DNA of 63,988 bases, the filler included, from Collodictyon triciliatum (Eukaryota): the NCBI GenBank assembly GCA_043381765.1. It is 6 parts of 6 records of this genome, joined end to end, with 100 filler letters (N's around TTAATTAATTAA, not from the genome) between each part and the next. Parts side by side here need not be neighbours in the genome. Positions count along the whole stretch, not along the records: positions 10,801 to 21,486 come from JBHJMP010002594.1; 5 more parts are not named here. One strand, 5' to 3'. Below are positions 1 through 63,988 of the stretch, in pieces. Below the pieces are notes generated by a model, which was given only the letters and a program-made list of their open reading frames with translations, was not told the DNA's origin and did no database searches. A program made the position numbers and the translations under genes. Position 1 is the first letter of the stretch. The number at the start of each line of letters is the position of its first letter.

Positions 1-198
1 ATAAAAAACAAAAAATAAAAAACAAAAAACAAAAAATAAAAAACAAAAATAAAAACAAAAAATAAAAAACAAAAAATAAAAAACAAAAAATAAAAAACAA
101 AAAATAAAAAACAAAAAATAAAAAACAAAAAATAAAAAACAAAAAATAAAAAATAAAAAACAAAAAATAAAAAACAAAAAATAAAAAAATAAAAAAAT
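1..198. repeat. A-rich simple tandem repeat (AAAAAAC/AAAAAAT units)
   Basis: Alternating aaaaaac/aaaaaat units seen directly; probably intronic, at the window edge. Confidence 0.95.
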
Positions 199-206
199 AA
201 TGACAG

Positions 207-1168
207 ACAAACTTCCCAATTCTACCTATCTTAATGTAACTTCTCTATCAAAAGAAATCAGTAATATGTGGGAGGATTTTGACACAAGTGGAGACGATTG
301 GTCTGAAATTGTTTCTCTATTTTACTCACTTTCAACATTCTTTGGTGGAATTCTGTGCGGAATCATTAGTGACAAGATGAAACATGTGAGTATCTGGCAA
401 TATGACCTGTTTATACTATGCTCACCAATCTCCATCTCTACTCAAATGAGTTTCTGAGTCAATGCATAATTATTTTTTTTATTTAAGAGAGATCCGCTTC
501 GAACTTTGGTTCTTTCAGGATTTATATCGTTTTCTGTGGTCAAGTAAGCAATAGATGGTGCTTGTACAAATAAGGATGTTTTCTTTTTTCAATAATACCT
601 ATATATTGCATCCGTATAATGGTTGGCAGTTTGTAAAATTATACTATATGGACAACTTATTCTGATTAATATCCTACTCTCAGTTTGTTAGGAATAGCTA
701 TTCTATTGCTGTTCCCTTCCAGTGATGACGGACTCAAAGTGTGTGAGAGTGTTTCTTAATTTTTTATACCTCCTTTCTTATTTGTTTTGGAAAAAGCCTA
801 GTTTATTCAGTTGCTTTTTTAACTTCTATTTCTGACTCATACTTCATATTGACGCAATGAGAAATTGTTTTTTCTCTCAGGTTTTATTCGCCATACTTGT
901 TAACAATGTCGCCTTAAGCTTCGGGTCCTACTTTACCTTGGTGAGTGGTGCAAAAAATACCGAACAATCGAATACAGCATGCCTCAGAATCTGTGCAGAA
1001 AAATGTTTTTTTTTTGTCTTTGTTTTGGTAGCTTAAATATATCGAACAAAATGAATATCAACCAACGATTCCTTTCTTTCATGTATTTGTTCGCGTGTTT
1101 TCCTAATATTTCTCTAAACAGTACCCAGTGATTGTCGGAGAAGTTTACGGTCACTCTAACTTCGGGAA
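207..1168 (+). CDS. MFS transporter (Nodulin-like/OFA-type), internal-to-C-terminal exons, partial
   Basis: GT-AG exons splice to ...SEIVSLFYSLSTFFGGILCGIISDKMKH / RDPLRTLVLSGFISFSVV / LLGIAILLLFPSSDDGLK / VLFAILVNNVALSFGSYFTL / YPVIVGEVYGHSNFG. G-x-x-SD loop and P-x-x-V-x-E-x-YG-x-x-NFG motif fit the MFS C-terminal half. Runs into the N gap. Confidence 0.65.
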
Positions 1169-1217
1169 GTGTGAGTAGATTCAGCAATCACATCACGTCC
1201 AATCAAATCACAATATT

Positions 1218-1834
1218 NNNNNNNNNNNNNNNNNNNNNNNNNNNNNNNNNNNNNNNNNNNNNNNNNNNNNNNNNNNNNNNNNNNNNNNNNNNNNNNNNNN
1301 NNNNNNNNNNNNNNNNNNNNNNNNNNNNNNNNNNNNNNNNNNNNNNNNNNNNNNNNNNNNNNNNNNNNNNNNNNNNNNNNNNNNNNNNNNNNNNNNNNNN
1401 NNNNNNNNNNNNNNNNNNNNNNNNNNNNNNNNNNNNNNNNNNNNNNNNNNNNNNNNNNNNNNNNNNNNNNNNNNNNNNNNNNNNNNNNNNNNNNNNNNNN
1501 NNNNNNNNNNNNNNNNNNNNNNNNNNNNNNNNNNNNNNNNNNNNNNNNNNNNNNNNNNNNNNNNNNNNNNNNNNNNNNNNNNNNNNNNNNNNNNNNNNNN
1601 NNNNNNNNNNNNNNNNNNNNNNNNNNNNNNNNNNNNNNNNNNNNNNNNNNNNNNNNNNNNNNNNNNNNNNNNNNNNNNNNNNNNNNNNNNNNNNNNNNNN
1701 NNNNNNNNNNNNNNNNNNNNNNNNNNNNNNNNNNNNNNNNNNNNNNNNNNNNNNNNNNNNNNNNNNNNNNNNNNNNNNNNNNNNNNNNNNNNNNNNNNNN
1801 NNNNNNNNNNNNNNNNNNNNNNNNNNNNNNNNNN
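1218..1834. other. Assembly gap (N run)
   Basis: Continuous N. Confidence 1.
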
Positions 1835-1971
1835 CGCCAACTATACAAGCCAACAAAAGAGTCTATACCACGTGTTGAAAAGGCGACGCAGCCACCAGGA
1901 GAGGCAAAACAACTCGAAGCAACACAGGAAAGCACTTTCCTACTTTTAATCCTGACTTCAACTGAGTAGCG

Positions 1972-3797
1972 ATGGCCTCGATCGATCCAGAGAAGCTCGA
2001 GACTGTTTACACCTGGCTTCGTGAAGTATACGGCGGAAATCAAGTACCGATCCTGCACGCTCTTGAGCATAGGCGCCCTACTTTCCTTGTTTCCTTTTTA
2101 ATTATCTACATTTCATCATCTCTTATTCTCTTTATCTCTTTATCTCTTTATCTCTTTGTTTCTTTATCTGTTTATCTGTTTATCATATCTTTATCTCTTT
2201 ATCTGTTTATCTGTTTATCTGTTTATCATATCTATCTCTTTATCTCTTTATCTCTTTATCTCTTTATCTCTTTATCTCTTTATCTCTTTATCTCTTTATC
2301 TCTTTATCTCTTTATCTGTTTATCATATCTTTATCTCTTTATCTCCTTTTCTGTTTATTTACTTTGTTTCTTGTTTATTTCATAACTCGATCTGACCCTT
2401 ATCATATAAGTGCAGATACCACGCTTTGAGGTGAATCAAAGGACAATCTCAATCCTCCTCCAACTTGCAGAGGCGCACCGCAGACGGAAGATCGAAGCAG
2501 AAACACACGCAGTGCTTTTGCAGAGGTTTGCACTCGAGTATGATGCTCAAGGTTTGGTTAATAGCGCCAATTAATATGTCCTCGTTATGCATGATGCATG
2601 GTAAAAACTTTCACCAACAAACATCCAAAAACATAAGCGAATTGCATGGAAAGAGTCATCGGAGCGGTCGGCGTCACCCCAATACACTTATCTCAATCGG
2701 GATTGTCTAGTCTGCGCTCTATCAGCTCACTCGCAAATACTTTGTCCCTGAAAGATACAGAGATAGGAAGGTGTGGATATCCTCCATTAATGAATTGCAT
2801 CAATATTTTCCGACAAAAAAAAATTAAAGATATGATTAAAATCACATAGAAACTGAGAAATATTATACTTTATTCAAAATACTTTTGATTTACCCTACGC
2901 TCTTAATGAGATTCCTTTAAGTTATGTAACGTGCGTGACTGCATAGTTTCTATGCAGCGCTCAATCGATTGACGAAAAAGCAAAATCAGCAGCAAAACAC
3001 CCTGGCGTGTCTAATAGAAAAGCATCGGAATCTTGAAAAAGAAGTCACAAAAGCCGAGAAGGAACGCCTTTCTATGGAAAAGTATCAACACTTGATAATT
3101 GAAATAATATATGTACATATTTACGGGGTCAACAATCCACATACATCATTTTTACTAAAATAATATTCAATAGTTACTTATCCCAACTTCGGGAGAGGAA
3201 GCCAGCTGAAGAACAAGAGAACACTTCAAGGAAGAAGGAAATCCAGTACCTTTCACAGAAAGGAGATGACTATTCCAGTCGCATTTCATCCTTAAAAGTA
3301 ACGGATAATTCATTCATTCAGCCTTCCATTTCCCTTGTATTTTATTTCGATATCATGTGCCTTTGCCGCAGTTCTAACCACGTTCATCATATGTAACACA
3401 CAACATCCCACACAAACCCAGTCACATCCATATATATAGGAGAGCTTACAAAAAGCTGGGTTCAGTTCAGACCTTGAGCATGGCACACTTGTGCAACAAT
3501 CGAGGAATATCGAGCATGGCATGCAATCCTTGGAGTCGACTCGCGAAGAATTGAGGGCATATCACGATCTTCCACCAGTTCCGCGCCCATACCAACGCAT
3601 CACCATATCTTTGTTCAGCAGATACATCATGCCACAAAAAGACATTTCTTCAAACAAAGCCTGCAAAATCATTTAATATCCTTGACATCTTTTAATAGGA
3701 TATACTGCTGGCCAAAGTGAAGCTGGAAGAGGCGCGGGTGCGGTTGCGGGATGTGGAGGCGCAGATATCGCAGAGTGTGGACGGGCTTGGGATGTAG
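1972..3797 (+). CDS. HAUS1: HAUS augmin-like complex subunit 1 (7 exons)
   Basis: Spliced: MASIDPEKLETVYTWLREVYGGNQ/IPRFEVNQRTISILLQLAE...EYDAQ/...SLANTLSLKDTEIG/.../ELRAYHDLPP/DILLAKVKLEEARVRLRDVEAQISQSVDGLGM*. WL..P.FEVN.RT and YHDLPPD..LA..K.EEA are HAUS1 hallmarks. Confidence 0.88.
2120..2350. repeat. (TTTATCTC/TTTATCTG)n repeat in HAUS1 intron 1
   Basis: 8-bp units seen directly. Confidence 0.9.
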
Positions 3798-4383
3798 CTC
3801 TGAGCAGTCATGCCTTCTGTGGAAATAACGGAATCTTAATGTGGAATACAGACGACTGCAACAGCTTTTTTTGTATCTCTTCTTTCTCACCTTTGACGAA
3901 ATCATCAAGAGTCGGATAATAACAAGAACTTGCGAAGCCGCAAGAAAACGCCACTCCCAAACAAAAGCTTGAAAGACAGGCCATGGGCTGAAGGCTGTCA
4001 TAAAGAGTCGACTGGAAACTCGCACGATATTTTCTACAGCCGATCTGTGTCAGAATCGCGGTTGGAGAGATGTGTTTATAACACTGTCCGATGGCTTTGC
4101 TTCCTTTTTTTTTTTATTTCTTTATTTCTTTTTTCTTTTTCCCTTTTTTTTTCTTTTTTTCCCCATCCGTCGTGCTTGCCCCGCCCTACTTATAAACGGA
4201 GCAGTCAATCCTCACATTTGCCAACAACACGCTCAAAGGCGAACGGAATAACACAGGTGCAGGCGTTCACTCGTCCGAAAGACCGATTCTCACCCGCCCG
4301 AAATCCTGCGAGAGTTCCGGAGACTTTGAGACTGCGAGAGACTGCGAGAGAGAAAGGCTGACTCCACCGATCGAACGCAACAA

Positions 4384-7300
4384 ATGAACCCGAAGGAAAT
4401 CCTGAAAGCATGCATCGATATATACCAGTCATTCCGACCAGCCTCGGTTACACTCGATACGCATATTGAGAAATGGCTTCTCGATAACCAGGTATGTATC
4501 ATCCTGATTTATTCCTTTCATTAAAATTGAAATGTTGATGTCTTTCATAAGAGATATCTGCTCAAATGAAACAGGTATTTGTTTTCATCATCATGCTGTA
4601 TCTTTCTCACCAGAGATTCACCATAGTCCTTTTTTTTTTTTTTACTTCGAACTCTACATGTCTTTTCTATGTACATATTGGTGATGCTGGTTGGGAGATA
4701 AATCTATGCCATATAATATTTTACCAATCAAACCATTCATCCAGATTACCACCGAAGAAGATTCTGGTTTCATATCGGATGTGTTCTATGGGTGTGTCCG
4801 ATACAAGGAACTGATTGATGTGAGAAAAAGATACATGATCAAAAAAATAGTGTCAATATAACAATACTGTTTCTAATATACTCAATTTGTATTCATCACT
4901 ATACTCTTAGGTTGTTTTGTCCAGCTTCTACTACAACAATCCCAGCATATCGAGAGCCGAGCGCGATGTCTACATGGTCTTCATTCACCGCTCTATTCTT
5001 CAAACTTATCACACCATTTGCTCACCCCTTGATATTCGCTGATATGTTTGTATTCGTCGATTTGAGTAGGTATTGACCTACTTGGCTGTTTTTCGTTTGG
5101 ATGACATCAATTTTGCATCTTACAAGAGGCTTGTTGCAGTGTACGATGCGCACAAAATGGCCAGTAAGCCGTCTCATTCTACAAGATTATGTGACACCAG
5201 CCCTCATTCCAATAAATAACATAGCATGATATATGGATATCATGTGTCTACTATTCTGTTATCATACTCGAAGTTTATAGCAATTTTTTTTTTTTTTTTT
5301 ACTCAGGCTTTTTGCGTTTCATGTTTGATGAAAAAAATCTTGAGGCTTGGATGAAAACCGAGTGGTACACTTTATACGACAGAAAATATGTCGACGTAAG
5401 TCTGGTGCTGGATATGGACAATTCTTGGCTGTAAAATTATTCATTCGTCTAAACTTCACACATTTAAGTGCACACATTAAAACACTATGAAAAAAATGTC
5501 CATGATTCAAAATATGTTGAATCTATTAAGAAATCTATGATATACACACAAAAAGGAATTTCTTGTGGCGAATGTAATCAAATACATACCTGATGCCGAG
5601 GAGCTATTACGCCAACTGGAGCACTCGTCCTTGAAAAACGAAGTATACTGGTCATTCATACAAATTTCATAGAGGTTGTGTATAAGAGCGTCATTTCCGT
5701 TCATAAACGTAATGTTTTATTTTTATTACACACTGCTCTTCTCCGAATATGCACTTATATTTTCCCCTCTTTACATAACAGTCTACAGAATCAGCAAAGG
5801 CCCTTCCTGTGACGCAGGTACAACCTTTTAACCTGACTCGGCCCAGAGTAAGAAAAATATCCGAGCCCGAGGCCATACCCGTTACAGTCAAAGTAAATGA
5901 TTAATGCGCACACCACTCAATTTTTCCATATAATCCACTGAGAATTACATACTTACCTTTACAGAGCATATATTTATCTATTTACCTAAATTAATTAATT
6001 TGTTCGTGTATTTGGTAAACTTCCACTTTTTGACCACGAACCATATAATGTGATTATTTCGGAATTTTATGAACAATGTTGGAGACTGACTCATCCCTTT
6101 TTTCTTCATTTTTTGGAATGAAATCGGAATGTAGGCCAAACCAGTGCCCCCTTCAACTTATGCTCGTGCAGATAATACAATTCAGGTTGTACACCGCATA
6201 TTATCATATTAGATTCAACATTAATACATGATATTACTTCAGTTTTATTTTTATGCATGTGTATTGCTCCCGATGTTTTATTGAACATAAACACAGACAT
6301 ATGACAACTGGAAATACTAAGTAAAATTGTCCAATTCAATTAGCTTCTGGAAAAAGCAAAGGAAGAGAACAAGGAATACATGAAACAGAAGTACGCAGAA
6401 TCTTCAAAACAGGTATGCTCATAAATCAATCGTGATGAGTGCCAAAAAATTTGTACATGCGAAATACTAATATGTGCCTATTCACTCTTTGTGCATTTTT
6501 ACAGCCATTTCAACTGAAGACGAGTGAGAGGCCAAGCAACGCAGACAAGGTGAACAGTTTAACCTTTTTTTTAAAGAAACTTTTTAAATCAAATATGCAG
6601 ATTAATTGAATTTATAAAGTTGAGATAATGGAATGCATCTTGTTCTTTCATTTAAAACGAAACATAAAAAAGAAAAAGAAATACAAAAACAAAAACAAAA
6701 AATAGGTAACAAAAGAGAACAAACAACATGATAATTAAAAAAATCCTTTTTTTTTTCACCTCTCTGTCCACCATATCAAAAGATAAGGGCAGAAGTAGAG
6801 GCAGCAAGACTAGCCGAAATGCAGCCCGAGAGGAAAAAATTGGTGAAAATGCCATCCGAGCCAGCGACTGTGCGACTCAACGCTGCCGCAATTCTGAGGG
6901 AGGATGCTGTATCCGACTATGTTTACAAATTCTTGACTAAATTATATTTTCTTGTTCAGTTAACAGCCAAACTATCATAGAATTTCTTATCTATACGTGA
7001 AGAAAACAATATGTATGAGCAATCAAATCCGTGCCTTTCCTCCAACTTTCTAGCATACAAAAATTATTCAATCATCTATGTTTTTTATTCTTAACTGAAC
7101 AAAGCGCTACAAGAAAAGACTGGAGGAAGAGGCTCGCATTATTCTAGACTATGAGCGTCATCTACGCGATGCATCTGCTTTCGATAGATGGAAAACGGAT
7201 ATGCAAGCTCTTGGTATTAATCGATCTTAAGGAAGTTCGATGAAACTGGCCAAATGATATAATTGACTCTGATTGCCACAGGACCACTTTTCCTCACCTT

Positions 7301-10300
7301 GTTGTGAATATTTTTCAATATGCGATACTCTGGTTAAACTTTCGGATAATAATCACAGATGATGAGAAAAGAGCAGCAGAAATTGAGAGGAGACGCATAG
7401 AAATGCAACTCAGCGCCGAAGAAGCTATCGAGGCCCGCAAAAGAAAAGAGGTTTTATGGCAATGACTCTCTTCATCTGATGTATAACCACACAAGTAATT
7501 AGTAATATTGAGCTGTTCCCTTCATTCACTAATGCAAGTGACCAATATTATGTTTTTAGGAAGAAAATCGAATTCTGGCAGAAAGAATGAAAGAACAGCT
7601 CCGTTTAGGGGCAGAACGACGAGAGCTAGAGGAAAAAGAAAAATTGGAGAAGAATAAGCAAGTTGTCGAGGTTTGTCTGATTTCTAGCCCACGGAAGATT
7701 ATCCTCTATTATCAATGTCGGGCATTATTTTTATTTTTTTTATTGTATTTGTCGTTATATGTTAACACGGTGTCATACTTTATGCTTTTATGATATCAGA
7801 CTATACCGATTGCTATAGGACCAAGTGAAGTGCCATAATGCATTAATGTTCCTAATTTTCATTTCTTAGACTGTTCAAGAAATACGTGAAAATGCTGCTA
7901 AAGTGAAAAAGGATGTTGAAAAGAGAAACATTGAAGAAGCAAAAGAAGTAAAAAGGTTTCAAGCAGAGTTGGAGAGAATGAAAAAGGAGGAGGAACGAGA
8001 AGAAAAATTAAAGTAACGGTTCAAATCCCTGAAATACCAAACAATCTTATTTCCCTATCTCACTCTTCCCCAATAATTTCTATTTTGTTAGCAACTTTTC
8101 GATATTAATATCATACATATAGAAATGCCAATAATTGTATCCATATAAAAATATAATCGATGTGCAGAAAGGAAGACTTGATTCGACAAATTCGTGCTTT
8201 GGAAAACGTCCCTAAGAGAACAGCAAAGGTTTGAACTCTGAACTCAACTTAGCCACCATTTTTTAAAACAACATCCATTTTGCATAAATCTTGGTACTAT
8301 AAGAGGTGAACCGTTCCTTGTCGAATCTTTCCTCGGTCTTAATCATAGCCCCGCAGTATTTCCTTGCTCCTCATATTCATAGCAAAACCTTAGGTAATCG
8401 ACCCGACAGAGACAGCAGGATATGGTCTGCTGAACGAGATGTCCATATCAGAAGTATTTATACCAATCGCTTTCATTCATACAAACATAAGCCATATACC
8501 CTGGTAGGAGACTAGAGCCATCAACGCGCATCTTTTATTAATATGAAGCGCCTAATTAGCAATTAACTTGATGATTAATCGAATGCTCATATAATTCTTC
8601 CTTTTTCCTTTTTCCTTTTTCCTTTTTCCTTTTTCCTTTTTCCTTTTTCCTTTTTCCTTTTTCCTTTTTCCTTTTTCCTTTTTCCTTTTTCCTTTTTCCT
8701 TTTTCCTAATTAGTTGCGCGAACGGTTAGCTCTTCAGAAGGTCAAGATAGAAGAGCAAAAAACAGCAAAGCGCCAAGAAATTCTATCCACAAAAAGGGAA
8801 AAGAATCAGGAACTCATGGAAAAAATGGAGCGTTTAGCCCGTATTCACGCAAAAGCAGAGGAGTCATTTCTAACACGGTTTGTGCAGGATGCAAAATATT
8901 CACTTATTTCCGTATTAGCTGAATGATTAGATTTATTCTTTGATTTACTTTAGAGCACCCAAATAACCCTTTCATACCCACGCAGAAAAGATCAAGAAAA
9001 AGCACAAGAGTCTCAACGAAGAGCTCAAGAGAAGTCACAGCAGGATGCTAAACTCGTTGAGCTTCAAGACAAACTGGAGGTTAAAAGACAAAGTAAAGCC
9101 TAAACAGCTCACGCGTCCTTTTCTTACCCGTCAATACTCTAGATACCATGCACAAACCTTGAGTAGAAAACACAACTTTAAGAAAACTCTCGTTGAGTAG
9201 AAATAGTTGACTCGAATAGAATTGTATTGTAATTTTATCACCACACACGATAGTTCGAAAAGCAGAACAAGAACGCCTTGCCGAAGAGAGGAAAGCCATC
9301 ATGCTGCAGAACCAATTTCTCCGGGCTGACAAAAATAACATTGAGGAGAAGAAGTTTGCTCAGCAAGAGAAAGGATTGGAGAGGGCAGCTCGACTGCGAC
9401 AGGTTTGCATCCCCTCCTTTTTTTCTCTTTCTGATATATATAATTTTTTCACCAACCTCGAGGATTATAGATATTCTTATCTTTTCTTTCTCTTTGGATA
9501 TGCTTACACGTGATAACAGAATCTTGCGCACAATCTAAAAATATACCATAGATGCAAGAAGCAGAAAATGTTAGGTTGGAAAAGGAGGTGAATATCATAG
9601 AACTTAACATAACAATCCTCTTTATTTTTAGAGTTGAAAATTGACAAAATACTAAATAATGAAATGTTGGTCTAGATCCAGGAAAAGGATACATCAATAA
9701 GAACCTTGTTGAGAACCAAGGAAGAAAAAGAAAAGAAAAAGATGCATTCGGTATATGATGAATCGTATGTATTTCATTTTAATATGTCATCCAAGATAAA
9801 AAAAAGATTCAGCTATACCATAGCTTATTCTAACATATCTGCCCTGTTTCGATTATGATAGCACATGTTAAGAGTTGGAAAAAGAATTTCTCCTCATCAC
9901 TTTATGTTCATCTTCATTCCAACATGTGTAGTGTGAGGCTGAAAACACTCGAATATAACCAAACTTTGGAAGATGAGCTACGTCGAAAGAAGGAAAGAGT
10001 GGAAAGTGAGCGTGCTCGTTCACCACCTCCCGCACGGGTGAGTTTTCATCAGAATGTGCCATAGTTAATCCGGAGTCTACCGGCCATTTTGTTGGTGTAT
10101 TTAATATTAAATTTGCCCTATTAAGCGCACGAGGCTACAAAATAATGAAAATCAATCATTTCATTATTGCAATAGGGTACACCGAGTCCAGGGCGAATTA
10201 CCAACAGGTCGACTGGTTCTGCTGAAGGTAAGCATGTTGTTCGGTGGCCATGTCACCCTTTACTCCCCTTGTATCGCATTTTTTTCTTCTTTTCGGACTT

Positions 10301-10314
10301 TAGTTAGGAGATAA
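4384..10314 (+). CDS. CFAP99: Cilia- and flagella-associated protein 99 (about 20 exons; 3' end approximate)
   Basis: Spliced: MNPKEILKACIDIYQSF.../FISDVFYGCVRYKELID/...YLAVFRLDDINF.../FMFDEKNLEAWMKTEWYTLYDRKYVD/...LNAAAILREDA/...DLIRQIRALE/...DPTETAGYGLLNEMSISE/LRERLAL, then a long K/E/R coiled coil. The motif order matches CFAP99. Confidence 0.82.
8600..8707. repeat. (CCTTTTT)n repeat in a CFAP99 intron
   Basis: 7-bp units seen directly. Confidence 0.95.
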
Positions 10315-10700
10315 AATTAAGCATATGAGAATCGATGATAATTATATATGATCTTTTATGTTATTCTTTCACATGCGACGCCATGCTCATAGATAGAAAC
10401 AAAATATTCGTTAACAAACAAAAAAAAAATGTTTGCCTGATTAGCAGTATCCTTAAAGTAACACTTTGCTTGTACGCTCCATTCTCTAGCAAAACGCAAA
10501 ACACCGGCAACAAGCAAGAGATCACCATCCCCATCACCACAGACGACTCTGAAACTTCCACTGTCTGCATAACAGGATGTGTAAAGCCAACCGAGCCAGC
10601 TAACGAAAAAAAAAGAAAGTGAAGAAAAAAAAGGCCGCAGACTTTGCTTCTGAGAACTCCATTCTTTGTATTGTTACCCAATTGAAAGTTTAAATAAAAG

Positions 10701-10800
10701 NNNNNNNNNNNNNNNNNNNNNNNNNNNNNNNNNNNNNNNNNNNNTTAATTAATTAANNNNNNNNNNNNNNNNNNNNNNNNNNNNNNNNNNNNNNNNNNNN
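10701..10800. other. Artificial scaffold spacer (44N-TTAATTAATTAA-44N)
   Basis: Six-frame stop linker between N runs; occurs 5 times in the window. Confidence 0.97.
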
Positions 10801-11120
10801 TTTTTTTGTTTTTTTGTTTTTTTGTTTTTTTGTTTTTTTGTTTTTTGATTCTGTTTAGATGTTTTGTGTTGATCAGTTTCTGGCCGCCTCGAGCAGCCCC
10901 GCACTTAAACAAAACCCACCCAACCCCTGCCGAAGATTGCAAGCACATTTTCCGACAAAAATGAGCCATAGGAAAAGATAAAAAAGAAAAAGAAAAAAGA
11001 AATCATGACACGCGGGAATTGAGAATAAAACAGCGGCAATTCGTAATAAAGTCTCCAGAGTATCCCATGGCCAAGCAGTCCTCTATTCGGCCTTATAGAA
11101 GCTGGTTGCCTCTGGCATAT

Positions 11121-13130
11121 TTATTGGCTGGGTGAGTGCTCCAGAGGTCGTTTTTGAGACATTATACGCCCAGCCTTTTCCACAAGGCATTGCCTCTGCA
11201 AGGCAAATATCTTTGAGCAGCCGTCCATACAGAGGTCCATAGCCTATATTGATGAATGAATTTAGAATTCGTTTTCAGTCGATGAAGAAAAACATATATA
11301 CTTTTCTTCTTTTTATCTTCTTTGCAAAACAGGCAGTCATTGGAAAACTTCAAAGCTTTCATATTATATTTTCGAACTCGGTCTTTTGCATCGAAACATG
11401 TTATGGAAGACGGTTGAAGATATCAGCAAAAACTGAGCAAAGTCACAGCATCTACCTCTGATATTTGCTGGGTCTCGAGAACCCCGTTCTGAACGAGCGC
11501 AGTAACCTATTTGGTGACCAAATGTAAATATTTATCAAAATTGATATGCTGCAAAGATAACATTCGCTGCATTTTTTGTGCTCCATCCACGAAAACAATG
11601 GTGAAAAATAGATAAAATAGAACCTCGTGGAGAGATGGCATCAATGCGAGGGTGAGCTGAGCTGATTTATTATGCTCCTCCATCGCGTTCGGATCCATGA
11701 CTATCGTAGAGCTGTCCAGGCATCCCTGATGTGTTCAAAAAAAAAATCTCATAATGAAATCGTTGAAAGTGTCTGAAAATGATACCATGTGTTTTACATC
11801 ATATTGCAAATTTGGATGATGAGGTATGTGATGCATTTTTTTTTTTGGCTTAATAGTGCTTTTTAGGAATGTGACATATCAAAAGACGTACCACTGAGCA
11901 TGAAGCCACAAGGTCGTATGTCTCTATTCCAGCATCAGACAAGGCAAGAGAGGCGCAGGTGATGGCGCCACTGAGAACCCCGCCGTCAGCTTGGAGTACA
12001 ACCACAAATATATCCAGAAGACACTTTGGAAACTTTTCAACCCGAACCGACGCTTGGATGGCTTGCTGGATTTGCGTCGATATTGTTTTCTCTTCATTGG
12101 TTTGATTCTGAAGAAAAGGTTTTGGAGGAACAAGAAAGAATTGAATATTAAAAAAAAAAAGCTTTTTGGGAATAATCCGATATGAAGTAATGATGAAGGG
12201 GAACATTTGCCTGTAATATCTATATGGCAGAATTGAATTGAATTGAAAAGAATGATGCGAATTCGTTACAATTCCCTTTGATTGGATAACTGACTTGGTC
12301 TTGCGCTTTCTTTCTCAATGGGCGGGCAAATGGTGCGTACGAGAACTCGCAATTGATTTTTCCAACATCACTAAAGTCATTTCCAGGTATTTGTCGAGGC
12401 CCGTATCTATTAACGTAAGAGAGAGGTAACCAAGCCTGAGTAAAGACTGGCTAATAAACTCGATTTGTTTGTCAAAGTGATTTAGTTAGATAAAAATGTT
12501 ATGGGACGCATACAGTATTTAGAAAATACTCATTATTGCACTGTGAAGTAAATACTATCATTATTCGGTTTTTTTTTAAAAAAAAGCCCTTCTTATCTAA
12601 TTACATGGAGCAAATTATTCTCGTGTTGTTGTTTTCGAAATAGGCAGAGCCTGTAGCTTGAGAGACAACTCCTGTCTTCATGACTAGGAAAGCATAGAAT
12701 TTAAAAAGAAAACCAAAGAAAAAAATTGTCTTTGTTAAGCTTCTATGCCCAGCTTTTCAAATGACTTTTCAAAATATAAAAAAAAATTAACTCTTCGACC
12801 GAATACCTTGAAGCTTTAAAATAGTAATAAAAATAATAGTAATAGTAATAAAGATAATAAAATTAAATGAAATAGTAAAAATAACAATAAATTGAACCAC
12901 AAAATACAATACAGTATGGGAGATATACGCAAAGAAAAGAGGAAGCGAAATGAAAAGATATGTCGGGTCAGCTCCTTACAAATGCTGCGTATGTGGTCTG
13001 GGCCTCTGCCGTCCAAGCGTTGATTGTTAGAGTCAAGCAGCACAGGTTTTTCTTGCTGCGAGGACAAAGACAGCGACGCTGTTCCCAAAGGTCGGCTTTC
13101 GGTTGGGCAGGTGATTGTATAGCGGCTCAT
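11121..13130 (-). CDS. Exosome complex RNase PH-like subunit, MTR3/EXOSC6 (RRP41-like) type
   Basis: Spliced: ...QRLDGRGPDHIRSI/...MKTGVVSQATGSAYFENNNTRIICS/...YGPRQIPGNDFSDVGKINCEFSYAPFA.../...VRVEKFPKCLLDIFVVVLQADGGVLSGAITCASLALSDAGIETYDLVASCSV/...VMDP.../AMDLCMDGC. RNase PH fold motifs; the subtype is less certain than the family. Confidence 0.88.
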
Positions 13131-13429
13131 CTACGTAGTTCCCTACTTTTTCTTTTTCTTTTTCTTTCTCTCTCCTTTTTCTTCTCCTTGAGCCTTAACT
13201 ACAGAACGTAGGCAGTTTATCATATTCGGAACTCTTACGTAGATGGCCGGGTCATTAACGGGAGGCAGTAATAGAGTGTGGTCTGTTTTTTCGATCACAA
13301 GCCGATCCGCTTTTGTTTCCAGTAAAAAGTCTTTCATCGCCTGATACTCCCAACTCTGTTCTCCCTGCTTCTTCTCTTGTCCTTTCTTTCATTTTTTTCT
13401 CCTTATATTTTTATTCCTTTTTTCTTTTC

Positions 13430-13540
13430 TTCTCTTTTCTTTTCTTTTCTTTTCTTTTCTTTTCTTTTCTTTTCTTTTCTTTTCTTTTCTTTTCTTTTCT
13501 TTTCTTTTCTTTTCTTTTCTTTTCTTTTCTTTTTTCTTTT
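13430..13540. repeat. (CTTTT)n repeat
   Basis: Seen directly. Confidence 0.95.
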
Positions 13541-13710
13541 CTTTTTTAAATCTTTGTTTCTCTTTTTTCTTCTTCGGACTTTCTCGATTATACATGAGAG
13601 CCATGTGTGCAACTTTATGCAGAAGCATTCTCGGCGGGTATTCAACCAGTGCGTTGTATGTGTCGCATTTGATACAGAGGCTGCGTGCTTGTGAGGCAGA
13701 GTCCAAGCGT

Positions 13711-16700
13711 CTACTTTGTGAACTTGCCGTTTGTCTTCATGAGGACACCAAAGAGGTTGAGCTCCGAAGAGGAGAATGTCGGCGTTTGACTCAGCGTAGA
13801 GCGCTGTGCTGAGGGAGACTTCGATGGCAAACTCGCCTTTGTTGGAGGTGAGCTTTTCTCCTGGCGGCGGAAAAGAATATGAGTGTTTTCGTTCAGATGG
13901 TCAAACGGTTGGGTGTGGCACAAACAGGAAGACAATGATGATGTTTCAGGGTGAGAGAGAGGGAAGGAAGGAAGGAAGGAAGGAAGAGAAAGAATCCATT
14001 TATGATGGCATTGACGTGCAACAACAGTGTAAAGGATTGGCTGTATCATGGCAAGCGAAAAAGAAAGAGGTATGTGGTTCACGGACCTCGTCTTTGAAAG
14101 AGTGATTACTCGAGCTATTCTCGCAGTTGAAGACAAAGCGCTTCATAAGTCCGGCTGAGTTGGACGGTTTACTCGGTCGGGTGTCTTTTGCTGCTTTGTT
14201 CAAATAGGAGCCAAACATGCCTGCCTGAAAGTACAAAGGAATGATTGTTAAAGAAAAACGTATCTGATGAAATCACACAAGAGACTCATATTGAAGCGCA
14301 GTTGTAACATTTCCTTCGTATTCTCGTTTGTTTGAGTCTGCACAAAAGGAGACTCATAAGTGGCTGGTTATTAGTCAAAGTGGTGTGAGGTGTTACCTTG
14401 GAGATACCCAAAGTTGAGGAAAGTGGGCTCATTTCACTTCTAAAAGAGATGCTTGTGCCTGCTAATTTCAAAGTGGGTGGTGATAGATTGAGTAATCAAA
14501 GAGAATAATATAGCTCATATGTCGAGTGGATACTTCAAGTATATCACAGGATTAAGAAGCGACGACATAGAGCGCATCTGAGCCACAAATAACAACCTCC
14601 ATTTGACGACCTGGAGTTTTCGTTGTCATAAGCTGGCTGAATCAATCCTAGTAATGAATTGCTGGCTGAATCGTCACCAAGGAGGCTTGTTTCGACAACG
14701 CCTGACTGTTATGTATAACTTAATATTTTTTTTAAAAAAAAAAAAAACAATGTGGGTCATGGCGATTTCATAGTCTTGCTCAAATAGTCATGTGAAATTA
14801 TTGCAATTGATAGTTCTGACTCACTTCATTGGCAGAGTTCTTCATTCTCTTCCGAATTCTTTTCAATCGCTTGTGTATTGATTCTGCATCTTCTCCTTCA
14901 TCTTCAGAGTCTGAAAGAAAGCTGGTGTTGCTCTCTGATAGTAAACCTGTTTGCATTTTCTCAAATCTCGCATTTCTGCGGCTCCTTCTGATTGAAAAGC
15001 GAATCATCTCCAATTCTGAAACATCTTTGGCGTCTGCTGTTATAAATGAATTGATTCTTTCCATGTCATCCATGTGCTTCTGCTCCTCCCATCGGCGATG
15101 TTCTTCAACAGCCTCTTTGTCGTGTCTTTGGTCAATATCTTCATTCTTTGCAAACATCCTTTTGTCTTCTTCTGTGGCGATTTCAGGTCTTAGCAGGTCC
15201 TCCAAATCTTTCGCATGCGTCTCCATCAAATCCTCTCCTTCCGAGTCGGAGTTTTCCCCATCTCTTACTAACTGTCGGTATTCAGCTGGGAGTGTGACCC
15301 GTTTCAAGAAGGCCTTGTCACGTTCTTCGACCTCATCGACTAGTTGGACAAGGTCACTCTCCCTATGTCCGGACACCAATCCTTGCTTTTCTGTAACGCC
15401 TATCTGCGGTTCAACGTCAAAACCATCTGCTTCATCATTAGCATTTTCGCTTTCCTCTCCACCATCCTCGCTCTCATCACTCTCAATCTCTTCTTCGCTG
15501 CTCATAGAAAGCTCATTTGAAGCATGGGCCGTATTTTCATCATGCACTGTATGAGAGAATTCAGAATTGAGATTGTCTTCCTCTTCATTTGAAATATTGC
15601 TATTCGATTGATGCTTCATCTCCGTATTCGTTTCTGGAATTGGTTCTGACACGATGACACAATCATTCACTTTGGAAAACTCAATCTTTTCAAGGTTGAT
15701 TTGCTCTGCAGCGGCGGCGTCATCTTCTTCTATAATCTCTATCCGGCGGTACTTTTTTGCCTTCATAATTGGACTCGAGCTGGTCTGCTCATCAATCGGA
15801 GTGTTAGAGATATCATCCCCAGGCTGTACAATTTGATCGGGTGTGTCATCAACTATACTCTCCTCCACATCATTTGCATCAGTCACACGCAGCAATCTCT
15901 TCTTTCCGCGAACGATGGACAAATCATGTTCCTATGTTTTCATGATCGAATGGTAAGGTTTTCTTTTTGAGACAGCACATAATGGTGTATCAGAGATATG
16001 TTCGTCACAATAATGCATCAAAGATATTAGAAAATATAATATGGAATATAATTCGTATCCTGGAGAGAGCGAATACCAATAACTCATTTCTCGTCAAGAG
16101 AACACCACTATCTACCGCATCTGGAACGCCAGAAACCGAGTCATTCGCACCATCACCTTCGTACTCATTATCTTGATCATCGTCTTCGCGAGCGTCCGAT
16201 TCCTCGCTGAAAGTTTGGCTATCGCCACTTGCTTCGCTTCCTGCGGAAACCGAATCGGCGTCATCCTCCAAGTCATTTTCCTCAAAATCTTCGTTCTCTT
16301 TTCCAAACAAAAATCCTGCATCTTGTTCATCCTGTTCGTCATTATTTCGTTTATTTCAATATACATAATAAATTATTAAGATAAGAGTGGATGTGCTCAG
16401 ATTGACTACTCATCCATTCATGTCATCCAACAACAACAAAAGCTTAATTGTATCACAATCACATCAGATGATATCTTGAAATTATAATTTTCACGGTTTG
16501 AATATAAAACAGAAGTTAAAAATGGTAAAACCTCAGACAATTCCTCGTTATCCATCTTATGCTCGTCCATCATTTCTTCCCACTCCCTCTCTCGCAAACC
16601 ATTCAACCGTTCTTTGAGATCCATTTTTACCAATTCGCGACGATTTATGTTCGAAGATAAAGCAGGCGCCACTTGTTTCAAAACTATTAATCCATTGTCC

Positions 16701-17685
16701 TGTTTCGTTTTCATGAATGTTAGTGTACAATTCATACAACCAATCCATATTTCTATATGTGAAGAAAAGTATGCAACAAAGGATTCTCTTGTGATACTAA
16801 AATTCAACAAACCTCATCTGACGCATCATTCGATTCACTTTCTGACTCTGCGAGCTCCGCCTTGAGGATATTTCCAATGCATCGGTCGTGACTCAGTTTC
16901 GGACTTTCTTTCACCTGGATGAGCTTCTCTCTTTTGTTCAAAGTAAATCGGTAAGATTATTTTCATTTTTTTCACAAATGTTGACTATCCAAATTGAGTT
17001 TTCGAATGAACTCTACCAACCACCGATACTTAATGTTTAAGATTTTGAAATCAAGAACGGCTCACAAACAATTTATGTATACAATAACTCATGAACTTCA
17101 TGTGTTATTGTGCCCATCATAATGTAGTGAACCATTTTGGAAGCAAGGAAAACAAAAACACACCTTAGTTCGATATTCTGCTTGACTTTTTCTTTCGTCC
17201 TCGCCAGAAGTTCTTTGATCGAGCTTCGCTTCACTTGGGCGGTGGGCAATTGAACATCGCTGTCTGCGCAGACAACGAATATATAAGGGTGAAGACGAAT
17301 ATTCGAGGATATCTGAGTAAGCAACACCCTCAATTTAACTGATGGGGAAAAAAACTACTCTATGTTTCAGGGAATCGATAACAACATACAAATCTGATAT
17401 AAAGGCGTCTACTATGATTAAGATAAATCTATTTAAAAAAGCCACGATAGATAAAGATACCTCTGGCCAAGCGCTCTGTTTCAAGGGCAAGCTTCTGAGT
17501 CTCTGATAATTTTGCCTGTATGTTTATTGCTTGCTTTTTTATTGTTGTTCTAATTGGTCCTTTAATAAGATAATTTTCATGGCAATTGGCCCCAAAGTCT
17601 GACAAGAAATGTTACATAAATTTTATAAAATCACCATCGAAATATGCGCAGTAGGTATTTGCTTAAGCTTGGAAACTTCCGTCAT
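13711..17685 (-). CDS. Claspin/Mrc1-like replication checkpoint mediator (multi-exon; 5' end uncertain)
   Basis: Exons give AKLSETQKLALETERLAR/DSDVQLPTAQVKRSSIKELLARTKEK, resembling the Claspin ETQRLxRES-x-x-LP motif. Also long acidic tracts, an MRC1-like segment (DLEDLL...EEHRRWEEQKHMDDMERI) and C-terminal GSYL...KRFVF. Confidence 0.6.
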
Positions 17686-17695
17686 TCTGACGTGC

Positions 17696-17737
17696 TGATA
17701 TTTATTTATTCTAGGTATATAGAATAAATAAATATCA
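17696..17737. other. Perfect 18-bp AT-rich inverted repeat with 6-nt loop
   Basis: TGATATTTATTTATTCTA-ggtata-TAGAATAAATAAATATCA; the arms are exact reverse complements. Confidence 0.9.
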
Positions 17738-17814
17738 TTTATTACGGCATTTTTATCGATGTAAATACAATTCGATTTCCCAGCCTACACGACAAAAAAT
17801 CATATCCCGAATAT

Positions 17815-18777
17815 ATGAACGAAAATAATATTGGTCATTATTATTTACCTGGAAAATTTGCCTCTGATTTTCTTACAAAGTCAAAGCTGAAAAATATATT
17901 TTCTATTTTTTTTGGAATTTCTTCTAAATCACCGCCCAACCTTCATATAAAATTTGAAAAAGAGTACAAAAAAACTGTTCAAAATATATTAAAATTGTGC
18001 ACAATACTTACTTATTTTATGTATTTGTGTCCAAGTTCAAATTACGGAATCTTGGTCGACCATATCCTGAACTATATATTTATTGATTCTTCTAGAGCTG
18101 TATTGTCAAAGTTTATTCAAAAAAATAATTGGGATAAAGGAAACTTTATAGCCCAATACACCAAATTTTGCAGACTCGTTTTCTTCTTTGTTCATTTGTA
18201 TTTTATCTTTATGGGAAAAAATATTTTTACCGAAAATCAAATCAATAACATGAACGATAAAATTTTTATTTTTATAAACACATTAAACGATTTTGTCTAC
18301 ACCATCTTTGGAAAACTATTTTACAATACACAATTATCTCTACAAAAAGAATCTCTCTTTGTCGCTTCAACTATCCTTATCGACAAGTCTATTAAAATAG
18401 CAACTACTAAATTATCCATATATCTCGCTCAAGAAACACGAAAATACGATAATAAAAATAGCGGTAATAATAACAAAAAAATAGTAAACATACACCCGAA
18501 TCAAGATTTAATTATTAATTTACCGAGCAACTCTTTTTTAAATTTTATCACAAAATCTACTTACTCTTGTGTTAATAATTTTATAATTTTTATAAATTAT
18601 ATATTTAGTTCTGGCGAATCTATTGAATATATAAGTAATATTGATGATATTATTAATAATAATCAATTCAACAATGACAACAACCCGAATAATTCATTTT
18701 TCAGTGCAATGTCCAATTTAGATGTAGATGATTCGTTTCACTCTATAAATAATAATAATTTTAATTATACATCATAA
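17815..18777 (+). CDS. Intronless hypothetical protein, 320 aa, N/I/F/K-rich
   Basis: Uninterrupted 963-bp ORF in very AT-rich DNA; no recognisable motif. Confidence 0.7.
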   Translation: MNENNIGHYYLPGKFASDFLTKSKLKNIFSIFFGISSKSPPNLHIKFEKEYKKTVQNILKLCTILTYFMYLCPSSNYGILVDHILNYIFIDSSRAVLSKFIQKNNWDKGNFIAQYTKFCRLVFFFVHLYFIFMGKNIFTENQINNMNDKIFIFINTLNDFVYTIFGKLFYNTQLSLQKESLFVASTILIDKSIKIATTKLSIYLAQETRKYDNKNSGNNNKKIVNIHPNQDLIINLPSNSFLNFITKSTYSCVNNFIIFINYIFSSGESIEYISNIDDIINNNQFNNDNNPNNSFFSAMSNLDVDDSFHSINNNNFNYTS

Positions 18778-18966
18778 ACTTTAATTTTTATGTCGCAGCA
18801 CTTATTTTATATTTTGCTTCATTACTGTGTTATTTCACTTTAATAACACATTTTATACATATTTTAAAGATACTGTCTTTTGGCCAATTTACATAGACTA
18901 CCTATTTATTTTGTTTATCAATATAAAATTAAATTATCCACTTTTTTTTATTATATATATTATATT

Positions 18967-19431
18967 ATGAGTGAACTGCCCAAATTTAAACCGCCAAAAT
19001 ACATACTACATACACCTATAGTCATTCAGCCGAATGGAACAAATCCGAGTCTCAGTCCTAAATTTCATTTTCTCAACCGGATTAATATTGCAAACAACAG
19101 AGCAATACAACTTTTATACAGAGACGCTTATCACAGACAACTATTGAAATCACAAAGAAATAATAGGCTTAGACCAAACTCTATGTCAAACTCTACTTCC
19201 AACTCTACGTCCAACTCTACGTCCAACTCTACGTCCAACTCTACGTCCAACTCTACGTCCAACTCTACGTCCAACTCTACGTCCAACTCCAGTAGAATCA
19301 ATCACAATAGCAATCGTCCACCTGTTAATTACTCGACGCCACCAAATAGCCCCCCTCCAAACAATCAGCGACTCCGTAATCCATCAAGATTTATGCTTAC
19401 CGCCCCTATGACCTATTATAGTAATAGTTAA
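18967..19431 (+). CDS. Intronless hypothetical protein, 154 aa, with NSTS repeats and a Pro/Asn-rich tail
   Basis: ATG at 18967 after TATATATATTATATT; MSELPKFKPPKYILHTP...(NSTS)n...PPNSPPPNN. The ORF-track TTG start at 18880 is less likely. Confidence 0.7.
   Translation: MSELPKFKPPKYILHTPIVIQPNGTNPSLSPKFHFLNRINIANNRAIQLLYRDAYHRQLLKSQRNNRLRPNSMSNSTSNSTSNSTSNSTSNSTSNSTSNSTSNSTSNSSRINHNSNRPPVNYSTPPNSPPPNNQRLRNPSRFMLTAPMTYYSNS
19177..19290 (+). repeat. 12-bp coding tandem repeat AACTCTACGTCC (NSTS)
   Basis: Seven perfect copies at 19201-19284 plus degenerate flanking copies. Confidence 0.95.
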
Positions 19432-19569
19432 TATAAAATTACTTTATATTTTACATCAAAATAAGTTTAGTTTATCATTTTTGTTTATTCAATTCAAAAT
19501 TATAAGTTGGTTTAATTATAATATTTATTTTCTATATGCTAAAATCATTAATAATTTATTATTATATAT

Positions 19570-20880
19570 ATGGAAACAAAAGTTTCGAGCAGGTCTAAAA
19601 TTAAATATGAAGGCAATTTAATTGGCATTGGCGGCTTCGGCGACGTTTTCCAACCTCCACTGCCCTGCAAACTCTCTGCCACAAACCACAAATTTAATAC
19701 GTACAACACCAATGAATATGTTGGCAAATGTTTTAATGATATGAAAGCCGCGCAGGCTGAATACAGATTACAGAAAAAAGTCAATAAAATCGACCCTCAT
19801 CATCTATTCACACTATGTGTTTGGCAAATATGCCCCATCACTTTATCTAAAGACCTCGCCTCTCAAATTCTTGAAAAAAACCCATATCTCGCTCAAATAC
19901 ACCCCAATGGGCCTAAATACAAGGCACAGATTATCTCTGACTACGGCGGATCTTATTTTCTCAATTCTCTGCAGGCCTCCCAACCACTTTTTGAACAATC
20001 CTCTTTCCCTAACTTATTCATACGGATTATTTTTTTTATTGAAAACATGGCCCGCATGAACCACGCTGGCCTCTTTCACTTTGATATCAAAGAAAACAAC
20101 GTCTTGTACAACTTCAATAGAAACCTTATTACAATGATCGACTACGGCTTTATCTCTCATTCCGTTAAGCAACGCATCAAACCATTTTTGTCCCCCAGAT
20201 ATATGGGCGGAGGCGTTTACAATGTACCGCCTGAAATGAGACTAATCAGCGGCATTCTTTATGAATACAAACTGTCTCACTCTCAAAAAACCAAAAATTC
20301 TCTTGACTTTAGATATGCGAATGTGGATTTAATACAACATATATTTAATAAATTATCTACCTTACCTCCACCAGCCAATATTGGAAAGACAAAGCCCGGC
20401 AAGAAATACCTTCAAATGTTTACTCGATTCTCCAAATGGTACCAAAAACCCGCTGACGATGCTATTTTTATGAATATCAATTCATCCATATATCACAAAA
20501 TTTTAAAAGCTATTCTACTATATGCTAGAAACAAAGACAAGACTCCTATCTACAACATATTTGATAAAAAAATCATGAAGCAAAGGTTTGAATCTTGGTC
20601 TATGGGATTTCTCTTATTTAACTGGTTCGTAAATATGTACTCTTACTTTAAAAAATACACTACACACAAAAAAGTTATCGAATACATGCTCGGTGTTATC
20701 TGCAACGACTTGATACAATCCGATGTCTCTAAACGCCTCTCCATGCCGCAGTTCTTTAACAAAATTAACTCTTTCCTCAAACAAAATCATCCGACTCTTT
20801 ATAAAGAATGCAAAATCTTTTCTAGACAAACCAAAAAAATGCACTCTCAAATGGAGTGGTGCACTCATACAAAGTCGTAA
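19570..20880 (+). CDS. Intronless Ser/Thr protein kinase, giant-virus (NCLDV)-type
   Basis: Gly loop LIGIGGFGDVFQPPLPC, VGK lysine, AEY glutamate, KIDP, HFDIKENN catalytic loop, IDYG, VPPE, ESWSMG. Confidence 0.9.
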   Translation: METKVSSRSKIKYEGNLIGIGGFGDVFQPPLPCKLSATNHKFNTYNTNEYVGKCFNDMKAAQAEYRLQKKVNKIDPHHLFTLCVWQICPITLSKDLASQILEKNPYLAQIHPNGPKYKAQIISDYGGSYFLNSLQASQPLFEQSSFPNLFIRIIFFIENMARMNHAGLFHFDIKENNVLYNFNRNLITMIDYGFISHSVKQRIKPFLSPRYMGGGVYNVPPEMRLISGILYEYKLSHSQKTKNSLDFRYANVDLIQHIFNKLSTLPPPANIGKTKPGKKYLQMFTRFSKWYQKPADDAIFMNINSSIYHKILKAILLYARNKDKTPIYNIFDKKIMKQRFESWSMGFLLFNWFVNMYSYFKKYTTHKKVIEYMLGVICNDLIQSDVSKRLSMPQFFNKINSFLKQNHPTLYKECKIFSRQTKKMHSQMEWCTHTKS

Positions 20881-20923
20881 TTTATTCACGTTTATAATTT
20901 AAAGATTGCTTCATTTTTAAATT

Positions 20924-21430
20924 ATGGCCAACTTTTTTTATTCTATTTTTAATTCTTTTTTTAAAAGAGAAACCAATATACAAGAAAATAATGAAAAAAC
21001 CAATGAACAAATACGATATGATGAAATAATGAATGAGAAAATACTAAATGAGCAAATTAAAAACGAACAAATTCAATATGAGAAAATTAGATATGAGCGT
21101 ATACGAAATGAGCGAATCAAAAACGAACAAATTAGAAATGAGCGTATAAGAAACGAACAAATACAAAGTGAACTAATAAGAAACGAACAAATACAAAGTG
21201 AACTAATAAGAAACGAACAAATACAAAGTGAACTAATAAGAAACGAACAAATACGAAACGAGCAAATACAAAACGAACAAATACGAAATGAACTGGAGCT
21301 GATTTGCAGTAAAGATAATGAAAAAGAATTTTTTTTGCAAAATAGTATTTATAAAAAAATAAATTACAAAGAATTAATCGATACCACCGGTATGCGCGGA
21401 ACTGAAATTTTCATTTTTAACAAATACTAG
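20924..21430 (+). CDS. Intronless hypothetical protein, 168 aa, with (R/K)NEQI pentapeptide repeats
   Basis: Open 507-bp ORF with repeated NEQI/NERI/SELI units; its TAG lies within the CTAG of the Helitron-like end. Confidence 0.7.
   Translation: MANFFYSIFNSFFKRETNIQENNEKTNEQIRYDEIMNEKILNEQIKNEQIQYEKIRYERIRNERIKNEQIRNERIRNEQIQSELIRNEQIQSELIRNEQIQSELIRNEQIRNEQIQNEQIRNELELICSKDNEKEFFLQNSIYKKINYKELIDTTGMRGTEIFIFNKY
21151..21240 (+). repeat. 30-bp coding tandem repeat x3 (NEQIQSELIR)
   Basis: AAACGAACAAATACAAAGTGAACTAATAAG, three exact copies. Confidence 0.95.
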
Positions 21431-21486
21431 CCGTGGTGCCCGTGCTTCGCACAGGGAAAAGAAAAAAAAGAAAAAAAAGAAAAAAA
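21427..21486 (-). mobile_element. Helitron-like 3' terminus; element body runs rightward into the scaffold end
   Basis: Minus strand reads CCCTGTGCGAAGCACGGG-CACCACGG-CTAG|T: GC-rich hairpin, 8-nt spacer, CTAG, then T. Confidence 0.7.
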
Positions 21487-21586
21487 NNNNNNNNNNNNNN
21501 NNNNNNNNNNNNNNNNNNNNNNNNNNNNNNTTAATTAATTAANNNNNNNNNNNNNNNNNNNNNNNNNNNNNNNNNNNNNNNNNNNN
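21487..21586. other. Artificial scaffold spacer
   Basis: 44N-TTAATTAATTAA-44N. Confidence 0.97.
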
Positions 21587-21680
21587 ATAAAAACATAAAA
21601 ACATAAAAACATAAAAACATAAAAACATAAAAACATAAAAACATAAAAACATAAAAACATAAAAACATAAAAACATAAAA
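21587..21680. repeat. (ATAAAAAC)n repeat
   Basis: Seen directly at scaffold start. Confidence 0.95.
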
Positions 21681-21755
21681 ACAAAAACAAACACAATAAT
21701 TTTTTCCTAATAGAGGCCAAAGTAAAGCTAAAAAAAAAAGCGGGAAAAAAGGGAG

Positions 21756-22870
21756 ATGGGCGCAACATCGTCAGTGAGCAGAGGCCAGCAGCGCCAACGA
21801 GGGCGGGAGCGGGAGCTCGACTTAGAGGCAGAGCAAGCGCGAGCGGCGCGGCAAAGAGTTTCAGAGCAGGAGCAGGAGTTGGAGGCCGAGCGCCGAGTCA
21901 TGCGACGCCTGATTGCAACTGCCCAGCAGCCGTCAAGCGGCCGAGCCTTTGCAGGGTCGGGCCAAAGACCAGACATTCTGGAAGGCAGCCGCGCTCTTTC
22001 GGCCCGACTCGAGCCGCTGCCCACGTCCTTTATGATTGGACAGTCGCCGGAGTCTGTGGCTGCGGCTGCAGCTGCGATGGGATTCCCATTCCCTTCGGCC
22101 TTGGCTGCGATTGCCGATGCTGCAAATCACCAGGGAGCCGCAAGTGCCGAGTTGGTGCTGTCTTCACCCCCACATCCTTCTCTGGCTTCTGCCGCATCTG
22201 CCCAACACGCCATCGGCAGTATCGGGATGCAGCCTCTCGATGGCCGCCACAACTTCTACTTCGCCACTCCGACACGGGTGGGCTTTGGTGGGGATGCCTT
22301 TCCTTGCAACAGCAGATACGGCGTGAAAAGTCAAAACAGATGACACACATAAATGGCGATAGTGATCGTCATAATTATTTTTTCCCTTTATTCGAATGAT
22401 TGTCATAATCTTAACAAAAAAAGAGGCTGTTTTGTGGATTTTGTGATTGGTCCATTAGATTTCTTGTATTTTTTTATTTTATATTGTGTAATGAGTTAAT
22501 ATAAAACACGTTTACAATAGAGTTTAAGGAGGACGGCTTATGGAGTAACTTGCCTCTGAATCTTGTGATATTCATCCCGTCGAGTCCGACATTCGAAATA
22601 CGCGCCGTCTCAGAGAGGCTTTTGCAACACCTCGAATCGCAGCACACGAGGGTTTACACAGAAGGTGATTGCGAGCGGCTGGAGCCAACAGATGCGGAGT
22701 GTGTCATTTGCCACGAGGTCTTTGCGCCTGGTCATCAAGTTTGTCACTTGCCTTCCTGCGCTCATCACTTCCACATGTCCTGCATTCGGCCGTGGCTGCA
22801 ACGCAGCAATACCTGCCCACTTTGTCGCTGTGTGGCTATTCGACCGGCCGGGTCGTCTTCGTCCCCCTGA
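21756..22870 (+). CDS. RING-H2 E3 ubiquitin ligase, probably N-myristoylated (2 exons)
   Basis: Starts MGATSS. Exon 2 has CVICHEVF...LPSCAHHFHMSCIRPWLQRSNTCPLCR (C3H2C3). The intron donor position is uncertain. Confidence 0.85.
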
Positions 22871-23591
22871 TTATTATTTTTTCAATCTTGTCATTAGCAT
22901 TTTCTTTATTTTTTTAGCTTCGAAGAATTCTATATGATTTTTTTTCTCCCTTCATTTGTTATAGCCGAGATATTGTCGTTACCTCTACAACTACCCCGAT
23001 GTTTTCAACCCACCACACAATCTTCTCTACTACCACCTTGCAGTTTCTCCAAAAGCTACTCTCCTCCTTGTCTCGAGCCCTTCTCCTCCTCTTTTTCTTT
23101 CTCTTAATCGCCCAAACTGAGTAAATGTCATATCCCGTTAAACCCTTTTCCCTCCTTCTGCCCACTTTTTTTTGTTTTCTGTTTTTTGTTTTTCCTTTTT
23201 CCTTTTTCCCACACCCCGTGAATACTTCTGCGTTTGACTCCAACAATTTCTCTCCTTTTGAGCGCAAAGAAGCTTTGGCAGAGGCAAACTGCCATGTTTT
23301 TCTGTCAAACTGCCTTCGCTTTGTCCTTGACGTGATCTAAGGGCGTGTATTCTTCTAACCGCCAAGTACCCAGAGTGACGTGATCTTCAAACCCGCCAAC
23401 CTTCTTCTTTTCTATTCTCTATTTTATTGTTTGCCCAGAGCCAACAGCAACGACTCCTTGTGCGCAAACAGAGTATCCGCGTCTGGGAGGGAGAAAAGGA
23501 CAAGCGAGAGAGAACGACAAAAGAAGGGGAAGTAGCCACACACATACATATATATATATATATATAAACACACGATTGGAAGAGGAGTCAA

Positions 23592-26500
23592 ATGCCCCGG
23601 ACCCACTACAGTTCTTCCGAGTCGCTATACAGCCCCGAATGCAGTGACTGGGAACAGTCGCCCATGATCGCGCCATATGCTTCAAACGCTTCAAACCCTC
23701 GATCGAGTTCTGCGCGCAGCTTCAATACTTTTCTGCAGCAATATCGGGAGCAAAACTCACAATCACGCGACCTGTTTCTTCCAACAAAGACATTTTCAGA
23801 GCCTGTTCCTTTGCAGGATGCGATTCGATCTATGTTTTTTTCATTGCTTGGAGCTGGTTGGTTGGCGCTACCTTTTGCGATGTCGGTGTGTATTTCGTAC
23901 TTCTTCATCTCTTCATCTCTTCAACTATTTAACTATTCAATAGATTTCTTTATTTTTTTTATTCATTAATTTGTTTGTTTACTTTTGTAATAAGAAAAGA
24001 ATTAAACGACTACACCTGTGGACTATTTTTTTCTTGACCTGCAAATGATTATTTTGTATTGGCAGTAAAGAAATTCAAATGTTCTAATTAACACAGGCTA
24101 TGGGACTGGTTCCTGGTGTGATTTCTATTTTGATGGTTCCTGTAATACAAGCATATTCGATCATATTTCTTCATAGATGTTGCTTATTTGCAGGGCAAGA
24201 TTCATACTCTCAGGTGATAATAATGATTAAATGTGAAAATTTATTTGATGCGATGTGCTGCTTTGTATCAAAGAAACGATTTTCCGTCATCTAGTCCTCA
24301 TTAAAACTAAGTGTAATTGCAAAATAATAACACTAATAAATTCGCAAGGTTATTGATTCTATCTTTGTTTTATTCAAAAGCTGGTATTAAACCATTTTGG
24401 ACCCAAAGCGTCAGTCATGATTGTCGTTATAGCTGGTCTGGAGTCTTTCGGAATAATTATTGTCTACATGACCGGTACGTATGATAGATTTATGGAAAAA
24501 TAAATTAAACCGTTCCTATGTTGTTTTCATATGTAATTAAGAGTAATGTTACCTAGCCATCCGAGAATGCATTTCGTCAATAATAGACGAATCAGTACAT
24601 GCGGAACCATATCCATACGATATCGTATCATACCTTCTTTATGTTGTAGGAAACTTATGCTATTTATCATAAATACTTGTAATTTTTCAAAAACCTAGAT
24701 TTACCTTGACAAATAATGATTATGCTGATAGCTCTATTTATGTTCATGATTCAGGCCGGTATGTAATTTATCATTTCTACGCACACACCATAATAGGTTA
24801 CAGTCGTCTTACCTGTATCAATCAAAATCGATATTCTGAGTTGGAAAAGATATTCGCTCTTGTTGGTTTCTATTATCGGGTTATATTCTGCCATCGTTGT
24901 TATTAAGGCTGCCTTCTCTGATAATATGCGTCTTGCAACCTTGAGTGATTTAGACTTAGTAATCATATTTATAATTTAATTTACCATCATGAGTATTCAC
25001 TTATTTAGTATATTTTGTTGATTCTTTATGTATGTGATTTCTAGTACAACTTTAATGCGGATGCGTTTACTGCTCTGCCAATAGTCATATTTTCGTACTC
25101 GTGTGCCTCACAGGTTTGCTTTTATGGTATGATGAAATATATTCAATTGTTGTAGTCATATAATCATTACTCTTTGAACAGTTCTTGACAATATACTCGG
25201 ATATCGAAAAGCCTTCGTCAGACAGAGCTACCAAACAATTAATTGGATATCCACTTGGGATAAGCTCATGTTTGTCTCTTCATACTATATGGTTCCCTTT
25301 ATTGATATTTTACCCTTTTAAGACAAAATTGCACGCAATAATAACATATTTGGAGACAAAAAATAAAAGAATGTTGTGTTGAAATACTCATCTTCACTCT
25401 TATTATGATAAATATTTTTTTTGGGGAAATTACTACTAGTTCTTTACACGGTTACCTCTATATTTGGCTTTCTTCATTTCCGAGGTTTTTTTTAAAGAAA
25501 CAATTAATCAAGAGGATCAAACATGCATTTCAGTATTTTAAAGTCGTAATGGTAATTTTCCCCCCTCACATCTAACCACTATTTTATATTTTGGTAGATG
25601 ATACAAAGCCCAACATTTTGTTGAACTATACATCTAAGAACAATCCGTTCATTTGTAACTATTTGTCTTTTTCGATTCCGTTATGTATTTGTTTAAAACC
25701 AAATCAAATTCAATTTCAAAGGTACTTCATTATAAAATAGTATTATGTATTTACACTTATCAATATATTTTATAGTGGTTATGCGATTGTCGTTCATAAT
25801 GCTATTGACCGTTTTGTCTCCGCTCTCATACCAACCTTTACAAAGAACTATCGAAAATATATACTTATTGTATTGTTCAACATATCCAATAGACAATCTA
25901 ACGGTTTGATATAATTTATTATCCCCACTTTGAATCGAATATACGAAAAAATAACTTTTATCCCCAAAATATTAATCTAATGAGATTTTGTTCATCCAAA
26001 ATTTATATCAAGAATTTCTAATAACCTCACATGGTCATGAATCTTCCTGACAGCTATCCATCAACGAGAGCCAATCTCCTATCGATGTCTCACTTTCGAC
26101 AAAATTTAAAGTCTCAGAAACGATTATCGTTTTTTCTTCTGCAGCTGCGATATCTACATTTACCCCGAGTCTTCAAGAGGTTTTCTTCCATTACTTTCAG
26201 TTTTTCTTAAAAAAAAAATGCATCTGGGCTTTTTTTTTATGAGAAATTATCATGATTTTGAAGTTTTTCATAAAATGGGATAACTAATCACATTCGGGCG
26301 TTATTTTACATCAATCCTTTGTATGTAAAAGCCAATATCAATAACTGGGGCTTGTTTTTCTGCCCTGCTGAACTTCACCTTTCCATCACTTCTCTATCTG
26401 AAAACTATCCCAGAGGTACGCATTTCGCAATCATGACATCATTTTTCGTTAGAGGTAGCAAAATTGTATATAAGAACTTGATTCTTTTTCCTTTGTTAAA

Positions 26501-26646
26501 TTCAAAGTTATAAAAAAATTTGGTATATATAGGCAACTTTTTTGCAAAAGCTTGGACCAAGGCTTGTTTCCCTGTTTGGTATATTCGTTTGCTCATCATA
26601 TATTTTGTCAATTTCTTATTCACTTTACAGCACATCCCACGAGTAG
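23592..26646 (+). CDS. Amino acid transporter, SLC38/AVT (Aa_trans) family, multi-exon
   Basis: SLLGAGWLALPFAMS/AMGLVPGVISI...SYSQ/...FGIIIVYM/...VVLPVS.../FTALPIVIFSYSCASQ/...FGFLHF/DTKPNILLNY/...ITGACFSALLNFTFPSLLYLK/...STSHE*. Confidence 0.88.
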
Positions 26647-27838
26647 CTTTTCAAAATTAAAAAAAAAGTGAATAAAGTAAAAAAAAAAAATGTGAAAGAA
26701 AAAAAGGAGAGGGAACATTGATTGGAATCATGGCATTTCATGAACGGTCTGAACCAGAGGCGGGAAGAAAGAAATGTCCTGCTTTTATTACCAACGTACC
26801 AGACACTTTTTCGGAAAATAATATAGCTGTTACATATGTAAGATTTACTGTAAAGTATGAATCATATATTCCTTCACTCTTATAGTTCTTTGTGTGATTA
26901 TCCTTCATTCGAATACCTGTAGTACTGTTCTTATTTTCGTAGATTTCGCTTCTCCAGGGATCAAAGGGCGAGAGTTTTCAGAGCCCCCGGTTGCAAGATA
27001 TGAAATATGTGTGAGAGGGATTGGAAGAATTGTAAATGTGTTTATTTATGACATTTATACTACCTTTATCTTTGGTTTACAATCGAACGAAGGTGGCAAA
27101 GGCTATAGCTCACTGGATGTAGTCTCAGCCGACATTCGATTCCATCCTATCTCTCAAGCGCCGATTCAATATCTATTACCACACAGAGCAGACCCCTTGT
27201 TTTCTTTACCTTTTTTTTCTCATATAGAATATAATCACGCTGTCATGCTGAGCACAGACACAGCGCCAGCAGAAAAAAAAAAGGAATCTTCAGATACTAT
27301 TCAAATAAGGAATTAAATTAACATAACGCTACGAGTTCATCAACGAGCCATCTTTTCTCTGGTTTATACATTTCTTGCCCTCATACCAACAATAATTGCC
27401 ATGAAACACAATGCTTTCCATCTTCTTCCTGGATAATCGCTAGCGCTTATTAAGGCCACCCTGCAGCTGACATGACAATTTACGAACGCTGCTATTCGAC
27501 CATTTCCATAGAATTTCCCCTTGACACAAGTAAAAAAGGTGAAAATAGCGAAATGACAAAGAACACCGGAAATCCAAGACTTTTTTTATTTTTATTTTTT
27601 TTTTATTGAAAAACCCCCATCAGAGGCACACCAGCAGTTTTCTCTTCTCTCTCTTTTTATCTTTATTATTGTTCTCCTACTTCTTCTCTTTCTGTTTCCT
27701 CCTTCTCTTCTGAACATGTGGTCACGCGACGCCTACGCGACAGCCTGCTTAGCACCCAGAGTTGTGCCGGCAGGGACTGAGCCCCAGGGTAAGCACATAC
27801 TTCACCAGAGCAGAGGATCGAGCATTTGGACCTGGGTT

Positions 27839-29436
27839 ATGGACCGCACAGTCAAGGTTGCTCTTCTAGGGGACTCGGGTACGTGATATGGTGCCTCCTT
27901 TCTTGGTGGCTGCCTTTGTCGCTTCAATAAAGAGGGAATGAGTCGAGGCTCAGGCAAAAGAAAGACACCACTATATGCTTTGATGTTACACACGAGTTTT
28001 TTTTTCTCAGGTGTGGGAAAGACAGCGCTTCTGAACCGCTTGACGGAAAATGGTTTCACCAAAGTCCACTCAACAACACTTGGGTTAGCAAATAGAAATA
28101 ATGAGCAGCGAAGTGGACTGGTAGCGATGGAGCGCTAACGCCCTCCTTCTCTCCTTCTCTCCTTCTCTCCTTCTCTCCTTCTCTCCTTCTCTCCTTCTCT
28201 CCTTCTCTCCTTCTCTCCTTCTCTCCTTCTCTCCTTCTCTCCTTCCCTTCTTCCCTTCTTCCCTTCTTTCTTCCTTCCCTCCCTTCATGTAACTTCATAT
28301 TTATTGCTCCTTTCTCGGATATCACATACATCTGGTGAATATGTGTGCATTCTTTGGTTAATTGTGTATGACAAACGCAGGATAGATTATGTCAAGAAAA
28401 CGATAACCCTTGAAGATTCGAAGGTCAGGTTGCATATATGGGACCTACCAAACCAAAGCCGATTCCGATGTATTTCTCCATGTACTTTTTTCTGGCGCAT
28501 CAATACACTACATTCACTTAAAGCAAATATTGGATCAATATAGTGCGATTCATGGATATGATTGGCTCATAGACATAGTTATTCTCACATAGCATACTTC
28601 CGTGGTGTTCAAAGCATTGTGATTGTTTTTGACGTTGCAGATCGTGCTTCTTTCGCAAGTTGGATACACCATTACATGATGAATACCATCTAGTCAATAT
28701 TAGATAGCCTTAATATACCCTTGGATTATTTTAAGCATACGTATACATGATTTTTGACCTCCAAGACTTACAATAATCATAATAATCGATCCCAATCTTT
28801 ATGACATCGTTTTGCTTCAAATATTCCTCTCATGCTTTGCCTTGTTTTGTTCTGAATGAGTCTGAAATTTAAATTCTTGAAATAAAGAACACAACATATT
28901 ACAGGTATCGGAAAATGGTTGAAAGATGTAATTGATAATACAAGTGAGGTTTACGGCCTGATGATTATTGGAAACAAGTCAGATATTCCTCGGGTCTGGT
29001 AAAAGTCATTCGCACCGTTTTTTTTTTTTTTTGAAATAATTGAAGCATATATTTGTTTTGCAGTTGGTAGACATGCTAATAATTATTCGAACCATGATTA
29101 TGATGACGTATAATCGAAATTGATGTGGATTTATGGGCCGTTCATTGTAAACGAAAGGGCGCAATTAACTAAAACATCTTTTACAACCACAAATACTCTC
29201 GCAATACTTAGGTAGTCACAGAGATCGAGGGAAGAAACCGCGCCTTGGAAGCGGGCGCTTTGTATGAGGAAACCAGCGCCTTGCTTGATTTAAATATCAT
29301 TAGTGCGTTTGAAGCCATTGCAAGACAAGCTACTACTCTCGCTATCAGTCCCTCACAATCACAACCTTTAGTCGACGAGCAGGATTTACATGCGAGAACC
29401 CAGCAGAGAACAAAGAAACACACGAAATGCAGTTGA
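27839..29436 (+). CDS. Divergent Rab-family small GTPase (6 exons)
   Basis: KVALLGDS/GVGKT, STTLG/IDY, LHIWDLPNQSRFR, YFRG, VFDV, IIGNKSD, ETSA, C-terminal KCS*. Confidence 0.88.
28143..28245. repeat. (CTCCTTCT)n repeat in a Rab intron
   Basis: Seen directly. Confidence 0.95.
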
Positions 29437-29924
29437 ATGCAGTTAAATTCTTTCCTACTTTGCATCCACCAAGGCGATTTACACACCCATACCATTTCTC
29501 GTAGAGCTGTCTTGGGCTCTATATCTCAACCGAAATTTTTTTACATAAAATCTATATAAAAAAAGAAGAAAAAAAAAGAGTAAAAAAGAACAACTCCAGA
29601 ATATGTTCTGGTATTGCAACGGAGCCTTCGTGTATAGAAAAAGTAGAAAAAAAAGCTGATCAGCTAAAATAAAAGAAACAAATAGTGATGAGTAAGCACA
29701 AACAAGAGGAAAGTGAATAATGGATATTGAGAGAACATCATACATTCACAATAGCATTATTTTTCACACTTTTTAATTGTTTAATAGTCGTTCAGCGCTC
29801 AGATGAAACACTTTATAATCATTCTGGGCAGCTCTTCAGCATAATATGAGATCCTGCGCTGCTATTTTCAATTTTATTTTTGTAGTATAATATAGATCAG
29901 TAATAATTATTAGTAGTTGGAATG

Positions 29925-29962
<38 letters not shown>

Positions 29963-30067
29963 TTTTGGAACGATGAATCCATTCTGATAATATATGAGTG
30001 TATGCGAGAGAGAAAGAGAGAATCATATTCTTTGTTTTTATACACACGGGATTACTTTCCTACCGTT

Positions 30068-32110
30068 TCAAGCGAAGCTCAATCGGTACTTTCCAAAGGC
30101 ACCAGTATAGTAACTTGATTCAACTTGGCTTCTGTCCCATAAAACATACCATGCATCTCTTTGACTGTCATACGGGCGAGTCAGAGTGCCAGTTCCACCT
30201 ACACCACCATCTTCGAGGCCCGCGTTCCAGTCTTTTCCTCGACGAACTTTCAGTCCAATTTCTCCACTTTCGGGTGTGACCGGGTCACCTGCCTTCGGCT
30301 TCGGTCTTTTGCTTTTTATCTTGCTTCCGCTGGTACTAGGTTGAGATTTAGTCTCTTGTAGCTCTTCCAATCTACGCTGTAGTTTCATAGTGTCCACTTC
30401 AAACTCTTTAAGGCGCTGAGAAAGATCTTTGTTGCCCTCCTGCTCCTTATGGATGATAGCTCTCAAACCATCCATTCTCGAGATGAGCTCGTTGTTTCGC
30501 TCTTCCAATTCTCTAATCTTTCTAATGTGACCTTCGCATACTGCATTTGTATCACTTCGGGATTGCTTGGGTGAATTATCATCTGCTCGTTCTTGCTTTA
30601 ATTGGGATAGCATGGCATGACTTTGATTTACTATTACGTCTCGGGAAGAGTTCAATCCAAAGCTCTGCTGATCTCCGACATCGATGGAATCATCCACTTT
30701 GAGACCCAATATCTTGTCAATGAACAAATTGGCCTTGAAAAGTTTTGTAGGAACATGAAATGAATCCAGAATTGATTCCCCTTCCTCCATCAGATTCATT
30801 CCATATTGAAGCATGTTCGATAACATGTTTATCTTTGTTCTTAGTATCTCCACCGGTCTATATATTTGAGCAGAGTCTGCGACAACCTTGTTTGAAATAT
30901 AAAAATATCATGATCAATTAGTCACTTTGAATCGAATAGCGGGGAAATACAATATCATAATCCATTAGTCTTGCTGGAGAAGTTTGCAGTTGACTGCAAG
31001 GTGTTCTTGAAGAATAAGAGACAAAAAGAGACTCATTTACCTTGTTGATCATGTCTTCTTCCAATTGGTCAATGCGCTGTCTTATATCTCCAAAGAAAGA
31101 GCGAACATGGGATATTTCGCTGACTTCGAAATCACAAATCTAGTACATACACATCATAGTATCATACCAGCTCATGAAAAGACACTAAAACCTTTTAAAG
31201 TTTTTTTAGAGTTGAATATGCAAACAAACAAACAAACAAACAAACAAACAAACAAACAAACAAACAAACAAACAAACAAACAAAGGGATGAAAAGTGTTA
31301 CTTTCGCCCTCAACTTTTCTACTTTTGAAGAAACACGTTCGAGGCTATCATCTTTCTCCTTCACGGCACGAGTATAGTGTTTTAGTCTTTTAAGAGTCGC
31401 CTGCACATCAGCTATTTTCTCATGCTTATGACTACGATTCACAAGCCGGTCAGCTAATTCACAATCCTCACATAACTCTGCACATGGCCAGCAAGTAGTA
31501 CAAACACTGACGATGGGTTTATCATGTATTATACAAACAGATGGATCCAAGCCCTTGGGAATCACCTGATCATCTTCCATAAGATATCTTTTTTTGTGCA
31601 AAATTTATATTCATTATTCGTATTAGTATTGAAGTAAGATGACCAATTGGCCATCAGATACGACTCACAAAGAAGTCGATTCATTAAAGTGCGATGACAA
31701 GCAAAGCCCAAATCCAAAGGAATATCGCCAATTCCACTCATCATGTATGAAATAAGCACTTACATGGTCTGATGCGATTTTTCATGAGACGTCGAGGGTT
31801 TTTCAAGACAGGCAGAGCACAGAGCCCCGCAGCCACTTTCGCACATAACTTGAGCGATGCTGCGTCTACACACAACACACGCTTGATAATCGGCGCGCAA
31901 AGGCAGCTGCAGAAGCGTTGCGTGGTATTCTGTATTTGTGGAAACACACACTCGTGGGCCGCATAGCAGGCAGGTGTTTTTGCTGAGGCCGCTTTCGGCG
32001 TGCGAGCTAAGCAGATTGGCGCAGCCCGAGCAAAGAGTGTGTCCACAAAGCGGCTGATCCGCCTGGACTGGGCTAATCAGGCAGGCTGGGCATATTCTCT
32101 CGCAGTCCAT
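30068..32110 (-). CDS. TRIM-like RING/B-box/B-box/coiled-coil protein with C-terminal MIB/HERC2 domain
   Basis: CPAC...CGHTLCSGC...CLLC (RING); CVVC...CESGCGALCSAC...H..SH (B-box); CIIH...CTTC...LCEDC...H.H (B-box); coiled coil; IGLKVRRGKDWNAGLEDGGVGGTGT...VLWD...YYTGAFGKYRL (MIB/HERC2). Confidence 0.8.
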
Positions 32111-32173
32111 GGCCGGCTGATTCCCACCTGGAGGTGTCACGGTTAAAGTTGAACCAAAGAATGAGGCATGTAT

Positions 32174-32175
32174 GA

Positions 32176-32271
<96 letters not shown>

Positions 32272-32272
32272 A
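32174..32272. repeat. (GAAA)n repeat at scaffold end
   Basis: Seen directly. Confidence 0.95.
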
Positions 32273-32372
32273 NNNNNNNNNNNNNNNNNNNNNNNNNNNN
32301 NNNNNNNNNNNNNNNNTTAATTAATTAANNNNNNNNNNNNNNNNNNNNNNNNNNNNNNNNNNNNNNNNNNNN
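32273..32372. other. Artificial scaffold spacer
   Basis: 44N-TTAATTAATTAA-44N. Confidence 0.97.
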
Positions 32373-32470
32373 CTTTCTCTTTCTCTTTCTCTTTCTCTTT
32401 CTCTTTCTCTTTCTCTTTCTCTTTCTCTTTCTCTTTCTCTTTCTCTTTCTCTTTCTCTTTCTCTTTCTCT
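32373..32470. repeat. (CTTTCT)n repeat at scaffold start
   Basis: Seen directly. Confidence 0.95.
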
Positions 32471-32618
32471 CAACCTCTATTTTTTTTTATGAACTGGTAT
32501 TAATTACAAACATTTTCAAAAAGAAAAAAGGGGATATTTATTTACTTATTATGATATCGATAGATTGAAATTATCTTGTTAGATTACTGATTGATTTTAT
32601 TTTATGCATTCTTAACAG

Positions 32619-34408
32619 ATTATATTTACATTGAGAGGAGAAAAGTCTCTATCTTCAACAAAAAATTCTGGAAAAACTGTGAAAAGAAATTATGTGAATT
32701 TCATGTATTGGAATCGGGTTCAATCGAAAATTCACATGTACCATTTACCCGACCTGGCATTACAATCTTAAAATGAGGACTTTCATTATTTGTTTATTTA
32801 ACACGTTTTATTGTCTGCTTTCAAACATTTTTTTGAATTGAAAGGAAAATTTATGAAAACTTTTGAGAAGGACGCACTTAAATTATCCAATATAGAATAC
32901 AAACCAGATTGATTTTGCGAACAAGTATATTGGAGGTGGTGTTCTTCGGCAAGGATGCGTTCAAGTCAATATTCAACTCATTTATGATTATTAATTATTG
33001 TGAGGAAGTAGCAAAAGTCACACGTTTTTTTAATTATAAAAGCAAGTTATCTCACATGTTTGCATATTTCATCTAAATTACATGTCCTTTAATGCAGGAG
33101 GAGATTCGTTTTGGTTAGAAATAATTCGCTTCATTTAACCTTATGCAATCTACCAGAGTCTATAAATCAATATACATTTGTCAAAAACCTGTACAAGCGT
33201 GTGCTAATTTTTTTCCCTTTATTCGGTTCAAGCGTGTGCCAATTTATCAATTCAATTGTCCCGCGAACTAAAGCAATGAATACACAGTAATTTCGCCTGA
33301 GTACTTGGCTTCAATGTATTATGTCGAAGAACATATGCTGGACGACGAATGTATTGTATTCTTGGGGGGTGAGCGGTTCAGCAACTATGGCGGCTATGGG
33401 AAGTATGCCCTCATTTTCGCCATATACTTTAGATTATTATTTCTATTATATTATAATTTATTTATTTTTTTTTTGCCATAAGAATCTCCAATACCCGAGT
33501 TGGTTTTTTTTAAGTAAAATTTTAACACTATTTCACTTGGAAAAATTATAATAGAACGTTTCATTACACCGGTCCGAACCATGACCAGAATGACACGAAA
33601 AGCTACATGGGAAAATATTACAGGAACGTGACGATGACAGCGATAGACGCACTTCCTGGTTTGGATTTGGAGGGTCAATTTACTGTCGATGTTATCCTTC
33701 GCGAAATCAATAAGGTAAATCGACCATCTTCTGACCGTGGATTAAGTTATTTATNNNNNNNNNNNNNNNNNNNNNNNNNNNNNNNNNNNNNNNNNNNNNN
33801 NNNNNNNNNNNNNNNNNNNNNNNNNNNNNNNNNNNNNNNNNNNNNNNNNNNNNNNNNNNNNNNNNNNNNNNNNNNNNNNNNNNNNNNNNNNNNNNNNNNN
33901 NNNNNNNNNNNNNNNNNNNNNNNNNNNNNNNNNNNNNNNNNNNNNNNNNNNNNNNNNNNNNNNNNNNNNNNNNNNNNNNNNNNNNNNNNNNNNNNNNNNN
34001 NNNNNNNNNNNNNNNNNNNNNNNNNNNNNNNNNNNNNNNNNNNNNNNNNNNNNNNNNNNNNNNNNNNNNNNNNNNNNNNNNNNNNNNNNNNNNNNNNNNN
34101 NNNNNNNNNNNNNNNNNNNNNNNNNNNNNNNNNNNNNNNNNNNNNNNNNNNNNNNNNNNNNNNNNNNNNNNNNNNNNNNNNNNNNNNNNNNNNNNNNNNN
34201 NNNNNNNNNNNNNNNNNNNNNNNNNNNNNNNNNNNNNNNNNNNNNNNNNNNNNNNAAAGAAGTTGTCGAAGCTGTGCAAGAAACAGATATGAGTGTGGCT
34301 GAGTTGTGGAGATTGGTTAAGGAATATGACGTAAGGCGGTGGGAGCATAACACACTATTTCAGTATATCCTAAAGAAACTCCAGAGGGTGAGCTTATATT
34401 TATCGTAA
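32619..34408 (+). CDS. PARG: Poly(ADP-ribose) glycohydrolase, C-terminal catalytic half (5'-partial; spans gap 33755-34255)
   Basis: Exons give [29 protein letters not shown]...[19 protein letters not shown]...AIDAL...QF...ILREINK. The GGG-x-QEE catalytic signature is split by an intron. After the gap: [12 protein letters not shown]. Confidence 0.9.
33755..34255. other. Assembly gap (N run)
   Basis: Continuous N. Confidence 1.
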
Positions 34409-35459
34409 TAAAAATACTCTTCTATTTTTACTGCAAAAATAGAAAGATTGTGCATCAATATATAAATAAAAATATGAGCACGTTTACATAAGTATTGATT
34501 CATATGCATGCGGATGCCATTGAATCGCTTTGTTAATACGAGGAGCTAATTGTAACATCAGAGAAAAGAACGTGGGGGTGATTCATTTCTTGGAGGTCGC
34601 AGCAAATTCTTTGAGCGCTTCCTTTCGGCCGGCTCTTAAGACGAGACCCTGCTGAGAGTAGAGCAATATTCTAAACACGAATACGTCGTTTCATGTCATA
34701 AGAGCTTCATAATATTTTTTTTTCACCGAAGGCTTCACGACGCCAATGAGATCTACAATTTAATCTCAGCACAATCATGGTTTCATAAATAATCAAAAAG
34801 TCACATGCTTGCTTGGCTTCATTTTTTAAATACACTCCGAAGATGGAGCCCTCTCCTTTTGATGGATTTCTGATTGCTTTCCCTCTTCCTTATTGTGCCT
34901 ATCAATCCGCATAAATCTTTTGTGGACTTTACACGCTAGTATAACTCGAATGATTTTATCATGTGTGTTGGAAAGGAATGAACTAAACCAGGAAATTTTT
35001 TTTTTTCACGAAACTAAAGAACGGAGAGACATTTTGAGAAAAGGAATTGGTTGCGCATCGGCATGTATAAACCTTAAGAATATGCAGTAGTACTTTAAGA
35101 TGAACCAGCCATTATGCATCCAGAAATTGTGAAGGCGTGTTAATATGTTTGCAGGGTAAATACATCTGCCATGAATATGATCTCTTATGACAAATCTTAA
35201 GAACTTATTGATGTTTGCAATGGGATAATCAATCATATATTGCTAGGTAGCTGAGTGCGTATATTTTTTTTATACACATAAAATAACAGTAAATGAGAAG
35301 GAATTGGAAGATTAAAAATGAGCTGTAAATGAACCTACTATATATACATATATAACACAATGAAATTGGAATGTTTCTAATTTTTTTAATTTATTTTTTT
35401 AAGGCAAATTGTAGAATGCGAGAATTCTGACATTTTTATTGTTGTTGGCAGAAAGGAAG

Positions 35460-36952
35460 CTACTGGATGTTTCGGGAAGAGGTGAAATCACCCATGACCT
35501 TTTCGTCTTTCTTTTGGGGCTGCAATTCGTAAACGGTATTCACCGCCTCTCTTTTGTACTAAAGATTAATTGGACGTAATTTATTGGGAAGAAATATGGC
35601 TTTAATAAAATTAATATTTGAGAAAAAATGATGATGATGATGATGATGATGATTATATCGTGCGGCATATGTAAAACGCAGAAAAGAGGTAAGCTAATAT
35701 AAATAAACCGCTATGATTGTGGATTACGTTTGTATACTCTCCCTTAAGACCGATGTAAGTGATCTTTGTTGTCGGAGAACCGAAGTTTGAAGGGAAGAAA
35801 AGAGTCAGGCTTGATACGTTTTGAAATTTGGCGTATCTGAAGATTCATTTAAGATTAAAAGTTATGCATTCGAAACTGAACAAGTGGTGTAAGCGTGAAT
35901 TTAATATAGTTTTAATCTTATATAAGGCAAATTATCACCGTGTTGGGAACTCGAGACGACCAGATGGGTCTTGCTGCAAGTCGAATTCTTGTACTGGTGG
36001 TAAATCTGAAATGTTTGTAAAATCTACATTCGTCTTGTTCACATACCTTTGCAACCAATTTAAAAAACATACATACTTTTAGATAAATTGCTGTATGCTC
36101 ACAAGATTTACAGTAAACCTGCGACCTCAGGCAATGTGCGTAAAAGAGCACTGAAAGATAACAAATAAAAGGCTAAATTTGAGACTGAATAAAAAGGAGG
36201 GCGATTGTACATATCGATGACGAAACTTACAGCTTGACCTTATTCGGTGATGAATCGGCATCTCCAATTATCATCAAACTTTTCAATTTGATAGGCGATG
36301 TGAAACTTGAATGTGGCAAATCGGTGGTTAATAACTAATTTGTTTATTTAATTTTTAATCTATTTTTTTTTAAAAAAAAAACTGAAGTAAACTTTGACAT
36401 ACTTTATGAATACAAGCAGTTGCTCGTCGACGTCGCTCTCAACAAACTACGATGTGGTGATTATAACTCTTTATTTTAATATTTTTTTCTCGTTCCTTTA
36501 ATCACGTCGAAAAAAAAATCTCTTGAATATAATATCGAATGTTAAAGGATGGAGAAGGTCAAGGCGACTAGGGTATAGAGCTGAAACAGCGAGATACCTT
36601 CGTAGAATCGAGTCTTTCGGCCCATGGCTTAAAAACACCAAGGACGCTCGCATAGACCTTAAGAAAAAAATAACAGAGAGATAGAGAAAGAGAAAAAGAG
36701 GAAGAGAAAAATGGTAGCAAAAGGTGTCATTAAGTATTTTTTTTATTTTAATAAGGAATGATTGAGTGGCTCTAATAGCCTTGTTTTGGCCGAACTTTTC
36801 GACAGAGAGGAATAAACCTTTTCGTTCAGAGCGCGTGTGGTGAGCGTGTTGATTTGCCGAAACAAAGAGAACTGGTCTCCACGCTCCAACTCCTCGTGAT
36901 CACGATCATGGTTGTGATCGTGGCTGTGTCCGCATTGACCTCGGCAACTCAT
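35460..36952 (-). CDS. PITHD1: PITH domain-containing protein 1
   Basis: MSCRGQCGHSHDH...FSLFRQIN...ALNE/...VFKPWAERLD/FVESDVDEQLL/FTSPIKLKS/YVN/...AKFQNVSSLTLFFPSNFG..TKITYIGLKGE/...REAVNTVYE. Confidence 0.9.
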
Positions 36953-36977
36953 CAATACTGCAGTGCTGGCTCAGCTG

Positions 36978-37300
36978 GAAAAAAAAAGAGAAAAAAAGAG
37001 AAAAAAAGAGAAAAAAAGAGAAAAAAAGAGAAAAAGAGAAAAAAAGGGAAAAAGGGAAAAAGGGAAAAAGGGAAAAAGGGAAAAAGGGAAAAAAGAGAAA
37101 AAAAGAGAAAAAAGATAAATTAAAAAAAGAGAAAAAAAGAGAAAAAAAGAGAAAAAAAGAGAAAAAAAGAGAAAAAAAGAGAAAAAAAGAGAAAAAAAGA
37201 GAAAAAAAGAGAAAAAAGAGAAAAAAGAGAAAAAAGAGAAAAAAGAGAAAAAAGAGAAAAAAGAGAAAAAAGAGAAAAAAGAGAAAAAAGAGAAAAAAAG
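36978..37300. repeat. Purine-rich (AAAAAAAGAG/AAAAGGG)n tract
   Basis: Seen directly. Confidence 0.95.
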
Positions 37301-37696
37301 ACAAATGACCAAAGATAAAAGAGCCGAGCTGTGTCAGTCAGGTTACTGAGTTACCTCCACAAGAGATTAAAAGAGGGGGCTGAGAGAAAACAAATATGAA
37401 AAACATGAATTGCAAAAAGAATAAAATACAAACAGAACAAAGTTGCTTGAAAGGGACAATCCGATGTAAAAGTAGATTCGAACACTCTATTTTCCATAAA
37501 AACCAGGAGAATATATTTCTGCCACACCGCCAAACCTGAAACGCCCGTCTTGGGACACAGATCAAGCTGATGCGTGGAAAGCCATCCCCTTAGATGCATA
37601 TATTTGTTCCTGTCTCGCCGTGAGGCCTGCGCACAGAGCGGAAGCAAAGCTCTTGCAACAGAGGATCTAATAATGACAGCAACTACATTCGCATTA

Positions 37697-37766
<70 letters not shown>
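37697..37766. repeat. (ATATGT)n repeat
   Basis: Seen directly. Confidence 0.95.
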
Positions 37767-37869
37767 ATATAAGTATGTATGAATAAATCATTTTCCTTGA
37801 TGGCCCTCGCCAACATTTCTTGTAGACGCCCTTCCTTTCGCACGCAGTTGCGACTCTCGGTGTCGGGAC

Positions 37870-40135
37870 ATGGTTGATGTGACGCCTCTCGAAGCAAGTT
37901 CTTCAAATCTGCTTGTGTCACGACCAGCAGCGGATGTGAACCCACGCCCACATTCGCAGTCCTTTCTGCCCACTTTCCCTCTGAATCTGCAGTTTGACGA
38001 ACGCCTGCAAGTTTGTCTCTTTTCCTTATTTTTTACCAGCATCGCTATAAAAGGATGGTTAATACCAAACAACTTCCCAACGCCTCTCTTGCAAAAATCT
38101 CTTCCACACAAGCAATATACTTTGTTTTTTTATTTATTTATTTATCTTTGCACATAAATGGGTCTTTTAATAGGCATTATGTTTCGAATGAATTGTTAAG
38201 TTATGATCCCTTCTAGTGGAATTACAAAACTAGAATAACCCCAATGTAAATGGGGAAGTTGAAAAATAATAATAGCTATCACCTACTGTAAAAAAAATCG
38301 CTATTAACTGATAATAGGATTTTAACAAAACAACATCATCGAATGTGCCCCTCTTTTTGATTGAGAATATACTTGGATGCAGCATTACCCGTGGACACAT
38401 GATTGTGGATGTATCTCGTTTACCAAAAATGCATAATACTGAGGAAAAATGCAAACAGACCTGTATGGCTTTAAAGCAGGTTTAAATAGCTTTACGGATT
38501 AGAAAAACTAAAGAAGGAAAACTACGGAATACAATTATATGTTTACTGTAATCATGTATCGAAATTATGAATGGTATACGATATTTTTTTCCAGAATTAT
38601 ACGAGAACCATGTTTACACTGCCTTTCGTTCATTCATTAATTTATTCCAGGCTATTACCCACCTTCTCGGGGGTTCATGTGCTGTAATCGAAATCGACAA
38701 GGAAACCTCTCTGGATGAATTTTATGCGGATATTCTTGTGGATCCGAACGCTACAAATCCCGGAAAGGTTGCTTCCTCCCCAACACCAGAAAACAACAGC
38801 GAGGCAAGTTCACGACGCAACTCGGTTCGTCGCCATGCAGCGAGAGACTCTTCCCAATCTGTTCAGAACATTTTACAAGGAGAACTTGCGCAGTCATCCA
38901 ATGCATTGCTTCGTAGCCAACGGGCCTCCTTAACTCATAAGCAAGGTGGATTGAACCCCCACGTTCTTGATAGGCTGTTGTCTTCACGCCAGCAAGCATC
39001 ACACTCTAACTCTATGAGAATCAGCATGTCATCCATGCATTTTAAAGGCTCAGGATACCCGGCTATCAACCTGAACTACATAATCGTGCAAAATATGCAC
39101 CTTGCATCAGAGATGGTGCAGGATGCGATAACAAAGGTACTTTTCATAGACACGTGTTCCTATTTTACCGTAGTAATGGTATCATTTTTTTTTGTTTGCG
39201 TATTCCAAAAAAATGAAGGAAATGCGTGAAAGAGGATGTTGTCTTACACTTTGATGGCATTTAAATTTTTCATGAATGCAACCAGCTGTGCGAAAACAAT
39301 TGCATGGTAGACGGATCTGCAATTCACATCGCTCCAATATTCGTCATTATTGTCGTACTTGGCGGAAAAGAAAAGAAGCATATATCTCTGACGTTTAATC
39401 ACCAAGTGGTATATTTTCTACAAACTATGCATTCAATTTTCATTGGTAATTGCACTTTAGTTGATATATGATATTGAGCTATCGCGGGCGTTGTCAAGAC
39501 ATTCTTCAGCAATCGAAATGATTATTTTCGCATTGAACGGATGTCACCTGATATCTAGATACAAAATTTTCAAACCTGTTGCGTCCTGGATTCCTATGTT
39601 ACGTTCAATACACCCTCACATCCGGCACCTATAATATCATCCAGAGTAAGGATTCCGAGTTATATTTACATATTGTTGGTGATGTGAGCATATGATTTAT
39701 CCAGTCTCCGTAAAAACATACTAATTGTACTCCAGGTGGTGTCGGAGCTAAAGCATTTGCTCGCTAAAGTGCATGTCGAAGAAAGCCTACGAAGAGTATG
39801 CGCGCTTTCTAACATATGATATGTCTTTCAAAAAAAATGCGATGTTCTGCAGGCGCATAGTGCCTTCTGATTTACAGTTTTAATATGAGTTGGTCATACA
39901 TAATAATTAATTTAATAATCTCATATGAAGTATATTCGTGACATCATCACGATGCTGAGAAACCATCCTAACGTGTCTAAGGGCCCCAACACTCAATGTG
40001 CTCAACGAATTGAAAACCATTGCAGGCAAGTTTTTGGTTCTTGGCCTTTTATATATATATATATATATATGTATTATCAACTATTAGTATTAGCATTAGT
40101 ATTATTAGTATTAGCATTAGTATTATTAGTATTAG

Positions 40136-40228
<93 letters not shown>

Positions 40229-40587
40229 CATTATTATTATCATTATTATTATCATTATTTGTCAAACGAAGGAATTTAACAATAATATTATCTCTGGGGT
40301 AAATAGGGCCATGGCTCTCATTTATGGTTCTGACTTTGTTACTCCAGACCTGGTTCTAAATTTTGTTGTGCCAATGTTGGTGCACCAGATCCAAACAATA
40401 AGTCAAACAGGGGCCCACATATCATCGAATAGACTGGTATTTTAAAAAAAAATCAAAAAAAAAACCACAAGATGAATTTCGATTGCACTGCAGATTAATT
40501 TTTCAGTTTATAATGAAGAAATTCACATAATAAAACCCACGTTCATAGGTATCTGAAGTGACTAGATTAGTACATGCGCCATTGTGA
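37870..40587 (+). CDS. MoxR/ChlI-like AAA+ protein with degenerate Walker motifs (9 exons)
   Basis: C-terminal KVHVEESLRR/YIRDIITMLRNHPNVSKGPN...R/AMALIYGSDFVTPDLV...PMLVHQI follows the MoxR lid pattern. GHMIVD and NYIIVQNMHLASEMVQDAI occupy the Walker A and B positions. Confidence 0.65.
40082..40258. repeat. (TTA)n-type trinucleotide tract in a GC-AG intron
   Basis: Seen directly. Confidence 0.95.
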
Positions 40588-41271
40588 CTCTTAATATATC
40601 TATTATATTCGCCTCTTTCAATTTCAACGTGGTTTATCTATTAAATAAAAAAAAAATCCTTGTGAAGCGAATTCAACCATCTTCAATCTTTTTCTATTCT
40701 ATCTGGGTACCCATCGTCATCGCTTTTTATCATATTTGTTGTTCCTTTTACCTTCACCTTTGCTGCCATCACTATTGTCAGGGTTAAGCAAGAGCGCCAG
40801 CCTAATGTCAGAATATTTAATATTCCACATATGTATAATTGATGATACGCAGTGTTTCGCCTCAACAAGACGGATTCATTGAAATGTTAGAGCTTATATC
40901 CACACAACACCGTTTGTTTTCCTTTTGGCCAAGTGTGACATTCGCCGATGACAGCACGTCTGCACAACGCACCCGATAAAACTAAGATAAGAAAGCGCCC
41001 GACTTTCGAGACACGCAGCCACCCATTGGCGCGATCACTTTATCCTTGGCAAATGAACACGGGTCATCGACTGAAATTTCAGACGCCCTCACACGCCTGG
41101 CTGCTGAATCGATTAGTGTTGTCTTTGTGAAGAGGAGGAAATGTCTATGCTACAAATGAATACCTAGAAGATGGTTTGTTCTTTTCCCTCAATTGTAATG
41201 ATTGTAAACTTTTTAAAAGAGAAAAGGGAAAGAAGAAGAAGAAGAAGAAAAATAAGGCGAGCCTCTGGGAA

Positions 41272-42246
41272 ATGAAGACATACAAAATCGTCGTGGTTGG
41301 AGCTGGTGGTGTTGGCAAAAGTGCGCTCACTGTGCAGTTTGTGCAAGGCTTGTTTGTTGAAAAGGTAACTGTGTTTTTCTTTTCTTTTCTTTGCTGTTTG
41401 ACATAGTGCAGCGCAACTTCAATAAAAAAAAATATATAATTTATTTTCCCGTAACACACGCCAGTACGACCCTACAATCGAAGACAGCTATCGCAAGCAA
41501 GTGGACATCGATGGTGAAGCCAGCATGCTTGAAATCCTTGACACGGCCGGGCAGGTTTGCAATAGTGCTGTGACTGTCTTAGAATTGAATGACAGTGACA
41601 ATAAGAATAGCGAGACCTTTCTTCACAGACAATATCTGTCCTTATTAATCCAAATCAAAAGTGTGCATGTCTTCTCTTGTTATTTCTGTATTGCAACAAG
41701 GGATACAGACTTCAACAAAGGAATAACTGTGTAATGTCAGGAAGAGCTAACTGCGATGCGAGACCAGTATATGCGAAGCGGACAAGGCTTCATCCTTGTC
41801 TACAGCATCACATCCACATCGTCCTTCAATGATGTCGCCGACCTCCGCAACCAAATCTGCCGCGTGAAAGACTCTGATAATGTATAAATCTGACTATGAG
41901 CGGCAATTATCATATTCACACTATTCAATATTAGAAAATAAATGAAAACAGATGAGGTGATGCACTTGACTGTTTTTTTTCCCCCCTCATTTCAATATTA
42001 TAATTTCAACATCTTTATTAGGTTCCGATTGTGATTGTGGGAAACAAGTGCGACCTAGAAGGTGACCGCCAGGTCACTGCTGACAAAGGACGCACATTGG
42101 CAAACCAGTTCAAGTGTCCGTTCCTTGAGGCATCCGCAAAGAACCGCGTGAATGTCAACGAAGCGTTTATCGAAATCGTGCGAGAGGTGAGCGACTCTGC
42201 GCCAAAGAGCGACAAGAAGGACAAGAAAGGATGCGTTGTGTGCTGA
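41272..42246 (+). CDS. Ras-family small GTPase, Rap-like (4 exons)
   Basis: [44 protein letters not shown]...[23 protein letters not shown].../VGNKCDL...EASAK...KKGCVVC*. Confidence 0.95.
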
Positions 42247-42916
42247 AAAGAGTTAAAATGCTCTATCGATTTGAAAAAAAAAACTTTGAAAAGAAGATCC
42301 TGACAGCAGAACATACCCACGTGCAAAGAAGACGGCCAAAGTAATAAAATAAAAAAACTCCCTGCTTATACTTTCCTTATCTTTCCTCTTTCATTTGCTC
42401 TTCCTGTGAGAGGGCTCAAAAAATTATAAGGTTTTTATTCTCCTACATTCGATTCAAAATAGGACTAGAAAAAAAAAAAAGAATAGAAGAAAGTTGTGAA
42501 GAGATAAAATAAACCAAAAAAGTGAGAAGCGAGAGAACAGTTACCTGTCCACCAAAGGTACCAAGAGTAAGCACCCCGCGTAAATGATACATGTACCGAT
42601 GAATAAAACACTTTTTTTTTTTTTTTTTTTTATTAATAGTGCCTTGTTTTTGTTGGGTTTGCATTTTGGTAGCAATTATACTGAGAAAGAAAGTCTTTCA
42701 CTGGCGGAGTGGGAAAAAAAAAAGGGGGAGAGAGGGGTAAAAATGAAGAAAAATGATATAAGATGGTTTTCAAGTCATCATTTTCAGAATCTGAATCGAT
42801 ATTTCAGTGGCATTTCATCCGAGCCTTTCCAGTAATAGTGCCGTATTGTCCCAAGATTCATGGACGGTTCCAGCACCTAGTTAAATTAAAAATATATTTT
42901 TATATACCTCATCTCG

Positions 42917-43020
<104 letters not shown>

Positions 43021-43052
43021 GCGTGTTTTTTTTTTAAGTTATCATTTTTGGC

Positions 43053-43152
43053 NNNNNNNNNNNNNNNNNNNNNNNNNNNNNNNNNNNNNNNNNNNNTTAA
43101 TTAATTAANNNNNNNNNNNNNNNNNNNNNNNNNNNNNNNNNNNNNNNNNNNN
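43053..43152. other. Artificial scaffold spacer
   Basis: 44N-TTAATTAATTAA-44N. Confidence 0.97.
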
Positions 43153-43163
43153 AGAAAAAACAC

Positions 43164-43227
<64 letters not shown>

Positions 43228-43331
43228 GGAAGAACCGAGGAGGGCTTATTACATGCAAATTATATGAAAAATAAAAAAATCATCCCGCTTTATATAAAGC
43301 AAATAATACCTGCCAAAAAAACTGAATATTA

Positions 43332-46300
43332 TTATATAGGAAACAAACAAAACTCAAACTTGAATGATTGCAGAGGCATGACGATTCGTGATATCAGTGA
43401 TTCACAAAAGGCAGCAGTGAAACCTTGGCCTTCATGAAATGAAAAATTTTCTGTGAAGAAATACCGGGCGGTTTTCAACTATTACATTTGTAATTATCAC
43501 CATTATTATATATATATATATAAAACATACTCGATTTACATAACGCTATCGACAAGTCTACAAGCTCTTCATTTCTTGCAATTATTGCTGGGTCGACAAA
43601 TGTTGAATTTATCTCACGAACAGAGGATGCGGTGGAAGACTCGGTTCGTGGAGAGAGGCATTGCATAAGATTCTCAAATCCAGATGCATCATTCCTTATT
43701 TTTAGACGAATATTATGTCTCAAAATTTGATTGGCACAAGGACATGGGCTTCTAGATGTATAGTCGTCGATGGTGGGATATGTGGCGGGAAGGTTCGTCC
43801 CACGCACAGGTATTCCTCCAGTGGGTCTAAAGAGAGAATCAACTGTCTCAGAAAACCAGTAATCCATTATCAAATTAGAAAGGGGCCTGCTAACGATGCC
43901 TAACTCGCAGATACGAACCACTAACCAAAAATAATGATAATAATTATAATTAGAACGAATATTAATGTCATCATTTTTATGGGCAGATGAGAACAATCGA
44001 AGAAAATGATAAATTAATAACTAATCATTTTCATTCTTGAAAGGTATATTTAAAGCATCATACATATTTCTCTAGATATTTCTAAAAGCAAGAGAGTCTC
44101 TTCAGGTTTCTCATGAAGTAAGTCTTTTCCAATGAATTGTGTGTAGCAGTTGAATAGAATTTCGCACATCTTGCTAAAGAAGTCGATATCAGAACAGTCT
44201 GCGCGCCTAGTTAAATAGGTGTTGATGAACTGCAGTAGCACATATGCGATGCTCCAGTTATTTGTATGAAATACGTATTCTGCCCACAACAGAAGCTTTG
44301 GTTGGATGGATTCCATTAGATGCCTAAATATGTGTAAAAATCACAATTTTTTTTCGAAATAACTCTGTGAATATCTTTGGGAGAATGCCAAGAAGTAATT
44401 AGAAATAGGGAATTAAATGGTGTAATTATTTTCTCTATAACCTTGTCATGTGCGATGATGTTTCGCACACATATTTTTGGAGAAATTTAATCTCATTTAC
44501 AAATATACTCGGGGTTGTGTTCATTGATTCAGTCAAGAGGCCAAAGAGTACACTACAATTCAAATGTTGTTGTTTTTTAAATAAAAAAGAAATTAAAATA
44601 ATGTGATGGTAAGCTGACAATATCTATAGAGGGATATATATACTATACTATAATATCCAAATAAAACCTTAATGTCGATTTATCTCTTGATGAAAACGAG
44701 TCAACAAGTTTGTCAAAATGAAACAATGCCGATTCATCAAAGCCTGTGTGCTGTGCAAAAGAAACCAGAATGCGAGCTCTCTCTGTTGGCTCTATTGAAA
44801 AGCTTAGAAATTCTATCAACGGCAATGAATAACTCGGAATATCTTTGTCCTTCGATAGTTCGGATGAATAAAAACAAATATCCTCGACTAAAGATTGAAT
44901 AATAAATGGAATGCTAGGTGTGTTTGACCCTATTGATTCGGAGGATTGGCGAAAGGCAAACAAGTCTCCATTTAATATCTGTTATAGATACATCAACGAT
45001 AAGTGTTTGAAGTGGCGCATATTTTTGGTTATTCATGGGGTTTTGTTGGTATTGATTTATGAAGTTTTTTTTTTTACAGAGGGCCATATTAAAGTGAAAA
45101 TACTATTGATAATATTGATACTTATAAGGATTACCTTTGGATAAACAAGGTTCATGACAGTGAAAATCTGATTCAAAAATAGCTTGTTGTCTACTCTGTC
45201 AAGTACTTGCCTCAAGTTGATGTATAATAAAAGAAATTCAACAACCACTTGTGACATATCCCTCTGAAGGATGATTTCTAACCAAGCTGTTAACACATTG
45301 GTGGAAAAGGGATATGTGTCTATTACGTTCAGTATATCTCCTGACACAGGTCTAGGCAAATCCACGAGAATTTTAGAGAATTGTTGCCGGGTTTCACTAG
45401 AATATATAGACTCCATTCTATCTATGACTTTGTTCTCCCGAATATACCGAAGGCTTATCTTCAAAACTGCTGGGCAAAAGTAACACAATCCAAGGATAGC
45501 TTGAAGCAAAAAACGGCCTATCGAAAAATCGGTATACATAAAATATCAATAATATCATGGTTTTGATCTACAAATTTTTCTTAAAGAAACGCAAAAAATA
45601 TTGTTATATATTTATATCGAAAATTCAATTCACCAAATAAATCTGCAGGGTCCAAGGAATGTAGAGAATCAATATATCTTTCTATTAAAGTGTGCGTAAT
45701 CAATTCTATGTCGTATGGTGATGTCTGGAGTGCGGTGCTACAAATGGAAGAAAGGACTTTGATGGATGCTGGATGAACGAGTAGTGCGTCGGTTGACACG
45801 ATGTGATTCTTGGATTCACATAAGTAATTAATCAGCTCAGCTACTTTTGGAGGAGATTTTGGATGAATGCAAAGACAAATGAGTTGATAATATGCAGTTG
45901 GGATAAAGTAGGCTGGAAGGCGTTCGAATAGACAGTTTAGCATCCACGAAGGGGTTCTGGGTAAAATACATAATCACTAAGGGATAAATGAAGGCTTATA
46001 ATGTCAAAGAAATTCACATATTCAGATAGAGAAGAGTAAGGAAAGTCTATTAATCTCACGGTGAATTTTTTTTCCCGTCAAATTCTAATATTTCCTATGA
46101 TAAAATAGTGGAATAAATGTTAGCAGCCAAAGCCTCCTGAGATGGACCAAAAATCTTTTTAAAATAAAAACCAATACGTTAAACTTTTCTAAATTACAAT
46201 CATGTAGCTAATCAAGAACACCTTCTGATAGATGAAAAGACAAAACCTGAGTTACTAGGACGAACATATTTATATTTGTCGAAGTTGTTAGAGGCAAAAC

Positions 46301-47419
46301 TGAACTTTTTAGAGTCTGAGAAGGTGGTGCCTACCAAATAAGTGATTCAGACATGAAATTTTGTTACTTTGAAACCTGGAAGCATTTAATACTTACAGGG
46401 TACAGGTTAATAGAGGTCAGGAGACACTCCTCCAATATGTCCAGAAGTAGATTCGCAAGTGGTAATACCGACAGAGCCCTTCCAAAATCTTTCGGATGAA
46501 GGGCTTCTCTTTTATCTATATCTATATTGTTTTGTTTTTTTTTCAAAAATAGAATGTGAAGCATCCACAAGTGTTTTATTATAAAAGAAAAAAGAAGAGG
46601 CTTTTAAGAAATAGGACCATTCAAATAAACAAAATATAATTCGCACATACCCAATTTTATCCTTTGCGTCTGAATAAAGTTTGCATCAAGATAAAATAAA
46701 GCCTTCAAAGCCCACTGCAGAGGAGGATGGACTTATTTTATTTTATTTCTTTTTCTTTTTCTTTTTAAAAAAAAAACATAGAACGATAGCATCCATGTAT
46801 CTCATCCAGCTGATATTATTTTGATGGTAATTTATCTTACCACACCAACCATTTCGCAAACTGTATTATTAGAGCGAATAGTCTGAGAGAGGAATTCAAA
46901 TATTTCTTCCACTATAGCCCAATCATCGCTTACTCTTTGTCCATGATAAATGCTTGCGTTTGATGACAAAGAGCGACCCGAATTGTATCCCATAGGGTTG
47001 GTTCGTGGAGGTGACTCAACTTTCCTTCTCTTGGTAGATAGATTGCCTATTTGCTGCGTCTGCAGAAAATATTAATAGTGTGAGTACTATATGAAACTGA
47101 ACTGGACTAGTGGAGAGTTGTAATAGCGGCAGGATATAATAGCATGCATCTGTGTATGCAAATAAAGGGGAAATGATGTAGCGAAGGAGCAGAAATACTG
47201 TAACGCGCCCACTGATCAGACTCAAAGAGCAATACTGACCTGCCTCTGCTCCTGTGCCTCACAGATGGCAGTTGTAAGGAAGTTCAAGAGCAATAGCTGA
47301 TCTGCAGTCGAGTCTGAGATAAACAGTCGCTTGAAGTATTGGAAAAACTCTGCAATAGGGCATCGCTCAGCGTTTTCCTCAAAAAGCAGCGCGGTGAGTG
47401 GATTCGGGAGTACATCCAT
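43332..47419 (-). CDS. Large multi-exon hypothetical protein, Leu-rich, probably helical repeat; 3' end approximate
   Basis: Chain of minus-strand ORF segments with GT-AG boundaries, from MDVLPNPLTALLFEE to ...RNEELVDLSIAL; no family recognised. Confidence 0.65.
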
Positions 47420-47719
47420 CTTTCAGGTTCTATTAAACAGGACTTTTAGTGGGAGTGAAGAAAATCAGTAACTGCAGTTTTTTTTTAAAAAAACAAAAAA
47501 CAAAAAACAAAAACAAAAAACAAAAAACAAAACAAAAAAAAAAAATCATTGAGCAGCCATCTTATCTGTCCCACAGAGAAAAGCTGGGAAAAAATGAAAA
47601 AATCATAGAGGAAAAATAAACGAACATAAGAAAAAAGAGAATAAACAAAAGATAATAGAAATAGAAGGCCTCACCATCTCAATACAACATGATGCTTAGA
47701 TGTTTTGTTTTGTTTAATT

Positions 47720-47755
<36 letters not shown>

Positions 47756-48024
47756 CTTCATTAAATAAAACACAACACGACCATGTTTTCTCAGGCCGAT
47801 GAAAAGAAAAACATAAACAAAAAACAAAAAAACAAAGAATAATTCAATAAGAAAAATCCTACACATCAAAGGAACTTTATACACATCAAGCAAAAAATCG
47901 AAGAGGACAAAAATGAAAAAAAAAAAGCAAGTGAACTCCCACACAAGAGGATCGTGTATTGTTGCCTCTGTGGAAAGCCTAGTGAAATGTATAAGTCGTG
48001 TTTTATAGCCGAGAAGCAGAGGCA

Positions 48025-48392
48025 ATGTCTCGCTTGACCCGAAGTACGTCTCCGCAACTTCGTTCTCTTCCTCCACGATCGCCGTTCCGCACACCAACGC
48101 CCGAACTAGTCAATGGTTTCACGCATCTACTTTTTTCACTTTTTTTTCACTTTTTTTTTCTTTGGTTTCTAGTTTCTTTTGTGCGACATTCAAGCCGACT
48201 CTTAGGCTTCACGTCCACACGTCTTTAGAGGCATTTTGCTTGCATCAGTCGATAATAATTCTTACAATACGACACCTGTTTAGGGCGCTTTGTATTACCC
48301 CCTGAGAGCAAGATGCGCAAATCTCTTTTTCCTGCGGTCCAACCCACTACGAAGCAAAGTAAGTTGTTTTGCTGGTATACAGTCTCGATTCT

Positions 48393-48488
<96 letters not shown>

Positions 48489-50171
48489 TTTTTAATATGA
48501 AAAATAAAAGCAAATTAAATAAATAAGCGAATGGATAAAATCAAATGTGTGTTCTTAGGCATAACCGAATCCGACGGACTTGTAGACGCGCATAGACAAA
48601 GACTAGCGCGAATTCAAGAAATATTTAAAGTTACACACGACACAACTGAGGTATACATTCGGACAGCCGTATCTCTCCTGATAATATATATGTAATAATT
48701 ACATCACCAATCGCCAGTTAAAGATACCAGATGCTGTATTGATGTTCTCAAACTTTAGGAGACCGACAAATTCAACCTGAAACAGAGTAACAGTATTCTT
48801 CGGTCCAAGAGCTGTGAGCCGAGAATTTCAAATACGAAATCAAACAACAGCAGTATCCAAGAACTGCCCACGTATTTGACAGAGAGTCACGCAAAGAAGA
48901 AAGATACCCGGTTTTCTGCGAGTGAGTCGCAATTGCCGCCGACGGGAAAGCGATCCTCCTACAAGGAATTTTCTCATCGCCAGCGCCACACAATCTTTGA
49001 TATGAATACAGGAACCACAGTTGCATCCATTAGCGAGACCCCGCTGGTTTTTATCTATTTCTTAATCATTTTAATTTCTTTATCAACAATTGCATTAACC
49101 TCGGAAATATGATAAGGACGTAATATTATGGATTTTTTTTTTCATTTACCAACTCTTAACACAACAACATATGTGTGGGGGGTTGGTTTAGTATCCAAAT
49201 CCTATGTTCCAATACGACATGGAGAAATGGCTACAAAGAAGAAAAATGGGATATGGAAGAAAATTGACGCCGGATGCAATCGCTGTCTTGGCTCGTTGTT
49301 GTTATCAATTGAATATAGGATTTGAGGGTATAGTTCTCAAAATGATTGTGTATAATACTTTTATTAAATTCGAAATTTTGGTGCGGTAAGTGATCAATTG
49401 TTGTGCCTTTTTCTAAATGCAAATTTACCTATCAAGTCATTTAGCCTCATTCCTTATCCTTGAGCATTAACATCTATATTTTCTCTAATTTTTTTCACTT
49501 TGCACTATCCAAGATGTAATCCAAAAATCACAAGCTTATTTGATTCTGGAGTAAGATAGCCATTCATTGTTTATTCTTTTACTGTAATTTTATGTTTATG
49601 CGAAGAATATCTCGTAAACAAAAAGCAGTGTGATTTCTCAAAATAACGATAATAATGAAAATGACCATGAAAATATTAGAACACGTATCTTTGTTTTATA
49701 GAGCCGTTGGATTGAAGCCTTACATACTGCTTGCAGAAGAGTCAGCCAAAAAAATCCTAGAGTCGCGCGACATCCAAAAAGAATCGCCTCTTGATCAACT
49801 GAAGTTTGATGACCTAGTAGATATCATCGACATAATGGCCAAGAAGAAAGGAGATGAGGGCAAGTCAAGCCTTTTCTCTTTTTTTTTAAAAAAAACAAAA
49901 ACAAAAACAAAAAACTATAACCATTTGAAACAAAAAAAAATCATTTATTTGATTTCTTATATCGATATCAACTCCAATTAATATGAGTAGAAAAAAAAAA
50001 CAAGAAACAACCTGTTTTCCTGAATATTCGCCATCATTATCATTATTACTATTTGCAGTGGTTAGATTGATAGTGAACTCATCTCAAAACCACCGGGTCG
50101 TGGAATTACGAGCTCTGGATTTCCATAGAAGAGATTTGATGGATCGCATAACAAAGCAATTCTCAAGCTGA
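48025..50171 (+). CDS. Multi-exon hypothetical protein
   Basis: MSRLTRSTSPQLRSLPPRSP.../...EKWLQRRKMGYGRKLTPDAIAVLAR/...KFDDLVDIID.../VVRL...DFHRRDLMDRITKQFSS*; some middle exons unresolved. Confidence 0.55.
48390..48487. repeat. (CTTT)n intronic repeat
   Basis: Seen directly. Confidence 0.95.
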
Positions 50172-50467
50172 CCCACAGTGACGCCAGGGGACCAGCTCAA
50201 AATTCTATCGATAATGTATATAAATATCCCTAGTGCTCTAGCAAGATTTCTTATAAACTACTTTAGTGGGAATTACGTTTGAATACTGTGCAAACACGGT
50301 TTTATTTTTTCTCTCTAATACACTTTCACTCCTCTTTTTTCCTTCCGCTTCAAGCAGAGTGGCCAAACTTAATTTATAATATGAAGAAATGTTGGGTTTA
50401 TGCGAGCGAGTTTAAGTGGCATAATGCTGTCTTCGACAAAACTCCATCGACGCCCAACCGCTCACTT

Positions 50468-51012
50468 CTACAGAGGTTTTATGGCCCACGCGCTATAATT
50501 GACCGCTAAGTCAAGGGCATCGAATGAGAATGAGCCATTCAAGGGATTGTAATGGACTCCAACCAGCCCCTGTTTGAAAATAAAAAGGATCAAAGAGATA
50601 TGTATGTATATGCTAAATCCAGAACGGCTTTCATCCAATTATATATATATATATATATATATAGGATTGCATTCTCTCGTTCTCAAGTTTGCATGTACGC
50701 ATATGCTTTGTTTTGATTCCTTAAAATAGTCCAGGCTAATAAACATATAACTTAATCCCGTGGTCAGACAGTGGCTCAGTACGCTTACCTTTAGTTGAAG
50801 ACCGTTCTGATTGAGGAGATAGTGCAATTCCTCCGGACGAAGGAATTTTCTCCAATCATGAGAACCTTGAGTTTTGAATATGAGTTTACTCTTTCATTAT
50901 TTCGACCAATGTGGTACATATATTTTTTTATTTCTTAGAGACGTATTAGTAACAAGAAAGAAAAGTAAGAAGAGGGTGTGTGTGTGTGTGTGTGTGTGTG
51001 TGNNNNNNNNNN

Positions 51013-51047
<35 letters not shown>

Positions 51048-52678
51048 AAGAGAGATAATGAAATAAGTATGTTGTTTGTACTCGATAGAGATATCGTTCC
51101 ATCAGGTCGGGTAGAAGTACCCATTCTCCAAAAGCAAATATATTGATTGGTTGGAAATATTGATACTATGGTAACCTTGTGGGATGACTCGCAGAATCTT
51201 TTCCGCTCCGATCACTCCAAGCAGAAAAGACATCGGGGTTCGGTTGATAGTGGAGACAGCAAAGATACCACCAGGCTATAAAATGGAGAAAGTATTTAAT
51301 ATCTGATACCTGGACGTTTATATATGTAATAATGCATATGTTAAATTATATTACTTTGTTGAAATGTTCAAAACAAGGAGAGAATTTAATAGCAAAATGG
51401 GAAGATTATTTTAAGTGAATTCATATTGCAAGAGTAGGGTGATATAAGAAATACGCGAGTGGGAACGAAACTTAGACCTTCACAAGCGATGAGGCAGCCT
51501 TTGTGAACGAGCGAATATCTGTAACGTGCTCCATGACTTCAGAGGCTATAACTGCATCGAATTGTATCTCCTCCTTCGCAAGTTCCTCTTGGATGGAGTG
51601 AAAATGAGAGAATTCGATTGAATATACCAAACAACTAAATTGATACATCTCCATTAATAGAGAAAATTGTGTATTCTTATATTAAAACTGAACGAATTAA
51701 TTTTTCAAACTTACATGGAAAAGAGAACAGAAATTAAAACCATATTGAATGTAATGCACTTTTATTTTTTTTATTATTATCATTGAAATCAATAGCTAGC
51801 GTACCCACTGAACAAAGACGATAATCGATTTGTTTTTTGAGATCGTCACTTTGTGTGCTCAGTCTTTGATGACCCGACAAAACTGCAGCCTCACGGTTGT
51901 CAATGCCAGTGACAGAAGCGCCGAGTCTCGCGAGAGGCTGTAAAACGTCAAAGCCAGCCGATTCGGGCAGATAATATTAAGAGGTTTCACAGACCAAAAA
52001 GGTATCGTAAGCATAATAGAGACGATGGAGCAGTAATATTTATGTTAAAGGATATCATACTTATCATCTGGTTAATATGAAAAGACATCTAATGATTGTC
52101 AAACCTCAGACAAGATCCCAGCACCACACCCAATATCAAGAATCTTGAGTCCGTCAAATGGTCTAGGCGTGGGGCAGGAAAAGAGAGTTTATTGGAGGAT
52201 AAATAAATAACTAAAAAATACGGCTTCATATGCAGCATGCTTGGTGAATGCAGGAAATGGTAATGAAGATGAACCCAATATCAAAACAAAAAATGATAGG
52301 TAAAGGAAAATAATGAGAAAAAAGAGAAAGAGAAAAAAAAAGGAAAGGATAAAAGAAAGAAATATGAAGAAAAAAGAAAGGAAAAAGAAATGGAAAATGG
52401 AGATAAAATAGGAAACATGAAAAGTAGCTAACCCACTTAAAAGTTGAAGCGGAAATATCAAAGTGGCTAGAGATGGCCTCCCGGAAATATCGCACACGAT
52501 ATGGATTAAACTGGTGCAGCATAGAGTAAGGTCCGTTTGGGTTCCACCACGATTGTGTATACTGCTGCAGCTTAGCCCCGTCGAGGAGTTCCTCCGGGTT
52601 TCCTGTCGAGAGAGTCCCAAGGAGGCGACTGCTGGAGGGGCGGCTAGAAAGAAGTGCTGGAAGGCAACGAGAGAGCAT
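50468..52678 (-). CDS. COQ3: Ubiquinone biosynthesis O-methyltransferase, mitochondrial
   Basis: R/S/L-rich presequence; WWNPNGPYSMLHQFNPYRV; LKILDIGCGAGILSE/PLARLGASVTGID; FDAVIASEVMEHV; PGG..AVSTINRT; GSHDWRKFLRPEEL; YNPL; VNY. Confidence 0.95.
50976..51045. repeat. (GT)n microsatellite with a small gap, in a COQ3 intron
   Basis: Seen directly. Confidence 0.9.
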
Positions 52679-52728
52679 CCGAGCCAGGACGAACAGCAAA
52701 GTCTAACCGATAGTGTGAGTCGGCGCTT

Positions 52729-52809
<81 letters not shown>

Positions 52810-53887
52810 GTTTTTTTTTTTTTNNNNNNNNNNGGGGGGGGGGTTGTTTTTTTTTTGTTTTTTTTTTTTTGTTTTATTTTATCTTTGCTTTCGAGATGAT
52901 TTGATCTGGTTTGTGATTTGAGTTGAGTTGATTTGATTTGATTTGAATGTCTTGTCCATCGGTTCTTGGGTTTTGGTTTCTGTCTTTGTCCTGATCTGTT
53001 AGTTCAGCCGCTGTCCAACCAATGTGTTATTATGTCGCGTGTCATTAACCTGGCGGCTTCGCCCGTCCTTCTATATATCCATCGATGCACAATGGACGCT
53101 TTTGGCAGATGCACTTTCTTGGATAGATGTAAATTATTCCAATTCTGGAAAACCCGTGTCTGTTGCTGCATCGGGCGTCGCCTGCCAGCGCCACCAGCCC
53201 AAAAACTACTGCCTTCGCGCGATGATTGCTAGTGTTTTCATGGCACAACGAGAAGGCGAGATACAGCCACACGCAAATCTGACATAAGGAGCAAGCTTCG
53301 AGGAGGCGCAGGCGTTGTTTCTCCTCTTCGTTAATCAACCTGATTCACTGCCGCCTTGTATCTCACATTTTTTCCGCTGCTGCAATACCCTATTGTGAAA
53401 TAGTAATAAATCTGGAAAATATAACACATAATTTATTTCTACTTACATTAACAATCCTGTCATTCCAAACTCACACTACAGGGTCTTTTATTATACTCAC
53501 ATCTCTGTCTATCACATCGTCTCTATTCGTACCTCCATGACCTATATATTTTATATTCAGCTGCGAAAAATAGCACATCCATAAACCCCATCCTATTACG
53601 CACTTCATCTCTCATCACTCTATCACATCACTCCCCACAATCCGGCGACCAAATATGTACTCAAACTTCCACCATTTTGGATTTCGACCAGCCATTATGG
53701 TATCAAAGCGCAAACAAACAAACAAACAAACAAACAAACAAACAAAGACACAGTTCTGTCCTCTGAGCGCCCCACGCGTTGGAATGTGCGAAAGTCTCAT
53801 GTTTTGCACTTCGCAGCGGTGAGAACAGATCGTGTGGGAGGCTTTGGGAGGCTGTCCAAGTGCCACTCTAAAGCAGAGACGCAACCC

Positions 53888-53987
53888 NNNNNNNNNNNNN
53901 NNNNNNNNNNNNNNNNNNNNNNNNNNNNNNNTTAATTAATTAANNNNNNNNNNNNNNNNNNNNNNNNNNNNNNNNNNNNNNNNNNNN
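53888..53987. other. Artificial scaffold spacer
   Basis: 44N-TTAATTAATTAA-44N. Confidence 0.97.
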
Positions 53988-56097
53988 CAACAACCCGCCA
54001 CCCATTCCTGATAATAGACTGGATGACATCATACAAATCTCTTTCCTCAATAGCTTTCTTCGCCACCTGCACGTTCTCTACTACTCCGACCCCGTGAGAA
54101 GAGACATGTGGAAAGAGGCTGAGAAGGACATTAAACCTCGCCTTGTCTCTCTTATGCAAGCACAAGACCCAGGCTACAGGCCAAACTGAAGGATGCAATT
54201 CCCGATTACCAACTACTTCTCCACCTCCCTGCCACATCGTAGCGTTAGCGCAAACGATGGCTAGCGAACCAAAGCCAACATCTCCACAATCCTGTACAAA
54301 AATGAAAGGAACAATAAAAAGTTGTCATGTTTTTTGTTTTTTTGTTTTTTGTTCTTTGTTCTTTGTTCTTTGTTCATTACTTGTCTATCCCCATGATGTG
54401 CCCCTTGATATGTTTTTACAAAACTAAGGGAGAAAGCATTGGCGCTCCTACGACTTAAAAAAAAAAAAGCATGTTACTCATATGACGGATCACTTGGTTG
54501 GATTTTTTTCCCTTTATTCGATTCTATGTCACTCAGTTGGAATCTTAGCACCTTCATGTAAATTCAAAAGCTATGAATATCGGTATTGTCACTGCACGTC
54601 TTCAAGGAATACAATCAGAGTCCTACTTAGACCAAAAAGGTGGTGTTGGCAGTAGCTCCGGACGCTGGTGGACATAGATTTTCAAAAAACTTATCCGAGA
54701 AAAATTGAGAGGCGAGGTACAGGGAAGACAAACTGTAATCAAGTCTCGTCTCGAACATGCTGCCATGAATCCCTTGCTGTCAACACCGCAGCCAGAGTTA
54801 ACTTTTCTCAACATCCAGCGGTCGTTCTCGGGTCTGCTGTTGTTCTTACGGGTGCGCTGAAATCTATCGCCGAATGAAGAAGGGATACTTCTTGGCGGCT
54901 CATGAAAGGGAATCATACTTATGTTAATGTAGCCTCGTTGGCACGTTGTGCATTGGCGCTCCAGAATCCGGTTAGGAGTATCGGGCTGGCTCCCGCATGA
55001 CAGGGTGGTTCGGATGGCTTAGCGGTGAGGTTTCCTGCTCGTTGCCCTCGTGATGGCTGCGCTTAATCCACAAAAGGGATTCGTTGTGGCCGAAGACTTT
55101 TTTCTGGCGGGAAACCGCGTTGGACGCGATGGCGGCTTGATTAGGAAAGATTCGTTTTCTTGAAGTAATAGCACCGACGAAGAAAAAATAATTGGTTGTG
55201 TGATTAAGGGTGATGAATGTGATGGCGCACGGTTCCGGAGCAATATCCCACGAGTTCGTAGCGGCACGCACGGTTGAGCGACTATGTTGTTTGGTCACTT
55301 TTTTCCGAGAGGTTGTGCGGTGCGAATATACCTGTATTGCCCTATTCTTGTGCTGGAAGAAACATCCGCCTCTGCTGAAAACCAAAAAACGCGAAGCCAC
55401 CGCCATCCTTGGGCTCTGATCGCCATCCCATAATTAAGAGTCGGTCGCGGGTGGAGCAGATGCAAAACCCCAATACAGAGTCTCAGATAGTCTGCTCAAA
55501 AGAATTATCCTTGGTGGCTGTTTAAATCTCCTCTGCCACACTCGCGACCAATCCAAACAACGACAGAAAATGCAATTCTTAACGAAACTGACAGAAGGGA
55601 AAAAAAAGGAAAAAGAAAGAGCAGAGTCTCTCTGGATTCTTCATCCGTTGCGAATGCATTAACCACGAGAACAGCAAACATACCAATCCAGTTCTCAGAT
55701 GATTTTCCTCTCCTCTATTTGACCCCAACTCGTTCATCTTCCCCCTTTTTTTTTCTTTTGTCTTGTTCAGTCTTGTGGATAATCGCTACAGCAATAGCAA
55801 CTGTCGCGACCTTTTTAATGATCTCTGGGCAAATCAATGCGTCGATTTTCCTCTTCCCTGAGCAAAACGATCTGTTTCTTGATTCTGCTGAATTATTTTC
55901 CACCTTCCCCGCCCATCGAGCAAGGAGTGACCACGTCTTTTTGTCCGTCTGTCTATTTTGCTGCGCAGCCTTGTTTGCTGACCCGATCACCCCAAAAGCC
56001 GAAGAAATATAAACAGGGAGGACAAAAAAAAATAAAAATAAGAGCGCCCAGAGCCAATAATATTCGATATAGATCGACCGACAAGCAGACCGCCGCC

Positions 56098-58745
56098 ATG
56101 AGCAGCCAGCCGCCCAGCAACCGAGCCGCCTCGCCTTGGGTGCGGAAGTCCTTGCCTCTGCTGTCGTCCTTGTTCCCCACCCCGAGCGAAGGAGCGCAGC
56201 CGCTGCACGATGCATCAGACGAGGCCACCGGCGATCAAGGAGCGGGCCAGTCCAGCTTCGTTGCACATGGGCCGCAGAGGGACAGAGCGGAGGCAGACCT
56301 CGAGTGCGACGGTGATGCAGCGGCGGCTGGTGGGGACTTTGAGGCGCTACCTGATTCACGCACGCTCCTAGGCGAGGTCGTCTCTGTGCTGCAGCACACC
56401 CGCAAGATCATGCAGAAGACCGTCAACATGCTCAAGAACTTATCAAAGAAGCCCGACATCGACCCTGACACTGTTTGGGTCCTGGAGACGGCCGTGGAGA
56501 TGCTCATCAGCCACCGCCCTCCCATCACCGCCTCTCTCAACCGCCTCAAACTTCGCCTCACGGCCCCAGACTCTCACCCAGTCCTGGGCCCAAAGCTCGC
56601 CCCTTATCCAACTTCCAACCCCCAGCCTCAATCCCAGACGCATTCTCAATCCCAACCCCAGTCCCTCTCATCTTTTCGTACTCCTGTGAACACCGTGACC
56701 GATTCAACCCTGTCTGGTGCGAATTTGCCCGACCAGCTCTCTCCACCACATCATAGTGTTACCCTCGAAAACTCTTTTCAGAAGGTTCCTGGCTGAAATC
56801 ATCATTAACTATGAATATTTCTATCAAATGATGAACTATTTTCCTAGTCCAACATATCCTCTCTAACCTTTTAGCTTATACATATATGTCAGTCCCTTGA
56901 CGTTTGACACTTTCACATACACTCTCATGCACATATTCATAGAACAATATCTGACTCCTTAATACCACCTATAGTCCGACGAAGAGAATAGCCTACGACA
57001 ATCTTATTCAGGTTGTTTTTTGTTTTTTAAAAAAAAAAACGAATACAACACTCATATTTATAGAACAGAATACATTTTATACAAATGCTCTTTATCCGAT
57101 GTTTTTATTATTGTTTTATCTTCTTCTGTATGATATCTTATTTTGCATTCATGCCATGAAAAGATGACATATTATAAGACCCTAACTAACGTGATTACAT
57201 ACCATCGCCGAATTCTTTCCTGCAAAAATTAGCGTAACCTACTCATCTACTTCGTTTTTTTGTAGGAAATCTGAAGCCAACGCAATATTCTCAAACAACT
57301 TATACAGACTACAATTCCAACCGTACTTCTCAATTGAATACACAAAAAGTCAATACACTCCACTCCCAACAGCAATACCGAGCCGTTAATTCAATCCGCC
57401 AACACTCGACTCATCCCAACGTACCACAAAAGACGCAACCCACTAGCTACACGAACCCTGCTGTCAAAACAGTATCAGCATATTCATTCCATCCAAACCA
57501 TCACGTGCAACCAACAACAAATGCGACTATGAGTCACACAAGTTTAACTAACACCACCCAAAAGAATCTAAACCATCACACGCTACCCAGTCCCCATGGC
57601 TCCAAGATACCATCACTTCAGTCTGACGCTCAAAATTTTTATCCACACTCTTCCTTGAAAGACGATGAACCATCTCGGGTGTCAGCCATGGCAAACCTAT
57701 CTGGGATACACTCCGATTCACAGTTGCCGCCAAGTTTGGCGTGGATGTTGAAGCCGTCCCATTCGAATGCGAACGTAAGTAGTTCCGACAAGCAATATGT
57801 CGCACCCAAGCAAGGATTGCAGCAACTAACCCACTCAAACCGTCAAACTGGAACGCAGTCGCGGCTAGGAGAGGTGAACAATTGTTCTCATATTGATCGA
57901 CAATTTTTTTTAAAAGAATCATAAAAAGACAACTAGGATAAGAATTAAATGATATCAAAAAAAAATAGGTGCAGTCATCTCATGAACCTGGAAACTTGCA
58001 GATAAGACTCCTAAAACATGGAGAGTCTGTAAATCAAAATCCTTATTCAGCTCCGGCTCCGGCTCCGGTTCCAGCTCCGGTTCTCTCTATTAGCCAACAT
58101 ACAACCGATGACTTAGATGATTCTTACTCTACAATTCCGAGTTATGTGGGATACGATCAATTCCACTATGATGCGGGGTCCGGGGAACCAGACCATTCAT
58201 TTCCTTTTAATATTCATGATTCAGCGTCTCAATCTCCTGGGCTAGAAATGTCCTCTCAACAATCCTCGTATATGTTCCACACTTCATCTTCTCTCACACA
58301 ACCCGCTATTCCTAACCAGAAACCACCGCAGTCTTTAAATTCAAGCTCGCCTCAAGGCCAAAATTATGCATTTCAATCCACTTCTAGAGGAATTTACCCA
58401 CTGAATATCTACGACGGAAATCAAATTGGGCTGCTGTTCAACATTGCAGCTCAAGTAAACCAGTTTTGTGCACGCAGATTTGGTGATATTATCGTCAGTC
58501 TGATAGATGAAAAAAGCTGGATTCAAGTCACACGTTTGCTGATAGACACCTGTTGTCCGAACCAAAAAGCCGTTCAACTCTCGCCAACAACGGCAAAGAT
58601 ATTTGTAGACCTGGTTGCCACCTCAGCACTTCCACTCTTGGGTCAACTGAAGGCAGAGGAGGCTTTGCAACTTTTGCAAATGATACAAGCTGTGGTCATG
58701 CAACCACAACATTCGTCTCAAGCGCAAAGTCGCAATATATGGTAG
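56098..58745 (+). CDS. Hypothetical protein, S/Q/P/H-rich low-complexity middle with helical N- and C-terminal segments (about 4 exons)
   Basis: GCCGCCATG start; exons at about 56098-56783, 56974-57011, 57267-57872 and 57970-58745. Confidence 0.65.
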
Positions 58746-58949
58746 TTGTAGGCAATGAAGCCCATCTCAATTCATTTATGGTGGTTGTAGCATACAAAAT
58801 GTTGCTTGGAAGCAACTTTCAAGGATTTCAAAGCCCTGCGGTTCAATAACCATCACATGCCACTCAGTTTTCAAATGCATCCATTCATTTTATAAACCTT
58901 TCTTTAAGATAAAAAACCTGGAAAGCACCTTGATTGGCCGTATTCAGGC

Positions 58950-61900
58950 TTATGTAGCGCAGAGCTGGATATACTGTGTTGCTACACTTGGGCTTCCTTG
59001 AGGCATACTCGTGACGACTTTGCCTTTTCGATGGTGGTGCTCCTGTTTCATTTTAGGCAAGCCTTCTGCTTTCCTTTTTATTTCCCACCTCAATAAGTCA
59101 TCTGACTTTTGTGTTCCTTCTGTTAGGATTCAAACAACATTTCACCTCACTTTACTTGACCTTTCTGAACTTCTACCACCACCACCATCATCACTCTCTT
59201 GGGGTATAAATGCAAGAAAATCAAAGTTAAATCCAGAATTTGTCGGTATTAATAATTGTGGTTCGTCTATCTTTACTATTAGTATGATTGTCAACGGTAT
59301 CTTCTCTTTTTTCCACAAAGCAGTAAGGAATCAATGTGAAAAAAAAAAATTCAGACAAGTCAAGACACCGCCAGATAATTGCGAGTTCTCGAAAAGAAAA
59401 TTTTATTCATTCATTATTTATTTATTTGAAACCGTGGTTCATACATATGCAATTTTAAACTGTGAGACAAAGCCCAAGGCCGTCGATATCAACTCATAAA
59501 ATGGACAAATAGTTTTCTGATGGGCTTAACAAGGATGGTGCCAAAACGGGGCGAAAAATAAGCACAAAATACATACACAGTGTGAGGCAGCATGAGGATA
59601 AATGGGTGCCAATGCCAGACAAGGGCGTAGAGTGATGGATACCAGCGATGATACCAAGAAAAACTGCTGAGGTAACCAGCTTGTAAAAGAGAAACTCATT
59701 TTCTAACCCAGCCTCTATTTTTTCCACGGAAGCCCCTAAGGCAACGAGGTGGTACGAAACGCACCACTGCAGAGGCGTGAACCATGCATGTGCTTGATAC
59801 CAAACTAAGCATAGTCGAGAGTGGTTTGGGCTCAGTAATAGTGTGTTACATGATTATTTTTATGATGTTTCAACACGACAGAATATGCGAGTATGAATTA
59901 AGCACAAAAAGGATAAAGAAAAGAACTATGTTTTACCATGAATAAAAAATATTGAGCGACAGGGCATAATGCAGGCGACCATAAGAGTGGTGGTGACAAC
60001 AATAGTGGTTGCCGAATAAATGACACCCAAATACGCTATTGCTATGCCTTTAGTGTTGCCACTCATAAGGACTTGAATAAGACTCGCTGTGAAAACCGCA
60101 CCATAAGCTAGAACTAGGAAGCTATGTCTTGGCGTCCTCCTAATCTCGATTGCTTTCAGAAATGAAATCGGAGCCCCTTGTGGATGGGTTGGGATGTTCT
60201 GTACAATAGAATGGTCGGAATTCATAGGAGCAATCCATGCGTGCCTTCTTGCATGGGCTTCGACTACAGAATACGAATCAGACAACCCAATAAACCAGCC
60301 TATTACCACCGTGAACAGAATCGAAACCTAAAAATCGATAGGGTTTAAACACCACATAGTTAAAAATACATGCAACTCTTGCCACCAGCACATCTTGAAA
60401 AATAAGATTTGGGTTGAATTTTAGAGCTTCCATATTTGTTCTTCATTTTGAATATGTGAGGGACACACTTGAATATAGTTACAAATATATATGTAAAGAT
60501 ACACTCTGTATCACTTACCCTATCCCATCCAGGTAGTGCGGTGAATGGTATGGACACGGGCAAAAAGAACGATGCCATGATATGCATTCGGTGAAGAAGA
60601 TGCGGTGGCGTATTGAAGGCAGGTATAATACAAGCCATCCCCATACCAATGAAAATGCAACCTAAAAACATTCCATGTGCGAGAATCTCATGAAATACTA
60701 ATGTTTGGTCTTTAAATTGAACTGATATGACTATGAATGTCAGAGATATACACGCAACAAAAAACATCCTCCAAGAAGGAGGTTGGCCAGTTAAACTACC
60801 AGATAATTGCATGGTCTTTTGCACGGAAAGCTGCCTCGCAAGTAAATGAACGATGTCAACTAAAGCTTGTCCCCACCAAAGCCCACTTAAGGCTAGAAAT
60901 AATGCAACATCGATAAAATAGCGAATTACGTAATAGCCAAGGATCAACCCTTCGACTGGAGCGGTGTACGCAATTTTTTGAAAGGCATAAGCAGTGCGTA
61001 TCTCGAATTTTTGTAACAACAAAACCTATTATTGATGAAAGGAGAGCAATATTGTTAAAAAAAAATAATACACGCCTTCAATAAAAGTATGTACAGGTTT
61101 TTGTCCACAAGAGATATAGTACTGTTGTATGAGAAACAAAACATTGCAACTGAATGGAGCATCTAACAGAATTTCATGTAAGATTATGATATCTAAATAG
61201 TGATTTCAAATTGTATGAAACCTTAAATATGGCCCCTGTTAAAATACAAATAACGATAAGTAATAATGATGCATTGTGGTTTGCAATTGCACAATCATGT
61301 GAAAACGCCTAATAAGAGTATTGTTTATCTATTATTTTCTAAATAACGTTTTTATTTTTTCAAAAAAATACATTCCACGTCAAAGAGGAATGAATGAAGT
61401 AACTGGGCGTGATATATTCAATCTGCTGTATAGATATATGGCGAGGTTCCAAAACAACTCAAATAAAAAAAAACGAACATATGGAGAGCATTCTCTACAT
61501 GATTCAAATCGATAGACGCTTAGCTTACAAAATATTGGAGACAAGCACGATCCATTCCCCATGATTCATAAAGATAGTAGGCAAGTAAGCTTGTCAATAA
61601 AAGAATGAGACCAGAGTATGAAACCCAAAATAGGCCTAACCGGCCTAAGTTGTATTTAAAGCTCTTTGTTAACCTATGGAAATATCCAAACTTAAGCACT
61701 CTATTATCCGTTACATTTACATTATCGCGATTGTGTCCACCATTAGAATTTTGTTCGTTCAAACCGCGGGGTTCTTGAGATGGAGAAGAAAAGGATGGAC
61801 TGAAAGGTTGGCGAAAAGACCTTTCTTGGGATGGAGTGGCCATGACATTTGCCTGACGTTCATTCCGTCCAGTTTCAGAAGCACTGCAAAGTAACAGATT

Positions 61901-63730
61901 CCTCCATAATCGCCCAGACCGAAATGTTTCAATATATTCACAAAAGGTGGCATATTCTTGTTGTGAAATCCAATCTTTTTGTGATGTTCCTTCCGCCACC
62001 CAACATATAGTTTCGAATCCACTATACTGGACGAGGAATGTGTCCAAATAATCTGATTCTGCTTCATTCATATTTTGGTTCATGTGTCCGCTATTCCCTG
62101 GGCTTCCAGTTTGGTTAATGCCTCGGTCTGATACAGCACTCGAGGCAACGGCATTGCTTTGGAATTCATGTACTTGAGACGGTAGAAGAACCGGCAAAGG
62201 AGGAGATGTCTCTGATGATTGAACAGTAATCTGGGGGACAGATGTGACAATGCGCAAGGCCCCAGTATTTACAAATGTAGATGGCGAAACGGCTTGTGAT
62301 TCAGTAATCACGTGATCAGCAGAGCTGGGTATTTGCACTGTAAGGGCGAATTGAGAGCCTGAGTTTCGAGATAAACGGCGAGTGTTGATAACACCAGATA
62401 CAGTCTTTGTTTCTTTGCTGAGTTTTTCGTTTATATCGATCCCGGATTTTGCTTTTATGCCACTGGAATCGGGAAGGTCTGTTAAGTGGCTGTGGTGATT
62501 CCATTTTTTCTGGCTGCTTGCATTTATATCCAAGTCAGTGCAAGCACATCCTTCTTCCACGTTGGTTTTGTCTCCGTTGTAAGATTCCGTCTCACTTGAT
62601 GTGTTTTCGCCATCTGTTTCAGGGTCGCTGTTTACACCTTCTCTCGGTGAGGGAGCCACAAATAAGTCTGGGTCTATTGATGGCCTTGCTGAGGGGTTTG
62701 GAGACCGGAGAAAAGGAGAAGGAGGGATGGAGACCTCCGGTTCGCGCTCACGGTCAACAGAGACCGCATGCGAATAAGCATCTGTGTCTGTGTCGGACTC
62801 GTTCCTGCTGCGAGAGCGCTGAGGGAAGCGAAAGCCAAATGTGAATGAGGGACCGAATCGAAAGCCGGTCCTGGTGCTCATTGCGGGTGACTGCGGCTGC
62901 GAAGGCAAGGAAGTGTCATAGTTGCTATCACGGTGGCCTGCCTCTTGATTGGCATCTGCCTGTGTCTCAAGCGGAAGAGCCAGTTCGAGGGAAGAGAGCT
63001 CGTCTGTCCACCCAGTAGCTGAGAGGGCTGCATCTCCGTCGCTGTCGCCGCTGTGGAGTCCAAAGCAGAAGCGCACGAGCCGTCCGATTGTCCAGGGCGT
63101 ACTTTCCCGTTGCTGGGGCTCCTGCTCCCCTACAGTCTCGATGAGTACACTCTCCACCACAGAGCTCGGTCTTGTCGGGGTTGTGTAAGTGGTGTGGCTT
63201 TGGCTGCGGCTGTGTCTGCGACTGTACATGTTAACTGGGTCCTGCGAGTTTCCTTGGCTGCGGGTCCGGCTCATGAGGGAGGCATTTGCATTGGCATTGG
63301 CAATTGCATTTGCGTTTGCACTAATGTTGGTACTGGAATTGGGATTAAAGTTGGCATTGGCGTCTGGACTCGTCTTTGTAATCGGGCCTGCGCGAGGATG
63401 GTGGCTCCCGACCGATGAATGGCGGGACAGTGTTGGGCGGCTGTGAGTCGGGCCCGCACTGGGCGCCGTCTGCGATGGGGCAGAAGAAGGTCCTGCGTGT
63501 TGGGCCGTCAGCGCCGGAGATGTCTTTGTTCGTGTCGGGCGGGCCGCGTGCATAAACCCAGCAGAGGGCGGCCGCAGATGTTGTCCCGGAGATGCTCCGC
63601 CGTGGGCCGGACTTTGGTCGCAGCCGACTTCCGCCTGGCTGCCGCTGCTGCTGCCTTCGTTGGCCGTGTGGGGTTGGTCCACCGATACGCGCCGTTGGGT
63701 TGGCATCGAGGGGCTCGACAGGTTTTGCAT
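58950..63730 (-). CDS. Hypothetical polytopic membrane protein with very long disordered N-terminus
   Basis: First exon of about 2.2 kb (MQNLSSPSMP..., S/P/R-rich) ends in a TM segment; exons at 59494-61022 encode many hydrophobic segments; 3' end approximate. Confidence 0.65.
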
Positions 63731-63988
63731 GCGTCCGCTGTGGTTTTTGTCGCCGTCCGTGTCTCGCTCCTTGTGTTGCCTGTCTGTGTTTCGTGAAAAA
63801 GAAGTGGAAAGGGCGTGCGAGGGGGAGGGTGGTATTTTTTTTTTTTTTTTGTGTGTGTGTGTATTATAAAGTGAGATCAAAGACGCCAGGTCAAACTCAA
63901 ATAAATTTCATAAACCAGTGTCTAAATTCAACATGGATTCTTTATTAAGTGTTTGTGAATCTGTTTGTCCGATTCTGTGTATCTATGT

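Follow-up and report, generated by a model that had tools for sequence, protein, structure and literature searches.

Does the cluster of four open reading frames (ORFs) at the end of one contig of the protist Collodictyon triciliatum represent giant-virus DNA that has entered the nuclear genome, and by what route might it have arrived there? An earlier note had described these ORFs as a candidate integrated segment of a giant virus (Nucleocytoviricota) that lies in a single host scaffold, carries intact genes and is either recent or under selection. We examined these claims within the whole stretch of 63,988 nucleotides (hereafter, the window) in which the ORFs were presented, and compared the region with metagenomic DNA, viral genome collections and protein structure models.

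Organization of the contig and its four ORFs

The window is not one scaffold. Five identical artificial linkers (N44-TTAATTAATTAA-N44), spaced about 10.8 kb apart, string together contigs of ~10.7 kb, and the four-ORF region forms the 3ʹ end of the contig at positions 10801-21486 (Table 1). This contig stops 56 nt past the stop codon of ORF4, and therefore continuity with host DNA is demonstrated only leftward, over 6.9 kb, with 62 nt remaining on the right. The claim that the ORFs adjoin spliced eukaryotic genes with no N gap holds for the left side, where the uninterrupted 6.9 kb includes, for example, the C-terminal half of an RNase_PH domain (53.3 bits) as one exon-like piece on the minus strand (11850-12110). 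Among the host genes are those for RNase PH, RING and MIB_HERC2 proteins, and host introns are rich in pyrimidine tracts. Host-side microsatellites include (TTTTC)x25.

The 62 nt on the right are non-viral and, for half of their length, low-complexity, and end in a purine microsatellite of a type that is common in host contigs. Their GC-rich 27-mer occurs only once in the window, has no exact counterpart among GTDB genome contigs and matches no plasmid. Purine or pyrimidine tracts of at least 25 nt occur 23 times in the window and never in the viral fragment defined below. A search of the whole window against Rfam returned 0 matches.

The architecture described previously was recovered in most respects. 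Four co-oriented ORFs occupy the plus strand (17815-18777, 320 aa; 18967-19431, 154 aa; 19570-20880, 436 aa; 20924-21430, 168 aa), separated by short spacers of 189, 138 and 43 nt with a GC content of 0.12-0.20. Internal tandem repeats are present with units of 12 nt (9.4 copies, 19177-19289) and 15 nt (19.5 copies, 21002-21293). The TA-rich run said to precede each ATG is found for ORF2, the kinase gene and ORF4, but not for the first ATG. Similarly, the AT content is indeed elevated (GC 0.306 for the fragment versus 0.393 for the left flank), but this composition is not exceptional, because several 1-kb host windows have a GC content of 0.27-0.30 and tetranucleotide usage fails to set the fragment apart. 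Tetranucleotide frequencies of the fragment correlate with those of the remaining window at 0.863, compared with 0.921 ± 0.045 for 95 host windows, 13 of which are at or below the value for the fragment. With a z of -1.3 the fragment is no outlier, and thus composition alone is no marker of it.

Table 1. Coordinates of features in and around the viral fragment, counted along the window.
Feature	Position	Strand	Details
Eukaryotic (host) contig part	10801..17695	.	Spliced minus-strand genes, purine/pyrimidine microsatellites
Perfect palindrome	17696..17737	.	18-nt arms 17696-17713 and 17720-17737, 6-nt loop, 100% complementarity
Giant-virus (Nucleocytoviricota, Imitervirales-like) genome fragment, uncultured virus, 3,687 bp	17738..21424	+	Metagenome cover, GC 0.306
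ORF1 remnant, protein without its first 24 codons	17738..18777	+	Longer homologues P0014, P0015, P0016
ORF2, intact 154-aa low-complexity protein	18967..19431	+	(NSTS)n repeat at 19177-19289
Divergent Ser/Thr protein kinase, giant-virus family, intact 436 aa	19570..20880	+	All catalytic motifs
ORF4 remnant, N-terminal 167 codons of a Nudix hydrolase	20924..21424	+	Repeat region 21002-21293; homologue P0017
Right flank, non-viral	21425..21486	.	ORF4 Tyr codon + TAG, GC-rich 27-mer, (AAAAGAAAA)x3.3 to contig end
Artificial linker N44-TTAATTAATTAA-N44	21487..21586	.	Separates unrelated contigs

Metagenomic DNA defines the borders of a foreign fragment

Contigs from freshwater, sediment and estuary metagenome runs establish where the foreign DNA begins and ends. 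In all four runs compared (X1, X2, X3 and X6, from four studies), cover is limited to positions 17738-21424, with about 99.8% identity to the fragment; mismatches number 4 in 1955 nt for X1 and 4 in 1459 nt for X2 (leaving aside record 12). Between 14000 and 17737, no cover was found beyond low-complexity pieces of ~35 nt, and the depth contributed by X1 and X2 is zero in each of the 14 bins of 14000-17499. The metagenome contigs diverge from the window at both 17738 and 21424. At the left border, the continuation in X1 encodes ...KSLSATF, a part of protein P0014 without counterpart in ORF1 of the window, and past 21424 the continuations in X1 and X2 encode DCSKFLL..., as in protein P0017. Given that the metagenomic cover excludes the host part of the contig and continues differently at both borders, positions 17738-21424 constitute a foreign fragment of 3,687 bp. 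Loose ends of metagenome contigs were also observed inside the fragment, and so such ends would not by themselves define its borders.

These borders revise the description of the ORFs as intact, since ORF2 and the kinase gene are whole whereas ORF1 and ORF4 are cut. All three homologues of ORF1 (P0014, P0015 and P0016) reach further towards the N terminus, and the ATG at 17815 corresponds to an internal Met of the 367-aa P0014 (99%). The ORF4 copy breaks off near residue 162 of P0017 (278 aa, 77% identity to ORF4), in which a NUDIX domain (PF00293) spans residues 153-254 with a score of 41.6 bits, above the Pfam cut-off. The break falls ahead of the Nudix box, such that the catalytic NUDIX domain is lost and the predicted product of the window copy cannot be an enzyme; its stop codon is supplied by flank sequence outside the viral fragment. 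Viral Nudix hydrolases of the mRNA-decapping type are known from poxviruses, ASFV and mimiviruses. The full-length homologue P0017 resembles viral Nudix hydrolases in carrying the domain at whose start the window copy stops, whereas no described counterpart was found for the N-terminal 15-nt/5-aa repeat region of ORF4.

The remaining ORFs are less informative. ORF1 has no Pfam or NCBIfam family and no ESM Atlas match, and its AF2 model (pLDDT 37.5) gives no usable fold. ORF2 has near-identical metagenome cover at 18975-19184. Homologue searches gave no informative relatives for either protein, and none for ORF2 on 80 IMG/VR loci. When compared with Pfam and NCBIfam, ORF2 and ORF4 yielded only low-complexity chance matches.

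A probable capture by end joining

The left joint is bordered by a perfect palindrome. Its right arm, an inverted copy of 18 nt of host sequence, ends at 17737, the last base before viral sequence. Both joints are blunt and lack microhomology. A viral hairpin terminus was considered as the origin of the palindrome and rejected, because the joint falls within a gene and the virus sequence in X1 runs past it. The palindrome is a candidate for snap-back templated filler. Joints formed by Agrobacterium T-DNA and by transfected DNA offer a comparison: the accessible portions of three papers on random integration (PMC8395108, PMC9299229, PMC5508229) describe filler DNA at such joints and a role for Pol theta in their formation. 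Homology-free joining with loss of the incoming ends is common to these systems and to the joints seen here. Short templated insertions copied from adjacent sequence are a further trait common to those joints and to the left joint of the fragment. In contrast to these systems, the pathway proposed here is deduced from the sequence of a single joint, and giant viruses are not mentioned in the accessible portions of the same papers.

On balance, we consider it somewhat more probable than not that the region is a very recent, dead-on-arrival capture of giant-virus DNA into nuclear DNA by end joining. The insert would be a random 3,687-bp stretch (17738-21424) from an uncultured giant virus of fresh water, derived from viral DNA that was present in the cell through infection, abortive infection or uptake. 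Most likely, end joining that requires no homology captured this DNA at a double-strand break in a chromosome, with the 18-nt inverted host copy arising as snap-back templated filler during end joining of the polymerase-theta type. The data establish that the fragment is foreign, where exactly it begins and ends, which genes it truncates and that its affinity is viral; placing the joints in the chromosome of the organism, like naming the repair pathway, is our interpretation of the assembled sequence. Capture would have been accidental, with the outer genes cut by the borders, and would not have delivered a working gene cluster; the inner genes (ORF2 and the catalytically complete kinase) would be whole only for lack of time to decay. 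Selection, which the earlier note had offered as one explanation for open reading frames, is not supported, as with near-identity to a circulating virus neither selection nor decay has had time to leave a mark. In other respects as well the fragment does not look like a long-term resident of the host, in that the inner ORFs are intact and the GC content still differs from that of the left flank. A fuller version of this proposal, which we advance tentatively and with somewhat more doubt than belief, is that the assembly may portray a eukaryote just after capture from a still-circulating freshwater giant virus, by theta-type joining and with no viral integrase involved.

A little less probable again, and the strongest rival to end-joining capture, is that the contig is an assembly or library chimera, in which 3.7 kb from a contaminating or infecting freshwater giant virus was falsely joined to host DNA and nothing is integrated. 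A contaminant would show the same ~99.8% identity to virus DNA that is found without host in several studies, and the absence of microhomology at blunt joints is what ligation chimeras would produce. Amplification also produces artefactual palindromic joints, and the one observed here could be a product of this process or of fold-back. Moreover, the assembly is fragmentary, with pieces of ~10.7 kb and N gaps, and the fragment lies at a contig end, followed by only 62 nt that are partly low-complexity. However, such a chimera needs two independent false joins in one gap-free contig, at joints that have no common repeat to mislead the assembler, and the location of both joints inside one such contig favours integration. 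Virus reads sufficient to assemble 3.7 kb should also have extended the contig as virus at either end. The contig leaves the virus at both ends even though the viral genome continues, which would be unexpected if free-virus reads were abundant, and the sequence of the right flank is similar to microsatellite DNA of the host. The perfect 18-nt inverted copy, which stops precisely where viral sequence starts, likewise speaks for a real insertion.

The kinase points to a giant virus as the source

The kinase is the most informative of the four proteins. It carries the motifs GIGGFG, K53, E64, HFDIKENN, DYG (for DFG), PPE (for APE) and R389, and although its Pfam Pkinase score of 25.8 bits is below the cut-off of 31.7, its AF2 model (pLDDT 90.5) matches kinase folds in BFVD and PDB. 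The motifs and the predicted bilobal fold together place the protein in the eukaryotic-type protein kinase superfamily. The top Foldseek matches in BFVD are proteins of Pyramimonas orientalis virus (E 9.8e-12), Megaviridae, CeV and ChoanoV1, whereas the best match in PDB is CK2/PRPF4B (E 3.7e-6), and a profile of the kinase matches PDB sequences through the catalytic loop only (E ~6e-4). The ESM Atlas matches listed for the kinase are all annotated 'Viruses 100%, Nucleocytoviricota' with scores of 0.97-0.99. The Imitervirales-like kinase type proposed earlier agrees with these structural neighbours. Three Imitervirales kinases (A0A7M3UNF2 of Pyramimonas orientalis virus 01B, A0A0N9QJ87 of Chrysochromulina ericina virus and A0A5B8IQ96 of ChoanoV1) have in common with the window kinase the kinase fold and an extra helical C-terminal part, with TM scores of 0.48-0.69 when normalised to the target, and the window kinase also shares the N-terminal motif of the family, G-x-[YF]-G-x-V-F-x-P-P-[LI]-P-C. 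Identity to them is nevertheless only 13-18%, and the window kinase differs in its DYG motif and in scoring under the curated Pkinase cut-off. By sequence and modelled structure, the closest relatives of the kinase appear to reside in giant viruses, not in cells.

The close kinase family comprises only a handful of members, all environmental. Scans with this close family (A1) recovered a single 1,717-nt locus from metagenome contigs (L001, 93.8% nucleotide identity over 19483-20952) and no relative from GTDB genome contigs. When IMG/VR loci were scanned with the alignment set A5, the kinase profile matched ORFs on 62 of 80 loci, many of which are named GVMAG, and one locus with a kinase relative (L061) also encodes a homologue of the Nudix protein.

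A quite improbable alternative is that the source was not a giant virus proper, but a smaller element with giant-virus-like genes, such as a polinton-like virus, virophage, transpoviron or plasmid. As the earlier note had observed, the fragment has no core giant-virus marker, and the four ORFs match no major capsid protein, PolB, A32 packaging ATPase or VLTF3. The close relatives all reside on contigs of 1.7-10 kb, apart from a 48-kb contig that carries a kinase with 43% identity, and scans of IMG/VR with the window kinase, the close family and the three next-closest relatives (P0018, P0026 and P0022) found no relative. Short contigs, however, fit the low depth of 2-5x, and members of the wider kinase family are found on contigs as long as 573 kb, many of them with GVMAG names. 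The one distant-relative record that was searched for a capsid gene has one (Capsid_NCLDV, 56.3 bits). The neighbours in BFVD and among the Atlas matches listed are likewise giant viruses, and the pairing of kinase and Nudix genes is usual in these viruses. The viral origin of positions 17738-21424 is supported, more strongly than was apparent from the sequence alone, by the ~99.8% identity to metagenome DNA without host flank, the giant-virus kinase family, the Imitervirales structural neighbours of the kinase and the Nudix piece. A native, lineage-specific cluster of intronless host genes, or an ancient transfer that was domesticated and maintained by selection, would agree with two ORFs that remain open, a kinase with all catalytic motifs and an unexceptional tetranucleotide make-up, but is contradicted by ~99.8%-identical DNA that occurs in metagenomes with other flanks and without the neighbouring host DNA, and by outer genes that are truncated relative to their homologues, and we regard it as very improbable indeed.

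Relationship to known endogenous viral regions

Giant-virus insertions in eukaryotes are well documented, giant endogenous viral elements occur in green algae, and the category to which this fragment would belong is not new. The element of Chlamydomonas is 617 kb, as stated in the available part of its description (bioRxiv 10.1101/2024.09.03.611062). With both borders mapped, the fragment described here falls far below the tens to hundreds of kb of such elements, and in comparison with known endogenous regions it is tiny, having four genes and no hallmark gene. It also differs in showing no decay relative to a virus that is still in the environment, and in having borders mapped to the base, both of which cut genes. 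In the accessible text of a survey of eukaryotic assemblies (bioRxiv 10.1101/2025.04.19.649669), giant-virus-derived regions are seen as mainly accidental insertions. In those regions, as in the contig assembled here, viral genes directly adjoin cellular ones. The absence of an integrase or other mobility gene from the fragment fits that view.

What is unusual in the present case is that public metagenomes allow the donor virus population to be identified, that the borders are resolved at the level of single bases and that a putative repair signature marks one joint. If the joints are not real, the locus serves as a warning that a viral region with host flanks, resembling an integration, can be a contaminant in a fragmentary assembly. 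If they are real, the contig names a cell entered by an otherwise hostless environmental giant virus, and shows endogenisation cleanly at its first step, with decay yet to begin. End-joining capture would link an uncultured Imitervirales-like virus directly and physically to a cell that it enters, and would reveal at base resolution how giant-virus DNA gains entry to nuclear genomes.

Contig context and borders of the fragment

Artificial linkers, five in all and identical (44 N, TTAATTAATTAA, 44 N), cut the 63,988-base window into pieces of about 10.7 kb. The window is thus a set of unrelated contigs and not one scaffold, and any feature or ‘synteny’ read across the linkers is spurious. The ORF cluster occupies the 3ʹ end of the piece 10801-21486, which itself carries no N. 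Because this contig ends 56 nt past the ORF4 stop codon, the proposed continuity with host DNA is borne out to the left of the cluster only. Leftward, the contig is eukaryotic in character, with spliced genes, and the C-terminal half of an RNase_PH domain (profile positions 68-130 of 130) is found there by itself, within a single minus-strand open piece.

Purine/pyrimidine microsatellites are abundant in the host contigs, which tend to end in them, and 23 purine/pyrimidine tracts of at least 25 nt occur across the window. A spliced gene combines MIB_HERC2 (35.6 bits) and a weak RING finger (16.3 bits) with a coiled coil and a cysteine-rich stretch resembling a B-box; this TRIM-like architecture casts doubt on the label ‘protist’ for the source organism. 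The contig that follows the ORF cluster carries an open frame of 65% GC bordered by AT-rich DNA, and also a RING-H2 finger exon, showing a strong exon/intron composition contrast in the source genome.

Coordinates of features discussed in the text
Feature	Position	Remarks
Artificial linkers, N44-TTAATTAATTAA-N44	10701-10800, 21487-21586, 32273-32372, 43053-43152, 53888-53987	
Host microsatellites (TTTTTTTG)x5.8, (TTTTC)x25, (AAAAGAAAA)x3.3	10801-10846, 13420-13545, 21457-21486, other contig ends	examples
Palindrome arms	17696-17713, 17720-17737	loop 6 nt
ORF1	17815-18777	plus strand
ORF2	18967-19431	plus strand
Kinase	19570-20880	plus strand
ORF4	20924-21430	plus strand
Variant joint in run X1	17998-18751	skipped
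Distant-strain pieces	19673-20272	X2 record 12; X3 records 18, 19, 21; also L001, a 1,717-nt metagenome locus
65% GC open frame; RING-H2 finger exon	21756-22343, 22550-22870	next contig
TRIM-like gene	30068-32272	minus strand

The runs that best match positions 14500-21486 are metagenomes of fresh water, sediment, lakes and estuaries (20 rows from 11 studies; word share at most 0.31). Borders were mapped by aligning contigs of four such runs (X1, X2, X3 and X6), from four studies, to 14000-21486. Across 14000-17499, depth is zero in all 14 bins for both X1 and X2, and X3 and X6 supply low-complexity pieces of about 35 nt only. From 17738 to 21424, pieces are present in all four runs. The listed pieces differ from the window at 4 positions in 1955 nt for X1 and 4 in 1459 nt for X2, the latter count excluding a piece of 430 nt that differs in 32 places and represents a more distant strain. 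Such strains of the same virus (~90-94% nucleotide identity) share these metagenomes with the ~99.8% strain, and X1 also holds a variant joint that skips most of ORF1.

Loose contig ends are found inside the fragment too and therefore would not define its borders alone. Left of 17738, the X1 contig continues for 91 letters unlike the window; past 21424, the X1 and X2 contigs continue with letters identical to each other and unlike the window. Because these continuations encode exactly what homologous proteins carry there, the foreign fragment spans 17738-21424 (3,687 bp).

Truncated and complete genes

The four co-oriented ORFs described earlier are present, as are their short AT-rich spacers (189, 138 and 43 nt; GC 0.12-0.20) and two internal tandem repeats (12 nt x 9.4 and 15 nt x 19.5). 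Higher AT content was likewise borne out (GC 0.306 versus 0.393 in the flank), but it is not exceptional: in tetranucleotide make-up the fragment correlates at 0.863 with the remainder of the window (host windows, 0.921 +/- 0.045), and 13 of 95 host windows score equal or lower.

The three ORF1 relatives (361-373 aa; P0014 99%, P0015 75%, P0016 59%) all begin 24 residues ahead of the first matching point in the window. Leftward of the border, the X1 contig encodes ...KSLSATF, with which the missing N-terminal part closes, and the ATG at 17815 is an internal Met. ORF1 matched no family, had no neighbour in the Atlas and yielded no usable fold in its structure model. ORF4 matches P0017 (278 aa; 77% identity), whose NUDIX domain lies at residues 153-254 (41.6 bits). 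The window copy stops at about residue 162 of P0017, its last codon and stop being supplied by the flank, and the X1 and X2 continuations encode DCSKFLL..., in agreement with that homologue. Of the four supposedly intact ORFs, two are therefore stumps relative to their homologues. The kinase and ORF2 (154 aa, low-complexity and uninformative) are whole. The suggestion of selection finds no support, since divergence from the free virus is only ~0.2% and intact inner ORFs say nothing on the matter.

Integration or chimera

We incline to a real and very recent capture of a viral fragment into host DNA. Both joints lie within one gap-free contig and have no repeat in common, and the contig takes non-viral sequence at both ends even though the viral genome itself runs on. 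The right flank looks host-like. Its 62 nt consist of a GC-rich 27-mer, unique in the window and with no exact match in GTDB contigs and none among plasmids, and then a purine microsatellite of the type at which host contigs in the window typically end. A false join of viral and host sequence is a lesser but substantial possibility, which these observations oppose. In favour of a chimera are the near-identity of the fragment to a virus met with where this host is absent, the blunt joints, the very short right flank and the fragmentary state of the assembly.

Neither joint shows microhomology. Directly left of the left joint is a perfect palindrome, and the final base of its right arm is also the last one before the viral sequence. 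Palindromic joints of similar appearance can come from amplification artefacts. Under recent capture, the right arm at this one joint may be an insertion templated by snap-back on the adjoining host sequence, and the joint would be of the end-joining type. Filler of this kind has been described at random integration by end joining (PMC8395108, PMC9299229, PMC5508229).

Viral affinity of the kinase

The kinase is complete (436 aa), with the Gly loop, K53, E64, HFDIKENN, DYG, PPE and R389 all present, and its structure model is confident (pLDDT 90.5, pTM 0.91). Its close family comprises six matches (43-92% identity), all environmental. Searched against 1.84 billion representatives, the profile of this family gives 1328 relatives with E <= 1e-3, many having the N-terminal motif G-x-Y-G-C-V-F-x-P-P-L-P-C. 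In giant-virus kinases P0018-P0164, the wider relatives, this motif is conserved as G-x-Y-G-C-V-F-x-P-P-[LI]-[PK]-C, and its two near-invariant cysteines adjoin the Gly-rich loop.

The giant-virus, Imitervirales-like assignment made earlier is well supported for the kinase by profile, Atlas and structure matches. An IMG/VR scan with 14 kinase relatives confirmed 197 of 598 stretches; 80 loci were kept, their contigs reaching 573 kb and many bearing GVMAG names, and the family profile matches ORFs on 62 of them (best E 4.9e-21). Capsid_NCLDV scored above cut-off on the one kinase-relative record searched, and one IMG/VR locus (L061) carries a Nudix relative together with a kinase relative. Among the ESM Atlas matches listed, all neighbours are ‘Viruses 100%, commonest Nucleocytoviricota’. 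In BFVD, the top structure matches belong to kinases from Pyramimonas orientalis virus (E 9.8e-12), a Megaviridae sample, CeV-01B and ChoanoV1; among solved structures, CK2 and PRPF4B come first (E ~4e-6).

Since the close kinase family has no counterpart found in IMG/VR, and the 3,687-bp fragment carries no hallmark giant-virus gene, the donor could have been a smaller element carrying giant-virus-like genes, which we consider improbable given the kinase matches. A native host gene cluster is scarcely credible, being contradicted by metagenome alignments that cover only 17738-21424.

Comparison with known insertions

Nucleocytoviricota regions have been catalogued in very large numbers in eukaryotic assemblies, those without mobility genes being read as accidental insertions, as outlined in bioRxiv 10.1101/2025.04.19.649669. 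The fragment may belong with these regions and may already be listed among them. Compared with them, it stands out by an identifiable extant donor population, by borders at base level and by its joint signature.
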